DNA of 64,000 bases from Somniosus microcephalus (GCA_052327205.1 CM126226.1:29388001-29452000); one strand, 5' to 3'. Shown: positions 1-64,000, numbered from the stretch's first letter. Program-made: numbers and translations. The notes: a model not told the origin generated them from the sequence alone.

Positions 1-95
1 AAAGAGGTAGGTTTTAAGGAAAGGTGTTAAAGGAGGAGAGAGGTGTGGAGAGGTTTAGGGAGGGAACTCCAGAGCTTAGGGCCCAGGCAGCTGAA
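1..95 (-). mobile_element. L2-type LINE 3' region fragment
   Basis: Reverse complement matches the element at 690-810 (GGAATTCCCT..CCTAAACC..CCACCTCTC..TTTAAAACCTACC). Confidence 0.55.
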
Positions 96-289
96 ATTAT
101 TACTGGTGCATTAATTTTTTCGGCTGCTTGCTACTGTTTTTCTGCATTCAGCACTGCTTTGGTGCATACCTCCAACAGCAGTGCCACCAGACCCCCGGCC
201 TGCCCGCCCGCCCTCTGCAGCTGCACGCACAATGCTCAGCTGTGGGCTTTTCATTGGGTTTGCCAGTGGCTGGCCTGGATTAGGAGGTG

Positions 290-445
290 GAAGAGGAGAT
301 CCTGATGAAGGAAGAAAGGCAGGTGTGCTTGCACCTCAAGAGTCTGGTGCTCACCTACAGGTAGCCCTGGACTTAATGATATGGCCCAGGCACCACTACC
401 TAGGTGTGTATGAAGAGACCTGTCTTCACTTTCTATGTTGATCAC
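290..445 (+). pseudogene. Degenerate PIF/Harbinger transposase, N-terminal part
   Basis: Translation PRHHYLGVYEETCL resembles the YRPRxxYLxxSEExCL segment that precedes REAVTxxCHLL in HARBI1-like transposases. The continuation is at ~1850. Confidence 0.4.
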
Positions 446-990
446 CCTGGAGAGCAAAGGCAACCCCTAGCTTCTTTTCTCCACTACCAACCGTCTCCTT
501 AAACCGCTCTGCCCTGGCCCCTCCACCCTCCCGTCCAACAAGCTCAAGAAGTTCATCGACTTCTTTGTCACTAAAATTGAGACCATCTGTTCAGCTGCCT
601 CTGCTGCTCCCTACTTTTGCTTTTCCCAAACCACTCCCTCTGTATTTCCGACTCTAGCCTCTTGTGCATCCCCAATCCCTTCATCCCACCATTGGCAGCC
701 ATGCCTTTAGTCGCCTAAGCCCACTTGCTGGAATTCCCTGCCTAAGCCCCTCCACCTCTCGACCTCCCTCGCCTTCTTTAAGACACTCTTTAAAACCTAC
801 CACTTGGACCAAGCTTTTGGTCAATACCTCCTAATATCTCTTTCTTTGGCTCAGTGTCTTTTTTTTAAATTGCGCCTCTGTGAAGCTCCTTGGGCTGATT
901 CCCATGTTCAAAGGTGCTATATAAATGCAAGTTGTTGTATACTGAGATCGCGATAGGCGCTATATAAATGCAAGTCGTTCTTTCTTTACA
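445..990 (+). mobile_element. L2-type LINE fragments with 3' tail
   Basis: Ends in AAAGGTGCTATATAAATGCAAGTTGTTGT, followed by a second copy of the tail. The same tail is carried by the DeuSINE copies in this window. Confidence 0.6.
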
Positions 991-1195
991 ATGGGATGAA
1001 CGTGCTGAAGGATGAGAATCATTCTGAATAAACAATACCCCGTTGAAGTATTAAGTACATTAATTATTATATAAGATACAATAAACAAACACTTGGAGAG
1101 GATGAATGTAATTGGAATACCCAACATGGTCCAAGGTCAACCCTCAAGCTTTTGGGCATCCCTTCTTCATTGACTCAGCATCCATTTATTTAAGA

Positions 1196-1790
1196 CTAGC
1201 TGGGGGGGCCTGGCGTTGCCAGGGCAGTTTAGAGGGCCGCGCGGTTGACGGCCGGCCGCTGCTGCTCCCCCGCTCTGTGTCTCGGGCTGCGCGGTTGATG
1301 GCCAGCCGCTGCCGCTCCCCCGCTCTGTGTCTCGGGCTAAGCGGCTCTGAGGCCCGGCCCGAGTGACCCCAACTCACCTCCCGCTCCGGCGGGCCGACGC
1401 AGCTGCCCCGCTCACTGTTGAGGAAAAGCAGGGAAAAAATGGCGGGTACGTTTCGGGAGGCTGCAGGATTAGGTCCCGCCCGTGACGCACCGATTGGTCA
1501 ACCATCAGGTCACTGAACTGTAGAATTGGTCAACCATCATGTCACTCAACGCTAATGAGCGGTAGGATTGGTCAACCGCTAATGAGCGGATTTTTGAACG
1601 TTTTTTGTATGCTGTCCGAACAATTTTTGTCTGACCAAAAAGTAAATATGCGTATGACACTCCCCTGATCATCAGCTTTCTTTTGATATAACATATGTGT
1701 AGGTGCGCTCTATAACTTTTGAGTGTATAGTGGACATACAGACATACAGACAGACGGACAGACAGACAGACAGACGGACAGACGGACAGG
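1196..1790 (-). mobile_element. Non-autonomous Helitron-like element (5' end unclear)
   Basis: Minus-strand 3' CTAG (1196-1199) followed by T, a subterminal GC hairpin (GCCTGGC-GTT-GCCAGG), and a (GACA)n tract near the 5' end. The core (~1490-1790) is homologous to the units at 17134-20500. Confidence 0.7.
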
Positions 1791-1847
1791 CACTGCTTGG
1801 GACATTTTTCTGTGTTAAAGTTGCATTTAAGTTGTAGTAGTTGTTGC

Positions 1848-2240
1848 TTATCAGGGAAGCAGTCACCAAGACGTGCCATTTACTGAAGCCTTCCCTGCAG
1901 ACTGCACACAGCATTGGGATAGCCCTGCCCGTTGCAGTCGAAGCCATCACCACATTGAACTTTTGCGCCATTGTCTCGTTTCAAGCCACCACTGGTGACG
2001 CGTGCCAGAATCAGTCAGATGTCTATACACTGGGGCAAGTCACTGCAGCCTGCTGTCAGGAGCAACACATCCATCACTTTCCCCATGGAATGGAGAAAAG
2101 AACTTGGGTGATGCTGCACTTCTGCCAGTGGCTGGGGTTTCAAAAGTGCAGGGCCCCATTGATGGTACCTACATAGCGATCAGTTTGCTTAATAATAATC
2201 CTGTGGTATATTTGAATTGCAAAGAATTCGGAAATCCTGG
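1848..2240 (+). pseudogene. Degenerate PIF/Harbinger (HARBI1-like) DDE transposase
   Basis: Frameshifted peptides REAVTKTCHLL..ALPVAVEAITTLNFCAIVSFQATTGD and KVQGPIDGTYIAI..NPVVYLNCKEF match the IDGTH and YxNRKG motifs of Harbinger transposases. Confidence 0.7.
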
Positions 2241-3544
2241 GATCAGCTTGTTTAAATAATGCTGGCAGGACATTCCATTGGTTTGCTCAATTCTTATTCT
2301 TGAATTGATGTGTTTCATTGTACTGCTCCTCTCCAGCATTGGTGGTCCGACAAGGAGGCTTCATGAGCCATGGGGGTAGTGGATACCCCTTGTGACCCAT
2401 CAGCCATCCTGCCCCTTACACTTGCTGTTGAAATAGAGTTGGGACACTGGACCGACAAAGTATAAAAGCATCATGACAGCTCCCAGCATGTTGCGAATTC
2501 ACGTGCAGAAAGCGATGTAAAGGAGCTACACATTTAGGGAATGGAAGCCTTTGCAGTTCATATATTTATAGGAGCTTACTTTTGGGTCTCGTGATGCTGC
2601 ATGAATGCAATCAAAAGCCTCCACAGCCCTGGGGAATCCAGCAATTCCGAAAAATGTTATGGCCCTCTGAGTCATCTGTCGTATTATATAAATTTTGCTG
2701 CCCTGGCAAAGAGGTCATTGGTGATTTGTCTCATAGAGAAGTACACAGCAAATTGCCACAAGTCCCCTGTGGCTGCCCAGCATGAGTGTGTGGCACAACA
2801 GTTGAGAGCTGTCGTCACGTTCTGTGCCACAGTGAGAGCTGTATGTGCTGTGGATCTGGCCGCAGTAACAAACTGAGCTCCTTCAAATCTTCATGATTGC
2901 AACCTCCTGTGACAGAGCAACTGGGAATGGTCTCAGATAGTGCTCTTGTGTCTATACGTCTTGCTGGATGGGTAGTGCCAGGAGGGTCTGGCTCTCCTCT
3001 GATGGTGCCTGATTAATCTGCTTTCCCTTGCTGTTATCTGCTACTGCTCCTCCTCTGGTATATAGATCATATAAAATGGGATTCCCATTGGGAAGCCCAT
3101 TGTTAACCCTCAGCTCCTGGCTCAGTAACTGTGTTGAAATAGAATGCTTTCCAAGAGTAATGCAAACTGTGGGGAAGGCTTCCTGCAGTGAGTTCAAGAT
3201 ATGCCCAAAAATCTCCACAAGCAATGTCAGTTGAGCAGTGTCGCTTTTACCAAGTACCTCCTGCCTCGATGAACAGGGTCCTGGCAGACTGCACCTTTCA
3301 AACAGTGGTGCCCATTCTGAAGGCCAGATGGGAAGTCGTGGATTTTAGGACAGGTGGCATCAGCTTGTCCTAACTCCATCATTTTTCATGTGACTGCCAC
3401 TGGAAGGGGGGACTTCTTCTGCACACCCTGAACCCAAAAAGAATTTACGCTAGGGTGCTGCTCCAATTGAAGTCTGGCGTACGTCAGCCCATCAGAGATT
3501 TCAGGTCTTGTATAGGTGTAATTGCCAACCTATGCTCTCCCCTA

Positions 3545-3765
3545 ACTCAGGAATCCCATGGCACCTTCCTGTGCAAGCGCGGGAGATGCAACACCTGCCC
3601 TTTTACCTCCACCCTTCCCACTGTCCAGGGCCCCAAGCACTCCTTCCAGGTGAAACAGCGATTTACTTTGTTCCTCAGTAAATAGTTGCCATTTTCAAAA
3701 TAATGGCAACACACGGAAGGTCAGTCAGCATCTGAAAGGGAGAAACAGGTTTCAGCTCAACATTA
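3545..3765 (+). mobile_element. Penelope-like fragment
   Basis: 3560-3670 is near-identical to 7850-7960 (GTFxCKRxRCNT), followed by a decayed pseudo-LTR remnant. Confidence 0.65.
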
Positions 3766-5249
3766 TGATTGTAATGGTCTGGGCTGGGAAAGCAAAGTGC
3801 TCTCACAAAACAAATATTTACCCACTCTGTGCTGTCTTCAGCTCAGTGTGGAAAATACATGTTAGCAGCGAATGTAGAGAAGTAGGGTTACAAACAATAG
3901 AACCACTCCGCTGTGAGTACTAAATGGGTAAACAATATCCATGTTGCTGTATTGGTTGCATAAGACTGGGTGGATTGGCTAAATATTGGACGTCCATGTA
4001 AAGTGATGTTTTATGCTGTTACAACAGATGAGGCAGTGGTCACCCCCAATTGATGCCCATGGGAACAGAATGTAGGGAGGAACTTGGGGTAATTGTCCCT
4101 GGTGTACGCAGTGATTCTTACCACTCACAGTCATGAGTTAGTGTCTATCATGGTGTCTTCCAATGCCTGTGTGACTCCTGACCAGATATTTGGTACTGGC
4201 AGTAGTCAGGTAATGCTGTCAGCAGACAGGATTTTTTTAATTTTTATTCGTTTATGGGATCAGGGCGTCACTGGCAATGCCAGCATTTATTGCCCATCCC
4301 TAGTTGCCCTTGAGAAGGTGGTGGTGAGCCGCCTTCTTGAACCGCTGCAGTCCGTGTGGTGATGGTACTCCCACAGTGCTGTTAGGTAGGGAGTTCCAGG
4401 ATTTTGACCCAGCGACGATGAAGGATCGTCGATATACTTCTAAGTCAGGATGGTGTGTGACTTGGAGGGGAACTTGGAGGTGGTGGTGTTCCCATGCGCC
4501 TGCTGCCCTTGTCCTTCTAGGTGGAAGAGGTCACGGGTTTGGGAGGTGCTGCCAAAGAAGCCTTGGCGAGTTGCTGCAGTGAATCTTGTAGATGATACAC
4601 ACTGCAGCCATGGTACGCCGCTGGTGGAGGGAATGAATGTTTAAGGTGGTGGATGGGATGCCAATCAAGTGGGCTGCTTTGTCCTGGATGGTGTCGAGCT
4701 TCTTGAGTTTTTGTTGGAGCTGCACTTATCCAGGCAAGTGGAGAGTATTCCATCACACTCCTTACTTACGCCTTGTAGATGGTGGAAAGGCTTTGGGGAG
4801 TCAGGAGGTGAGACACTCGCCGCAGAATACACAGCCTCTGACCTGCTCTTGTTGCCACAGTATTTATGTGGCTGGTCCAGTTAAGTTTCTGGCTAATGGT
4901 GACCCCCAGGATGTTGATAGTGGGGGATTCAGTGATGGTAATGCCATTGAATGTCAAGGGGAGGTGGTTAGACTCTCACTTGTTGGAGATTATCATGTCT
5001 GGCACTTCTGTGGCACGAATGTTACCTGCCACTTATCAGCCCAAGCCTGAACATCGTCCAGGTCTTGTTGCATGCGGGCATGGACTGCTTCATTATCTGT
5101 GGAGTTGTGAATGGCACTGAACACTGTGCAGTCATCAGCGAACATCCCCATTTCTGACCTTATGTTGGAGGGAAGGTCATTGATGAAGCAGCTGAAGATG
5201 GTTGGCCTAGGACACTGCCCTGAGGAACTCCTGCAGCAATGTCCAGGGG

Positions 5250-7052
5250 CTATGATGATTGACCTTCAACCACCACAACCATCTTCCTTTGTGCTAGGTA
5301 TGACTCCAGCCAGTGGAGCGTTTTCCCCCTGATTCCCATTGACTTCAGTTTTACTAGGGCTCCTTGATGCCACACTCGATCAAATGCTGCCTTGATGTCA
5401 AGGGCAGTCACTCTCACCTTATCTCTGGAATTCAGCTCCTTTGTCCATGTTTGGACCAAGGCTGTAATGAGATCAGGAGCCGAGTGGTCTTGGAGGAACC
5501 CAAACTGGGCATCAGTGAGCAGGTTATTGGTGAGGAAGTCCCGCTTGATGGCACTGTCGATGACACCTTCCATCACTTTGCTGATGATTGAGAGTAGACT
5601 GATGGGGCGGTAATTGGCCGGGTTGGATTTGCCCTGCTTTTTGTGGACAGGACATACCTGGGCAGTTTTCCACATTGTCGGATAGATGCCAGTGTTGTAG
5701 CTGTACTGGAACAGCTTGGCTAGAGGCGTGGCTAATTCTGGAGCACAAGTCTTCAGCACGATAGCTGGGATGTTGTCGGGGCCCATAGCCTTTGCTGTAT
5801 CCAGTGCGCTCAGCCGTTTCTTGATATCACATGGAGTGAATTGAATTGGCTGAAGACTGGTTTCTGTGATGGTGGGGACCTCGGGAGTAGGCTGATATGG
5901 CTCATCGACTCGGCACTTCTGGCTGAAGATGGTTGCAAACACTTCAGCCTTGTCTTTTGCACTCATGTGCTGGGCTCCACCATCATTGAGGATGGGGATA
6001 TTCTTGGAGCCTCCTCCTCCTGTTAGTTGTTTAATGGTCCACTGCCATTCACGACTGGATGTGGCAGGACTGCAGAGCTTTGACCTGATCCGTTGATTGT
6101 GGGATTGCTTAGCCCTGTCTATAGCATGCTGCTTCTGCTTTTTAGTATGCATGTACTCCTGTGTTGCAGCTTCCCCAGGTTGGCACCTCATTTTTAGGTA
6201 TGCCTGGTGCTGCTCCTGGCGTGCTCTTCTACACTCCTTATTGAACCAGGGTTGGTCCCCTGGCTTGATTGTAATGGTAGAGTGAGGGATATGCCGGGCC
6301 ATGAGGTTACAGATTGTGGTGGAATACAATTCTACTGCTGCTGATGGCCCACAGCGCCTCATGGATGCCCAGTTTTGAGCTGCTAGAACTGTTTTGAATC
6401 TATCCCATTTAGCACGATGGAGGGTGTTCTCAGTATGAAGACGGGACTTCATCTCCACAATGATTGTGCGGTCGTCACTGCTGCCAATGCTGTCATGGAC
6501 AGATGCATCTGCGACAGGTAGATTGGTGAGGACGAGGTCAAGTAGGTTTTTCCCTCGTGTTGGTTCCCTCACCACCTGTCGCAGGCCCAGGCTGGCAGCT
6601 ATGTCCTTCAGGACTCGGCTAGCTCTGTCAGTAGTGGTGCTACTGAGCCACGCTTGGTGATGGACATTGAAGTCCCCCACCCAGAGTACATTCTGTGCCC
6701 TTGCTACTCTCAGTGTTTCTTCCAAGTGGTGTTCAACATGGAGGAGTACTGATTCATCAGCTGAGGGAGGGCGGTAGGTGGTAATCAGCAGGAGGTTTCC
6801 TTGCCCATGCTTGACCTGAAGCCATGAGACTTCATGGGGTCCGGAGTCAATGTTGAGGACTTCCAGGGCCACTCCTTCCCGAATGTATACCACTATGCCA
6901 CCACCCCTGGTGGGTCTGTCCTGCCGGTGGGACAGGACATACCCGGGGATGGAGGAGTTCGGGACATTGGCTGAAAGGTATGATTCTGTGAGTATGACTA
7001 TGTCAGGCTGTTGCTTGACTAGTCTGTGGGACAGCTCTCCCAATTTTGGCAC
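5250..7052 (-). pseudogene. LINE ORF2 (APE endonuclease + N-terminal RT), 600-aa open segment
   Basis: APE motifs LTES, YRPP, GDFN, LDL, SD. RT motifs KAMGPDNIP, YRPISLL, QFGF, LDIKAAFDRVWH. A premature TAG lies at 5250. The rest (MFADD near 5130-5146) continues with frameshifts to ~4340. Confidence 0.9.
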
Positions 7053-7524
7053 AAGTCCCCAGATGTTGGTGAGGAGGACTTTGCAGGGTTGACTGCGCTG
7101 GGTGTGCCGTTACCATGTCCATAGCCGGTGCCGAGGTCGATGCCGGGTGGTCCGTTTGGTTTCATTCTTATTATTGTGTTTCGTAGCGGTTAGTTATGAC
7201 TGAGTGGCTGCTAGGCCCTTTCAGAGGGCAGTTAAGAGTCAACCACATTGCTGTGGGTCTGGAGTCACATATAGGCCAGACCAGGTAAGGACGGCAGATT
7301 TACTTCCCTGAAGGACATTAGTGAACCAGATGGGTTTTTACGACAATCCGATAGTTTCATGGTTACTGAGAGTAGATTTTTATTCCAGACTTATTTAATT
7401 AACTGAATTTAAATTCCTGAGCTGCCGTGGTGGGTTTTGAACTCACGTCTCTGGATCATTAATAAAAACAGAAAATGCTGGAGAAACTCAGCAGGTCAGG
7501 CAGCATCTGTGAAGAGAGAAACAG

Positions 7525-7561
7525 AGTTAACGTTTCAGGTCGATGACCTTTCGTCAGAACT
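7525..7561 (-). ncRNA. Minimal type I hammerhead ribozyme motif (left pseudo-LTR)
   Basis: AGTT-CTGACGA-A-AGGTC atc GACCT-GAAAC GT T-AACT: core CUGAnGA and GAAA, perfect stem II, palindromic ACGT stem III, and AGTT/AACT stem I. Confidence 0.7.
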
Positions 7562-7940
7562 GGAAAAAGCAGAAAATGGAACAGATTTTTAAGCAAGTGT
7601 AGGGGCTGGGAAATGGGGGAGGGGATGAAAGAACAAAAGGGAAGGTCTGTGATAGGCTGGAAGGCAGGAGAGATTGAGAGACATTAAGAGATATTCAAGG
7701 CAAAAGGAGATGGTAATAGACAGGTTAAGAAACAAAGGATGGCTCGAGATGAAGTGTAAATTGCGCTGGCAGAATGAAAGACAGCTGCCCTGTGGGAGAG
7801 AAGAAAAAAAAGACAAAGAGTGTAGATAAAACACCCCTTCCCCTTCGCCCGGCACCTTCCCGTGCAAGCGCAGGAGATGCAACACATGCCCTTATACCTT
7901 CCCTCTTCCCACTATCCAGGGCCCCAAACACCCCTTCCAG

Positions 7941-8270
7941 GTGAAACAGCAATTTACTTGTACTTCTTGCAATCTAGTATACTGTATTCGCTGCTCACGA
8001 TGTGGTCTCCTCTACATTGGGGAGACCAAACGCAGATTGGGTGACCGCATTACGGAACACCTCTGTTCAGTCCGTAAGGGGGACCCCGAGCTCCCGGTCA
8101 CCTGTCACTTTAATTCACCACCCCACTCCCACTCAGACCTCACTGTCCTCGGCCTCTTGCATTGTTCCACGGAAGTTCAGCATAAGCTCGAGGAACAGCA
8201 CCTCATCTTTCGATTAGGCACTTTACAGCCCTCTGGACTCAACATAGAGTTCAACAATTTCAGATCATAA
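7941..8270 (+). pseudogene. GIY-YIG endonuclease domain (C-terminus of Penelope ORF)
   Basis: NLVYCIRCSRCGLLYIGETKRRLGDRITEH..LEEQHLIFRLGTLQPSGLN. The RT portion is absent. Confidence 0.9.
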
Positions 8271-8571
8271 CCTCGGCCCCTATCACATATATATATATAT
8301 TTTTATCCACACTCTTTGTCTTTTTTTCTTCTCTCCCACAGGGCAGCTGTCTTTCATTCTGCCAGCGCAATTCACACTTCATCTAGAGCCATCTTTTGTT
8401 TCTTAACCTGTCCCATTACCATCTCCTTTTGCCTTGAATATCTCTTAATGTCTCTTAACCTCTCCTGCCTTCTATCCTATCACAGACCTTCCCTTTTGTT
8501 CTTTCATCCCCTCCCCCCTTTACCAGCCTCTTCACTTGCTTAAAAATCTGTTCCATTTCCTGCTTTTTTCC

Positions 8572-8608
8572 AGTTCTGACGAAAGATCATCGACCTGAAA
8601 CGTTAACT
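8572..8608 (+). ncRNA. Minimal type I hammerhead ribozyme motif (right pseudo-LTR)
   Basis: AGTT CTGACGA AAGATCATCGACCT GAAACGTTAACT. Stem II has one mismatch relative to the left copy. Confidence 0.65.
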
Positions 8609-8830
8609 CTGTTTCTCTCTTCACAGATGCTGCCTGACCTGCTGAGTTTCTCCACCATTTTCTGTTTTTATTTCAGATTTCCAGCATCTGCAGTATTTTC
8701 TTTTTGCCTCTGGATCATTAGGCCAGGCCTCTGGATTACTAGCCCAGTGACATTACCACTACGCTACCATTCCCATGTATAGCGCAGCAACAAAGGATAG
8801 ACCGGATAGAACGTGAAGCAGAAGGGAAGT

Positions 8831-9255
8831 GTTTCAGTTAGTCTCAGTTGGAAAGACTCTCTCGCCTCCAGTTCAGAAGGTTTAAGGTAGAGCTGGTAAT
8901 CTAGGCTGGCGCTCCAGTGCAATACTGAGCACATGTTGTGCTGTCGGAGGTGCCGCCGTTCAAATGAGACAGTAAGCCAAAGTCCTGTCTTTCTGCTCAA
9001 GTGGATGTTAAAGATTCCGTGACACTAATCCAGTAAGAGCAGGGAGTTCTCCCAGTTTCTCGTTCAGCATTCTGCCCCCAGGCAGTACCACCAAATAACA
9101 GGTTAACTGGTCATTCATCTCATTGCTATTTGTGGGAAGTTCCTGCTGCAACATGACTTCCACATTCACCGACTCACTGCACTTCAGAGTAATTCATTGT
9201 GGGAAATGCTTTGAAATATTTCATCGTGATACAGCATTATAAAATTACAATTCCA
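8831..9255 (+). mobile_element. tRNA-derived DeuSINE (SacSINE1-like), degenerate
   Basis: Colinear with the better-preserved copies at 10583, 15302 and 48163. Confidence 0.7.
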
Positions 9256-9439
9256 ATTGTTTAGAGAAATTGCTCACAAGTCATGACTGCTGTGAATTCG
9301 CTCCATTCACAAATCCAGCCATGATTTATCTCAAGGGAGAGGTTTTATCCAGAACATTTGAACTGAATGCTGTGGCGATAAGGGTTGCGAGCCCTTACTA
9401 GGCCCACAGTACTGTTCCCTTCACAGCTTCATTGTCCAA

Positions 9440-10570
9440 TCCAGCCCAGTCAATGCTGACAGGGTATAGCAGTCCAGCTAACATTGACAGGATGTATAAC
9501 ACAGCTCAGCCAATGCTGACAGGTTGTATAGTATAGCCCAGCCAACAATAACAAGGTGTATAATACACTGCAGCCAATGCTGATAGGAACACAGGAACAG
9601 GAGCAGGCTATTCGGTCCCTCGAGCCTGCTCCGCCATTCAATTAGATCATGGCTGATCTGTACCTCATCTCCATTTACCTGCCTTAGCTCCATATCTCTT
9701 GAAACCCTTACCTAACAAAAATCTATTGGTCTCAGTCTTGAAAGCTCCAATTGACCCGCATCCACAGACTTCTGGGAGAGAGCATTCCAGATTTCAACTA
9801 CCCTCTGTGTGAAAAAGAGCTTCCTGATTTCGCTCCTGAACGATCTAGCTCTAATTTTAAGATTATGTCCCTCGTTCTTGATTTCCCCACCAGGAGAAAT
9901 CATTTCCCTGTATCTACCCTATCAAATCCTTTTAACATTTTAAACACCTCGATCAGATCATCCCTCGATCTTCTATACTCAACAGAATACAAGCCAAGTT
10001 TATGCAACCTGTCTTCATAATTTAACCTGCTAAGCCCTGGTATCATTCTGTAGGTTGTATGACACTGACAGAGTGTACAACACAGTGCAGGCAACATTGA
10101 CAGGGTATATAACACAACCTAGCCAGCATTGACAGGGTATATAACACAACCTAGCCAGCATTGACAGGGTGTATAACACAACCTAGCCAGCATTGACAGG
10201 GTGTATAACATAACCTAGCCAGCATTGGCAGGGTGTATAACACAAACTAGCCAGCATTGACAGGGTGTATAACACAACCTAGCCAGCATTGATAGGGTGT
10301 ATAACACAACCTAGCCAGCATTGACAGGGTGTATAACACAACCTTGCCAGCATTGACAGGGTGTATAACATAACCTAGCCAGCATTGACAGGGTGTATAA
10401 CACAACCTAGCCAGCATTGACAGGGTGTATAACATAACCTAGCCAACATTGACAGGGTGTATAACACAACCTAGCCAGCATTGACAGGGTGTATAACATA
10501 ATCTAGCCAACATTGACAGGGTGTATAACACAGTGAAGCCAATGCTGCTAGGGTGTATAACACAGTGCAG
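9440..10570. repeat. 32-bp minisatellite (ACACAACCTAGCCAGCATTGACAGGGTGTATA), split by a CR1 insertion
   Basis: About 13 near-identical units at ~10110-10530 (period 32, e.g. starts at 10144 and 10176). Diverged units lie at 9440-9585 and at the edges. Confidence 0.9.
9586..10050 (-). mobile_element. CR1 (HER1-type) LINE 3' fragment
   Basis: RMIPGL..YEDRLHKLGLYS..DLIEVFK and FFTQRVVEIWN, with the CR1 3' UTR hairpin and tail. Confidence 0.9.
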
Positions 10571-10582
10571 TTGCATTGCCAT

Positions 10583-11052
10583 GTGTCAGTCTTGGTTAAG
10601 TGGTAATATTCTCACCTCTGAGTCAGAAGGTCATGGGTCAATCTCCAGTCCAGAGACTTGAGCATGTAATCTGGGTTGACACTTCAGTGCAGTACCGAAG
10701 GAGTGCTGCACTGTTGGAGGTGTTGTCTTTCGGATGAGACGTTAAACCAAGTCCCTGTCTATCCTCTCAAGTGGATGTAAAAGATCCCACGACACTATTT
10801 GAAGAAGAGCAGAGGAGTTTTTCCCGGTATCCTGGCCAATATTTATCCCTCTACCAACATCACTCAAGTTATCGGATTATCTGGTTATTTATCTCATTGC
10901 TGTTTGGGGCACTTTTCTGTGCACAAATGGACTGCTGCGATTCCTACATTACAGCAGTGACTGTACTTTGAAAGTACTTTATTGACTGTAATGTTCTTTG
11001 GGCTGCCCTGAGGTTGTGAAATGCGCTTTATAAAAGTAAGTTCTTTCTTTTT
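10583..11052 (+). mobile_element. tRNA-derived DeuSINE (SacSINE1-like)
   Basis: tRNA-like head, central GATGAGACGTTAAACC..GTAAAAGATCCC domain, and L2-type tail ending in TTCT repeats. Confidence 0.8.
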
Positions 11053-11904
11053 TTGTAGAAGAAGCCAAATTTGCTCCAGTACGTGAATAAGATCACAGCT
11101 GCTCCACACCAGATCACTCTGCTGTACATGGCAGCAAACCTGTCGTTTCATATCAGATGGCGTGCAGTGATGTGGAAAGTATAAGGCACAGGGTACGTTC
11201 ATTTTACACCACTTCACTCTGGAGTTAGTGCTTCCACCAGGAATACATTACCTCAAGACAGCAGGAATTTTTGAAATTAGTTGATCTGACTCCACCTTTA
11301 TAATGAAAGGAATGTCGGTTTATCGAAGAGCCCTGAACTTTATGAAAGCTGACAGCAGTGAAGTGATGTGAGATTTTTTACAGTGTGTTGCCAGGCACTG
11401 AGTCAAACAAACAGCAGCTACTATCACTTTCAGTGAAATACCTGAAGGCTGAGGGCATCGCTTACGCAGAATGTCCTGTTCAGAGCTTCAAAGCTGAAGG
11501 GTGTGGTAATTAATGAATGATTTCACCCAGATATAATGACAGGGTTTGGAAACATTTCAAAACCACTTACCCGCCATGTGATCAGGTTTCAGTGAAGGTT
11601 ACACAGAAGAAGTAACGTCGTCATCGTGGTCAAGCTCCTCACCCAGGAAAGTATTCTACCATGACAACAGAATAGTGGAGGCACAAGAGTGAGAAATGAC
11701 GGGGGTCCATGTGAAGGTGAGGGTAACAGCCAATGGACCAGTTATATTCCGCAATTTGCTTTGATGTGAATTGGTTTTGACTTTGCACTGATACAAGCTG
11801 TGTCGTGTGATTCAGGTGTGAAGTCGCCAAGTCACATTTAGGCAATTCAGGTGAAACAACTCTCCAGAAGGCAGTTTAACACCACTTTGCTTTACACCCC
11901 TTGC

Positions 11905-12290
11905 AGTGACCTGATAGAATGCTTTAAAGTTATGAAAGAGTTCGATAGGGTAGATATAGGGAAGATGTTTCCACTTGTGGAAAATGCAAAACTAGGGGTC
12001 ATAAATATAAGTTAGTCACCAATAATTCAAATGAGAAATTCAGGAGTAATGTTTTTACTCAGAGAGTGGTTAGAACATGAAACTTGCTACCACATGGAGT
12101 AGTTGAGGTGAATAGCATTTAAGGGGAAGCTAGATAAGTACATGAGGAAGAAAGGAATAGAAGGGTAGGTTGATAGGGTGAGATGAAGTAAGGTGGGAGG
12201 AAGCTCTTGTCGAACGTAAATACAGGCATAGACCAGTTGGACCGAATGGCCTGTTCGTGTGCTGTAAATTCTATGTCATTCTATGTAGTA
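11905..12290 (+). mobile_element. CR1 LINE 3' fragment (older)
   Basis: DLIE..FTQRVV-like coding remnant ending in a (TTCTATG)n tail. Confidence 0.75.
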
Positions 12291-13699
12291 TAGCAACTGG
12301 TGTAACACTAAGTTCAAAAAGTTCCTGGCCAGACACTCACCTCTCTGCTACAATTAAAATGTAACCAGCGTTCAGAACCCAGTAAGTGTTTCCAATGGTC
12401 AAAGGGTAACGTTGAGACTGCAGTGTAGCCAACGTCTACAGAATCAGTATCACTCCAGAGTCAGGCCAGTATCTATGTTATAATGACACTCTGAATATAA
12501 TCACAGGAATGTTTGAGTAATGCAATCAGAAGAGTGGCTTCACCTTTGGGTTCAGACTCTTTCTATGTAAATGGTATGAACTTGAAAATTAAATATGATC
12601 CTGAATCAATGTCAGCTAAGTGTTGGTGGGACTGGGCACTGTGAGCCCCTGCAGTACAGTGAGCTGATATTGCCCTCTAATGCAAGGCCGGCTCATTAAT
12701 GTACATTTGCAGCCCTTCGCGCATCATAGTTTGAGCACACCAGGGTCAAGGGGCAAGTTATCTGGCCAATCACTGAAGACAAATCAAAATGGCTGGAGCA
12801 AGATACAGATTAGAGGTGCTCCATTCAAAAGGAGCAGTTATGGAGGTCCTGCTGCAGGATGCCCCGTAAAGTACGGGTGGTCCATTTTGGAGCTAAGAGC
12901 CATGCACCAATCAGAGCAGCCTAAAAGGAAGTGGCTGAATAATTGAACGCTGCCTCACCTGAGCACTGAACCTAGGATCAGCTGAGAAATAAATTTGTTG
13001 ATCTCAGGAAGGCTGCAAGGTAAAGTGTGCTCATATGTTGCTTAATTGTACATGTTAACAGCACATCACTGCCAGCTTGGTAGAGCATTAGAAGGGAAGA
13101 GTGCACAGCATTCTTGCAGTTGTGCATATACAGGTACTTTCCAAAAACATGGGTGTGCCCATATTTCACCAGGCACTCTGTAGAGGTTGGTACTGGGTCA
13201 ATGCGTTTATCAAGCATCAAACATCAAGCTCACCGCCAACAAAAGATACCTGCATATGTCAAGTTCACAAGATGTAAGCAGGTACTGGGCTGGTACTTGG
13301 CTGGCACATACCTTCTCTGATATTCTTTATTCCAACATATGTCTCTTTCCTATCTGTTTACAGCAGAAGCCTTACATAAGAGATGGCAGTGCATACAGAC
13401 TGATGAGGGTGTCACCTCATCTAAGTACTTTGTCTTCTAAGAAGGAGAGTGCCCTAGGATTCTGGGCCTTGAAGCACTAGAGGGAATGGTTGAGGTCTTC
13501 TCCAGCTCATGGCTAGCGCCGTCCTTTTTTTCTCATTCTTTATCTCCTTAGTCACTCCCTTATTCACTGCCTCACACACAGGCAGCACTGCAGTATAGCA
13601 CACTAGAATATTTTGCTATGTAAGCCGTGTCAAGGGTTGACTTACTGTCAGCATCCCAAAATGTTCTCTTCTGTAGGTGTCCAAGAGTAGGAGGTGGCA

Positions 13700-14890
13700 A
13701 AGCCTAGAGTCCAGGCTCAACTAAGCACCTTAAGCACCCAGCTTCAATCACTCATTGTTCAATACCTATGGTTACAGAGCAGCTGTACATTCATTGGAGT
13801 GGAACCCCTTTCTATTCAAGAAGGGGATAGTATTGGGGTTAGGGGCCAGTAATGGCCACCTGTGTGCCATCAATAATGTCCTGCACTTCAGGGAATTCAG
13901 CCAAACAGTAAACACGCAGGGCTTGTTCATGTAATGTTAGTTTTTCATAAGGAATTTATGACATTGTTGGTCCGGACAAGCGGGACATCTGTCAGCTGCA
14001 CCATGCAACTGTGCACTGCACGTTGTGAAACTTGACAGATATTCTCTGCTGTTGCTTGGAAGGGTCTAGTGGCATAAAAAGTTAAGGAAGTGGTTACCTT
14101 GCCAGCTACTAATTAACAGTCCTTACACTGGAAGTGGTTTCTAGGTATGGCTGTCACTGTTTCCTTGGAGAATTGTAGTTCCTGTGGGTAGATGTTCCTT
14201 GACAAATCCAGATACATAGAAACATAGAAGATAGGAGCAGGAGTAGGCCATTCGGTCCCTCGAGCCTGCTCCGCCATTCAATGCGATCATGGTTGATCAT
14301 CCAAATTCAGTACCCTGTCCCTGCTTTCTCCCCATATCCCTTGATCCCCTTAGCCTTAAGAAATATATCTAACTCCTTCTTGAATATATTTAATGAATTG
14401 GCCTCAACTGTCTTCTGTGGTAGAGAACTCCACAGGTTCACCACTCTCTGGGTGAAGAAATTCCTCCTTATCTCTGTCCTAAATGACTTACCCCTTATCC
14501 TTAGACTGTGACCCCTGGTTCTGGACTCCCCGGCCATCGGGAACATCCTTCCTGCACCTAGTCTGTCTAGTCCTGTTAGAATTTTATAAGTTTCAATGAG
14601 ATCCCCTCTCATTCTTCTAAACTCTAGCGAATATAAGCCTAATCGACCCATACATCATTCCTGCCATCCCAGATATCAGTCTGGTGAGTCTTCGCTGCAC
14701 TCCCTCCATGGCAAGAACATCCTTGGATACAATCGCCTTGGCCTATAGACAGGGATGGTGGCATGAGGATGACTCCTTAAGTTACTAAGGTGCAGTCGCA
14801 ACTGTCTTGCATGCCGCCTCTGATCCTCCTCTTTCTCTTCCTCATCTAGAACCTGCAGATAGAGAGGGGTGCTTAACTGGATTTCCCTCA
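13700..14890 (-). pseudogene. Degenerate PIF/Harbinger transposase interrupted by CR1
   Basis: Minus-strand peptides EEEKEEDQRR..PVYRPRRLY (14725-14860), AGKVTTSLTFYATRPFQATAENICQVSQ (~14020-14110), FPEVQDIIDGTQVAI and LNRKGFHS (~13795-13900). Confidence 0.7.
14215..14725 (-). mobile_element. CR1 LINE 3' fragment
   Basis: GRLGLYSLEFRRMRGDLIETYKIL..TRGH..FFTQRVVNLW, with a (TTCTATG)n tail. Confidence 0.92.
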
Positions 14891-15301
14891 AATTATTTTA
14901 TCTTTGTTCACAGCTACAGTTTTCTTGACTAACAAGCCCTGAAGCAAAAAGGGTGCAACTTTAAGAATAGTTTCAGTACCAAATAGAAGAAAAAAATAAC
15001 GATCAAATAAGTTTTCATATTGCTGGGTTAACATAGACGTACTTGTCTCAACTACCATTCTTTAACACACTTATATCTTTCAGCAAGTCACTGAATGGCA
15101 ATCAGGGGTGGGAATCCTCAGAATCCTGTCTGATTTCCCCCCCTACCTACCCCTAGAGAGATAATATCAATCGAAGTGCCCCAAATGTATGATGTAGTGC
15201 TACACCAGGCCATTGGAGAGCTTGGTGATTTTTTACAAGTGAGTCAGACTGTGTTTTGATTACTGATAGTGCCCAGAAATATCAGCCAATCCATACCTTA
15301 G

Positions 15302-15757
15302 AAGAAAGACTTGCATTTATATAGCGTCTTTCACGAACTCAAGACGTCCCAAAGTGTTTTACACCCAATGACGTACTTTTGTAGTGTAGTCACTGTTGTA
15401 ATGTAGAAAATGCGGCAGCCAATTTGTGCACAGCAAGATCCCACAAACAGCAACATGATAATAACCAGATAATGTGATGTTGATTTAGGGATAAATATTG
15501 GCCAGGATACTGGGGATAACTCCCCTGCTCTTCTTTGAAATAGGGCCATGGGATCTTTTACGTCCACCTGAGAGAGCAGACGGACCTCAGTTTAACATCT
15601 CATCCGAAAGACGGCACCTCCAACAGTGCAGCACTCCCTCAATACTGCACTGGAGTGTCTGCCTAGATTTTTGTGCTCAAGTCTCTGGAGTGGGACTTGA
15701 ACCCACAACCTTCTGACTCAGAGGTGAGAGTGCTGCCCATTGAGCCACGGCTGACAC
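15302..15757 (-). mobile_element. tRNA-derived DeuSINE (SacSINE1-like), full length
   Basis: Minus strand GTGTCAGCCGTGGCTCAATGG..GGTTCAAGTCCC (A and B boxes), Deu-type centre, and tail CTATATAAATGCAAGTCTTTCTT. Confidence 0.85.
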
Positions 15758-17133
15758 TTGACCTTGATCAAAGAACTCAGAAACAGAAAACCAAAAAACA
15801 CCTCAAAGTGGAGATTTGACACTACATCGTGGGGCAGAGGAATGGCGGAAGATAAGCAAGGAGAACTTTTTTAAAAAGTCAATAAATATCACTTAACCAG
15901 CTCTGAAAAGATTCTGTGAGGGGGGAAAAGCTTAGAAAATTATGAGATGCCTTACGTACAGAGCAAGACTGGATGTGGTAAGACTGCACAATAATCCTAA
16001 AGGGACAGTGTGCCATGATGGTTGCTGCTTGCATGATTACCTGTTTGTATTGAGGATGAAGGAGTGATGATGAATGACTGACAGCACCATTAACAAACTG
16101 CTACTTCAATCAGTGGAAACTCGTTTTGTTGTTTTGACACTCACCTGTTTATTGATATTTGGAGCTGTGCGGTACATTTATAGTTTCCTGACTGTTGTCA
16201 AGTTGCATGCCTTTGTTCCCAGCTATTCGTACTTTGAATCATGTGGGCGCATTGTGTTTACAGAATATAATTAAAAAGTCTCATAAAATCAGTTTACCTA
16301 GAGGAAAGATGGCCTGTTGCCAACAATATATTTTCTCTTTATTACCCTCTGGCAGACCAGATTCAATGAGGTTATTAATGAGGGTTGTCATCAGCAGTTC
16401 ACAGGTTTCTAAGATCTGGTGTTTGGAGACATTTGGAATCCATATCTGACTTGTACAAAATTCATCTCCTTCGAATCTGAATCTGAATCTGAAGTTTGCA
16501 TTTCAAATGTTTAGTGTGAGCATTGAGACTGGTGGGGTTCAGACCACTGTACGGACCACACACAACTGCCAGGGAATCGTTACAGTCTTATTAGATAAAC
16601 TGGGATGTTAGAAATTTTGGGCCTGCCTCACATATTCTCTTGGGTTCAGCAGCATTGGTCACTCCCGTAAGTGGTCCCCGCATCTTACATTTAGGAGGGT
16701 GCTTGCACTGTCTACTATCTAACCACATAATTAACTTAACCCGGGGCATATTGTGTCTTTCGCATGTGCTCTCACATGCACTTCTCCAATTGTTCAGCAG
16801 GTAAACTGATAACAAATTTAATATAAATCGTAAAGCTGATTTTACACAGGGTCTGGTTGACTCCCCTGGAGCTTACTGGCCTCCCTCTCAGTACACCTCA
16901 CCAACTGACTTCCCCAAATGTGGGCTTTGTTCTCTTGTTTCCTGTCCCACAGGAAGTTGGGGCTTGATTCCTGATCCGTCCCTTGTCCAGGGTTGGTCAG
17001 TAGAGTTGCCACTCAACCCTCCTACCACCTCTCCACCCCCATCATAAATCCCTAGAAAATATCTCCTTCTATTCACAAAAGGAATGGGACTATTTTGACT
17101 AATCTAGAATTAGTCAATTGTTATGTAATGTTA

Positions 17134-17822
17134 CTAGCTGGGGGGAGCCTGGCTTTGCCAGGGCTGTTTTGGGCTGGGCGGTTTAAATCGAGTGCGAGGC
17201 TTTGGGGCCTCTCTGTGTCCCTCTGTGAATCTGCTGCCGGGCAACATTTTAAATTGAGTCCCAGGCTTTTGGGCCCTGTCTCTGTCCCTTTGTGAATCTG
17301 CTGCCGGGCAACATTTCTACCTTTTAATACCTTGAAAGATGAAAGTGAAAGTACTTATAAAACGTTTTTGGTAAATCTTATGTTATTTTTAAAAGAGATA
17401 CTAACTTTTTCAAAGCTGGATGATCAAAGTAGTTTGAGCTGGAAGCTGAAGTAATGGCAGTGAAACAATGGCTGCCACATCCCCGAGATGAAAACGATTA
17501 GTCCCACACACACACACCGATTGGCCAACCATCAGGGGACCGTATTGTAGGATTGGTCAATCGTGACGGTGGAACCTTGACGTCAGTCAATCAATGCTAA
17601 GTAGCAGATAATGAGTTTAATTTTGAAGGTTTTTTGCATAAGGCGCGAACAATTTTCGTCCGACCGAAAAGTAAATATGCTTACGACCGTCCCGGAACCG
17701 TAAGCTTTCTTCGGAGGTAACGCGCGCGTAGGTAGGCTCTATAACTTTCGAGCGCATAGCCGGACAGACGCACACCTGAGGACAGAAGGACAGACAGACA
17801 GATCGACTCGTTTATATATATA
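17134..17822 (-). mobile_element. Non-autonomous Helitron-like unit 1 (family A)
   Basis: 3' CTAG at 17134-17137 next to the target T, hairpin AGCCTGGC-TTT-GCCAGGGCT, and (GACA)n plus (TA)n at the 5' end. Confidence 0.8.
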
Positions 17823-19620
17823 CTAGCTGGAGCGCCCGGTGGTGCCGAGGCTTTTTCGAGGGCATGTTGTTGTTGGAAGAGAGAGAGAGAGAGCGACTGG
17901 GTGGAAGAGAGAGAGCGACTGGGGGGAAGAGAGAGAGTGACTGGGGGGGAGAGAGAGCGACTGGGGGGAAGAGAGGGCGGGGAGGGGGAGGGCGGGGAGG
18001 GCGGGGAGGGGGCAGGGCGGGAGGGCGGGGAGGGGGAAGGGCGGGGGGGAGGGGGGAGGGCGGGGGGGAGGGCGGGGGGTGGGGTGGAGGGGAGGGGAGG
18101 GGGGGGAGGGGAAGGGGGGAGGGTAGGGGGGAGGGCGAGGGCAGGGGGAGGGCGGGGGGGAGGAGGGGGGAGGAGGGCGGGGAGGAGGGGGGAGAGGAGG
18201 GCGGGGAGGAGGGGGGGAGGGGGAGGGAGGAGGGGGGAGGGGGAGGGAGGAGGGGGGAGGAGGGGGGAGGGGGGGGGCGGAGGGCGGGGAGGGGAGGAGG
18301 GGGGGAGAGGAGGGGGGTGAGGAGGGGGGGGAGAGAGACAGAGGGAAGGAGAGAGAGAGGGCGAGTGGCCCGCGGCCGCAAATGGAGCCAAGCCCCAAGA
18401 ACAGGCATGAGCCGGCTTGAGGCTGAGAGACGGCCACGCCCGGTTGCCGGGGTAACCCTTCCCCCCCTTCCGAGCCCCCGTCCTCCCGAGCACCGGCTGC
18501 ATCGCCCCGCCCCGCACTCCACTCCCGAGAGCCCCGCTCTCCAAGCCCCGCCTGCCCCGCAGTCCCGAGAGCCCCGCTCTCCGAGCCCCACCCCGCCCCG
18601 CCCCGCACTCCCGAGAGCCCCGCCCGCCCCGCCCCGCACTCCCGAGAGCCCCGCCCGCCCCGCCCCGCACTCCCGAGAGCCCCGCTCTCCGAGCCCCGCC
18701 CCCCCGGCCGAGCCGGCTTGAAGTCCGCCGATTGCGGCTGTGCAAGACGGCCGGCGGGCCCGGTTGCCGGGGTAACCCTTCCCGCTCACCAAGCCCTGGC
18801 CGAGATCCGCACTCCCGAGAGCCCCGCCCCCCCCGCCCGAGCCGAGCACGGAACAGAGAGAGATGCCACGTCTCAGCTGCTCCTGCTGTGCGCACACCCT
18901 GACCCTCGTGGCTGACGTCGTTGCCCCGGGTAACGTGACACAGGGGGGCGGTGAGGAGCTTAGCAGAAGCCGTGGGAGAATTACCTAGGTCGGGCCTGGC
19001 TGGGCAAGAAACACCCAGGCTTTCAGGCCTAACAAAAACGGGGAAAGGTAGGAAAAAGAATCTTCAGGTTAGAGAAAATATTTACAAATGAATGAAGATT
19101 TTTTTAAAACAATTTAATAAATTCAATTTTATTTTGCTGGAAATGTATATTTGAAACGAAAGACGCAGAAAGCAGGAAAAAGAATGGAAGCAAGATGGCG
19201 GCTACTCACCTCGGTTCAGAACGATAAGGCCCGCCCACACCGTCAGGTGACCAAAGCGTAGGATTGGTCAATCGTCCCGTCACTCGACCGTAGGAGGGCC
19301 CGGCCGCACGCGGCAACAACCCGTCGTACGATTGGTCGACCTCGAGGTCTCTCTGTCGCTAATGAGCGGATAATGAGATGCTAATGAGCGAAATGTTGTA
19401 GGTTTTTCGGATACCGCGGGCGCGATTTTTGCCCGGCCGAAACGTAAATACGCTTAAGACCGTTTTGGAAAGGTAAGCTTTCTTTCGACGTAACGCACGC
19501 GTAGGTACGCTCTATAACTTTCGAGCGCATACCAGACAGACGCACACGTGATGACAGACAGACAGACAGACAGAAGGACAGACAGAAGGACAGACAGATC
19601 GACCGATTTATATATATAGA
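17823..19620 (-). mobile_element. Non-autonomous Helitron-like unit 2 (family B) with a GC-rich internal segment
   Basis: Has its own CTAG (17823-17826), bulged hairpin and 5' TC (plus-strand GA at 19619-19620). Its 5' ~330 bp is homologous to units 1 and 3; the interior is unrelated. Confidence 0.75.
17880..18365 (+). repeat. G/GA-rich low-complexity tract with high G-quadruplex potential
   Basis: Dozens of G3-G8 runs separated by short linkers. Confidence 0.9.
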
Positions 19621-19626
19621 TAGATA

Positions 19627-20500
19627 CTAGCTGGGGGAGCCCGGCTTTGCCAGGGCTGTTTTGGGCCGGGTGGTTTAAATCGAGTGCCAGGCTTTGGGGC
19701 CTCTCTGTGTCCCTCTGTGAATCTGCTGCCGGGCAACATTTTAAATCGAGTCCCAGGCTTTTGGGCCCTGTCTGTGTCCCTTTGTGAATCTGCTGCCGGG
19801 CAACATTTCGACCTTTTAATACCTTGAAAGATGAAAGTGAAAGTACTTATAAAAGGTTTTTGGTAAATCTTATGTTATTTTTAAAAGAGAAACTAACTTT
19901 TTCAAAGCTGGATGATCAAAGGGCTTTCAGGCCCTGTCTCTCTCTCCCTGTGTGAATCTGCTGCCGGGCAACATTTCTACCTTTTAATACCTTGAAAGAT
20001 GAAAGTGAAAGTACTTATAAAACGTTTTTGGTAAATCTTATGTTATTTTTAAAAGAGATACTAACTTTTTCAAAGCTGGATGATCAAAGTAGTTTGAGCT
20101 GGAAGCTGAAGTAATGGCAGTGAAACAATGGCTGCCACATCCCCGAGATGAAAACAATTAGTCCCACACACACACACCGATTGGCCAACCATCAGGGGAC
20201 CGTACTGTAGGATTGGTCAATCGTGACGGTGGAACCTTGACGTCAGTCAATCAATGCTAAGTAGCAGATAATGAGTTTAATTTTGAAGGTTTTTTGCATA
20301 AGGCACGAACAATTTTCGTCCGACCGAAAAGTAAATACGCTTACGACCGTCCCGGAACCGTAAGCTTTCTTCGGAGGTAACGTGCGCGTAGGTACGCTCT
20401 ATAACTTTCGAGCGCATAGCCGGACAGACGCACACCCGAGGACAGAAGGACAGACAGACACAGATCGATTCATTTATATATATATATATAGATAGATAGA
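19627..20500 (-). mobile_element. Non-autonomous Helitron-like unit 3 (family A, with ~166-bp internal tandem duplication)
   Basis: Near-identical to unit 1. CTAG at 19627-19630; 5' TC at 20499-20500 preceded by target A (20501). Duplicated block at ~19756-19921 and 19922-20089. Confidence 0.8.
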
Positions 20501-22027
20501 TGTACTCAGGACAAAAAAAGGCCATCAAGCCATCACCCCACTGCTTACAAGACTCATCCCTGTATCTCCACCTTTCCGTTCCTCCCCCAGTTCCTGGGAG
20601 ATGCAGGGGCAGGGGGAGGGAGAAGGGATATGAGAAGAGGAGGGGGAGAGGGAGTAGAGGAGAGGGGACAACAGTGGATAGGGAAGGGTTGGGGACATAG
20701 GACCAGGGCCAATTTTCCTCTCAGTGGGAGGAGGGAGCTGCACTGAGCCAGAACCCAATGACAGCTCCATTGGAGGAGTGGGGGGCGGGGGGGAGGGGAA
20801 GCGTTTTTAGCTCAGGTTTTACGGTGGTGCTGAGTTGCTTGTGGGTGAGATGCTGGGTGGGATTCTGCTCAGTTGAGGTGGATTTGTTCTTTGGCTGGGA
20901 GGACGGGGTTGACCTCAATATCTGATAAGTAGAGTTGGGAGAAAGGTACTTGATGGGTGGATGGTGGCTGCTATCTCTGCTCACTGGGAGTGTACTGTTT
21001 ACTATCTTTGCTCAATGAGGTGGGGTCATATTGGTCTCTATCTCTGCTAAATGGGGGAAGGGATAGCGGTGTCTGAAAAGTGGAGTCAGGAAACTTGCAT
21101 CTATCCTGTGCTCAATGAGGGGAGGGATTTTGGCTCTTATCTATGCTCAGTGAAGGGCAGGCGTTTGGCCCTTATCTATGTTGAGCGGAGTTTCTTTGAT
21201 AATTGCTATCTTTGCTGATTGGTGTGGGCTGGTTTAGCCAGGAGAGTTGCACAGTTGATGGGGTGAAACACTGTCTGATCAGTTTGGTCGAGAGATGAGG
21301 TACTTGGAGATATATCTGATTTTAAATACTAGAGTTGCGTAAGGAGTGTTATACCTTGAGGCATTAATGTGCCGTGACAGGCAGTAGAGGTATGGTGAAT
21401 CAACAGGAGGTGCCCGTTCATAGACCTGAGCAGCGTGGAACAGTTAAACCAAATCATGTGCTCTATATACACGTGGATTACTCCACTCAGCCTGACCTAG
21501 AATTTCCTCAAGTTATTTGTCCAGATATCGTAAAAGGCAGTGAGAAACAGGAACTTATATAATGATTTTTACACAAAGGAGCTTTAGTAAGAGCTGGTAC
21601 TTATTGGATGTACGGAGTTGTGTGCTTGTTGGGATTAGTTAATTGAAGCTTTACCCTCACAGAAAGAAATGGATATTAAATGTACTAGACCATACTGGCT
21701 GGAATCCAATTACATGAATCACAAACCAGAGTGGGCAAGTTGCAAAAAGACCGGGTCATAGGATAGATTGAGTCAGACTGTGAAATGGCTTGTGCATCAT
21801 CACACTGTGGAACAGTTTCATTGGTAAATGGGAAACCAATATTCTCAGTGTGTTCACTGGCAGTTCCACAAGTTTAGGAATCCAACAATGCTGTAATGCA
21901 TTGTCCTTCCCCCAATGCACCAGTGGTTATTTCATTGTTTCCCTCCATTGATAAAGCTGCTAAGGCTTCAGTCCCTGTGGCTGCTGCCACCTTAATCTGG
22001 ATCCAAGTGTAAAATTCACTTTAAAGC

Positions 22028-23440
22028 ATAAGAACATAAGAAATAAGAGCAGGAGTAGGCCACACGACCCCTCGAGCCTGCTCCACCATTCAATAAGACC
22101 ATGGCCAATCATAGACCTCAACTCCACTTTTCCGTCCAATCTCCATATCCCTTGATTCCCCTAGAGTCCAAAAATCTATCTATCTCAGCCTCGAAGACTC
22201 AGCATTCACAGCCCTCTGGGGCAGAGAATTCCAAAGATTCACAGCCCTCAGTGAAGAAATTCCTCCTCATCTCAGTCTTAAATGGCCAACCCCTTATCCT
22301 GAGACTGTGCCTCCTAGTTCTAGACACTCCAGCCTGGGGAAACAACTTCTCAGCATCTACCCTGTCAATCCCCTTCAGAATCTTGTATGTTTCAATGAGA
22401 TCACCTCGCATTCTTCTAAACTCCAGAGAGTATCGGCCCATTCTACACAATCTCTCCTCATAGGACAACCCTCTCATCCCAGGAATCAATCTAGTGAACC
22501 TTTGTTTCCAAGGCAAGTATATCCTTCCTTAGATAAGGAGACCAAAACTGTGCACAGTACTCCAGGTGTGGTCTCACCAAGGCCCTGTACAATTGTAGCA
22601 AGACTTCCTTACTCTTATACTCCAAACCCCTTGCAATAAAGGCCAACATGCCATTTGCCTGCCCTGCCATAGGCCCAGCAGCACCTATATTTCCTAAGGA
22701 GGCTGAAGGGATGTAACCTGTCACCCCTGATCCTCTCTAACTTTTACCGCTGCACAATAGAGAGCATCCTGACGAACTGTATCACAGTATGATATGGCAG
22801 CTGTAGCTCCTATGACCGGAAAGCCCTGCAGCGGGTAGTCAAAACTGCCCAACGCATTACCGGCACCCGGCTACCGACCATAGAGCACATATACCAGAAA
22901 CACTGTTTACGGAGGTCACTGACCATCATCAAAGACCCTACCCACCCCAGCCACAGTTTGTTCGGCCCCCTGCCATCTGGGAGATGCTACAGATGCATTC
23001 GCACCCGAACGACCAGATTTAGGAACAGCTTCTTTCCCAGGGCTGTCATCCTACTGAACTCTACAAATAAACTCTAAAGCCTGCACATCCGCCAATGCAC
23101 TTTATTATGTTTATGTTTATGTATTACAAGCCAAATGAATGTTGAATGTTATATGTCTTAATCAAAATGTACACTCTCGGGAGCCGCAAGCCTACATTTC
23201 GTTATACTGCACTTGTGCACTAACAATGACAATAAAGTTGATTATTATTATTATTGCTTGCTGTACCTGAATGCTAGCTTTCTGTGTTTCTTGCACGAGG
23301 ACACCCAACTCTCTCTGAAAACCAACATTTGAAAGTTTCACCATTTAAAAAATATTCTATTTTTCTATTCTTCCTACCAAAGTGAATAACCTCACATTTC
23401 CCCACATTATACTCCATCTGCCACCTTACTGCCCACGCAG
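22028..23440 (-). mobile_element. CR1 LINE 3' portion interrupted by a Rex1-like element
   Basis: CR1 RT C-terminus at 22028-22660 resumes at 23255-23440 (WQMEYNVGKCEVIHFGRKN). Confidence 0.9.
22661..23255 (+). mobile_element. Rex1/Babar-type LINE 3' end
   Basis: ILSNFYRCTIESILTNCITV..LQRVVKTAQRITG..KDPTHPSHSLF..LPSGR..RTRTTRFRNSFFP, then AATAAA and a (TTA)n tail. Confidence 0.85.
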
Positions 23441-23784
23441 TTGCTCTCTTCTCCCCCACTCCTCCCAGCATCAGTCACACCCCAGCTCCTAGGTCACACT
23501 AATGGACTGGTTTTTCACACTCCTGCCTCCACTAATCCCACACAGGCATGAAGGACATTTTTTTGACTAGCCATGTCCCAACACTCACAGAAAACCATCA
23601 GAATGCTTAAGCCTCCAAGCTAAACTACTGAGAAATCCATGCAAGTATAGATTCCATTTGCCTGATAAAAATGTGCACTCTCTCCCCACTAACCTAAAAG
23701 CACAGAACGTAGGCAATGTGGCAAGAGGCAAGGCTTAAGATCCCTCAAGTATGCATTGAGGTACTGGTGGGGTTTAACTAGTTA

Positions 23785-24735
23785 AAACTGCATTTAGATT
23801 TAATAGAGGTCTTCAAAATGATGAGGGGTTTTGATAAGAATAGGGAGAAACTGTTTCCACCATCGGGAGGGTCGGTAATCAGAGGACACAGATGATTTAA
23901 GATAAGGTCATGTTTATTTCCAACACCAGATTTCTGATTGGTCACCTTGGAGGACAAGACCTGATTTCTGATTGGTCCCCTTGGAAGACAAGACACACCC
24001 ATCAGTTTCTCTGCCTCCAATCCCCTCTCTCTGATCCCTTCGATCCTCTCTCCCCCTCCAATCCCTCTCCCCGTCCCCCGAACACCTCTTCATCCCGACC
24101 TCCCCAACCCCCTCGCTCTCATCCCACTCTCTTCCCCGACCCCCCGCGCCCTTCCCCGACCCTCATCCCTCTCTTCCCTGACCCTCTTTCCCTCATCTCT
24201 CTCCCTCATCCCTCTCTCTCCCTTCCCCGACCCTCTCTCTCTCTCGAACCCCCTCTCTCCAGTCTCTTCCCCCCTCCGATCCCCCCTCTCTTCTTACGCA
24301 GCCAATGAGAGCATGGCCCACGCTGCAGGCCGCAATAGTTGGGTAATGCACGTGCGCGACTTCGGTAAACTGCGCAGAAGGGGATCGGGTGTGCACGCGC
24401 GGCTCTGGGAAACAACACGCACGCGCAGGTGGCTGCAAAGGTGTTCGTGTGGATAATCACTCTGTTAAGATAATTGTCAAAAGAACCAGAGGGACAATGA
24501 GGATGAATTATTTTACACAATGAGTGGTTATGTCTGGAATGCACTGCCTGAAAGGGTGGTGGAAGCTGATTGAATAGTAACTTTCAAAAGGAAATTGGAT
24601 ATATACTGTACCTGAAAAGGAAAAATTTGCAGAGCTATGAGGAAAGAGCAGGGGATTTTTGACTAATTGGAGAGATCTTTCAAAGAGCCACCACAGGCAC
24701 GATGGGGTGCATGGCCTCCTGTGCTGCAAGATTCA
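23785..24735 (+). mobile_element. Old CR1 3' fragment interrupted by an insertion at 23906-24464
   Basis: DLIEVFKMMRGFD..TRGH-like segment at 23785-23905 continues at 24465-24735. Confidence 0.7.
23906..24464. mobile_element. Unclassified non-autonomous insertion flanked by a 9-bp direct repeat
   Basis: TTAAGATAA at 23897-23905 and 24465-24473. The interior has CCAAT motifs, a CT-rich tract and a CpG-rich segment. Confidence 0.6.
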
Positions 24736-25289
24736 ATGAATGCTTACTAGTACAGAGCACTGATGAATTTCTCACTGCTTGTCTAGCAAGGACCACCTTA
24801 AATGTTCAGGTATTGGCTTGTTTATTGGGAAATCCTAGCAACCAGGGACAGGGCCTACTTCCACAGGTAGGCCACAGCATGGACAGATGCACACTATAGT
24901 TTCATCAGTGACTCCCTGCCTCTCTTCCACTCAAGTCACTGGTTGGCACTGAACCCTGGATATTTGAGTGTACATTCACATACCCAGCCTTGGAGTTTCT
25001 TCATCAGCTGTTTGATAGAGATCTGCCTTCAGCCTGGTGGAAAGACCTATATTGCAGGAAGCTTGCAATGTACCAGCCACCTCGACGGCCTTGACATTCA
25101 TACCAAGAGGGCGATGCTGCAAAAATTCCACTATGCAAACTTGGCAGACTGTGTGTGCATCTGCACCAGGCTTTGGGATTTATTTACCATTTCATTACGT
25201 CTGTGTAATCTCAAATGGCAGCAGAAACTTGCACTGTCCACAACGTACATTAAAGCGAGAGGAAAAAAAACAAAAATCACAGGAAACTC

Positions 25290-27152
25290 TATACCAGTAC
25301 ACCAGCTTTTATTATAAAAAAAAATCCTGGACAGGGAGCCTCTCCACAGGCTCTGTTCGTTTTGGTCTGAATAAATAAATCATTTTCTAAATACAAGCAA
25401 ATTAAAGACAATAAAGAGTAAAATCACACACTTGCAGCCGGAGGCAAGAAAATTAAATTCAGAGTTAAATAAATAAAAAAGAGAGTCAGGTAGGAAAGCG
25501 CAGAATAAATACAGCTTAAATTAAACATCATATTTTTCCTTTTTAAGCAAAAGTTTCTATCTCAAACTATTTCTGAAAAGATTTACAAAATATATATATA
25601 TATATATATCTGTCAGATTCCTATAAATCAGGAGATAAAATTCAGGCTGTGCAAATTCACTTTCTTTTTTGTTTTTAATTTAAAAAATAACCTAGATTTG
25701 GAAAAAAGGATTCCCCCCCCGCCCATCAATAATGTTGTGTGCAAAACTCCCCCCCCAGACAACGAGCTACATTGTCCTTATTGCTATTTTGTTTAAGGAT
25801 CATTACGGAAGTGCGTTACAATTACACACAGACATCAGGAGAGGGAACCTCTGAAATGGGAATGTTTGCAGGACGTGGAGATCAGACACTGAATTTCAGG
25901 GGAGTTTACCTTTGGGATTTAGCAATATGGTGCATTGTTGGCCGCTTGTATTAACAGTCATAGTACCCATCACTGCACCTCCAGGAGTGGGTAGAGGTAG
26001 TCTTTGAACTGGCCGAGTGGCTCATGACTGCCATCATTTGGATGTGGTAGGAAAACCTGCCCCTCATTATACATGTGATGAAATATTGCCCGACTGGCAA
26101 TAGTGCTCCCATTGGATTTTAAACACTAGCCCAACATCCAGAGGACGTACCCAGTGCCCCATTGTGTGGTAGTGTGTTCCAACTGTTTGATCACACACAC
26201 AAGGACGACCGTCATCTTTCATGGGCACCAAGCATGTTCCAGCCCAAATCGTGGGAGATCGGGAATGCACCATTACAATGTGGAAATCATTCATTAGGGC
26301 CTGATGAAAGGATTATCAGGTCAGCCAACTGAGAAATGATGTGTGCGCTTCAGCCAGTCGTGGCTTGACTGTCACATCATTTCTAGAGTTTAAAATGGCG
26401 TTAAACATGTTTAAAGTTTGCAAAAATTACATTTATACAGTCGTTGAATTAGTGTTCTACACGCCATCTATTAAACTTGGTCTGGTTTAACTCCAAGTTT
26501 GCTAACAGCAAGCTGGTGCATCAGACCCTAAGAAATAGGAAATGTAGAGTTCAAAAAAATAAATGTTTCCTGAGAGAGTCTCAACTTTAATATAAAAGAA
26601 ACTCTGAAGATGGGGTTAGATAAGGAGACATGCCCTGCGACAGTCCTATTACTGGGCACTGGTGGGGGGGGGGGGGGGGTGGTGGGGGGAGTTCCCCTGT
26701 TGCTCATAAAAGAATGAAGCCAACAAACCAATCTACAATGTACTGATTAAACTACACACTGCCCAATAGAACTGAATGCTGTTTGGATCCAAATGAACCA
26801 TTTCATTCCCTCCACTCACACTCACACACACACACAGCACCTACTCAGCAATTCAATTATGGCCACTTCAGCTCAAGATCTTCTGGATGGCTCCCCGTCC
26901 TCCCAAGACAGAGTCGTGTTGGACCCTTGCCAGTGGGAATCCCAAAAACTGGAAGAGAGAAGTCATGAAGTCCGCCTGGTTCCCTTTTTTTTTCCTCCTC
27001 CAAATTTTAAAAAAGAGAACCGAGTTTCTCTCCAGCGCCAGGTCCCTTCAGCACTCTCAAGTACATAATCATTGTCCCATTCAAGTATTGCAAGTCATGT
27101 GGAAAAGGTTTTTTTGGGGGGGGGGGGTTACCCCCTGGGATGCAGGAAGAGT
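25290..27152 (-). other. EPHA2: EPHA2 3' UTR (predicted)
   Basis: Lies between the stop codon and the AATAAA/GU-rich signal. Contains ATTTA clusters (~25370-25510) and two miR-26 seed matches. Confidence 0.6.
25308..25313 (-). terminator. EPHA2: Probable EPHA2 polyadenylation signal (AATAAA)
   Basis: Plus-strand TTTATT. On the minus strand it is followed by a GU/U-rich tract (GTGATTTTTGTTTTTTTT) and preceded by an AU-rich region with several ATTTA motifs. Confidence 0.65.
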
Positions 27153-27261
27153 TCACACAGTGTATACACCCATGCTGCTAGCCTGCTCCTGCAGGCCCAG
27201 AATGCTGTAAGCAATCCGCTTCTGGTGCCCTGGTAACCGGACTCCGATCTTTTTCACATCC
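27153..27261 (-). CDS. EPHA2: EphA2 last exon (human exon 17 equivalent): SAM C-terminus and PDZ-binding end
   Basis: (E)[41 protein letters not shown] acceptor at 27262-27264. Confidence 0.95.
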
Positions 27262-29225
27262 CTGGGGGGGGGGAAAAAAACAGGGTCAGAATATGTAAAG
27301 TGGAAGGGGCGCCTCTGTTCTTAATAAATCTTTGCACTGGTGATTTTTAGTCACTATTCCCCAATGCCTAATGACTTTGCAAACAAAGGCAAGATTTCAT
27401 CTACTTGGTATTTCTAATAAAATTGTGACCAAATGCTAGAAACAGCGAAGTCTTCCTGCATCTGGCTAGAATGCAACTACGCACAAGCCTAGATGCCAGT
27501 TTGCAATGTTAGCATCGGCACCTGGAACAGTGATCCTTTCAACAGAAGTGGTAAACCCATTTTAAATAAACAGGCAAATGCCTCGGTATGAATGGCAGAC
27601 GGAGGAATGTCAAACAAACTGATAAAAGCATTCGCATGCCAACATCTCCAACAGTCATTTCGAAGCTCTAGACACCAGAGGAAATGATCCCCACAGGCAA
27701 GCTTTACTCTCCGAGACTGCTTAGACTTGTCTCCAGGACAGCTTGGGAAAGAACAGGTCAGTTCCCATCCTCCCAGATGAGGAAGGGCTGTAAAGACATG
27801 GACCACATTGGGTTTCTTTGTCCACCTCCACTTGTCCTCGTCTCGATGGAGAGAAAGTACCTGACATTTACACTCAAAACACTTCCTGTTCAGTGAGAGA
27901 GCATGCAGATCCTGGGGCAAACCTGTTATACAAGGTGATCCCAGCCTGTTTCACTGCTCTGTTCTGCACTTACGATGTATGCAAATTCTTGCGTTGTTTG
28001 CCGGGTTTGTTTTAAAGCTCCGCAGTGTGGGTTTTTTTTTGCTACACCCGGATAGTTAGGTCTGCTTTCCAGAACAGGCCGCCTGTCTCCCGGGATACCT
28101 ACATTTATTTACCCAACACTGAGGAACGCAATGGTCTACTTCACTCAAATGCATTTGCCACAATCCTCCACCTTCAGTAAATTCCTTTGAAAGCCGCCAG
28201 TGTTGTGACTGGGAGTTCTGGCTACTAAACACCTGGTTTGTAAACTGTTTGCTTTGTTTTCGCTTCCCATTTTTCCTTTCTCAATCGTTTTCTCTCCCAC
28301 CTTTTTTCTTAAATATATGAGCACTCACATTATTTTTGGGCGTTTTAATTCCGTCTGTCCCAACCACTCCCAGGAGCCCATTATGTGTCTGTCTGTCTCC
28401 GTCTTGCTGTTACTACAGGTTGAATCAGTTTTATACCAATGATGAAGGTGGAGCTTTCACTCAATGCTCAGCAATTAAAGAGCAGATTCACGCTCGTTTA
28501 GGACTATGGGTAAGTTTTGCCTCCATTAGGATGAAACGGCCTCTTTCTCTCATCTTACAGCAACAGTGGGAGTACTGAACCACTGTTACAGCAAACCGGG
28601 CCAAGGCAACGTTGATTACAGTATGCTGGGTCGGATATGTTTATTTAGTCAAGTGATATCTCCGTGTCAGACAGCGGGGTTAGCTTGTCCTCAATGGTGC
28701 AATGAAAACTATTAATAGCACTTCCTTGAAGTGCCTACATATCCATGTGACATTCCCCAGGAAAGCAGACATTTTCCCAGCAACTTGAGATATTATTAAA
28801 CATCCTTTTCATGCCGAGGGCTCTAGCTGCAAACTGATGAACAAAATGAGATTAAAAGTTTAGCAGATTTAGATTATATTGGGGGGGGGGCGAGGAATCC
28901 CTCTTAGAAAGAATGCCACTGGCATTGGAGTGACTTGGCACACAACTTACTGTCGTACCATCTCCAAGAGAGTGGGCATGGCGGTCACGGTTTTGTGAAG
29001 GTTTAGGAACGGACTCATCATAGGCAACCTGTCCAGTTATACATTGAGACACAGACTCCATGTCACTGGGAACAATCAGAACTTGTTGGAAGCTCCCAGT
29101 GCGAGAAATCAACAGCCTGGAAACTGACACGAGCAGGAAGCATTTCCTCCAGGAGAGGTGCACAGTCCAGGCTGTGCCGTGACCCGCAGGACGGTGATGG
29201 AGCAGCCCTCCCTAAATGTACTCAC

Positions 29226-29381
29226 TCTGTGGTTAGCTGAACAATGTGCTCCATGGTACTGTATCCTGCTGCCATAAAATTCTCCAAGTACTGTCCCATC
29301 TTTATAGACTCCAACCACTCGGTGACTGTACGGAAGATCATACCATCGGCTCCACTGGTGCTGGGCAGGCGGATGGACACG
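29226..29381 (-). CDS. EPHA2: EphA2 exon 16 equivalent: linker and SAM
   Basis: (R)[51 protein letters not shown]; 156 nt, AG/GT. Confidence 0.95.
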
Positions 29382-29901
29382 CTGCAGAGAAACATTAGAT
29401 GCGTTAGACCATGGGCAATTAGAATTTATTTACAAGCTTGGGATGCACAGCAATGTGCTAAGTCCAGCTACATCACAAAATGGAAACCGCTGAGGCAGGA
29501 GTATGGGAAGTGGCTAACCATCATTTCCTTACGCTGGTGTTAAAGATGTTACAGGATTGTCTACACAGCTATCCTTGTGGTCTCCCTGGGTAGGCCTGCC
29601 AATTTGTGCCATGGTACGGACAACTCTGCTGTGGACTCACTTCACTAGAAATGGCCCCTAATCCATTTCATCGACAGCCCTTACAGCTCGCAGAGATCTT
29701 CATCCCAATCCAGAGCATAGTTCCAGATTGAGCCTTATTAAATGCAGACCAATCAAGGCTCAAATTTGGAGTGACACACTTACTTTGATTGAAAACGGTT
29801 GCCTATTTTAATACGTCTTAAATATGTGGACAGAACCGTGTGTGTTTAAACTAGATTACATTGAGCCGCCTTCCTAACATTTCCCCAACAGCAACAGTTC
29901 T

Positions 29902-30096
29902 GAGTGAATGGGCTGGATATTTACTGGGGAGGGATGTGTAGGCAGGGCGAGTGGATTGGCTGGATATTTACTGGGGAGGATTGTGTCGGCAGGGCGAGTG
30001 AATGGGCTGGATATTTACTGGGGAGGATTGTGTCGGCAGGGCGAGTGGATTGGCTGGATATTTACTGGGGAGGATTGTGTTTGCAAGGCGAGTGGA
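29902..30096. repeat. 47-bp minisatellite, ~4 copies
   Basis: GAGTGGATTGGCTGGATATTTACTGGGGAGGATTGTGTCGGCAGGGC units start at 29902, 29949, 29996 and 30043. Confidence 0.9.
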
Positions 30097-32226
30097 AATC
30101 CATTATCATATCTTCACGATTTAGTCCTGGTCCACAGACAGCATTCTTCACAGGCCCCAGGAACACAGGAATCATTGCATCACATGGAGTGTTTGATCAA
30201 CTCTGTCCCTATAACCCCCAATCCCATTCCAAACCAGAGATTTACTTGACTTCTTTTTGACTGTTTTAATTGACTCAGCATCAACTGGTTTGACTGGAGT
30301 CCAGTCCCCTGTGGGTGACAAGAGTTTATTCCGATCCTTAATCTTATTCAGGGACCTGTTAACCTCCGCAAAGTTAGCCTGATTCAGTATGGTCCCAAGC
30401 TTGGGAGTAACTGCAACCCAGGGCAGTGAAGGGTTAATATATCGGAGCCAGTTCACTGCAGAGACTGCGAATACAATACACAGATCTACTCAAGTTCACA
30501 TGCTCACCTTCGGCAAACATAAATCCTTAATTATTTTCTGTCCTGAACTAGTCAGACATGCCTTGATTGGCTACGGGCAATTTGATCAGGTCCCAGCATT
30601 GTTCAGATAGGAGTTTTTGTGGTTTCTCCATTGTCCATGCACCTGGAGCACTGGAATGTGCTTCGGAGACTACAGAGCCATCAAGTACAGAGCTGGATCC
30701 CCGCCAGCACAGAGATTTCATTACCACTACTACATATGCAGTGCAACAAATCGAATTCAACAGTTAGGGCCAGATTGCTACCCCAATGTATACAGCACCA
30801 GTGTGGGCCGGACCTGCACCAGAGATTGCCTGGCACCAGCATGGCTGGCTGCACGTGCTTGCTCGAACATCTCATGTATACACTGCGCGAGTCTTTGACC
30901 GTTTCTCACTCATACGGAGAGGTCACTCAGTCCCCACACTTTGATGTTTTTTGGCAGCAGTAGAGAGTTAAACTTTTGGATACTCAGTACAATGGTTAAA
31001 GAATATCGCTTTCTTGTAAACATAGAATGCTTTTTTAATAAAGAAAGATGATTTGGACACTTCCCTCATTCCTTCCAGCACATACAGATAACTCAGACAT
31101 CACACATACCGACCTCTCTCACACCACACACAATCATACACATGGATAGCCCAGACATCACCCATACCGACCTCTCTCTCTCTCTCACACACACACACTC
31201 ATACACATGGATAGCCCAGACATCACACTTACAGATAGAAAACGAAACACAATCCCAACATCATTCAGATGGAGGACTCAGATATCATACATACAGAGGG
31301 ATAACCACTTCGTTCTCTCTCACACACACAGCCCAACATCATACATGTTGGATAAGCCTGACTTCGCACGAACACAAAATAAACAGGGTGACCATGACTG
31401 GGATGGGTAGGGGTGTGAAGCGGATGAGTTTATTGATCTTGGTGGTCACCAAACAAATCTCATTAAATGTTCAGTAAATCCCTAGATTAAACCTCTAAGC
31501 AAGTTGGTTTACTTGTGATCCCATTCAATGCCCATCAACTCACAACTGATAGGAAGCTGGAAACCCCAGGCGGATGTCCCATGGAGCCTACCAATCTACG
31601 AGGTATTTTGGACAATTTTCTTCTGATATTGAACCAAGTCTTCAATCAATCAACTGCTGGCCGTTTATCAGGTCAAAAAAGCCTGTTCACCTTCATTTAG
31701 TTGTCAAAGTTGAGCATGGATAGTACTGATGTCTGACTTCAGAAGGATGGTGCCAGTGTACTAGCGTAAGTTTGCCCACTAGCAGAGAAACAGTGAACTG
31801 ATTTGGGAGTGGTTTGTTAATTTTCTTCTCACGGTGTTAATTTGTGCTGGGATGCCCTCCAGTACCACACCCAAGTGACCATTCTTTACGTGAAAGGCTA
31901 AAACAGTGCGGGTCAGCGGGCTCTTTGACCGCAGCGGGAACATCACAGCCAAGCCCAATCCTGTCCTCATCCAACATCGACACGCGCACACTTTCCAGCT
32001 GGGGTCACTGGATAGTGATCAGGACTGGGAACTCTGGCTGATCTTTAGGCTCATCTCCCTTCCTACCTCAGCGGCACGGAGGCCAACCGCAGTGCCCCAT
32101 CTGAAACCAACTAACCAGATTTGGGAGTGAGGTGAAATGCATTTGAACTCAGCAACGCAAGTCATCAGCTGATTCCAGCCCTTCTGAACAGAATGTGGGG
32201 GCGCTTTCATTTCCCACAGGACCTAC

Positions 32227-32420
32227 CGTGGATCGAAATCGGCGATGTTTTTCAAGGAGTCTGGGTTGCGGATCAATTTATCGAGGATGTTGACAATGTC
32301 ACAGAATTTGGGTCGTTTGGTCCTCTCCTGTTGCCAGCACTGCATCATCAGCTGGTAGATGGCCGAGGGACAGTCCATCGGAGCAGGCAGGCGGAATCCT
32401 TCATTTATCGATTTCATCAC
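32227..32420 (-). CDS. EPHA2: EphA2 exon 15 equivalent: kinase C-lobe
   Basis: [45 protein letters not shown]; 194 nt. Confidence 0.97.
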
Positions 32421-32792
32421 CTACAAAAAGATACAAACAGCAGCTGTTGAATTCAATAACCTGGGACACGGACATGTACCAGCTGTTTACAACTTGAAAT
32501 GCCAGGGGAAATAAGGCCCAGCAATGATCAAGAGATCGCATGTCAAGGGAGGCGAGAAACTCTTAACATGTTCCTCAGTCTAACTGCTGGTTATAAGGCT
32601 CCTACTTAAAATGAGGGTAGTCGAGCCCCTAGTAAGCATGGATCCACAGCAAAAAACAGTCCCTAAACTGGCAATCTCACTCAGGGAGATAGGTTGTGTG
32701 GGAAATGGAAAATGCCACACTGGTGCAGTAGGGTGCTTTCAAAGGCTAAAGTTAAGATGTACATTGTTGGGACAGTGCATCTAACCAGTGTA

Positions 32793-33572
32793 CAGGTAGA
32801 CTATCCTTTATCCGAACTTCCGAAAACCTCTAAAAACCAAAAGTTTTTTCATTCAGCGTAAGTCGTGCGCACGACATGACCAGAGTGGCGCACGACTTAC
32901 GCTGAGCAGGGCAGAAGGTCAGAGTTCCCTCCTGGGTAGGAGATTGCAGGCCGAGCCGGGCAGTGTGAAGGAGGTACCGGGAGAGTGAACCCAACAATAC
33001 AGCGGCCCGTCCGATAGCTGCAGCGGCCCGTCCGATATTCTTTTCTCCCCCCCCACCCCCCGACCCGACCCAAACCGCGGCCCGTCCAATATTCTTTTCT
33101 CCCCCCCCCCGGATATTCTTTTCTCCCCGACCCAACCCGACCCGAACGATATTCTTTTCTCCCCCCCCACCCCCCGACCGACCCAAACCGCGGCCCGTCC
33201 GATATTCTTTTCACCCCCCCCCCCGGATATTCTTTTCTCCCCGACCCAACCCGACCCGAACGATATTCTTTTCTCCCCCCGACCCCCGCCCGACCTGAAC
33301 CGCGGCCCGTCCGATATTCTTTTCTCCCTCCCCACCCGACCCCCGACCTGATTTGCGGGCCAGCTTAGTAGGAGTCAGCCAATATCCGGCTTTCCAGAGA
33401 AGCAGGAAGGGGAATGAGACACGGAACAGTCGCAAGAGGTAGCCTGAACTTTTAAAATTTATATTAAATACAAATTTTCCAGTCTTATAATAATACCTTC
33501 TGAAATCCGAAAAATTCCGAAAACCGAAACTCAGCTGGCCCCAAGGCTTTCGGATAAGGGATAGTGTACCTG
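32793..33572. mobile_element. Tc1/mariner (pogo/Tigger-like) MITE with internal tandem repeats
   Basis: TIRs CAGGTAGACTATCCTTTATCCGAA and TTCGGATAAGGGATAGTGTACCTG, with TA on both flanks. Confidence 0.85.
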
Positions 33573-34185
33573 TAGTAACTGAGTTGAGTGTGCTTGGTGC
33601 CCAAAATGGAAACTGTTCCATTCCCCAGCACTAACACCCCTCATCTTAATTAGTATAAAATGTTAAATTCAGTCCTCGGAGCAATAAATTGCCAAACATC
33701 CTCACATGTAAACAGCCAAGCAACAAGACTATGTAGTTGAAATCCTCAAAAATCATTCGACGGGAACCATGCTCCTATTGTTTATTATTCCACATCTGCA
33801 TCTTGTGGTAGTTTGTTAATTAACAGATTAAAAAGTTTGTTTGAAATTGGGGAAGTTCTAAAAGACAACATCCTTCTGCAAGTATTACTGTATTTGCAGG
33901 CAGTCATTCCTCTGCACTGTTGCACTGCCGCCTCTCTGTCCCCCCCAGCTGCCCTTCTGCCCCTCACTGTTCTTCAACTGCCTCCTCCCTCCCGCATTGC
34001 CTCTTCTGCACCTGTGCTATTTGGTTACTCCAGTGTTGCCTCTTCTGTTCCTCTGTGCTATTGGTTGCCCCAGCATTGCCTCTTCCTGCATTTTTATGCT
34101 CTTCAGTATCCCCTGCATTGTTTTTCTGCCCCTCTGTGCTCTTAGTTGCCCCATGCACACCATTCCTGCCCCTCTTATTTGGTTA

Positions 34186-34383
<198 letters not shown>

Positions 34384-34544
34384 CTAAAAGAAACACATCT
34401 TCAGCAACTGAGGAGTGCAGAGTTCCTCCAATAGCCTTAAAAATAATAGTCCCAGGAATTCAGAGCTTGCTATTGATAGTTTCAGCTTGTTATATGATAA
34501 ATGCCCATACAGATTGTGCCACTTCAGGTACATTTCCCACACCA

Positions 34545-35135
34545 CAGAGTACAAAAGTAGAGAAGTTGTGCTGAATCTTTATAAAGCGCTGGTTAGGCCA
34601 CAACTGGAGTATTGCATCCAGTTCTGGTCACCACACTTTAGGAAGGATGTGAAGGCCCTTGAGAAGGTGCAGAGGAGATTTACCAGAATGGTTCTGGGGA
34701 TGGGGGATCTTAGCTACAAGGACAGGTTGGAGAAGCTGGATTTGTTTTCATTAGAGCAAAGGAGGTTGAGGGGTGATTTGATAGAGGTGTACAAGATTAT
34801 GATGGGTTTGGATAGGCTAGACAGGGAAAGGCTGTTCCCACTAGTTGATGGTACAAGGACTAGGGGACACAGATTTAAGGTTTTGGGCAAGGGATACAGG
34901 GGGGATGTGAGGAAAAACACTTTTACACAGCAAGTGGTGATGACCTGGAACTCGCTGCCGACGGAAGTGGTGGAAGCGGAGACACTCAATGTTTTCAAGG
35001 GGAGGCTGGATAGGCACTTGAGGGAAATAAACTTGCAGGGCTACAGGGATAGAGCGGGGGAATGGATTGCTCTACAGAGTGCCGGCACGGACTCGATGAG
35101 CCGAATGGCCTCCTTCTGTGCTGTTATGACTATGA
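34545..35135 (+). mobile_element. CR1 LINE 3' fragment
   Basis: EYKSREVVLNLYKALVRPQLEYCIQFWSP..RGH..WN, ending in a (TATGAC)n tail. Confidence 0.92.
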
Positions 35136-36058
35136 CTTTCAAACTTTCCGCAAAATGCGTCGTTCAGCCAGATCCTTGCTGCTCCGTGGGCACAATCTGC
35201 CGCAAGGGAACAACTCAGCCATTTGCCCAGTGTGTGGTTATCGATCTCTGTGCCGGATCACAGATTTCTGTTAAAATGCAAAGATGCCCCAGAGAAAATG
35301 GCAGTCACCATATTCACGGGGCATTTATGGAAGTGCTGGAGCACGTTAAAAATTAGGAATTTAGGATTGAAAGGGAAAGCCCGTGCAAAACCTTTTGTTT
35401 TTTTACCCAAAGGAGCATAGAATGGTGGAGTACGTTACCAGGGAAGGACACTGAAGCAAACCATATAAATGGGTTCTAGCTGGATGCGAGCGATATGGCG
35501 AGAGGGTGAAAAACATTGGGCCAAATCATTTGTTCCCCTTGCTAAAAATCCTTACACATTACCCATTCATTGTACCCATTCTGCATTTGGGAAAATACAA
35601 GAACAGGTTTATTACAAAGGGGTAGGGGAAAAGGCGTAATCAAATGGCAGTGAAGATAAGGTTTTAAATAACCTCATACTTCCCTATTTTGGGAGTGAGC
35701 TTGTAAGATTGTGAATTCCACAGCAATAAATCAAATATTATTCTTTGTAGATAAGAAATTTAAGTATTTAATTCAGGCTTTACCAAAAGCGATTCACAGT
35801 TCGGGGGCAACATTCAGGCAGTAATTTTATCCAACTCCAATCCAACTCATTGATTTGGAGTCTGTTCAGCAAGTTGCAAGAGGACATTTATATTTCACAT
35901 CTGGTTAGGTGGCACCACTCAATCCAAAGTTTTGTTAAGCACGAAAGGAATGCCGTGATTCCCCGGACCCTACTTGGCAATACGAAAATTTGCAAATGGA
36001 TTCTCCTCCCCTCCCCATTGCCAAAGAAATCCATTCTTTTCACAAAAGGCATACTCAC

Positions 36059-36268
36059 ACTAGTGGTGTACGTCCCCTCGGTGTCATCTTCCAACACTCG
36101 GGAGAGGCCAAAGTCGGACACTTTGCACACCAGTTGACTATTCACCAGGATGTTGCGTGCTGCAAGGTCCCGGTGTACGTAGTTCATGTCGGAAAGATAC
36201 TTCATGCCAGCCGAAATTCCACGCAGCATTCCGACCAGTTGGAGAGAAGAGAAGTCACCATCGTTACT
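36059..36268 (-). CDS. EPHA2: EphA2 exon 13 equivalent: catalytic and activation loops
   Basis: [54 protein letters not shown]; 210 nt. Confidence 0.97.
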
Positions 36269-37010
36269 CTGCAACGGAAGAAGAAATGAATTCCCATCAA
36301 TCTCTAGCATGACCAGATCCATGAACCCACTCACTTCACTTCACATTAATCAGCAGTTAAACAATTGAACACCATTGAGCTATTACAGGAGTCAGCTAAA
36401 TATAGCACCTACGAGCCCCGTCATCATCCTCGGAACCCAAAATGATTTTAGAAAGATGTGGCAGCATCACAAAGCAAAATTATAGACTGCGCTGAAAGGC
36501 AGCTCCTGTATTTTCCAATGTTCACACTCCAGCATTGTGATTTTAATAAGCTGCTTGCATCACAATACCCGCAGCGTGCCTGCAGTGCCATCTCCACTCC
36601 TGGAGTTCAAACTGCAAGGGTCAAAGGGTTCGTGGACCAGTACTCGTGACCATTCACCATTAGCAAGAAAGATTCTTTGAACACATTTTGGATATTGCAG
36701 AAATCAAATTCAAGGAAATGGTTACAAGTTGTGCACATTCAGTGTGGTGACCATGGGGTTGGAATGTACAAAAATATAGAGATGTGCATAATTGAGGATC
36801 TCTGTGCTGGCTGCATGGGTGATTCATCTTTTACATCATATTCTCTTACTGGGAGTTGCATGGAGAAGTGATTTGGAAGGTCGTCCTAAATACAAATCAG
36901 GGTAAAGATGCGCCAGAAAATTTCCATTCCACCGCTTAATACAGATTAAACATATTTCAGATTCTCGTTCTAGTAGACTTCAACCAGGGATCTAAAACGT
37001 AGATACTTAC

Positions 37011-37072
37011 CCGGAGGTAGGCATCTAGTGCTCCATTTTCCATATACTCTGTAACAATCATCAGGGGTTTGT
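37011..37072 (-). CDS. EPHA2: EphA2 exon 12 equivalent: kinase hinge
   Basis: (Y)KPLMIVTEYMENGALDAYLR; 62 nt. Confidence 0.96.
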
Positions 37073-37224
37073 CTATAAGGAGACAGAGAGGACAGGGTGT
37101 AAGACAAGAGCATCTCCAGCGGACAGATTCACTCACTCTCTCCCCGGGCCATTCCACAGAGGCATTTACAGACTGACTGATACTTTACTGAGAGGTAGTT
37201 TCTTCATTTAACCGAGTTACTCAC

Positions 37225-37407
37225 ATTTAGTGACAACCCCCTCCAGGCGAATGACATTGTGATGACTGAACTGTCCCATGATGCTCGCTTCACTCAGAAA
37301 ATCGATCCTTTGGCTTTCAATATAGCCGGATTTCAATGTTTTAATAGCTACACCAATCTCTTTCCTCCCTTTCTTCAAAATTCCTTTGTAGACCTCACCA
37401 AATTCAC
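37225..37407 (-). CDS. EPHA2: EphA2 exon 11 equivalent: kinase N-lobe
   Basis: (G)[50 protein letters not shown]; 183 nt. Confidence 0.97.
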
Positions 37408-37667
37408 CTGTTCGGGTACAAAGCAGAGAATTTGTTTCAGGCAGTGATTTGTCAAGGCACAATCAGCTAGAACAGGCACCATCCGAACACCACCGAGTAT
37501 TGGCTCGCTACCGGCACTGCCAATGGCACAGGCCTGATTCAATACGAGCTCTGCCCAACACTTAGGGCGCTTTGGAGCATGCCTATGGTTTACTGGCATT
37601 GTGTTGCGCAGCATACAGTTCTACAGCTGGATACTCGAAGTAATTGTCGTGGTAAAGAGTTACGTAC

Positions 37668-37793
37668 CAGCTCCGATCACTTTCTGCTTGGTGATCGCAG
37701 ATGGATGGATCTCATCAGCAAACTTAAGGACAGCCTGGTTTGGATCCTCATACGTGTGTGGATCAACATAGGTCTTCAGAGGCTTCAGCTGGT
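37668..37793 (-). CDS. EPHA2: EphA2 exon 10 equivalent: juxtamembrane tyrosines
   Basis: (D)[41 protein letters not shown], diagnostic for EphA2; 126 nt. Confidence 0.97.
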
Positions 37794-38281
37794 CTGTGGA
37801 CACAAAAAAAATAAACATTTTATACGTGTAATCTGTTGCACACGGCGGGTAAGATACTAACATTAACAGTTGCAAACGTGTTATTGATTGCCATTAGGCC
37901 CAAGGCAGTGAGGAGGTCTGCAGATACCCAAATAAAACCACCAGGCCCAGCAGGGTGGGGCCCACAGTTACCCAAACGGAGCCAAGTGGCCTAGCAGGAT
38001 GAGGGAGCCTGTGGGAGCTGTGCCCTGGTGCTGCCTTGAGGAACTGGCTTTTTCAATATACAGTCAGTAATACACAAGATTTGCAGTAAGCAGAAGAGAG
38101 GGTTGAACGGGTGAAAGTGGGGTAATTAAAAATTGAAAATCCATATTTTCAAAACTGTTAGAAGGGGTAAAACCAGAAGACGTTACTCAGCTTATAAATA
38201 ATTTGGAAGAAAATCATCTCTCAGGGCCTCCATTCTAAGTCGGCTTATCCTCTGAAGGCAGGATCTTTAAATAAGACTTAC

Positions 38282-38340
38282 CAGGGATTTTGGTGAAATA
38301 AATATCCTCGGGTCCCTGACGAGCACGGGAACTGCGTCTC
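38282..38340 (-). CDS. EPHA2: EphA2 exon 9 equivalent: juxtamembrane
   Basis: RRSSRARQGPEDIYFTKIP (human RKNQRARQSPEDVYFSKS); 59 nt; phases fit both neighbours. Confidence 0.93.
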
Positions 38341-38909
38341 CTAAAAAAAAAAAAAATAAGAGTTTAAAAAAAAAAGAAGTTCATTCAGGAAAAGCAAAAA
38401 TGACCATATCAGACTAGTCTGGCTTTGAGGAAGAGTGGTTGGTAATTCTGATCATGAGAAACCAGATGGTAAAGGACTCGTTTTCAGTTGCTGCAAGAAG
38501 TGACTGATTTCTTCCATGTGTGACGTTTGACCAGTTGTGCCCTTTCATGTTACAATTTTTTTTATTTTTTTAAATATGCACCGCCTCCTCTCTGGTTTTG
38601 GATGGGGGAAAAAAGGCCCCTCTGGGCTAATAACATGACTTGGGAAGGTATTGTCCAATGGGTTTTTTCTGCCCTATACCAGACACTCACTGACTTATGA
38701 AATACCGGGAGCCCAGTGCTAAATACAACATTATTGAAAGGCTTACCACCTCATGGTGCATCTGGGCTAGGCCCCTATCTGGAGCACATCACGCAAGTAT
38801 CAGTTATAAGCTGTAAAATTATAGCTTGCATGGAAACACATTGAAAGAAAATCCTACAAAGAGTACTGAAGGGGTTAAATTGATTGCTACAAGCAAGTTA
38901 AAAACGCAC

Positions 38910-39003
38910 CTCCGCCTGAGGTAGAGAAAAACAATCACCAGCAGTATCATCGTGACTCCTCCAACCACCATCCCCACTATAAGGGTTGTCCAATTAGAAT
39001 CTG
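38910..39003 (-). CDS. EPHA2: EphA2 exon 8 equivalent: transmembrane helix
   Basis: (A)DSNWTTLIVGMVVGGVTMILLVIVFLYLRR(R). Tandem CAGCAG acceptor gives an alternative start at 39000. Confidence 0.92.
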
Positions 39004-39715
39004 CTGAAAGAAAGGGAAGAGAATTATTTTCTCATCCTGGGTTCCACCTGCTGTACATTTCTATTTTATTTCAGATTTACACTGTGCACAGTTTTCCTTT
39101 TGATTTCCTACAACTATTCTATTTCTGGTGAAACTCCTAGGAACTTGAAGCTTACCCATCCCATCAAGTGGATGCTGGTCATATACAGTACAGAGCCGGC
39201 CGGCCCAAACTCTCTTTTAAAGCAGCACTCAACGGTAGAATTTACTGTCTGCATCCAGGCAGCGAACCGCAGTGACTGTCATACAAAGCACTGGAACCAC
39301 ACAGTGCATTCAACGAGCTCACAGATCAAACTGGGGAGGCACAGGAGCCTTTAATCCGCTAACCCGACCTCTTGGGACAGGACTGCAAGGACCCGAGCAG
39401 TTTTAAAAGCAAAGGAATCACAAAAGGAGAAAAAAAAATGTACAAATGCTTGAAATTGAGTCTAAAGATTTTTTAAAACTGCTGGAAATACACTGCAAAT
39501 CCCACCATCATCCGAAATCCCACCATCATCCGAAAGAGTTAATGAGTTAGTTTCTGACGAAGGGTCTTCCTCTGAAACTTCTTTTCTCTCGCATGCTGAC
39601 AGACCTGCTTTGTGTGCCTTGCATTTTCCGTTTTCATTTTTCAAAGGAATGGGGGAAGCATTACAAATCTACTAACAGGAGAAGAACAACCTGAGAAACT
39701 GGAACGGTGCATCAC

Positions 39716-39878
39716 CTTTATCCGGAAGAGTCAGGAACTCATACGTCTCGCTGTAAAACCCGGCCCCCTCTGGTGTCAGCGCCTGCACACGAAAAACATA
39801 CACCGTACCAGGCAGCAAGTTTGAAACCTTCACAAGGGTACTGTCAGAACGCAGCACTGTGTAGCTCTGTTGATCCAC
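39716..39878 (-). CDS. EPHA2: EphA2 exon 7 equivalent: FN3-2, second half
   Basis: VDQQSYTVLRSDSTLVKVSNLLPGTVYVFRVQALTPEGAG..LPDK; 163 nt. Confidence 0.93.
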
Positions 39879-42810
39879 CTACAGGGAGGACATTGGGGGA
39901 GGAAAAAAGAGAGAGATAAAACAGCAGCTCCCACCATCAAGGCAACCGAGCTGACCCCAGCCTCTTGGGGGTCAGGACAGGGCAGTTGCGCTCAACAGAA
40001 TGTAAAGTGAAAAGAATTAAACCTCTCCTTTTTGTGATTTCTCTTGTTCTGTATTGCAAAGGGACCCTGGTGATTAAGAGACGCTAATGATCTCTTTGGA
40101 GCAGTGAATGGCCACCATCACATAAGGGGAACATGGTTCTCAAGGAGTCTCATTAATATGTAAACCTTTAGATGCGCCCAGAGTTAAGCACAAGGAATAC
40201 ATGCATGTTAAACAGGGGGACTACACAGCTTTTGTAATTCACAAAACAACAAAAGATCTGCGTCGTAAACCACAAAGCAAAGCTCAAGCTACTTTAATTC
40301 ATCATCAGTTACTCCAGAGGTTGCGAATGTAGTGTTAGTGGACAAAGATTCTTTTTTTGTTACGTAAATAGAGTTTTATTTTCCTCTCCCCATTCAAGAT
40401 GATGAGGTACTCAGGAATGGGTTCCATGTGGGTCGGCCCCCTTCACCCATTCTTCCGGCATGAGCCTAGATAGTGAATATTGCTGGGCCATTTGACCATG
40501 GCATGCATCGCACCCAAATCTGAACATCCAAGCACAGGTGCGCTCCAGCAAGAGTCACTGGACAGTGATCAGGAATACTGTCGATTTATGCCCCCCACTC
40601 CCCATCTCCAGCCCAGGGACAAAGGCCAGTTTAGCACCTCCAACCACCGCTCCTGTCGAGAACAACTCATTCAGCACAGATCAGGGCTCAAACCTGGAGC
40701 TGTTCAGTATTGTTTTAAAGGACTAGATGGTCACAGCAGCCACCAACATCCTTGCACTTTCTCAGATGGTTGTGAGTTGCTCTCAAAATGGGATTTTTTT
40801 TTTTTTTTTTAACATCAAGGTTATTTGAGAGTGAATTTCACACAAGAAAGTTCCTTTCCACAGGATATGGAAGCGATGTTGCAGCCTGGAGTTTCACTAA
40901 TTCCCATTGACAAGTCTGTCAGTTTACACTTAACGCCTCGGGGGAATTATCTGGGTGTTGCTTACTCATCTCAATGAGGGATTAGTTTGACTAGTCCTCA
41001 GATATATGTAACAGTATCTGTGTTTCAGGATGTTACACTTATTACAGACAACACAGCCTTGCAGCTGCCCAAAGTCCAACACCCTCACTGGCTTGTACGT
41101 TTCCTTAATTAAATTGCAGACTGGCTTCAGATCACTTCTTGTTTCAAGCGCATCTACTGGTGTGAAATTCTTTGTCAGCTGGATGTTTGCTATGCATGAA
41201 AACCATCACCATGTTTAAATCTAAATCGAGCTATTGAGAAATGGACACCCAACCTGTAGGGTTTTCCGTTTCCCCAATATAGTGTGCACACTCTTTCCCC
41301 CTGCTCCCCACACGGGGCATATCTCAGGTTACCCAAGTCCAGAGAGTTTAGGTGCCGGTGTAGTATCTGCTTTCAGTGTGATGGAAGGACCTACACAGGG
41401 CAGCTTGCGTCATGCCAGCCTCCTTGAAGCTTATGTCCAATACTGTGCACCAGGCTTACTCATTACTAACTGCTTAATCCATGTGAGGGGCTTTGGTAAA
41501 GAGGTGTGACTATCACCAGGTTAACTCCCCGTCCAGAAAGCCCTCCGTCCCTTCAGCTGCTTCACTTTTTGGCACAAATCCACCTCACAGCCTGGTCCTG
41601 GATCTCCCACATGAGCTGGAGGAAGCCCTTCTGCTGTGTGCCTAGGAGATCTGAACCATGAAGGAGAACTGTTTGGACTTGCGTCATACACTACAAACAA
41701 CCTACATTGGGATTTTGCCATCCTCAAGAAAGATGAAAAAGACCAAAGTGCTCTTTGCCCTTTCTCAGTGTGATTCTGAAGGGCTGTGTCCAGGCATTTA
41801 CCAGAACCTCCAGGTACCGATATAAAACAACAATTGGATGAAATGCCCTTTGATTTCCCAATCAATACCTTGGAGGTCCTTTCTTGAGCTGTGCAAGGCC
41901 ATAATACTGATTTTTTAGGACACCACCCACCACTGTATCTCATCAATTAGCCCACTGTTGAAGATAGTGAGTAGGGAACACTAAATCCCTGGCCGAATCT
42001 GTCAGTAACACAATATCATCCGTGAAAAGGAGTGCCGCAATATGTTCCGAAATGTCTGGAACAGACACCCTGAGGCCATCCCCAAGATGCCAAACTGAGA
42101 ATTTGACAATGGATTGACAGGATCCTCAAACAGCAGTGGCTTATTTGGGTAGGTGCTGTCTTTCATGGATCAGTGACTAGTTGCAACATGTAGTGTGGTA
42201 GAGCCACATTGATGACCAGAGTGCCAGGTTTGACCCATGGTCTGTGCCCGGTTAGCTGATCGCAGCCAGGATAATGGATAGGACAACTGGCCTCAGTGCC
42301 TGGGGGCAAGTGGAAGAAAAGTAATCAGGGTTCCCATTGCCAATCCCTACCCAATGGCTGTGTGGATGGATTATGTAAGGCCTACCACAGACAGCCTGCC
42401 AACAGTCACAACCTAGGCTCAAAAATGAAGAATGACCAACTGATGAGGTATTGGAGGGAGACTGGTATCTGAGGATTGGAGCCTCAACATCTCAGCACTT
42501 CCAAGAGAGCAGATGAGAAAATTAGGGGAAAATCGTTCTTTTGGCCCAGTTTGGCCTGTTTGGGTGACTCAAAGGCAAATATGTTACCAAGAACAACCGT
42601 TCTTTAAACATCTCTAGACAGGAATTATAGAAAAGGTAAAAGGAAGTGGTAGAGGCCATGACTCTGGACAGAGAACCTGAGTGGCAGCTGTGAAGCCACC
42701 CACATCAGTGGGCTTCTGGAGGAGCAGCAATAAGGGGACAGAGCCAAGTGTCCAGGAAGTGACGGCACCAACAGCACTGAAGTGGGGCAAGTCCACTGAT
42801 ATATTCTCAC

Positions 42811-42935
42811 CTTCTTGCTGTACATGAGCTCGTAGCCTGAAATGCGACTCATCTGCCTCTTGGGAACACCCCAGGACAGAGTAAGGCTGGACTTCTCACG
42901 TTTCTTCATCACTATTGAGGTGATTTTAGGAGGTT
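42811..42935 (-). CDS. EPHA2: EphA2 exon 6 equivalent: FN3-2, first half
   Basis: (E)PPKITSIVMKKREKSSLTLSWGVPKRQMSRISGYELMYSKK; 125 nt. Confidence 0.95.
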
Positions 42936-43419
42936 CTGTGGTAGCAAGAAACAAGAGGTAATAAATATTGTGCAAGTGTCTTAGTTGAACACAATGGCAG
43001 GTTGCCTCAGTACTGGGCCATTCAGTACCCATCCGAAGGGTGGTCACCTGGTTCAGTTTGAAGGGTGGCAGCCCAGTAGTTTTGAGAAATTAAAACCAAA
43101 GTCATTTTGCAATGCTAGATTTTTTTTTATTTTTTAAAAAGGTCATGTGCACGGTGAAAAGACCTGGCTGGATGTGCACAGGATTTTTTAAAAAAAATTC
43201 TGCTCCCAGTTTGGACTGGGTAAAAGGTGCCCAACACACTAGTCAATGTTCCACACCACAGTGAGGAACTAAAACACTGGCTTACGACAGAATACCCAAA
43301 CTCCAGCATACACGCTACCTGCAAAGCTAAGAAGCAGTTGTGATATGCAGTGACTGCATATCCACAAGCTGCACGCCTGGCCCAGAGACCACCCCCACCC
43401 ACATCTCGATGTCAAGGGC

Positions 43420-43670
43420 AGTTCATTGCTCCACAACACTTGGCTTTGGCGCTGTCCTGGCCAACATTTCCCTCTTCAACCAATACCACCAAAAACAGAT
43501 GAACTTGTTATTCATTTCACTTGCTGTTGATAGGACCCTTGTTGTGCACCAATTGGCTGCTGTGTTTACCTACATAACAGTGATTACACTTCAAAAGTAA
43601 TTCATTGGCCGCGATGCACTTTGGGACCTCCTGGGATGTGAAAGGTGCTATATCAATGCAACATTGCTTT
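43420..43670 (+). mobile_element. DeuSINE 3' half
   Basis: GTCCTGGCCAACATT..CACTTCAAAAGTA..GAAAGGTGCTATATCAATGCAA. Confidence 0.7.
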
Positions 43671-44719
43671 TATACCCAGCCTAAAGGGCACAGTGCCCAC
43701 AATACTCATTGATTACAGTTGAGTGGCACGATAAGATGCTGAATTACTCAGACTCCAGCAAGACGGGTTTGGGCTGCGGGATATCGATGTTGCATTGGTA
43801 GAGCTGTGGCTTATGTCCCAGTCTTGGTTTTTTGTTGGTATTCAGCCCTGGAGAATCAGAGTCCTCAATTTTGCAGTGACTGTATCTGATACTCTTATGG
43901 TAGTCTCGCAGCTTCTCTGGTTCATGAAGAGATTTGGCTGATATCGCCCTTTTTCTATATTTCTCTCGAACATACATCACACACTGCAAATAAACAGCTT
44001 TAAATTTCTGTCCCCTGCATGTTAAACAAGAGGGTAAATGCTCCGAGTATGGAGTAGGCTCAAAGAGAGAGTGCCGGATTGGGCATCAGCCTCACTGTGC
44101 TGCAGCCCCACCTCTAACCCTTGCTCCCTTTCACCATGGCTCCACGGTAGGAGCACGGGATTGGTGAATTTACCGCAAGGGTTCGTGAACAGGGGAAGTG
44201 CGTTTCTATATTGGAACCCATTGAATGCTTGGGCGGTACTAAGCCATGCAAACCAGAGGTCCCTAGTTGTATCCTCAGTTGGTTTCAAGTAAGGCAGCGG
44301 TTTTGGCACAACAGTTGGCCTCAGTACCCCGGACTGGAGAAAGAGAAAGAAAAGTCAGCCAGTTCCCACTCCTGATCGCGATTCAGTGACTCCGGCTGGA
44401 AGTGCCTGCGTGTATACATCAGATGCAATGGGATCAGACTTGGCTGGGAGTCCTAAACAGGACACCAGTCATTGTCCAGCTCCCACATAAGGGAGGGCCA
44501 CTTGAGCAAAAGGTACAGGAAGGCTGCCAGGACCCGTGATCAGCGCCCGCAGCGGAGGAGTAGACAAGATTAGACGGTGGGGTGGGGGGGAAAAATCAGG
44601 ATAGTTGATGTCCTTAGAGGAGGGGGCAGTAAGTACCAACAATCCACATTCCTGACTCGAGGTGGCCCTCGCTCTTGATCGGAATGCCGCCTCACTTTGC
44701 TGTTCAGTTTAACACGTAC

Positions 44720-45049
44720 CCGTCTCGTTAATTAAGGCAACAGCGCTGGCGACACTGCGCGTGAAGCTCTGGTCGGACACTCCATTCCTCGCTTCAACCT
44801 TGAAGGTATAGTTGGTGTGTGGCTCCAGCTCCACCACACTCACGGTGGTCTCCATAAATGGGAACTGCCGGGTAAAGCGGACACCCGCCTCGCAGGGTTT
44901 GCAGTTTCCCGTGTCCCAAGCGCAGCGCTCGCACACCACACTGTAGGTGAGGTCGCTGCGGCCCCCGGTGTCACTGGGCGGCATCCACTTCAACAGAACG
45001 GTGGAACCCACGGCAGTGGCGGTAACGGCCTCGGGCATGGAGGGCGGCC
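44720..45049 (-). CDS. EPHA2: EphA2 exon 5 equivalent: FN3-1
   Basis: (R)PPSMPEAVTATAVGSTVLLKWMPPSDTGGRSDLTYSVVCE..LEPHTNYTFKVEARNGVS..INET; 330 nt. Confidence 0.96.
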
Positions 45050-45224
45050 CTGTAGATTAAACACAATAGAAACATTAAGTCACCACACCGCTGCCGGGGG
45101 ACGGCTTATTCGGCGATAGAGAAGACCCACATGAGCACACTGCTCATCCTGGCTGGCCCCAACCTCACTCTGGGGACAGACAGGGGCAGAGGCCTATACT
45201 CCAGGGTTCAACAATGAAGGCTTT

Positions 45225-45875
45225 AGAACATGGGGAAAAAAATGGAGCAGGAGTAGGCCATTCGGCCCTTCGAGCCTGCTCCGCCATTCTATATGATCAT
45301 GGCTGATCCTCTATCTCAATACCATATTCCCGCTCTCTCCCCATACCCCTTGATGCCTTTTGCGTCTAGAAATCTATCTATCTCCTTCTTAAATATATTC
45401 AGTGACTTGGCCTCCACAGCCTTCTGTGGTAGAGAATTCCACAGGTTCACCACCCTCTGAGTGATGAAATTGCTCCTCATTTCAGTCCTAAATGTCCTAC
45501 CCCGTATCCTGAGACTGTGACCCCTCGTTCTAGACCCCCCAGCCAGGGGAAACATCCTCCCTGCATCCAGTCTGTCTAGCCCTGTCAGAACTTTATACGT
45601 TTCAATGAGATCCCCGCTCATTCTTCCAAACTCTAGTGAATACAGGCCTAGTTGACCCAATCTCTCCTCATACGACAGTCCTGCCATCCCAGGAATCAGT
45701 CTGGATGGCAGTACTCCCTCTATGGCAAGTAAATCCTTTCTTAGGCAAGGAGACCAAAACTGCACACAGTACTCCAGGTATGGTCTCACCAAGGCCCTGT
45801 ATAACTGTAGTAAGACATCCATGCTCCTGTACTCAAATCCTCTTGCAATGAAGGCCAACATACCATCTGCCTTCC
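45225..45875 (-). mobile_element. CR1 LINE 3' fragment in intron 4
   Basis: 181-aa ORF MLAFIARGFEY..LYRALVRPYLEYCVQFWSP..FITQRVVNLWN; ends ~50 nt from the exon 4 donor. Confidence 0.92.
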
Positions 45876-45924
45876 TTTACATGCAGTGCACACAGACAAG
45901 TGTGGAAAAGGTGATTATACTCAC

Positions 45925-46080
45925 GAGAACACGCAGAGGTGGCGGGGTCACGGGGGGCTCGGTAGAAACCCTCCTCGCATGGACACGAGCTGGAACCTGC
46001 TGCAGAGGGCTGGGTGTTGGCGGGGCATTCCAAGCAGGGGTCATTGGTGGCCTTTGACTTGAAGAACCCTTCCTTACACA
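45925..46080 (-). CDS. EPHA2: EphA2 exon 4 equivalent: EGF-like/cysteine-rich
   Basis: CKEGFFKSKATNDPCLECPANTQPSAAGSSSCPCEEGFYRAPRDPATSACS; 156 nt, phase 1-1. Confidence 0.96.
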
Positions 46081-46849
46081 CTGGAAAACACAGATGCACG
46101 ATTTAGTACAGAATCAGTAGAAGCAGAGACATCAAGAACAACTCAACAGGATCATCAATGTCCAAGTCTCTGACTCGGATCTAGCAGCAATATTTAATAT
46201 CAGTATCACACGCCTCTTTCTTCACCCCACCCCCCCCTTTCTGGTAGCTCGTACAAGTGCCCATTTTTCATTTGTTAAGAGTTGCTGGGCTGTTCAACTG
46301 TGGGGCCATTGTAGTCAAACCTGATGCTGTTTAATTTGAGCAAATTCAAGGCACTTTTATACTCTGGGGATATCACTACATCACGTTTCAGGAGAGCCAC
46401 CTCACATGGATTGGGGAAGCTGATCTCCGCAGACCACTGGCTCCACTCTTACAGAGCCCCACACAGGATAAACCTACATTTTCATGGGTTTACGATGCCA
46501 TCTGTTCCTGGGCTTGTTTACACTAATGGACTGGAGCTGAAGGAGGGAGAACCTGTACCTCTGCAGTCAGCTGACCGCCTGTCGTGTAAAAAGCCTATTT
46601 AAAAGTTACCCGGAACCACTTGTTGTTTAAACAGGTGAAGAAGCACCAGCCAACTACTCGAGATTAGGGCGCTCAAAAACAGAACGGCTTTAATATTTGG
46701 TTTGGTGGGATGTTAGTAGCACAATCAGTGACCAGTTTATTTACTGGGTTTCCACACCAGCTTTAATAAATCCAACAAGTTCACACTGCGGGGATGCCAG
46801 CGTCCACACAATTCTAGCACCCCACTAAACCAGATATGAAAACCAACTA

Positions 46850-47173
46850 CAGGAAACTTTTTTTTAATCCGGCACGGACGGGACTGACGTGGTGCCGGTT
46901 CATCAAAAATTCCGGATAACCGAACGCTGTAGTAAAAGATAGGGAGAGCTGACAGCTCCATATGAAGCAACAAACCCTGTTGCTTAGCAACAACTGTAGA
47001 ACAATGGCCACAAGTTTCAAGCGTCTCTGTAGCTTAGCAACAGCTGCAGCCACACCCTTGCACAGCACAGATGGAAGGCGGCAAATACAATATGAAGTAA
47101 AACCTACTCCTGAATTTTGCCGGTTAACCGAGATTTCCGGTTATTTAGGTGCCGGTAAATCGAAAGTTTTCTG
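46850..47173. mobile_element. Tc1/mariner (Tigger-like) MITE
   Basis: Imperfect TIRs CAGGAAACTTT..ATCCGGCAC and GTGCCGGTAAATCGAAAGTTTTCTG, with TA flanks. Confidence 0.7.
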
Positions 47174-48162
47174 TAGAAGCATTGGCTTTGCACTTAGGAG
47201 TGGAGCAGAGAGAGATAGGCTACTTTGTGTAGGAGAGTTCAAGATGTCTCTCCAGTCGAGAGCTCATGAGTGGCTGGGTTAAGTGATTTCAATTTACTTG
47301 TGTAAACAGAATGTCAACTGCCTGACAATCAGACTATTGTAACTGTCAAGCTTGTCATTCTAATGAAAGGAGTCAGTAGGTACCAATTGTGCAGTCCTGA
47401 AACCCTGTCCGTCCGGAGGCTGCTTCTCTCACTTTGGGGGAATTTCTGGTATTTTCCTGCATTCCAACCCGACACGTACTCAGCAGCTGGGGGGACAACT
47501 GCTCCAAGCAAACAGCCACCTCCTGTTGGTTACACAGAGTGGGTTCAGAGCTGGGGGCCTGAGTTTATGACAGGGGATATAACAGTTCCTCTGTGTACAC
47601 AGCAGAGCACAGCTGACCTCGTAGGCAAGTTGTGTGCTGAGCGCATCCAGTCACTCCGAGAGAACATTCCCAACATAGACAAAAGGCTGAAGAGGAGGAG
47701 GGGGGAAAAAAAAAAGGACGGGTTCTTCACACGACCTCAGGCATTCTCACCCCAACTGGTTTGTTCATTCCACTTCGCCAGCAACCAAGTGACAGACAAC
47801 CAACTGGCTCATCAAATTAACTGAGCACGGAGCATGCATTAAACAGAACATGGAGATTCCCCTTCCCAGTCCTGCACCCATCTCTTAAACACTAGCATCT
47901 GCCTGCTGTTGGGCATTCTATGAACTTCCAGATGTTCCATTCACCTCTTGCTTGAAAATTACCATTTGTAATATTAGCAGATGATTGCTTTACATGTTCA
48001 TATGACAACCCTCTGACTGCAATTTCAACAGAGGTGTTGACGCTCCTCTGCTATTATTCGATGTTATGTAAATGTACACAGTGTTCATACGCCAACACCG
48101 CACATTGCAAATCACCAATTCCTAGGTTCACAGCATTTGATGATGTTTTTGCATCTATGCCG

Positions 48163-48581
48163 GGTCAGCCGTGGCTCAGTGGGCAGCACTCTGGCCGGAG
48201 TCAGGTGGTCATGGGTTCAAGTCCCACTCCAGGGACTTGAGCACAAAAATCTAGGCTAACACACCAGTGCAGTGCTGAGGGAGTGCGGCACTGTCGGAGG
48301 TGCCAATGAGACGTTAAACCGAAACCCTGTCTGCTCGCTCAGGTGGATGTAGAAGATCCCATGGCACTATTTTGAAGAAGCGCAGGGGAGTTGTCCCCGG
48401 TGTCCTGGCCAATATTTATCCCTCAATCAACATCACTAAAACAGGTTAGCTGTGCGCAAATTGGCTGCCATGTTTCCTACATGACTACACTTCAAAAAAG
48501 TACTCCATTGGCTGTAAAGTGCTTTGGGATGTCCTGAGGTTGTGAAAGGTGCTATATAAATGCAAGTCTTTCTTTCTTTCT
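48163..48581 (+). mobile_element. DeuSINE (SacSINE1-like)
   Basis: GTCAGCCGTGGCTCAGTGG..GGTTCAAGTCCC head, Deu centre and (TTTC)n tail. Confidence 0.85.
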
Positions 48582-48611
48582 ATGCAATGAGAGCCATTTA
48601 GAGGGAAAATA

Positions 48612-49015
48612 AAGAACTTGTATTTATATAGCATCTTTTATGACCTCAGGACATAGCAAAGTACCTTTTACAACCAATTAAGTACTTTTGAAGTGTGGTC
48701 ACTGTTGTAAGGCAAGAAACAAGACAGCCAATTTGCACACAGCAAGCTCCCACAAACAGCAATGAGATAATAACCAAATCATCTGTTTTAGTGATGTTGG
48801 TTGAGGGATAAATATTGGTCAGGACACTGGGGAGAACTCCCCTGCTCTTCTTTGAATGGTGCCATGGGATCTTTCACCTCCACTCGAGAGGTTGAATGTC
48901 TCATCCGAAAGACGGCATCTCCAACAGTGCAGCACTCCCTCAGTACTGAACCGGAGTGACAGCCTAGTTTTTGTGCTCAAGTCCCTGCAGTGGGACTTGA
49001 ACCCACAACCTTCCA

Positions 49016-49046
<31 letters not shown>

Positions 49047-49056
49047 CTGGCTGACC
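48612..49056 (-). mobile_element. DeuSINE (SacSINE1-like), tail-to-tail with the previous copy
   Basis: Reverse complement of the same family, with A and B boxes at ~48990-49050. Confidence 0.85.
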
Positions 49057-50984
49057 CCTTATTATGGAATGAAACACAAACTATTTGCAAAACCCCAAAG
49101 ATGACTTGGAATGACTGGGTCCTAAAGCATAAACACACCCCATTGTCCAAATTGGCCTGCATTTCTCGTACAAGCAGTCTTCAATAACTGCGGAGCTGGT
49201 ACACAAGGACAGCAAGAATTGTTCATCTCTCAAACTGTGCTCACTGCCTTTGGGTTGTCCCAATTCATCTGAACATTAATCATCAGAATCAAAAGGGAAC
49301 GAGAGTCCCTTTGACAGCAACTCAAGACACATTTTCATATTCTAGAGGACATTCACTGACAGGGTCGTGTCGGCACTGACATCCTGCTTAATAATGATGT
49401 CAAACAGCTGCCCAAATAGCAAGAGACCTCAAATGGCACAGCTGCTTTATAGCGGAGACCCTGGGAGAGCAGGAATGGTGAGGCTGCTTTGTTCGAGCTA
49501 AGAGCTCATATTGAGCCAGGCTTGCAGTTAATAGAATAGGAATGTCTATCTCGGCAGCAGTAATACTAATGCACTCAGGAGCGAGGCTGACATGCTCAGG
49601 GCTCAGTCAGAATGCCCGGCTATTCTGTCTATTCATTGTTAACAAAGTGAAGCCGGGCCCCTACAGGCTGCCTCAATACTGCTCGTTGTTGAGGGATTAA
49701 CACTGGTTCTGTATCTGTCGTATTCCCGTGGCCTGGTACGCACCCAATAGTACATGGTATTTCATGAATGGAAAAGGTTTAGATCACATGGGACCAATGA
49801 CCCACGAATAAATTTTAGCATTCATCACAAAACTATGGTGTTTCTTTCAAAATGAGAGTTCAATTGTTCCCCCCAAACAGGAGAGAGATCCTGAGGATGT
49901 GGGGACATCCTCTTTGTGCCTGGTGCTAGCAGTAGAGACCAGACTGCATGGCGCAGCACATACCAGGAGAGATCACGCCCAGAGCACCCTTGGAATGAAA
50001 AAAAAATCACAGGAAGGAGTTTTGTCTACCAGAGCAACACCCTCCTCTACCCCACCCCCTCCACTTCAAGTGCTGGGCTGGCCTCTTCTGACAGTCTTGG
50101 TGAACATACAGTTTGAGCGAAGTAACACTGCTCTGTTATTGGGAGGGTAGATTTCCGCCTGATCAGGAGGATACACATCTGCTAACACAGTTCAAAAGCA
50201 CTCAGAATTCCCATGTAAAGCAGAGATCGTCTTCGTCTCCTGTGGAGAGGAGGAATTCTAAGAATATCTCAGTTTGTTTATTCTGGGTCACTGGTGAGTT
50301 TCCAGTTTGGGGCAGAAATCGGATGCAAGATTATGGTACAACAGTGGCTTCACGTCTCTGCTGGACCTGTATTGTTGGATACAGTACCAAAAAGGAAAAC
50401 ACTTTTAAACTCAAGCGGGATTATACGGAGGAGAACTCTCTAGAAGGGCCTCTTCTCTAGGAGTTGCATGATTACCTACGCACACTGGGGCAGGAATTCC
50501 TCAGGCCTTCCGGCAGCAGAAGAGCTGGAAAGCAGACCAGGACCTGGACATGCCTGATCCCGGCCTTACATCGGAGATCCTACTCGATCTTCCAAGGGAC
50601 AGAGCGCCCGCCCACCCATTACAAAGCCACTGAGTGTTCCGGGGCAGGGGCTCCTTACATTGGGACCTTAGCCTGGTGGAAGGTCGGGGAATCTTTGGAG
50701 ACTGGTACACCCACGAGGAAGAGGCCTTTATTGCCAGATGTGAAGACCACTTTGGGGCTCCAGGGAAGCAGCCTGGACTGTAGAAGCTCAATTTTAGCAT
50801 CTGTAATACAGCCCCCTTACAAAGGGGACTGTTGGAGGCTGAATCGGAATGTTTTCAGGGGCCTTTAACATCCCTCTGGCCTGGACAGCAAGGCTGCATT
50901 TGTGGCATCCTGCAATAGTCAGGAACCAGAGATGTACTCCTAGTGGTTTGGGCACCAACCAGCATTATTTAAAACGGGTGAACG

Positions 50985-51625
50985 GCCACTGACCCGCGTA
51001 TTCGGGCACGGTCAGTGTTGGAGGTTACCAGTGGGCATGATCCTAGCATAATGGAAGTCAGCGGTCTTTATAAGAGGGAATATGGGGTCAGAAACTAAGT
51101 TCAGTGTCAAACAGGATGCTGATGTTGCAAACGGTCTGATTAAACCGGATATAGTGGCCGGAGGAATTGGTGTGACGAGGCCGCATACAATGATTTTAGT
51201 CTAACTGATGTTGAGCTGGAGGAAGTCGTGACCCATCCAAGACTGAATGTTGGACAATCTAACAGCACAAGTTGTAGAGTGGTAGAGAAGTAGAGCTGGG
51301 TGTCATTGGAATACAGTGGAAGCTGTACCCCTGCATGAAAGAGGAGTGAGCCTGGGATAGATTCTTGGGAGTCTCCGGAGGTGACGGCGTGGGGAAGAAG
51401 AGAAGTCATTGTGGGAAATGAACTGGCCAGGTTTAGACAGACCCACAAAGCTGAATGATGGAGAAGAGGTGTTGGAGCAGGATGGTGAGGTCAACCTTGT
51501 CAAATACCAGAGAGGTTGAGGAGAATGAGGGTGGGTAAAGGAGGATGGTCACAGTCACAGTCACAAGGGATGTTGTTCGTGACTTTGAATAGGGCTGTTC
51601 AGTGCTGCGGGAAGTGCTAGTCACG
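50985..51625 (-). mobile_element. Degenerate L2-type RT fragment
   Basis: Minus-strand peptides FDKVDLTILLQHL and LYSNDTQLYFSTT (decayed YADD motif). Confidence 0.65.
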
Positions 51626-52109
51626 GCTTTCTTACAGTTTCAAGGAGATGATCTCTTCACACTGGCATTTCCTGGGTGGGGAGATCATACATTATAACTT
51701 AAGCATCAAATAACAGGTCTGTAAATCAGTAACAGAATGTAAACACGCAGCCCAGCTGCCTTTTTTCTAATCGGGATGAGTGTCCCTGCCAACACACCAA
51801 GGGTAAAGCACCGTGACCTTCACCACAAGAGGGGCTGTCCTGTGTGGAAAGATGAACAAATAGCATTTACACCAAAATGTAGCAGTTTCGAACCTGCTGA
51901 ATCCAACATCATTTACTCTGCTGGCATTCCCAACCTGTTCCAAAGGAAAAGGTGGAAAGATGAAATGCGGTCACTGGGAAGCACAGATTTTGTGCCAGTT
52001 CTTCAGGTGTAAGTGGCACAGTCAATGTGGTTAATGTATGATGGAACCTTAAAACCAGAAGCTATCATCTGAGCTAAATCTGAGCTAACTTCAAATTGGA
52101 GTTAATTCA

Positions 52110-53130
52110 GAACAACTTGTATTTACATTACAAGTAGAAAAACTGCTCCCAGCAGAAGAAAGGAATGGACACCAAGCCCCAAGCCCCAGTAGGTAGTTAA
52201 GGATGTGACCAAAATTTCAGTCAAGGAGATGAAATTTTCAGGAGGCTTTTGATCATGGAGAGGCAGAAGAGTTAGGGAGGGCTGTTGCAGAAGGAGTATA
52301 AGGGTAAGGAAGTTTTGCTACAATTGTACAGGGCCTTGGTGAGACACACCTGGAGTACTGTGCACAGTTTTGGTCTCCTTATCTAAGGAAGGATATACTT
52401 GCCTTGGAGGCGGTGCAACGAAGGTTCACTAGATTGATTCCTGGGATGAGAGGGCTGTCCTATGATGAGAGATTGTGTAGAATGGGCCGATACTCTCTGG
52501 AGTTTAGAAGAATGAGAGGTGATCTCATTGAAACATACAAGATTCTGAAGGGGATTGACAGGGTAGATGCTGAGAGGTTGTTTCCCCTGGCTGGAGTGTC
52601 TAGAACTAGGGGGCATAGTCTCAGGATAAGGGGTCGGCCATTTAAGACTGAGATGAGGAGGAATTTCTTCACTCAGAGGGTTGTGAATCTTTGGAATTCT
52701 CTGCCCCAGAGGGCTGTGAATGCCGAGTCTTTGAGTATATTCAAGGCTGAGATAGATAGATTTTTGGACTCTAGGGGAATCAAGGGATATGGAGATCAGG
52801 CAGAAAAGTGTAGTTGAGGTCGATGATCAGCCATGGTCTTATTGAATGGCGGAGCAGGCTCGAGGGGCCATATGACCTACTCCTGTTCTTATTTCTTATG
52901 TTCTTAAGATCAAGGCAACTGAAGGCTCTGTCACTAATGGTGGACTGGGGGTGGGTAGGGAAGAAGACCAGGGTTAAAGAACCTGAGGGCATGGGAGGAA
53001 ATACAAGACTTCAGCAAGTTGCAGAGGTAGGGTGGGATAAAACTAAAGGGACAAGCAGATCAAAGCCCTCAGATTATTTCTATCAATCTTTAGGTAAAAC
53101 ATGCTTAGCAATCTGAGCAGGACTATAGGA
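52110..53130 (-). mobile_element. Old L2-type 3' region interrupted by CR1
   Basis: Similar to 1-95 and 690-940; continues on both sides of the CR1 at 52293-52907. Confidence 0.45.
52293..52907 (+). mobile_element. CR1 LINE 3' fragment (young)
   Basis: EAVQRRFTRLIPGMRGLSY..FFTQRVVNLWNSLPQ, with a (TTCTTA)n tail; very similar to the copy at 22028. Confidence 0.93.
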
Positions 53131-56100
53131 CGGGATGTCAGTTTACAAATCAGAGCTGTTTATTTTATTAAAGAAACACCCACAACTTAGATTCAGACTT
53201 TTCTTTTGAAAGAACATACAAAAGGAGGGTTGGAATGTGTGTTGGCGAATTTTTGAATGAGATCTAGTCTGACATTGCAGATTGAACAGTTCAAAGGTTG
53301 CCAAGGTCATGTCGCGTGTATTTAATCGTTAAGGTTTCGAGGTAGGTGTTTCATAGCAGACGAGAAGCAGCACCATCTCCAAGATATGGTCCTGGCGACA
53401 GTGCCTCTACCTCATTTCAAATGCATTATGACTGACTGGGGCTCATCTGGGGAAGAGAAAGAACAGCCAGACAGAAAGAGGTCACAGTTCTTAACCTTTC
53501 TGTAAGTGAGCAGAGTTGAAAGGAAGTTGAAAGCCCAGGGTTTTATCACGTAGGGTGCACAGGGCTTTAGGAAAGGATAATGACTCGTCATTAGGAGCGA
53601 GCTGTCAGCACCAGCCTGGCTACAGTTCCGTTCTGTGTGATCCTCCAATTAACTAGCAACACAAACACAAATGCATCAGTCCCTCAGGGACAATGAGGCC
53701 TCAACAATCAGACTGGAGCATTTACGGAGAAGGATATGACCTGGAAAATGGGGCGGTGATCGGCTAGATTGGACTGGCAGGTATCAGAGCCAGACTGGTA
53801 CACCATGAGCCTGATTTAGGAAGGTGCCCGGTCAGTAAAACAATTCAGTGAGTACACTGGCAATGTCACAAGGTACAAATCGACATGCAATAGCATTCCA
53901 GAGATACTGGAAAGGCATTCACACTGGCCACAGCTGCCAACGAGTATGGAATGCAAACAAACTGCAGGCCAACATAACCCTCTTTACCGCACTGCCCCCC
54001 TCACCAAAGTCACCGAGTGCCACTGGCATACAGTCTCAAAAGGTGCCAACTGGCCTCTAGTGCCTCACCCTAGGGACCATTCTTCATAGGTCAGCCTAGA
54101 CAGAAAGTGTTGCCAGACTATTTGATCATGCGGGGCTTCACACAAACCCAATCCTATCTACATCCGATGTTCACACATGCACTTTCCAGAGGAGGGAAGC
54201 GAGATAGTGATCAGGAGCTGGAGTTTCCTTTGCCTAATCCAAAGGCTCTGAAGTAAATTGTAGCACCCCAGCTACTGGTTGAGATCAGCTAACAGTACAG
54301 TGAGGGGGTCGAACCCAAGGGCTTCCCCCCACCTTCCAACCACGCATGGCACTGCCTACCTGCAGTCAAGCAACAGCCATCTGTGGCAACAATTGAGACG
54401 CACAAGAGAAAACCCGGACGCAGCAAAACAGACGAGTTGTCCCCAGATGGAAGCAATGATAGCTCAACACCCCAGGTCTGCTGGTGGACAAGTGGATGAG
54501 GGTCCAATTAATGAGGGAGCTGAATGAGCCACGACAGAGAACACAGAAAGAAAGTGCAAAGCACGAGGAGAGAACTCAGTGAGGAACTGAAGAAAATCAA
54601 GAGCAATTAATGACAAGGATCAGAGTGAAGGGATGAGGGAACCCTGAAGAAAAAAAGGACACCATGAACTAGAGTGGATTGGTTAGAAAACAGAGCCATT
54701 CGGAGGGACAACTGGATATACATTTTGGGAATTGAGTGAAGAAGCCAAGGAGCAAAGGCTTAAATGTAGGGTAATTGCACAAGTGATTGTGTTCTGAAGG
54801 AGTTGGGTCATAAGCACCACAATCATTTATACAATAGGAAATCTGTTTGGTCACACAGTGCCAATGGTCTGCTGTCCTTGTTACCCATTTAACAGCAGGC
54901 CTGGAGCAGTCTGTTAAAGAACATCAGGCGATGGTCAAGATCTGGCTTTTATGTTCAGTGCCATATTGGTTTGCCTAGAAGAATATCAGTATTTGCATAA
55001 TTGTTTAGAAGAGAAAGAGAGCAAGGGAAAAACCAGGGCTGGAATCGAGCCAAGGAGCCTCATTCATCTTCTGGAGGACGACAAGTCAGTGCTTTCCTGA
55101 TGCTGCCCCACATCTGGAGCAGGGAGAGGAAGTTCGGAGTTTTTGCTGGAGTTACTGTGCACATCCTGCGGAACTATTGATTCAAATCTTTGAATAGAAT
55201 GATGTCATCCAGTGTGAATCGCCGGGTTTCACTTAAAATCCAGTAGGATTTTAAAAAATTTCCAAGAATATATTCATGCTGTAAATATACTAAATATCTT
55301 TCACCCATCTCCTAACCCGGTGCTGCCAATTCCAGTCCTGGGCACACCTGGAATGCACAATGCAGACCTGTGGTTGAACATTAAAAAAAAAGACAACTGG
55401 GTTCAGCGGACTCTTCTCTGCCTGTGAGGTCTGGCGAGTGGTGGTTCCTGACTGATGGGGTCGGACTCTCCTGATGGCGACATGATTCTGAGGAACCATA
55501 CACTGGACAGCCTGAGGGAATGGGCATCATTACCAACCGAGTCAGCGAGCGCACTCCAACTCTTGGGAAATGGTGGCAAGGAGTCCGGGGAAAACAAGCC
55601 CAGACATATCCACCATCAAACTCTAGCCCACAACCAAGGAAATGAGCAAACCCTTCAAGAATGTCAGCAAGAATTCAGACTCCGTAATGCCACACTGCAA
55701 CTTCAAACTGTGTCAGACTGAAACACGCTGGGCCCGTACGAGGCAGGACTGGGCCTGTTCAAATATTGACACAGGAGGCCATTATGAAAAGCCTTTATTT
55801 TGCACTTACTAATCAGGGTGTATCCAGAATGTCTACAGATTAACTCATTTAATGCCAAATTTCAGTTCCAATTTCTAGGTGAATTATTTCCCCTTCTTTT
55901 CCTGGCGACTTCTCTCCTCTCCCGAAGGCGATGTCACTGGTCCCCCGTCCCGCCACCCCACCCCAACCCGCCACCAGGGCCTATCCCAAGTGCCGATTCG
56001 TCATGTATGAATTTGAATAATGAGTGTAAGCAGGATATTTTTTGGGAGGAACATTATGACCAAGTCCCATTCTATTCTCGCCCAGCATACACACCCTGGA

Positions 56101-57802
56101 CAGCAAACAGGAGCCAGAACCCTGGGCAATTATTGCCTTGCTGGCCCAGGAACAGAGTCTAATTGTACCAACTCTGCCACAGCCCTGGCCACTACTTTAG
56201 CACAGACCAAATATCCCTGGGACTTTCCTGGTCAGAACGGCTCAGATTCTCACTGCCTTAACTAGCCAAACCACTGAGCGAGTATTTCTACGCAATTAGT
56301 CACTGCATAAGCAGTGTGCGCTCTTTCACCCCACTCTGTAATCCACATCAGCACATCAAACCACGGAATGATAATGTAACAAACTTTTGCCATGCGTCTG
56401 TCCATAGGAGTAATTTGCAGTAAACGTCCATTCAACAAGGCTGGAAAGAGGTTTTATTTTGGGAGAGGGAATGGGAAGTCTATTAAAACAAACTTTTTTT
56501 TGTGCGACCTCAAACTTTATGGCAGAATCGCACTGCGCCGCGCCAAGTGAAGGGTTGGAAACAGGACTCACTGGGGACTTAACATATTTTGGACAAGACA
56601 GCGTGTCTCCACTAGCACAAGCATTCCAAGAATCAGGCCCCAGGTCAGTAACATGTTGGAATGGGTCGACAACAAGAGCCAATTACATCTGCATAAAGAC
56701 AGGGGAATCTGTCCCAGCTGCAATTTTGGAAACTTTCATAAAGTGCTAGAAATACACAGCAGGTCTAAGAGGGGACAATTTTTGTTAATGTTTCATGGAA
56801 AGATCTTTCATTAGAACTGAAGCGTCTCCAGCCAAAGCAATGACCCGACTTTTCCCTTTCAAATACTGACAAACCTCTTGTGCATTTCCAGCGTTGGAGG
56901 TGCTTTACTTTGTCTAAACTTTCTGGTTGACCAACCTGAAGGGATTTTTCAAGTCACTCATATACTGGAATAGGTTACTGAGTACAAGGTTAGAAAATTG
57001 ATTTGGGTTCAAATTCAGCCCAGGCAGAGGGGATGAAGGCTTCCTCTCTCCTATGGGCAGAGAGGCAGGGCACGGAACAGTCTTTTTGCCTTTAGGACAA
57101 AGCCCAGCTGGATAAAAGTCTCCTCTCCTGCTGTGATGGGCCCAGGACTGATGTGAATCAGCAGCTTAAGTGCATATTTATGGCTTGACACTGCCCTAGA
57201 GTCACTCCACAGTAAAATTGGATACTGGGATAGGGCTAAAGAGAGGAAATTAAAAACATAATAATCACAGCTGAGTCCATAATGGCACCCATAAATTAGC
57301 ACATGGAAAATTAAATGCATTCCCATTTACTACAGGATATGGCGACGACGCTGTGACAAGACTTGCACAAACTCAGATTAAATGTTACGTAGGTGACTGC
57401 TCCTGTATAGCCAAGGGCTACTGGACAGATACTAAAGCACAAGGTTAGCCCTAATACAGCCTAATGGACTACCTGGCTGATCCTTGCACTGTCGGAGTTG
57501 CTGTTCACGTCGGCATTGAGCCCACAATTGCCGCAAGTAGTTTCTCATATCAATCATCACTGTACAAGAGACTGCATCACTAAGCAGTATATGCATTTTT
57601 TTCTTCTTTCCTTCCCTGAAGGCACTGACTTGTGACTGGAGTACGGTTCCATGGGTGGCAGGTATCCTGGTATCTCCCTCTAGTATGCATTCTTCATGTG
57701 TCAGCCTCAAATGATTTTTTCCCTCTTCCCTGGCTTAAATGCACTGAAGCTAATCGCAACTCCCAAATCAGATCAGTTAACTGGGGATGGCACCCAAGAG
57801 GT

Positions 57803-58012
57803 TTAATTCATTTTCAGGATGTTAGCAGCACTGGCATGGCCATCATTTATTGCCTATCCCTAGTTGCCCTGTGGGCCTTCTAGTAGTTTGATACAACAGA
57901 GTGGCTTGTTACTTCAGAGGCAGTTAAGAGCCAACCACGTTGGGTTGGGACTGGAGTCACATATAGGCCAGACCGGGTAAAGGCAGCAGATTTCCTTTCT
58001 TAAGGGGCATTA
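57803..58012 (-). mobile_element. Bipartite SINE-like derivative of the LINE at 4231-8775
   Basis: 57806-57870 matches the LINE 3' tail (4245-4312). 57898-58012 matches the LINE 5' UTR (7200-7320). Confidence 0.75.
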
Positions 58013-60149
58013 CTCCTGGTGTACGCAGCTTAGCAGCACACCAAGCACTGCGTTTAGCCAGAGTCTTGGGGAGAGCAGATAGAAATCACAGGAACTACAG
58101 CACAGGAGGCCATTCAGCTAATCGCACCTGTGCCAGATTGCAACCTGGTTAACCCTAGCATTTGCGTATATTGGGGAAAAAAAGGTTTATTAGATGATTA
58201 ACAAGAAATAGCAATATCTGAAAAGTAGGGGCTCAGATCACTGAGGTAGAGTGAAAATTCTCCAGACATTTAATAGTCTCATTATACAGGGGACAATGAC
58301 TGTGAAATGTCTGGTGTGTTTACAGGGAAAAATAAATCAGTCTTGTCATTATCCTCCTAGACCCCCGGGGCATGGAGTCTCTAACTCAGGAAAGATCCCA
58401 ATAGATCGTTAACTGATGCCAGAAGCTCAGTCATGCTCTTGTGTCCCTCACCGAAATACTACAGGCATTTAGTTATCAGTCAAATGTCTTTTATGAAAAG
58501 ATGATGAAAGAAAAACTTCCAGAAGGCCTAAAGCTTGTTTGCCTTCAGATTGATTGCGCTATTAAAAGCTAGAATGGGATCATGCCTAAACACACAGAAA
58601 AACACTAACATGGAGCCAAGCAACCCTCCGCCCACACAAAAAAAAATCAGAAAATCTCAAAACTGTGACAGGGTTAAGGAAGGAACTGACTGACCATCCA
58701 ACTTAAAAGATAACAGGGTGACTCATGCAAAAAACATTAGGTGGGGCAGAGCAAAGACAGAGATGCTTGTCCAGTTATCAGGCTAGCTGGAAAAGGAGAA
58801 GCTTTATAGCAGTAACCGAGCCACACTCTGGCACATCGAGATAAGACTCGATCTTTCCTGGCCTGCGAGCACGTCGATAAAACCAAGAATGACCGAGAAA
58901 AGGAAAGAAAGTGCCCGAAAGAGACGTGGAACAGCAAGTCCTCTGTGGCATTGACCTAGAGTGGATATTTTGTTTGTTTAAATGCTTCCTCCAAGGGAAA
59001 CAAAAATGGATACTCCTTTGGGAACCAAAAAAAAACTGAAATCAGGTCAAAGCTGGGGGGTGGGGTTGGAACCACTTGTTGGTGTTTGTGGGGCGTCTCC
59101 ATGCCGAGTGGAGAACAATGCATCGGTTTTCGCATTTCAGGGTCCAAGGGCCAGTTCACAAGAGTTTATTAGTACACCAGCAATTTCAGGTTTTCGGTAG
59201 CCAGAGGCTGGTTATGATGGATAGAATCCAGCCACCCACTCATTGTATGTGGTTCACCATCATGGGGGGATTCATCTCAGGCCCGTGTCACCACCCAGCC
59301 CACAAGCAGCAGGCCGGTCACATGGACTATTCCAGCTAACAGTCACCACCCCAGTCTTTGGTCAGCCAAACAGTTCCCTGTGGCTTTCCGTTTTAGGTTC
59401 ATATCCAAGACACAACGTTCTTGTGGCTGACAATCTAGCCACAATTCAACAGTAAATTTATATGACTGCGCAAAATAAAATCCCAACGAAAAAGGAAATA
59501 ACACCAAAGATTTTCAGTGAAAAGTGCTGAATAAAGTAGTGGGGTCGCAGCCGGCAGCGGACAACACCAGCGTACACACCGTGAACTTAGAAACACATTG
59601 GGGATAAACTTTAAAACAAAAATACAAACATTGCATCAGCACAAAATGTCGAAACGAAGCCAGGTTCAACCTCCCACCTTTTTTCACTCCCATATAATTA
59701 AGGAACCCAGGTGCTGGGGGAGGGGCATAGTGCAGAACAGCAGCAAGGCTAACGTCGTAGGAGAGACCGGGTAAGTCAAGAAGCGTTGATTAGCTGACGC
59801 CAATGGAGTTTGTTTAATCTCTGCTCCTGGGCACCGTTCTAGATTTGGAATGGTACAATACCCGTTCCCTACAGAGATACTGGCAAAACCAAAGTTAGAG
59901 GCCTTCAGATACCTCACTCGGTGGCTGATTTTACACAAAAGGAAGTTTGTTCTGCTTAAGGGATGTGATCGAGATAGCAAAAGCATATATCCGACAGGGA
60001 AATTGACAAAGCTCTCGACATGGAGCAGACAAGCCCAATTCCAGAGTCACCAGCAGTCTGGCTTTTGAGCGAGATATCTATAAGTTTCTAAACTGCAACC
60101 CACACATCACCGGTCTGATTGTTAAAATGGAGACTCAATTTTTCCGATA

Positions 60150-60270
60150 GCAAAATACTGCAGATGCTGGAAATCCGAAATAACAACAGAAAATGCTGGA
60201 AAAACTCAGCAGGCCAGGCAACATCTGTGGAGAGAGAAATAGAGTCAACGTTTCAGGTCGAAACCCTTTG
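60150..60270 (-). mobile_element. Penelope pseudo-LTR fragment
   Basis: GCAAAATACTGCAGATGCTGGAAATC..AACTCAGCAGG..AACGTTTCAGGTCG matches 8590-8707. Confidence 0.8.
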
Positions 60271-60839
60271 ACTCAATTTTTCCTCTATCTTTTGTGTTTC
60301 GTGATGTGCAGACAGTAATTATTGAGGTTATCAAAGTTTTCTTTTTTTTTAAACTTTAATGAAGTCATTGTGTATATTGTGAAGCAATTGTAAAATGAAC
60401 TGCATGTTCATATACACTTTACTCATTATACTTTTAGGTGAATATTCCCATATATATTTTATGAAACAATTACACATATCAATTACACGGTGCTTGTGGG
60501 AGGAGTGCATCGATGTATCCTAACCTCCTGGCATGACCATGCTGGGCAGAAAGTTGAGGCAACTTGTTTGGTCTTGGTTTCTGAGGGTTAGTTAGGCTGG
60601 GGGTGAGAGGGGGGAGTCCCTGTTGTCACCATGTCAGTTAGGGTTGCTGTCCTTTGTGGCCAGTGGTGGGAACAGGTTGCGTTTTCAATAAATCTTGATC
60701 ATCAGTAAATCCAGACCTCAGAACTCGAGCCACGATCCCACTTTCTGTCCTACCCCTATCCTGCTGTCTACTGGTTTTAAACTTCGGAGAAGACAGCAAC
60801 CCAACCCAACTGTGACTTTCCCAATGAACAGACAGATAA

Positions 60840-61240
60840 AAGAACATAAAGGAGCAAGATTAGGCCATTCAGCCCCTCGAACCTGCTCCGCCATTTATTC
60901 AGATCATGGCTGATCTGTAACTCAATCCATTTTCCCACCTTTGCTCCATATCCCTTGCCTAATAAAACTCTTATCGATCGCAGTCTTGAAAGCTCTAACT
61001 GTCCCAGCATCCACAGCCTTTGGAAGAAAGTGTGTTTCAGATTTCTACTAGCCTTTGAGTGAAGAAGTGCTTCCTGATTTTTGTCCCCGAATGACCTAGC
61101 TCTAATTTTACGATTATGTCCCCTTGTTCTTGATTTCTCCCCACCAGAGGAAACAGTTTCTCTGTATCTACCTTATCAAATCCTTTTAAGATTTTAAACA
61201 CCTTGATCCGATCACCCTGCAATCTTCTATACTCAAAGAC
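60840..61240 (-). mobile_element. CR1 LINE 3' fragment
   Basis: EYRRLQGDRIKVFKILKGFD..HFFTQRLVEI plus the CR1 3' UTR. Confidence 0.85.
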
Positions 61241-61244
61241 ACAC

Positions 61245-61580
61245 CCTGTAGTGTAGCACCAAAACATGCTGATCAGAAGGTCCCAGCTTCAGCCCCAGTC
61301 CGTACGGAGTTAGCACATCTCACTGGAGGTGGTATTTTTTTTTACTGGATTAGGGAGGAAAGCGGAGGCAAGGTTCCTGCTCCTGAGCACTATCCAATAA
61401 CCTGGAAAGTGCATGTGGTTGTCAGCTGAGGAGGGGACAGTGCCCGGCTGTGCTGCCCCTGTGGTTAACATCCTGCTGCTGTGACCTGCCGTGTGCACAC
61501 AATGAAGAATGGCCATTTGGGTGAGGTAATGGAAGAGTGGCTGGTGCCCAGGGACCCTGTACCCCAGCAAGAGTGAACAC
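61245..61580 (+). mobile_element. Ancient unclassified SINE-like repeat (one of several copies)
   Basis: Shares blocks with 42200-42520 and 44235-44560 (+), and with 31840-32200, 40440-40740, 54030-54330 and 55980-56280 (-). Confidence 0.45.
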
Positions 61581-64000
61581 CTTCAGGATAGGATAGGAGA
61601 GGGAGTGGGGGGGAGGAGGAAAGGGGAACTGGCACAAAAAAGCCTGTTTAAATGTAGAATGGCAAAGTTCAGAATGTTTATAGAACGTTGGTATTCTCCT
61701 GGGGCAGGAGCCTAAGTGCCCATACAAAAACAACATTCATCACAGGGGAGCTCGATGCTACTGCTGCAGTCAAACTAATGCGATGTTTTCCTATTCTCAA
61801 TGCTTTAATGAGCAAGTTGTGTCAAAGCTCGAGTCATACTTTTTTCCTTTCCCTAGAATAAAGGTGTTGTTTCTCCTGCAGCCCCTGTGGCTTCTCTAGT
61901 TTTACTCTGCTGACTTTCAAACAGCCTGTGGTTTCACATTCCATCACTCCAGGGCAGGACCGCTGAAAGATTTGAAATTCTAGCACATTAACCCCAATCC
62001 TGCCATACACGCCACCTGTCCCTCAGCACGACAGGAGTGTTGGCCGGGAGGTTTGGCGTGGACTCCTGTCCAATTAGAATACGGGATTTGAATTACCAGT
62101 GATGGCAGCATATTGTCCATGCACCGTGCCATCAGCAAGTCCAGATCCAAGGCAAACTGTTCAATACTCCCAGCACCAAACTTCAGGAATGTTCAAACGG
62201 AGACCCACTGTCCTCTCGGGGTAGCTGCCAAAGCTGTGCCCACTTTGAAGTGATCCTGATACACCGAGAAGGCGGATGTCTAGGTGGGGAGGCAGCATGT
62301 TTATGCACAGATTTTGTTGGAAGGACCTCACAGGAGCCTTCTGAACCTCTTCTCCGCCCTCCAGATTTCCTGCCCTCCTCTCCTGTACCCCAGAACTTCA
62401 CCGAACCAGTTCTTCTTCGTGCAAGAGCCACAGGCAGCAAGTGTCAGCAGGCTATTTGGCCATGGAAAGCATCACGGCCACGCCCAATCATTGCCCTCAC
62501 CCAAATGTCCCATGCACTTTTCAGCAGGGAGTACTGAATAATGATCAGGAAAAGGGACCCCCCCCCTTGCAATTAATGTTTTCCCAGGAGCATTGGGGCC
62601 AAATGGCGAGGCCTTGCTGAGGCCCCAACTGAGGTCCATTAACTCAGCACAGAATGGGAATCCGTGTTGGATGTTTTCTGGCCCGTACCAGGCGATGCAT
62701 TTACCCACCAAGCCATCACAGGAATTTGGAGACCCTCGCAGTAGGCAGCAGTCACCTGTACAGAGGACTACGGGAGATCTTTTTAACAGTGAAATTCCCA
62801 ACTCTTGCTTGGTAAAATCTTATGTAAACACATCCTGGTATAACTACCGATTATTGGATTAACTTTATAACCAGATTATTAAACCTTCTTTAAACAAGAG
62901 TTGGCTGGTGCCAACCAGTCTGACACCTGTGTCTGTCTTTAATGTGCATGATTTGTTTAGTTGTGAGGAACAGAGTTATTGAATGTATCTAATATGATGT
63001 TGGTTATTTGCCAGATTCTACCTACAATTGGATCTTATACAAGATGTGGATTATCCAGTTCCTCCCCCGATATGATCACCTAATCTCCTTTTGCAAAAAC
63101 AACACTGGCTGAAATGGAAGACTCCCTTTTACAGTCAACATTTTTTTTTGCTTTGTACCAAATCCAAGGACGTCTGAGCTCTCGGTCATACGGCGAGAGG
63201 GCTGCACATTTAGTGAGCGCGACCCGCAGATATGGACTTCTACAGAATCACGTCATCCACTAAATTCAATGCCTTTTGTCAAATAATTCTACCTCCACCT
63301 CCGCAACTAACTTCCTGTTTTGCAAGTGAAGGACATTCCTGAGCGCACCGGCCTGTAATTAGCCAAATGGCGCACAAAGCCCGGTTGAGGCCTTGGCAGA
63401 GGAAATAGGTTGATACACAGATTACACGGGCTCCCTACAGTTAGAGCAGCTCTCCTCTCCTCCTCCTCCTCCTCGTCCTCCGGCAACTGACACATTCTCA
63501 TTCTTTGCATGGAAGCAGCCGCTCCCAGAGAGCCCAAATGGAGCTGAACACCTGGGAAGCAGGCTTAATGATTTATCAGGCCCCCTGACTCGCCTCGCTT
63601 GCCCAATTGAAATATCGTCTGCACTTCAAATGGGCTTCTGGGGTTTAAAGAGGTCAAATACAGAAGAACGAATTTACCCTTTAATGTAATAAGCATCAGG
63701 AGATAGGCACTGGGGCATCAAACTATAGGAACATAGTCCTGAGCGACGGCTCTTATAGCTTGTGTGGGCTTAACTTGAGCTCCTGATTAGTTTGGAATAA
63801 GGATGGATTTATTCCTGGATGGAACATTCGGCTCTATTCATTGCCAGGTGGGGCAATCTGTTTTGGAAACTGTGAGGTAACAAGAGAGATGTCAAGCTGA
63901 CCCAATTAAAGTTTCAGGATTATACAGGGAATTGGACAAAAACTGATCCAGTCATTTGTGGTGAAAACTTCAATCCCCTGGCAGAACCCGGCAGTAAGAA

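Follow-up and report, generated by a model that had tools for sequence, protein, structure and literature searches.

Introduction

Canonical Helitrons are described as elements that begin with TC, end with CTRR, have a palindrome located about 11 nt before the 3' end, and insert between A and T without a target-site duplication (TSD) (PMC4067079, PMC4778049). For Helraiser, circles in which TC is joined precisely to CTAG have been described (PMC4778049). Helitrons lying next to each other have also been reported, including perfect head-to-tail Helitrons in Myotis (PMC2267711), four Heli1Xen1-derived arrays in X. laevis (PMC12001565), and neighbours in the maize r1 region that were attributed to different elements inserting one after another (PMC2267711). 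Du 2008, relaying Pritham and Feschotte, stated that Helitrons inserted independently of each other have target bases remaining between CTAG and TC (PMC2267711). For the whale shark, Helitrons are on record in an account where shark repeats are mostly LINEs (PMC8455134), and they have been inferred for the vertebrate ancestor (PMC4350176). Neither the presence of Helitrons in sharks nor their occurrence side by side is new.

Here we analysed a locus in 64 kb of shark DNA (the window, that is, the whole stretch of 64,000 nucleotides), in which three units on the minus strand follow each other directly at 17134-20500. With moderate confidence, this array was interpreted as three nested non-autonomous Helitrons of the canonical (Helitron1) type that belong to one shark family and were mobilized by RepHel in trans. 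In the following, a slash marks a junction, so that A/T is a site between A and T.

Results

Layout of the array

An earlier note on this DNA had proposed a three-unit array of the form A-B-A. Its coordinates and anatomy hold, since the C at 17134 opens CTAG and the A at 20500 closes the TC head of the minus strand. The array is flanked by GTTA on the left and by TGTAC on the right, and its features are listed in Table 1. The 5' TC of unit 2 can be placed at 19624 or 19620, and that of unit 3 at 20500, 20496 or 20492. The head of unit 1 is (TA)5AA without an adjacent TC, and its body begins with TA after the CTAG of unit 2. The six bases left between unit 3 and the minimal head of unit 2 are either the remnant of an interrupted head or host TA. 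Self-BLAST revealed a fourth, solitary copy missed in the earlier note, and a profile search of the window returned no copies beyond these four.

Table 1 Features of the array, the solitary copy and the neighbouring gene (window coordinates)
Feature	Position	Strand	Remarks
Unit 1, subfamily A, 689 bp non-autonomous Helitron body	17134..17822	-	3' CTAG at 17134
Unit 2, subfamily B, about 1.8 kb	17823..19626	-	3' CTAG at 17823
Unit 3, subfamily A, 874 bp	19627..20500	-	3' CTAG at 19627
Fourth, solitary copy, subfamily C	1196..~1792	-	Hairpin and CTAG/T end as in the array; 5' boundary approximate
TAGATA, leftover TA plus TCTA between the CTAG of unit 3 and the minimal head of unit 2	19621..19626	-	
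Outer head (TCTA)2 TC (TA)n AA	20472..20500	-	Preceded by host A at 20501
Left flank	17119..17133	+	With 20501-20504 makes a 9-mer at period 10, the second copy of which is split by the array
Unit 2 (TGTC)n microsatellite	19553..19598	-	Counterparts at about 17763-17802, 20423-20464 and 1733-1789
Two 66-67 bp tandem repeats, subfamily A	17182..17316	-	Also 19674-19808
168-bp internal duplication, unit 3, 94% identical	19756..20089	-	
Unit 2-specific GC-rich interior	17884..18984	-	Purine-rich low-complexity tract, 31-bp minisatellite, GC boxes
Conserved 5' core	17470..17765	-	Also 19190-19535, 20130-20425 and 1435-1738
Unit 1 subterminal hairpin	17147..17164	-	7-bp stem with bulge
Unit 2 subterminal hairpin	17834..17851	-	C-G where unit 1 and the solitary copy show T-A
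Unit 3 subterminal hairpin	19639..19656	-	T-G wobble at the variable pair
Internal hairpin and CTAG, G next	18985..19020	-	642 bp from the 5' end of unit 2
EPHA2 FN3 exon	44736..45050	-	Gene identification, context only
AATAAA, predicted EPHA2 poly(A) signal	25308..25313	-	From sequence

Terminal structures and class assignment

All three array units finish at their minus-strand 3' ends with a GC-rich hairpin, CTAG and then T. The proposal that each unit ends in a hairpin and CTAG thus stands for three of three, and the TC/(TA)n start claimed along with it needs a qualification at unit 1, which has no adjoining TC. Among the canonical features, the 3' CTRR was found as CTAG in all four copies, and T followed in 4/4, compared with 71 of the 324 CTAG sites of the window. 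A hairpin lay upstream of 23 of these 324 sites; T came next in 6 of the 23, and four of the six were the family ends. The 8-mer CAGCTAGT occurred exactly four times on both strands of the 64 kb, once per family 3' end. A 13-bp core motif also occurred exactly four times in the window, once per copy, and gave no match in a full-text literature search.

The canonical palindrome of 16-20 nt about 11 nt from the 3' end was present in 4/4 copies as an 18-nt hairpin that ends 11-13 nt from the terminus, with z-scores that are individually weak. Folding was modest (z of -1.7, -0.5 and -1.8 for units 1, 2 and 3, and -1.8 for the solitary copy), and 11, 58, 11 and 11 of 200 shuffles, respectively, folded equally well. 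Over the four copies 27 of the 28 stem cells were paired and one pair varied among T-A, C-G and T-G, a covariation that was not significant with four sequences (242/500 shuffles). The AT content of the 20 nt on the 3' side of the four ends was 70, 80, 75 and 90%, compared with a mean of 57%. The hairpin inside unit 2 at 18985 folded best of all (z -2.7) and has its 3' stem arm in common with the true ends; its CTAG region matched them at only 19-20 of 30 nt and was missed by the end profile. It is a possible bypassed terminus of unit 2.

On the 5' side, TC was found at the outer end and at unit 2, and at unit 1 only after the nested units were lifted out. A TC(TA)n head is missing from the solitary copy, and the 5' TC rule is therefore drawn from the array only. 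Insertion at A/T without a TSD, as had been claimed, was borne out: the outer 5' end reads A/TC, with A ahead of TC, no TSD of 2-20 bp is present at the boundaries, and the empty site could be reconstructed. When the boundaries were shifted, just 4-5 bp matches appeared, which came from a host microrepeat and were rejected as TSDs.

A Pfam scan of all 215 window ORFs of at least 75 aa detected no RepHel/Helitron domain (the domains found were Eph-receptor, RT/endonuclease and GIY-YIG only), and the elements were therefore assigned as non-autonomous. The long ORFs across unit 2 were of low complexity and matched no Pfam family. Rfam gave no match in the window at the gathering score and none in 17000-20700 with E values up to 1, and no tRNA was found by ARAGORN. 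A blastn search of the 5' 361 bp of unit 3 against phage records, from which little was expected, gave no match.

Two other element classes were weighed against these data. Read on the plus strand, the units might be a SINE or another non-LTR retroposon whose 3' tail is (GACA)n(TA)n and which inserted into the tails of earlier copies, as the sharp GC-rich plus-strand start, the microsatellite at the opposite end with the conserved core adjoining it, and weak A-box-like matches (one mismatch, 3/4 copies) could indicate. This is very improbable, because there is no B box, each copy has 5-14 runs of at least four T on the plus strand, neither a tRNA nor an Rfam match was obtained, no similarity to the LINE fragments of the window was seen, and the Helitron end geometry is present in 4/4 copies. 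The second class, a Helentron-associated element of the HINE/DINE-1 type, would fit the microsatellite at the 5' end and the tandem repeats in the interior, both of which are described for DINE-1-like elements (PMC4067079). However, no subterminal inverted repeat (subTIR) of 12-15 bp was present: three of the four copies had no exact match of at least 7 bp, and unit 3 had one 8-bp microsatellite match. The target is A/T and not TT, and the ends are TC and CTAG rather than T-strings. The subTIR test largely refutes this assignment, to which we give almost no credence.

Subfamilies and relationship of the copies

The (TGTC)n tract and the 5' core are common to the three subfamilies, and the interiors are subfamily-specific. 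The core is 97.5% identical between units 1 and 3, that of unit 2 is 81% identical to both, and that of the solitary copy is 69-76% identical to subfamilies A and B. In the last 30 nt, unit 2 agrees with the other copies at 21-22 positions. The solitary copy, which is the one dispersed copy in the window and lacks the 5' end, equals units 1 and 3 at 27-28 of these positions.

The near-identity of units 1 and 3 had also been claimed, and the aligned parts agree with it (97.8%, 15 substitutions in 688 columns); the two units nevertheless differ by the 168-bp duplication. Unit 1 matches exactly the 5' part of one 168-bp repeat and, with one difference, the 3' part of the other, a split match which implies that the duplication predates the separation of the two units and was lost in the lineage of unit 1. 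The differences between the two repeats lie nearly all in one contiguous block, which likewise makes the duplication older than that separation. This pattern favours two distinct source copies for units 1 and 3, and a deletion in place is also compatible with it.

Age and CpG decay

The earlier note had taken intact CpGs as a sign of recent activity. The CpG observed/expected ratio of the units is indeed 0.77-0.91 against 0.36 in the background, but the CpGs are already decaying and the units are recent only relative to the repeats of the window. One of 85 background tiles fell within the range of the units, and no other pair of repeats of at least 250 bp in the window is as similar as units 1 and 3. 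Ten of their 15 substitutions are CpG transitions, with five CpGs lost in each unit. This rate is about 15-fold that at non-CpG sites and would be expected if methylated copies decay in place. Outside CpGs, five of 610 sites have changed, which amounts to 1.9-13.7 million generations at 7e-10 per generation, the rate reported for the epaulette shark with an interval that itself spans tenfold (PMC10587355); this age is an upper bound if some of the differences stem from different source copies. Units 1 and 3 are young relative to the other repeats in the window.

The same substitutions bear on whether the array is an assembly artefact, namely a false duplication of one element, to which the long low-complexity G-rich tract of unit 2, being hard to sequence, might have contributed. 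Such an error is hardly conceivable here, since the differences between units 1 and 3 have a biological spectrum with a CpG bias, the flanks are unique within the window and not duplicated, and the junctions follow Helitron rules.

Internal junctions and formation of the stack

Both internal junctions read CTAG/TA, and CTAG/TC was found at neither (0/2). Units 1 and 3 had been described as head-to-tail, but they are not a precise head-to-tail dimer, because a concatemer would show CTAG/TC. Unit 3 fits better as another insertion, into the head of unit 1 or 2 bp before it. The nesting of unit 2 in the TA head of unit 1, also proposed earlier, is supported. Unit 2 is not a concatemer copy either, since its core and its terminal 30 nt place it in a different subfamily.

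All parses were enumerated in which each element starts with TC, ends with CTAG and enters A/T with no base gained or lost. Ten parse rows were obtained: one leaves unit 1 without TC, five leave 2-10 extra host bases, and four give a clean empty site. All four clean-site parses put units 2 and 3 both within the head of unit 1; in the simplest of them this head is TC(TA)7AA and units 2 and 3 each have one extra TCTA. Every junction base can be explained by three A/T insertions without any mutation. According to the five rows with extra host bases, unit 3 could adjoin the front of unit 1 rather than lie inside it. The empty site is a reconstruction from one locus. In its clean form it restores the 9-mer at period 10, as do 3 of 43 comparable background positions, which gives modest independent backing to the clean site.

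Our inference about the course of events, the enzyme involved and the cause of the double head insertion is as follows. Unit 1, the probable founder of the stack, would have entered first between a host A and T, bearing a head of the TC(TA)n type. Units 2 and 3 would have come next in the same orientation, each at an A/T inside the head of unit 1 and 2-6 bp apart. These nested insertions would yield the CTAG/TA junctions and displace the TC of unit 1 from its body. Movement would have been driven in trans by RepHel encoded elsewhere, and after insertion the copies would have been methylated and then have undergone CpG decay.

Units 3 and 1 might instead have arrived together as a rolling-circle dimer, followed by a change from TC to TA at the junction, loss in place of one 168-bp repeat in unit 1 and a later insertion of unit 2 into the head of unit 1. 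Of the readings considered, this one comes nearest to that of the earlier note. Their 97.8% identity, their shared orientation and their equal CpG loss (5 vs 5), as for simultaneous arrival, speak for a dimer, and tandem Helitrons are known in bats, plants and Xenopus (PMC2267711, PMC12001565). The tract is prone to slippage, and one C-to-A substitution there would be enough to make the CTAG/TC of a dimer look like CTAG/TA. The observed junction is CTAG/TA all the same, the dimer needs two extra events (junction change and deletion), and nesting in a head is already proven at this site by unit 2, so a dimer is considered unlikely.

A nest assembled elsewhere and moved as one composite Helitron, from the outer TC through two internal terminators, is likewise improbable. 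The entire 3.4 kb has valid outer ends at one clean A/T site, and bypass of a 3' end is described as possible for Helraiser (PMC4778049). However, two intact hairpin-CTAG ends would have to be bypassed, the nesting would be moved elsewhere and not explained, and no second composite is present in the window.

Why one head may have been hit twice

Two further insertions in one head of about 16 bp would have a probability of about 1e-5 under uniform use of ApT, a naive and post hoc estimate for one locus, and some strong target preference is therefore needed, be it for (TA)n in general or for the head in particular. Three other TA tracts of at least 8 nt in the window carry no Helitron. According to the report on Helraiser (PMC4778049), this element favours targets rich in AT, above all on the 3' side of the insert, its single-stranded left ends are nicked between the flank and TC, and it showed no local hopping. 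The double insertion is probably due to a preference of Helitrons for an A/T with an AT-rich 3' side, as an existing head is such a site and also resembles the end that is nicked by RepHel itself. It can tentatively be suggested that the shark family actively targets its own 5' heads, with the TC(TA)n head mimicking the RepHel nicking site, although we regard this as doubtful. Under such self-targeting each insertion would build a stack of the same orientation, and re-mobilisation from an outer TC would leave (TCTA)n scars. The (TCTA)n prefixes before units 2 and 3 are accounted for equally well by slippage and by nesting scars.

The locus hints at preferential targeting of existing Helitron heads as a lead. 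If true, serial self-targeting would give rise to Helitron arrays in a way other than rolling-circle concatenation, and promoter-like cores with CCAAT, YY1-like and X-box-like motifs would pile up beside genes. Head-targeting throughout the genome would bear on the target choice of RepHel and on how Helitron arrays start. If it is not general, the array is an ordinary case of nested insertion in an AT-rich target.

Gene context and promoter-like motifs

Minus-strand exons in the window encode an Eph receptor. The FN3 exon matched the structures of EphA2 at 1e-29 and EphA4 at 2e-21. In a protein search with this exon (407 candidates, longer proteins only, E up to 1e-20), all seven matches were from sharks or rays, the best being Pristiophorus japonicus (sawshark) at 91% identity, which supports the shark host claimed earlier, probably a squalomorph. 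The predicted AATAAA at 25313-25308 fits the distance of about 4.8 kb to the EPHA2 poly(A) site that had been given.

The extended CCAAT box was found twice per copy, always in sense orientation, making up 8 of the 20 in the window, though the copies are not independent. The plain CCAAT was not enriched (9/180, p=0.79), with 2-3 per copy and a shuffle P of 0.08-0.24. A strict YY1-like motif lies downstream in unit 2 and in the solitary copy, and all three X-box-like palindromes of the window are inside the interior of unit 2 (18443, 18763 and 18920). By analogy with bat Helitrons, this promoter-like content may be a remnant of a RepHel promoter or a captured host promoter.

Comparison with known systems

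Lep1 of Lepidoptera has a GACA microsatellite, and the Lep1-type look of the shark units is a resemblance in design, by description. As described in PMC4038834, Lep1 elements are short and non-autonomous, start with TC, have CTRR ends, insert at A/T and contain subfamily-specific 3' acquired sequence as the shark family does. Their copies measure about 190-340 bp, with a consensus of 134 bp, compared with 600-1800 bp here, and membership was defined there by an identity to that consensus of at least 70% across more than 100 bp (PMC4038834). Promoter-like motifs in a non-autonomous Helitron have been reported for HelibatN3 and other bat Helitrons (PMC4224331, PMC4778049); the shark family resembles these promoter-carrying elements in motif content.

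Helibat/Helraiser elements share with the array the 5' TC, the 3' CTAG, the palindrome, the A/T target without TSD and the AT-rich 3' flank. Compared by features, the array differs from Helraiser as described in PMC4778049 in having no RepHel and in its internal CTAG/TA, against the precise circle junction of Helraiser. A description of the family or of systematic nesting in heads was not found in the literature searched (open-licence papers, titles and abstract openings), which is weak evidence of absence.

Same-orientation neighbouring Helitrons as in the array are reported from the maize r1 region, Myotis and Xenopus (PMC2267711, PMC12001565). The tandems presented in PMC2267711 show CTAG/TC, whereas the shark array has target bases between CTAG and TC and, unlike those tandems, has two subfamilies interleaved in one head. 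The locus adds a well-formed Helitron family in a shark and separates serial nesting from rolling-circle concatemers at the level of single bases.

Features within and around the Helitron copies

Unit 2, the subfamily B Helitron, contains two internal features. A hairpin with CTAG, possibly a terminus that was bypassed, lies 642 bp inside the 5′ end of the unit, a distance close to the size of elements in the short subfamilies. Three X-box-like (RFX-type) palindromes were found together with many GC boxes; the window holds no other such palindromes, and two of them arose by an internal duplication and lie ~320 bp apart. This tract may be a captured CpG-island promoter.

The solo copy lacks a TC(TA)n head, and its 3′ flank begins with TC and continues into sequence unrelated to the Helitron family. 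The ORF adjoining its absent 5′ end presumably resembles a Harbinger-type nuclease fragment, and a Pfam search of it returned no match at E values up to 1. All four Helitron copies share the minus orientation of the EPHA2 exons.

A strong hairpin followed by CTAG and then G was observed in copies of a dispersed repeat of roughly 450 bp (at 48254, 48964 and 15663). A GIY-YIG ORF together with the inverted repeats that flank it looks like a Penelope-like element.

Table. Features located in the window
Feature	Position	Strand	Details
Solo copy (subfamily C)	1196-1792		5′ head absent
Tandem repeats in solo copy	1234-1338		50 bp
ORF next to absent 5′ end of solo copy	1841-2173
LINE ORF2 remnant	4996-7109	minus	619-aa open stretch; endonuclease, RT domains
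Inverted repeats, GIY-YIG ORF	7461-8699		370 bp, 95% identical
Degenerate relative of 32-bp minisatellite	9442-9588
Minisatellite	10066-10532		32-bp period, 14.6 copies
Dispersed repeat, further copies	10580-11057, 15302-15760		roughly 450 bp
X-box-like palindromes, GC boxes	18443-18934		unit 2 interior
Internal hairpin-CTAG	18985-19020		unit 2
EPHA2 exons	25300-47300	minus
Minisatellite	29902-30096		47 bp
Minisatellite	33033-33333		114 bp
Dispersed repeat, inverted pair	48162-49057		roughly 450 bp
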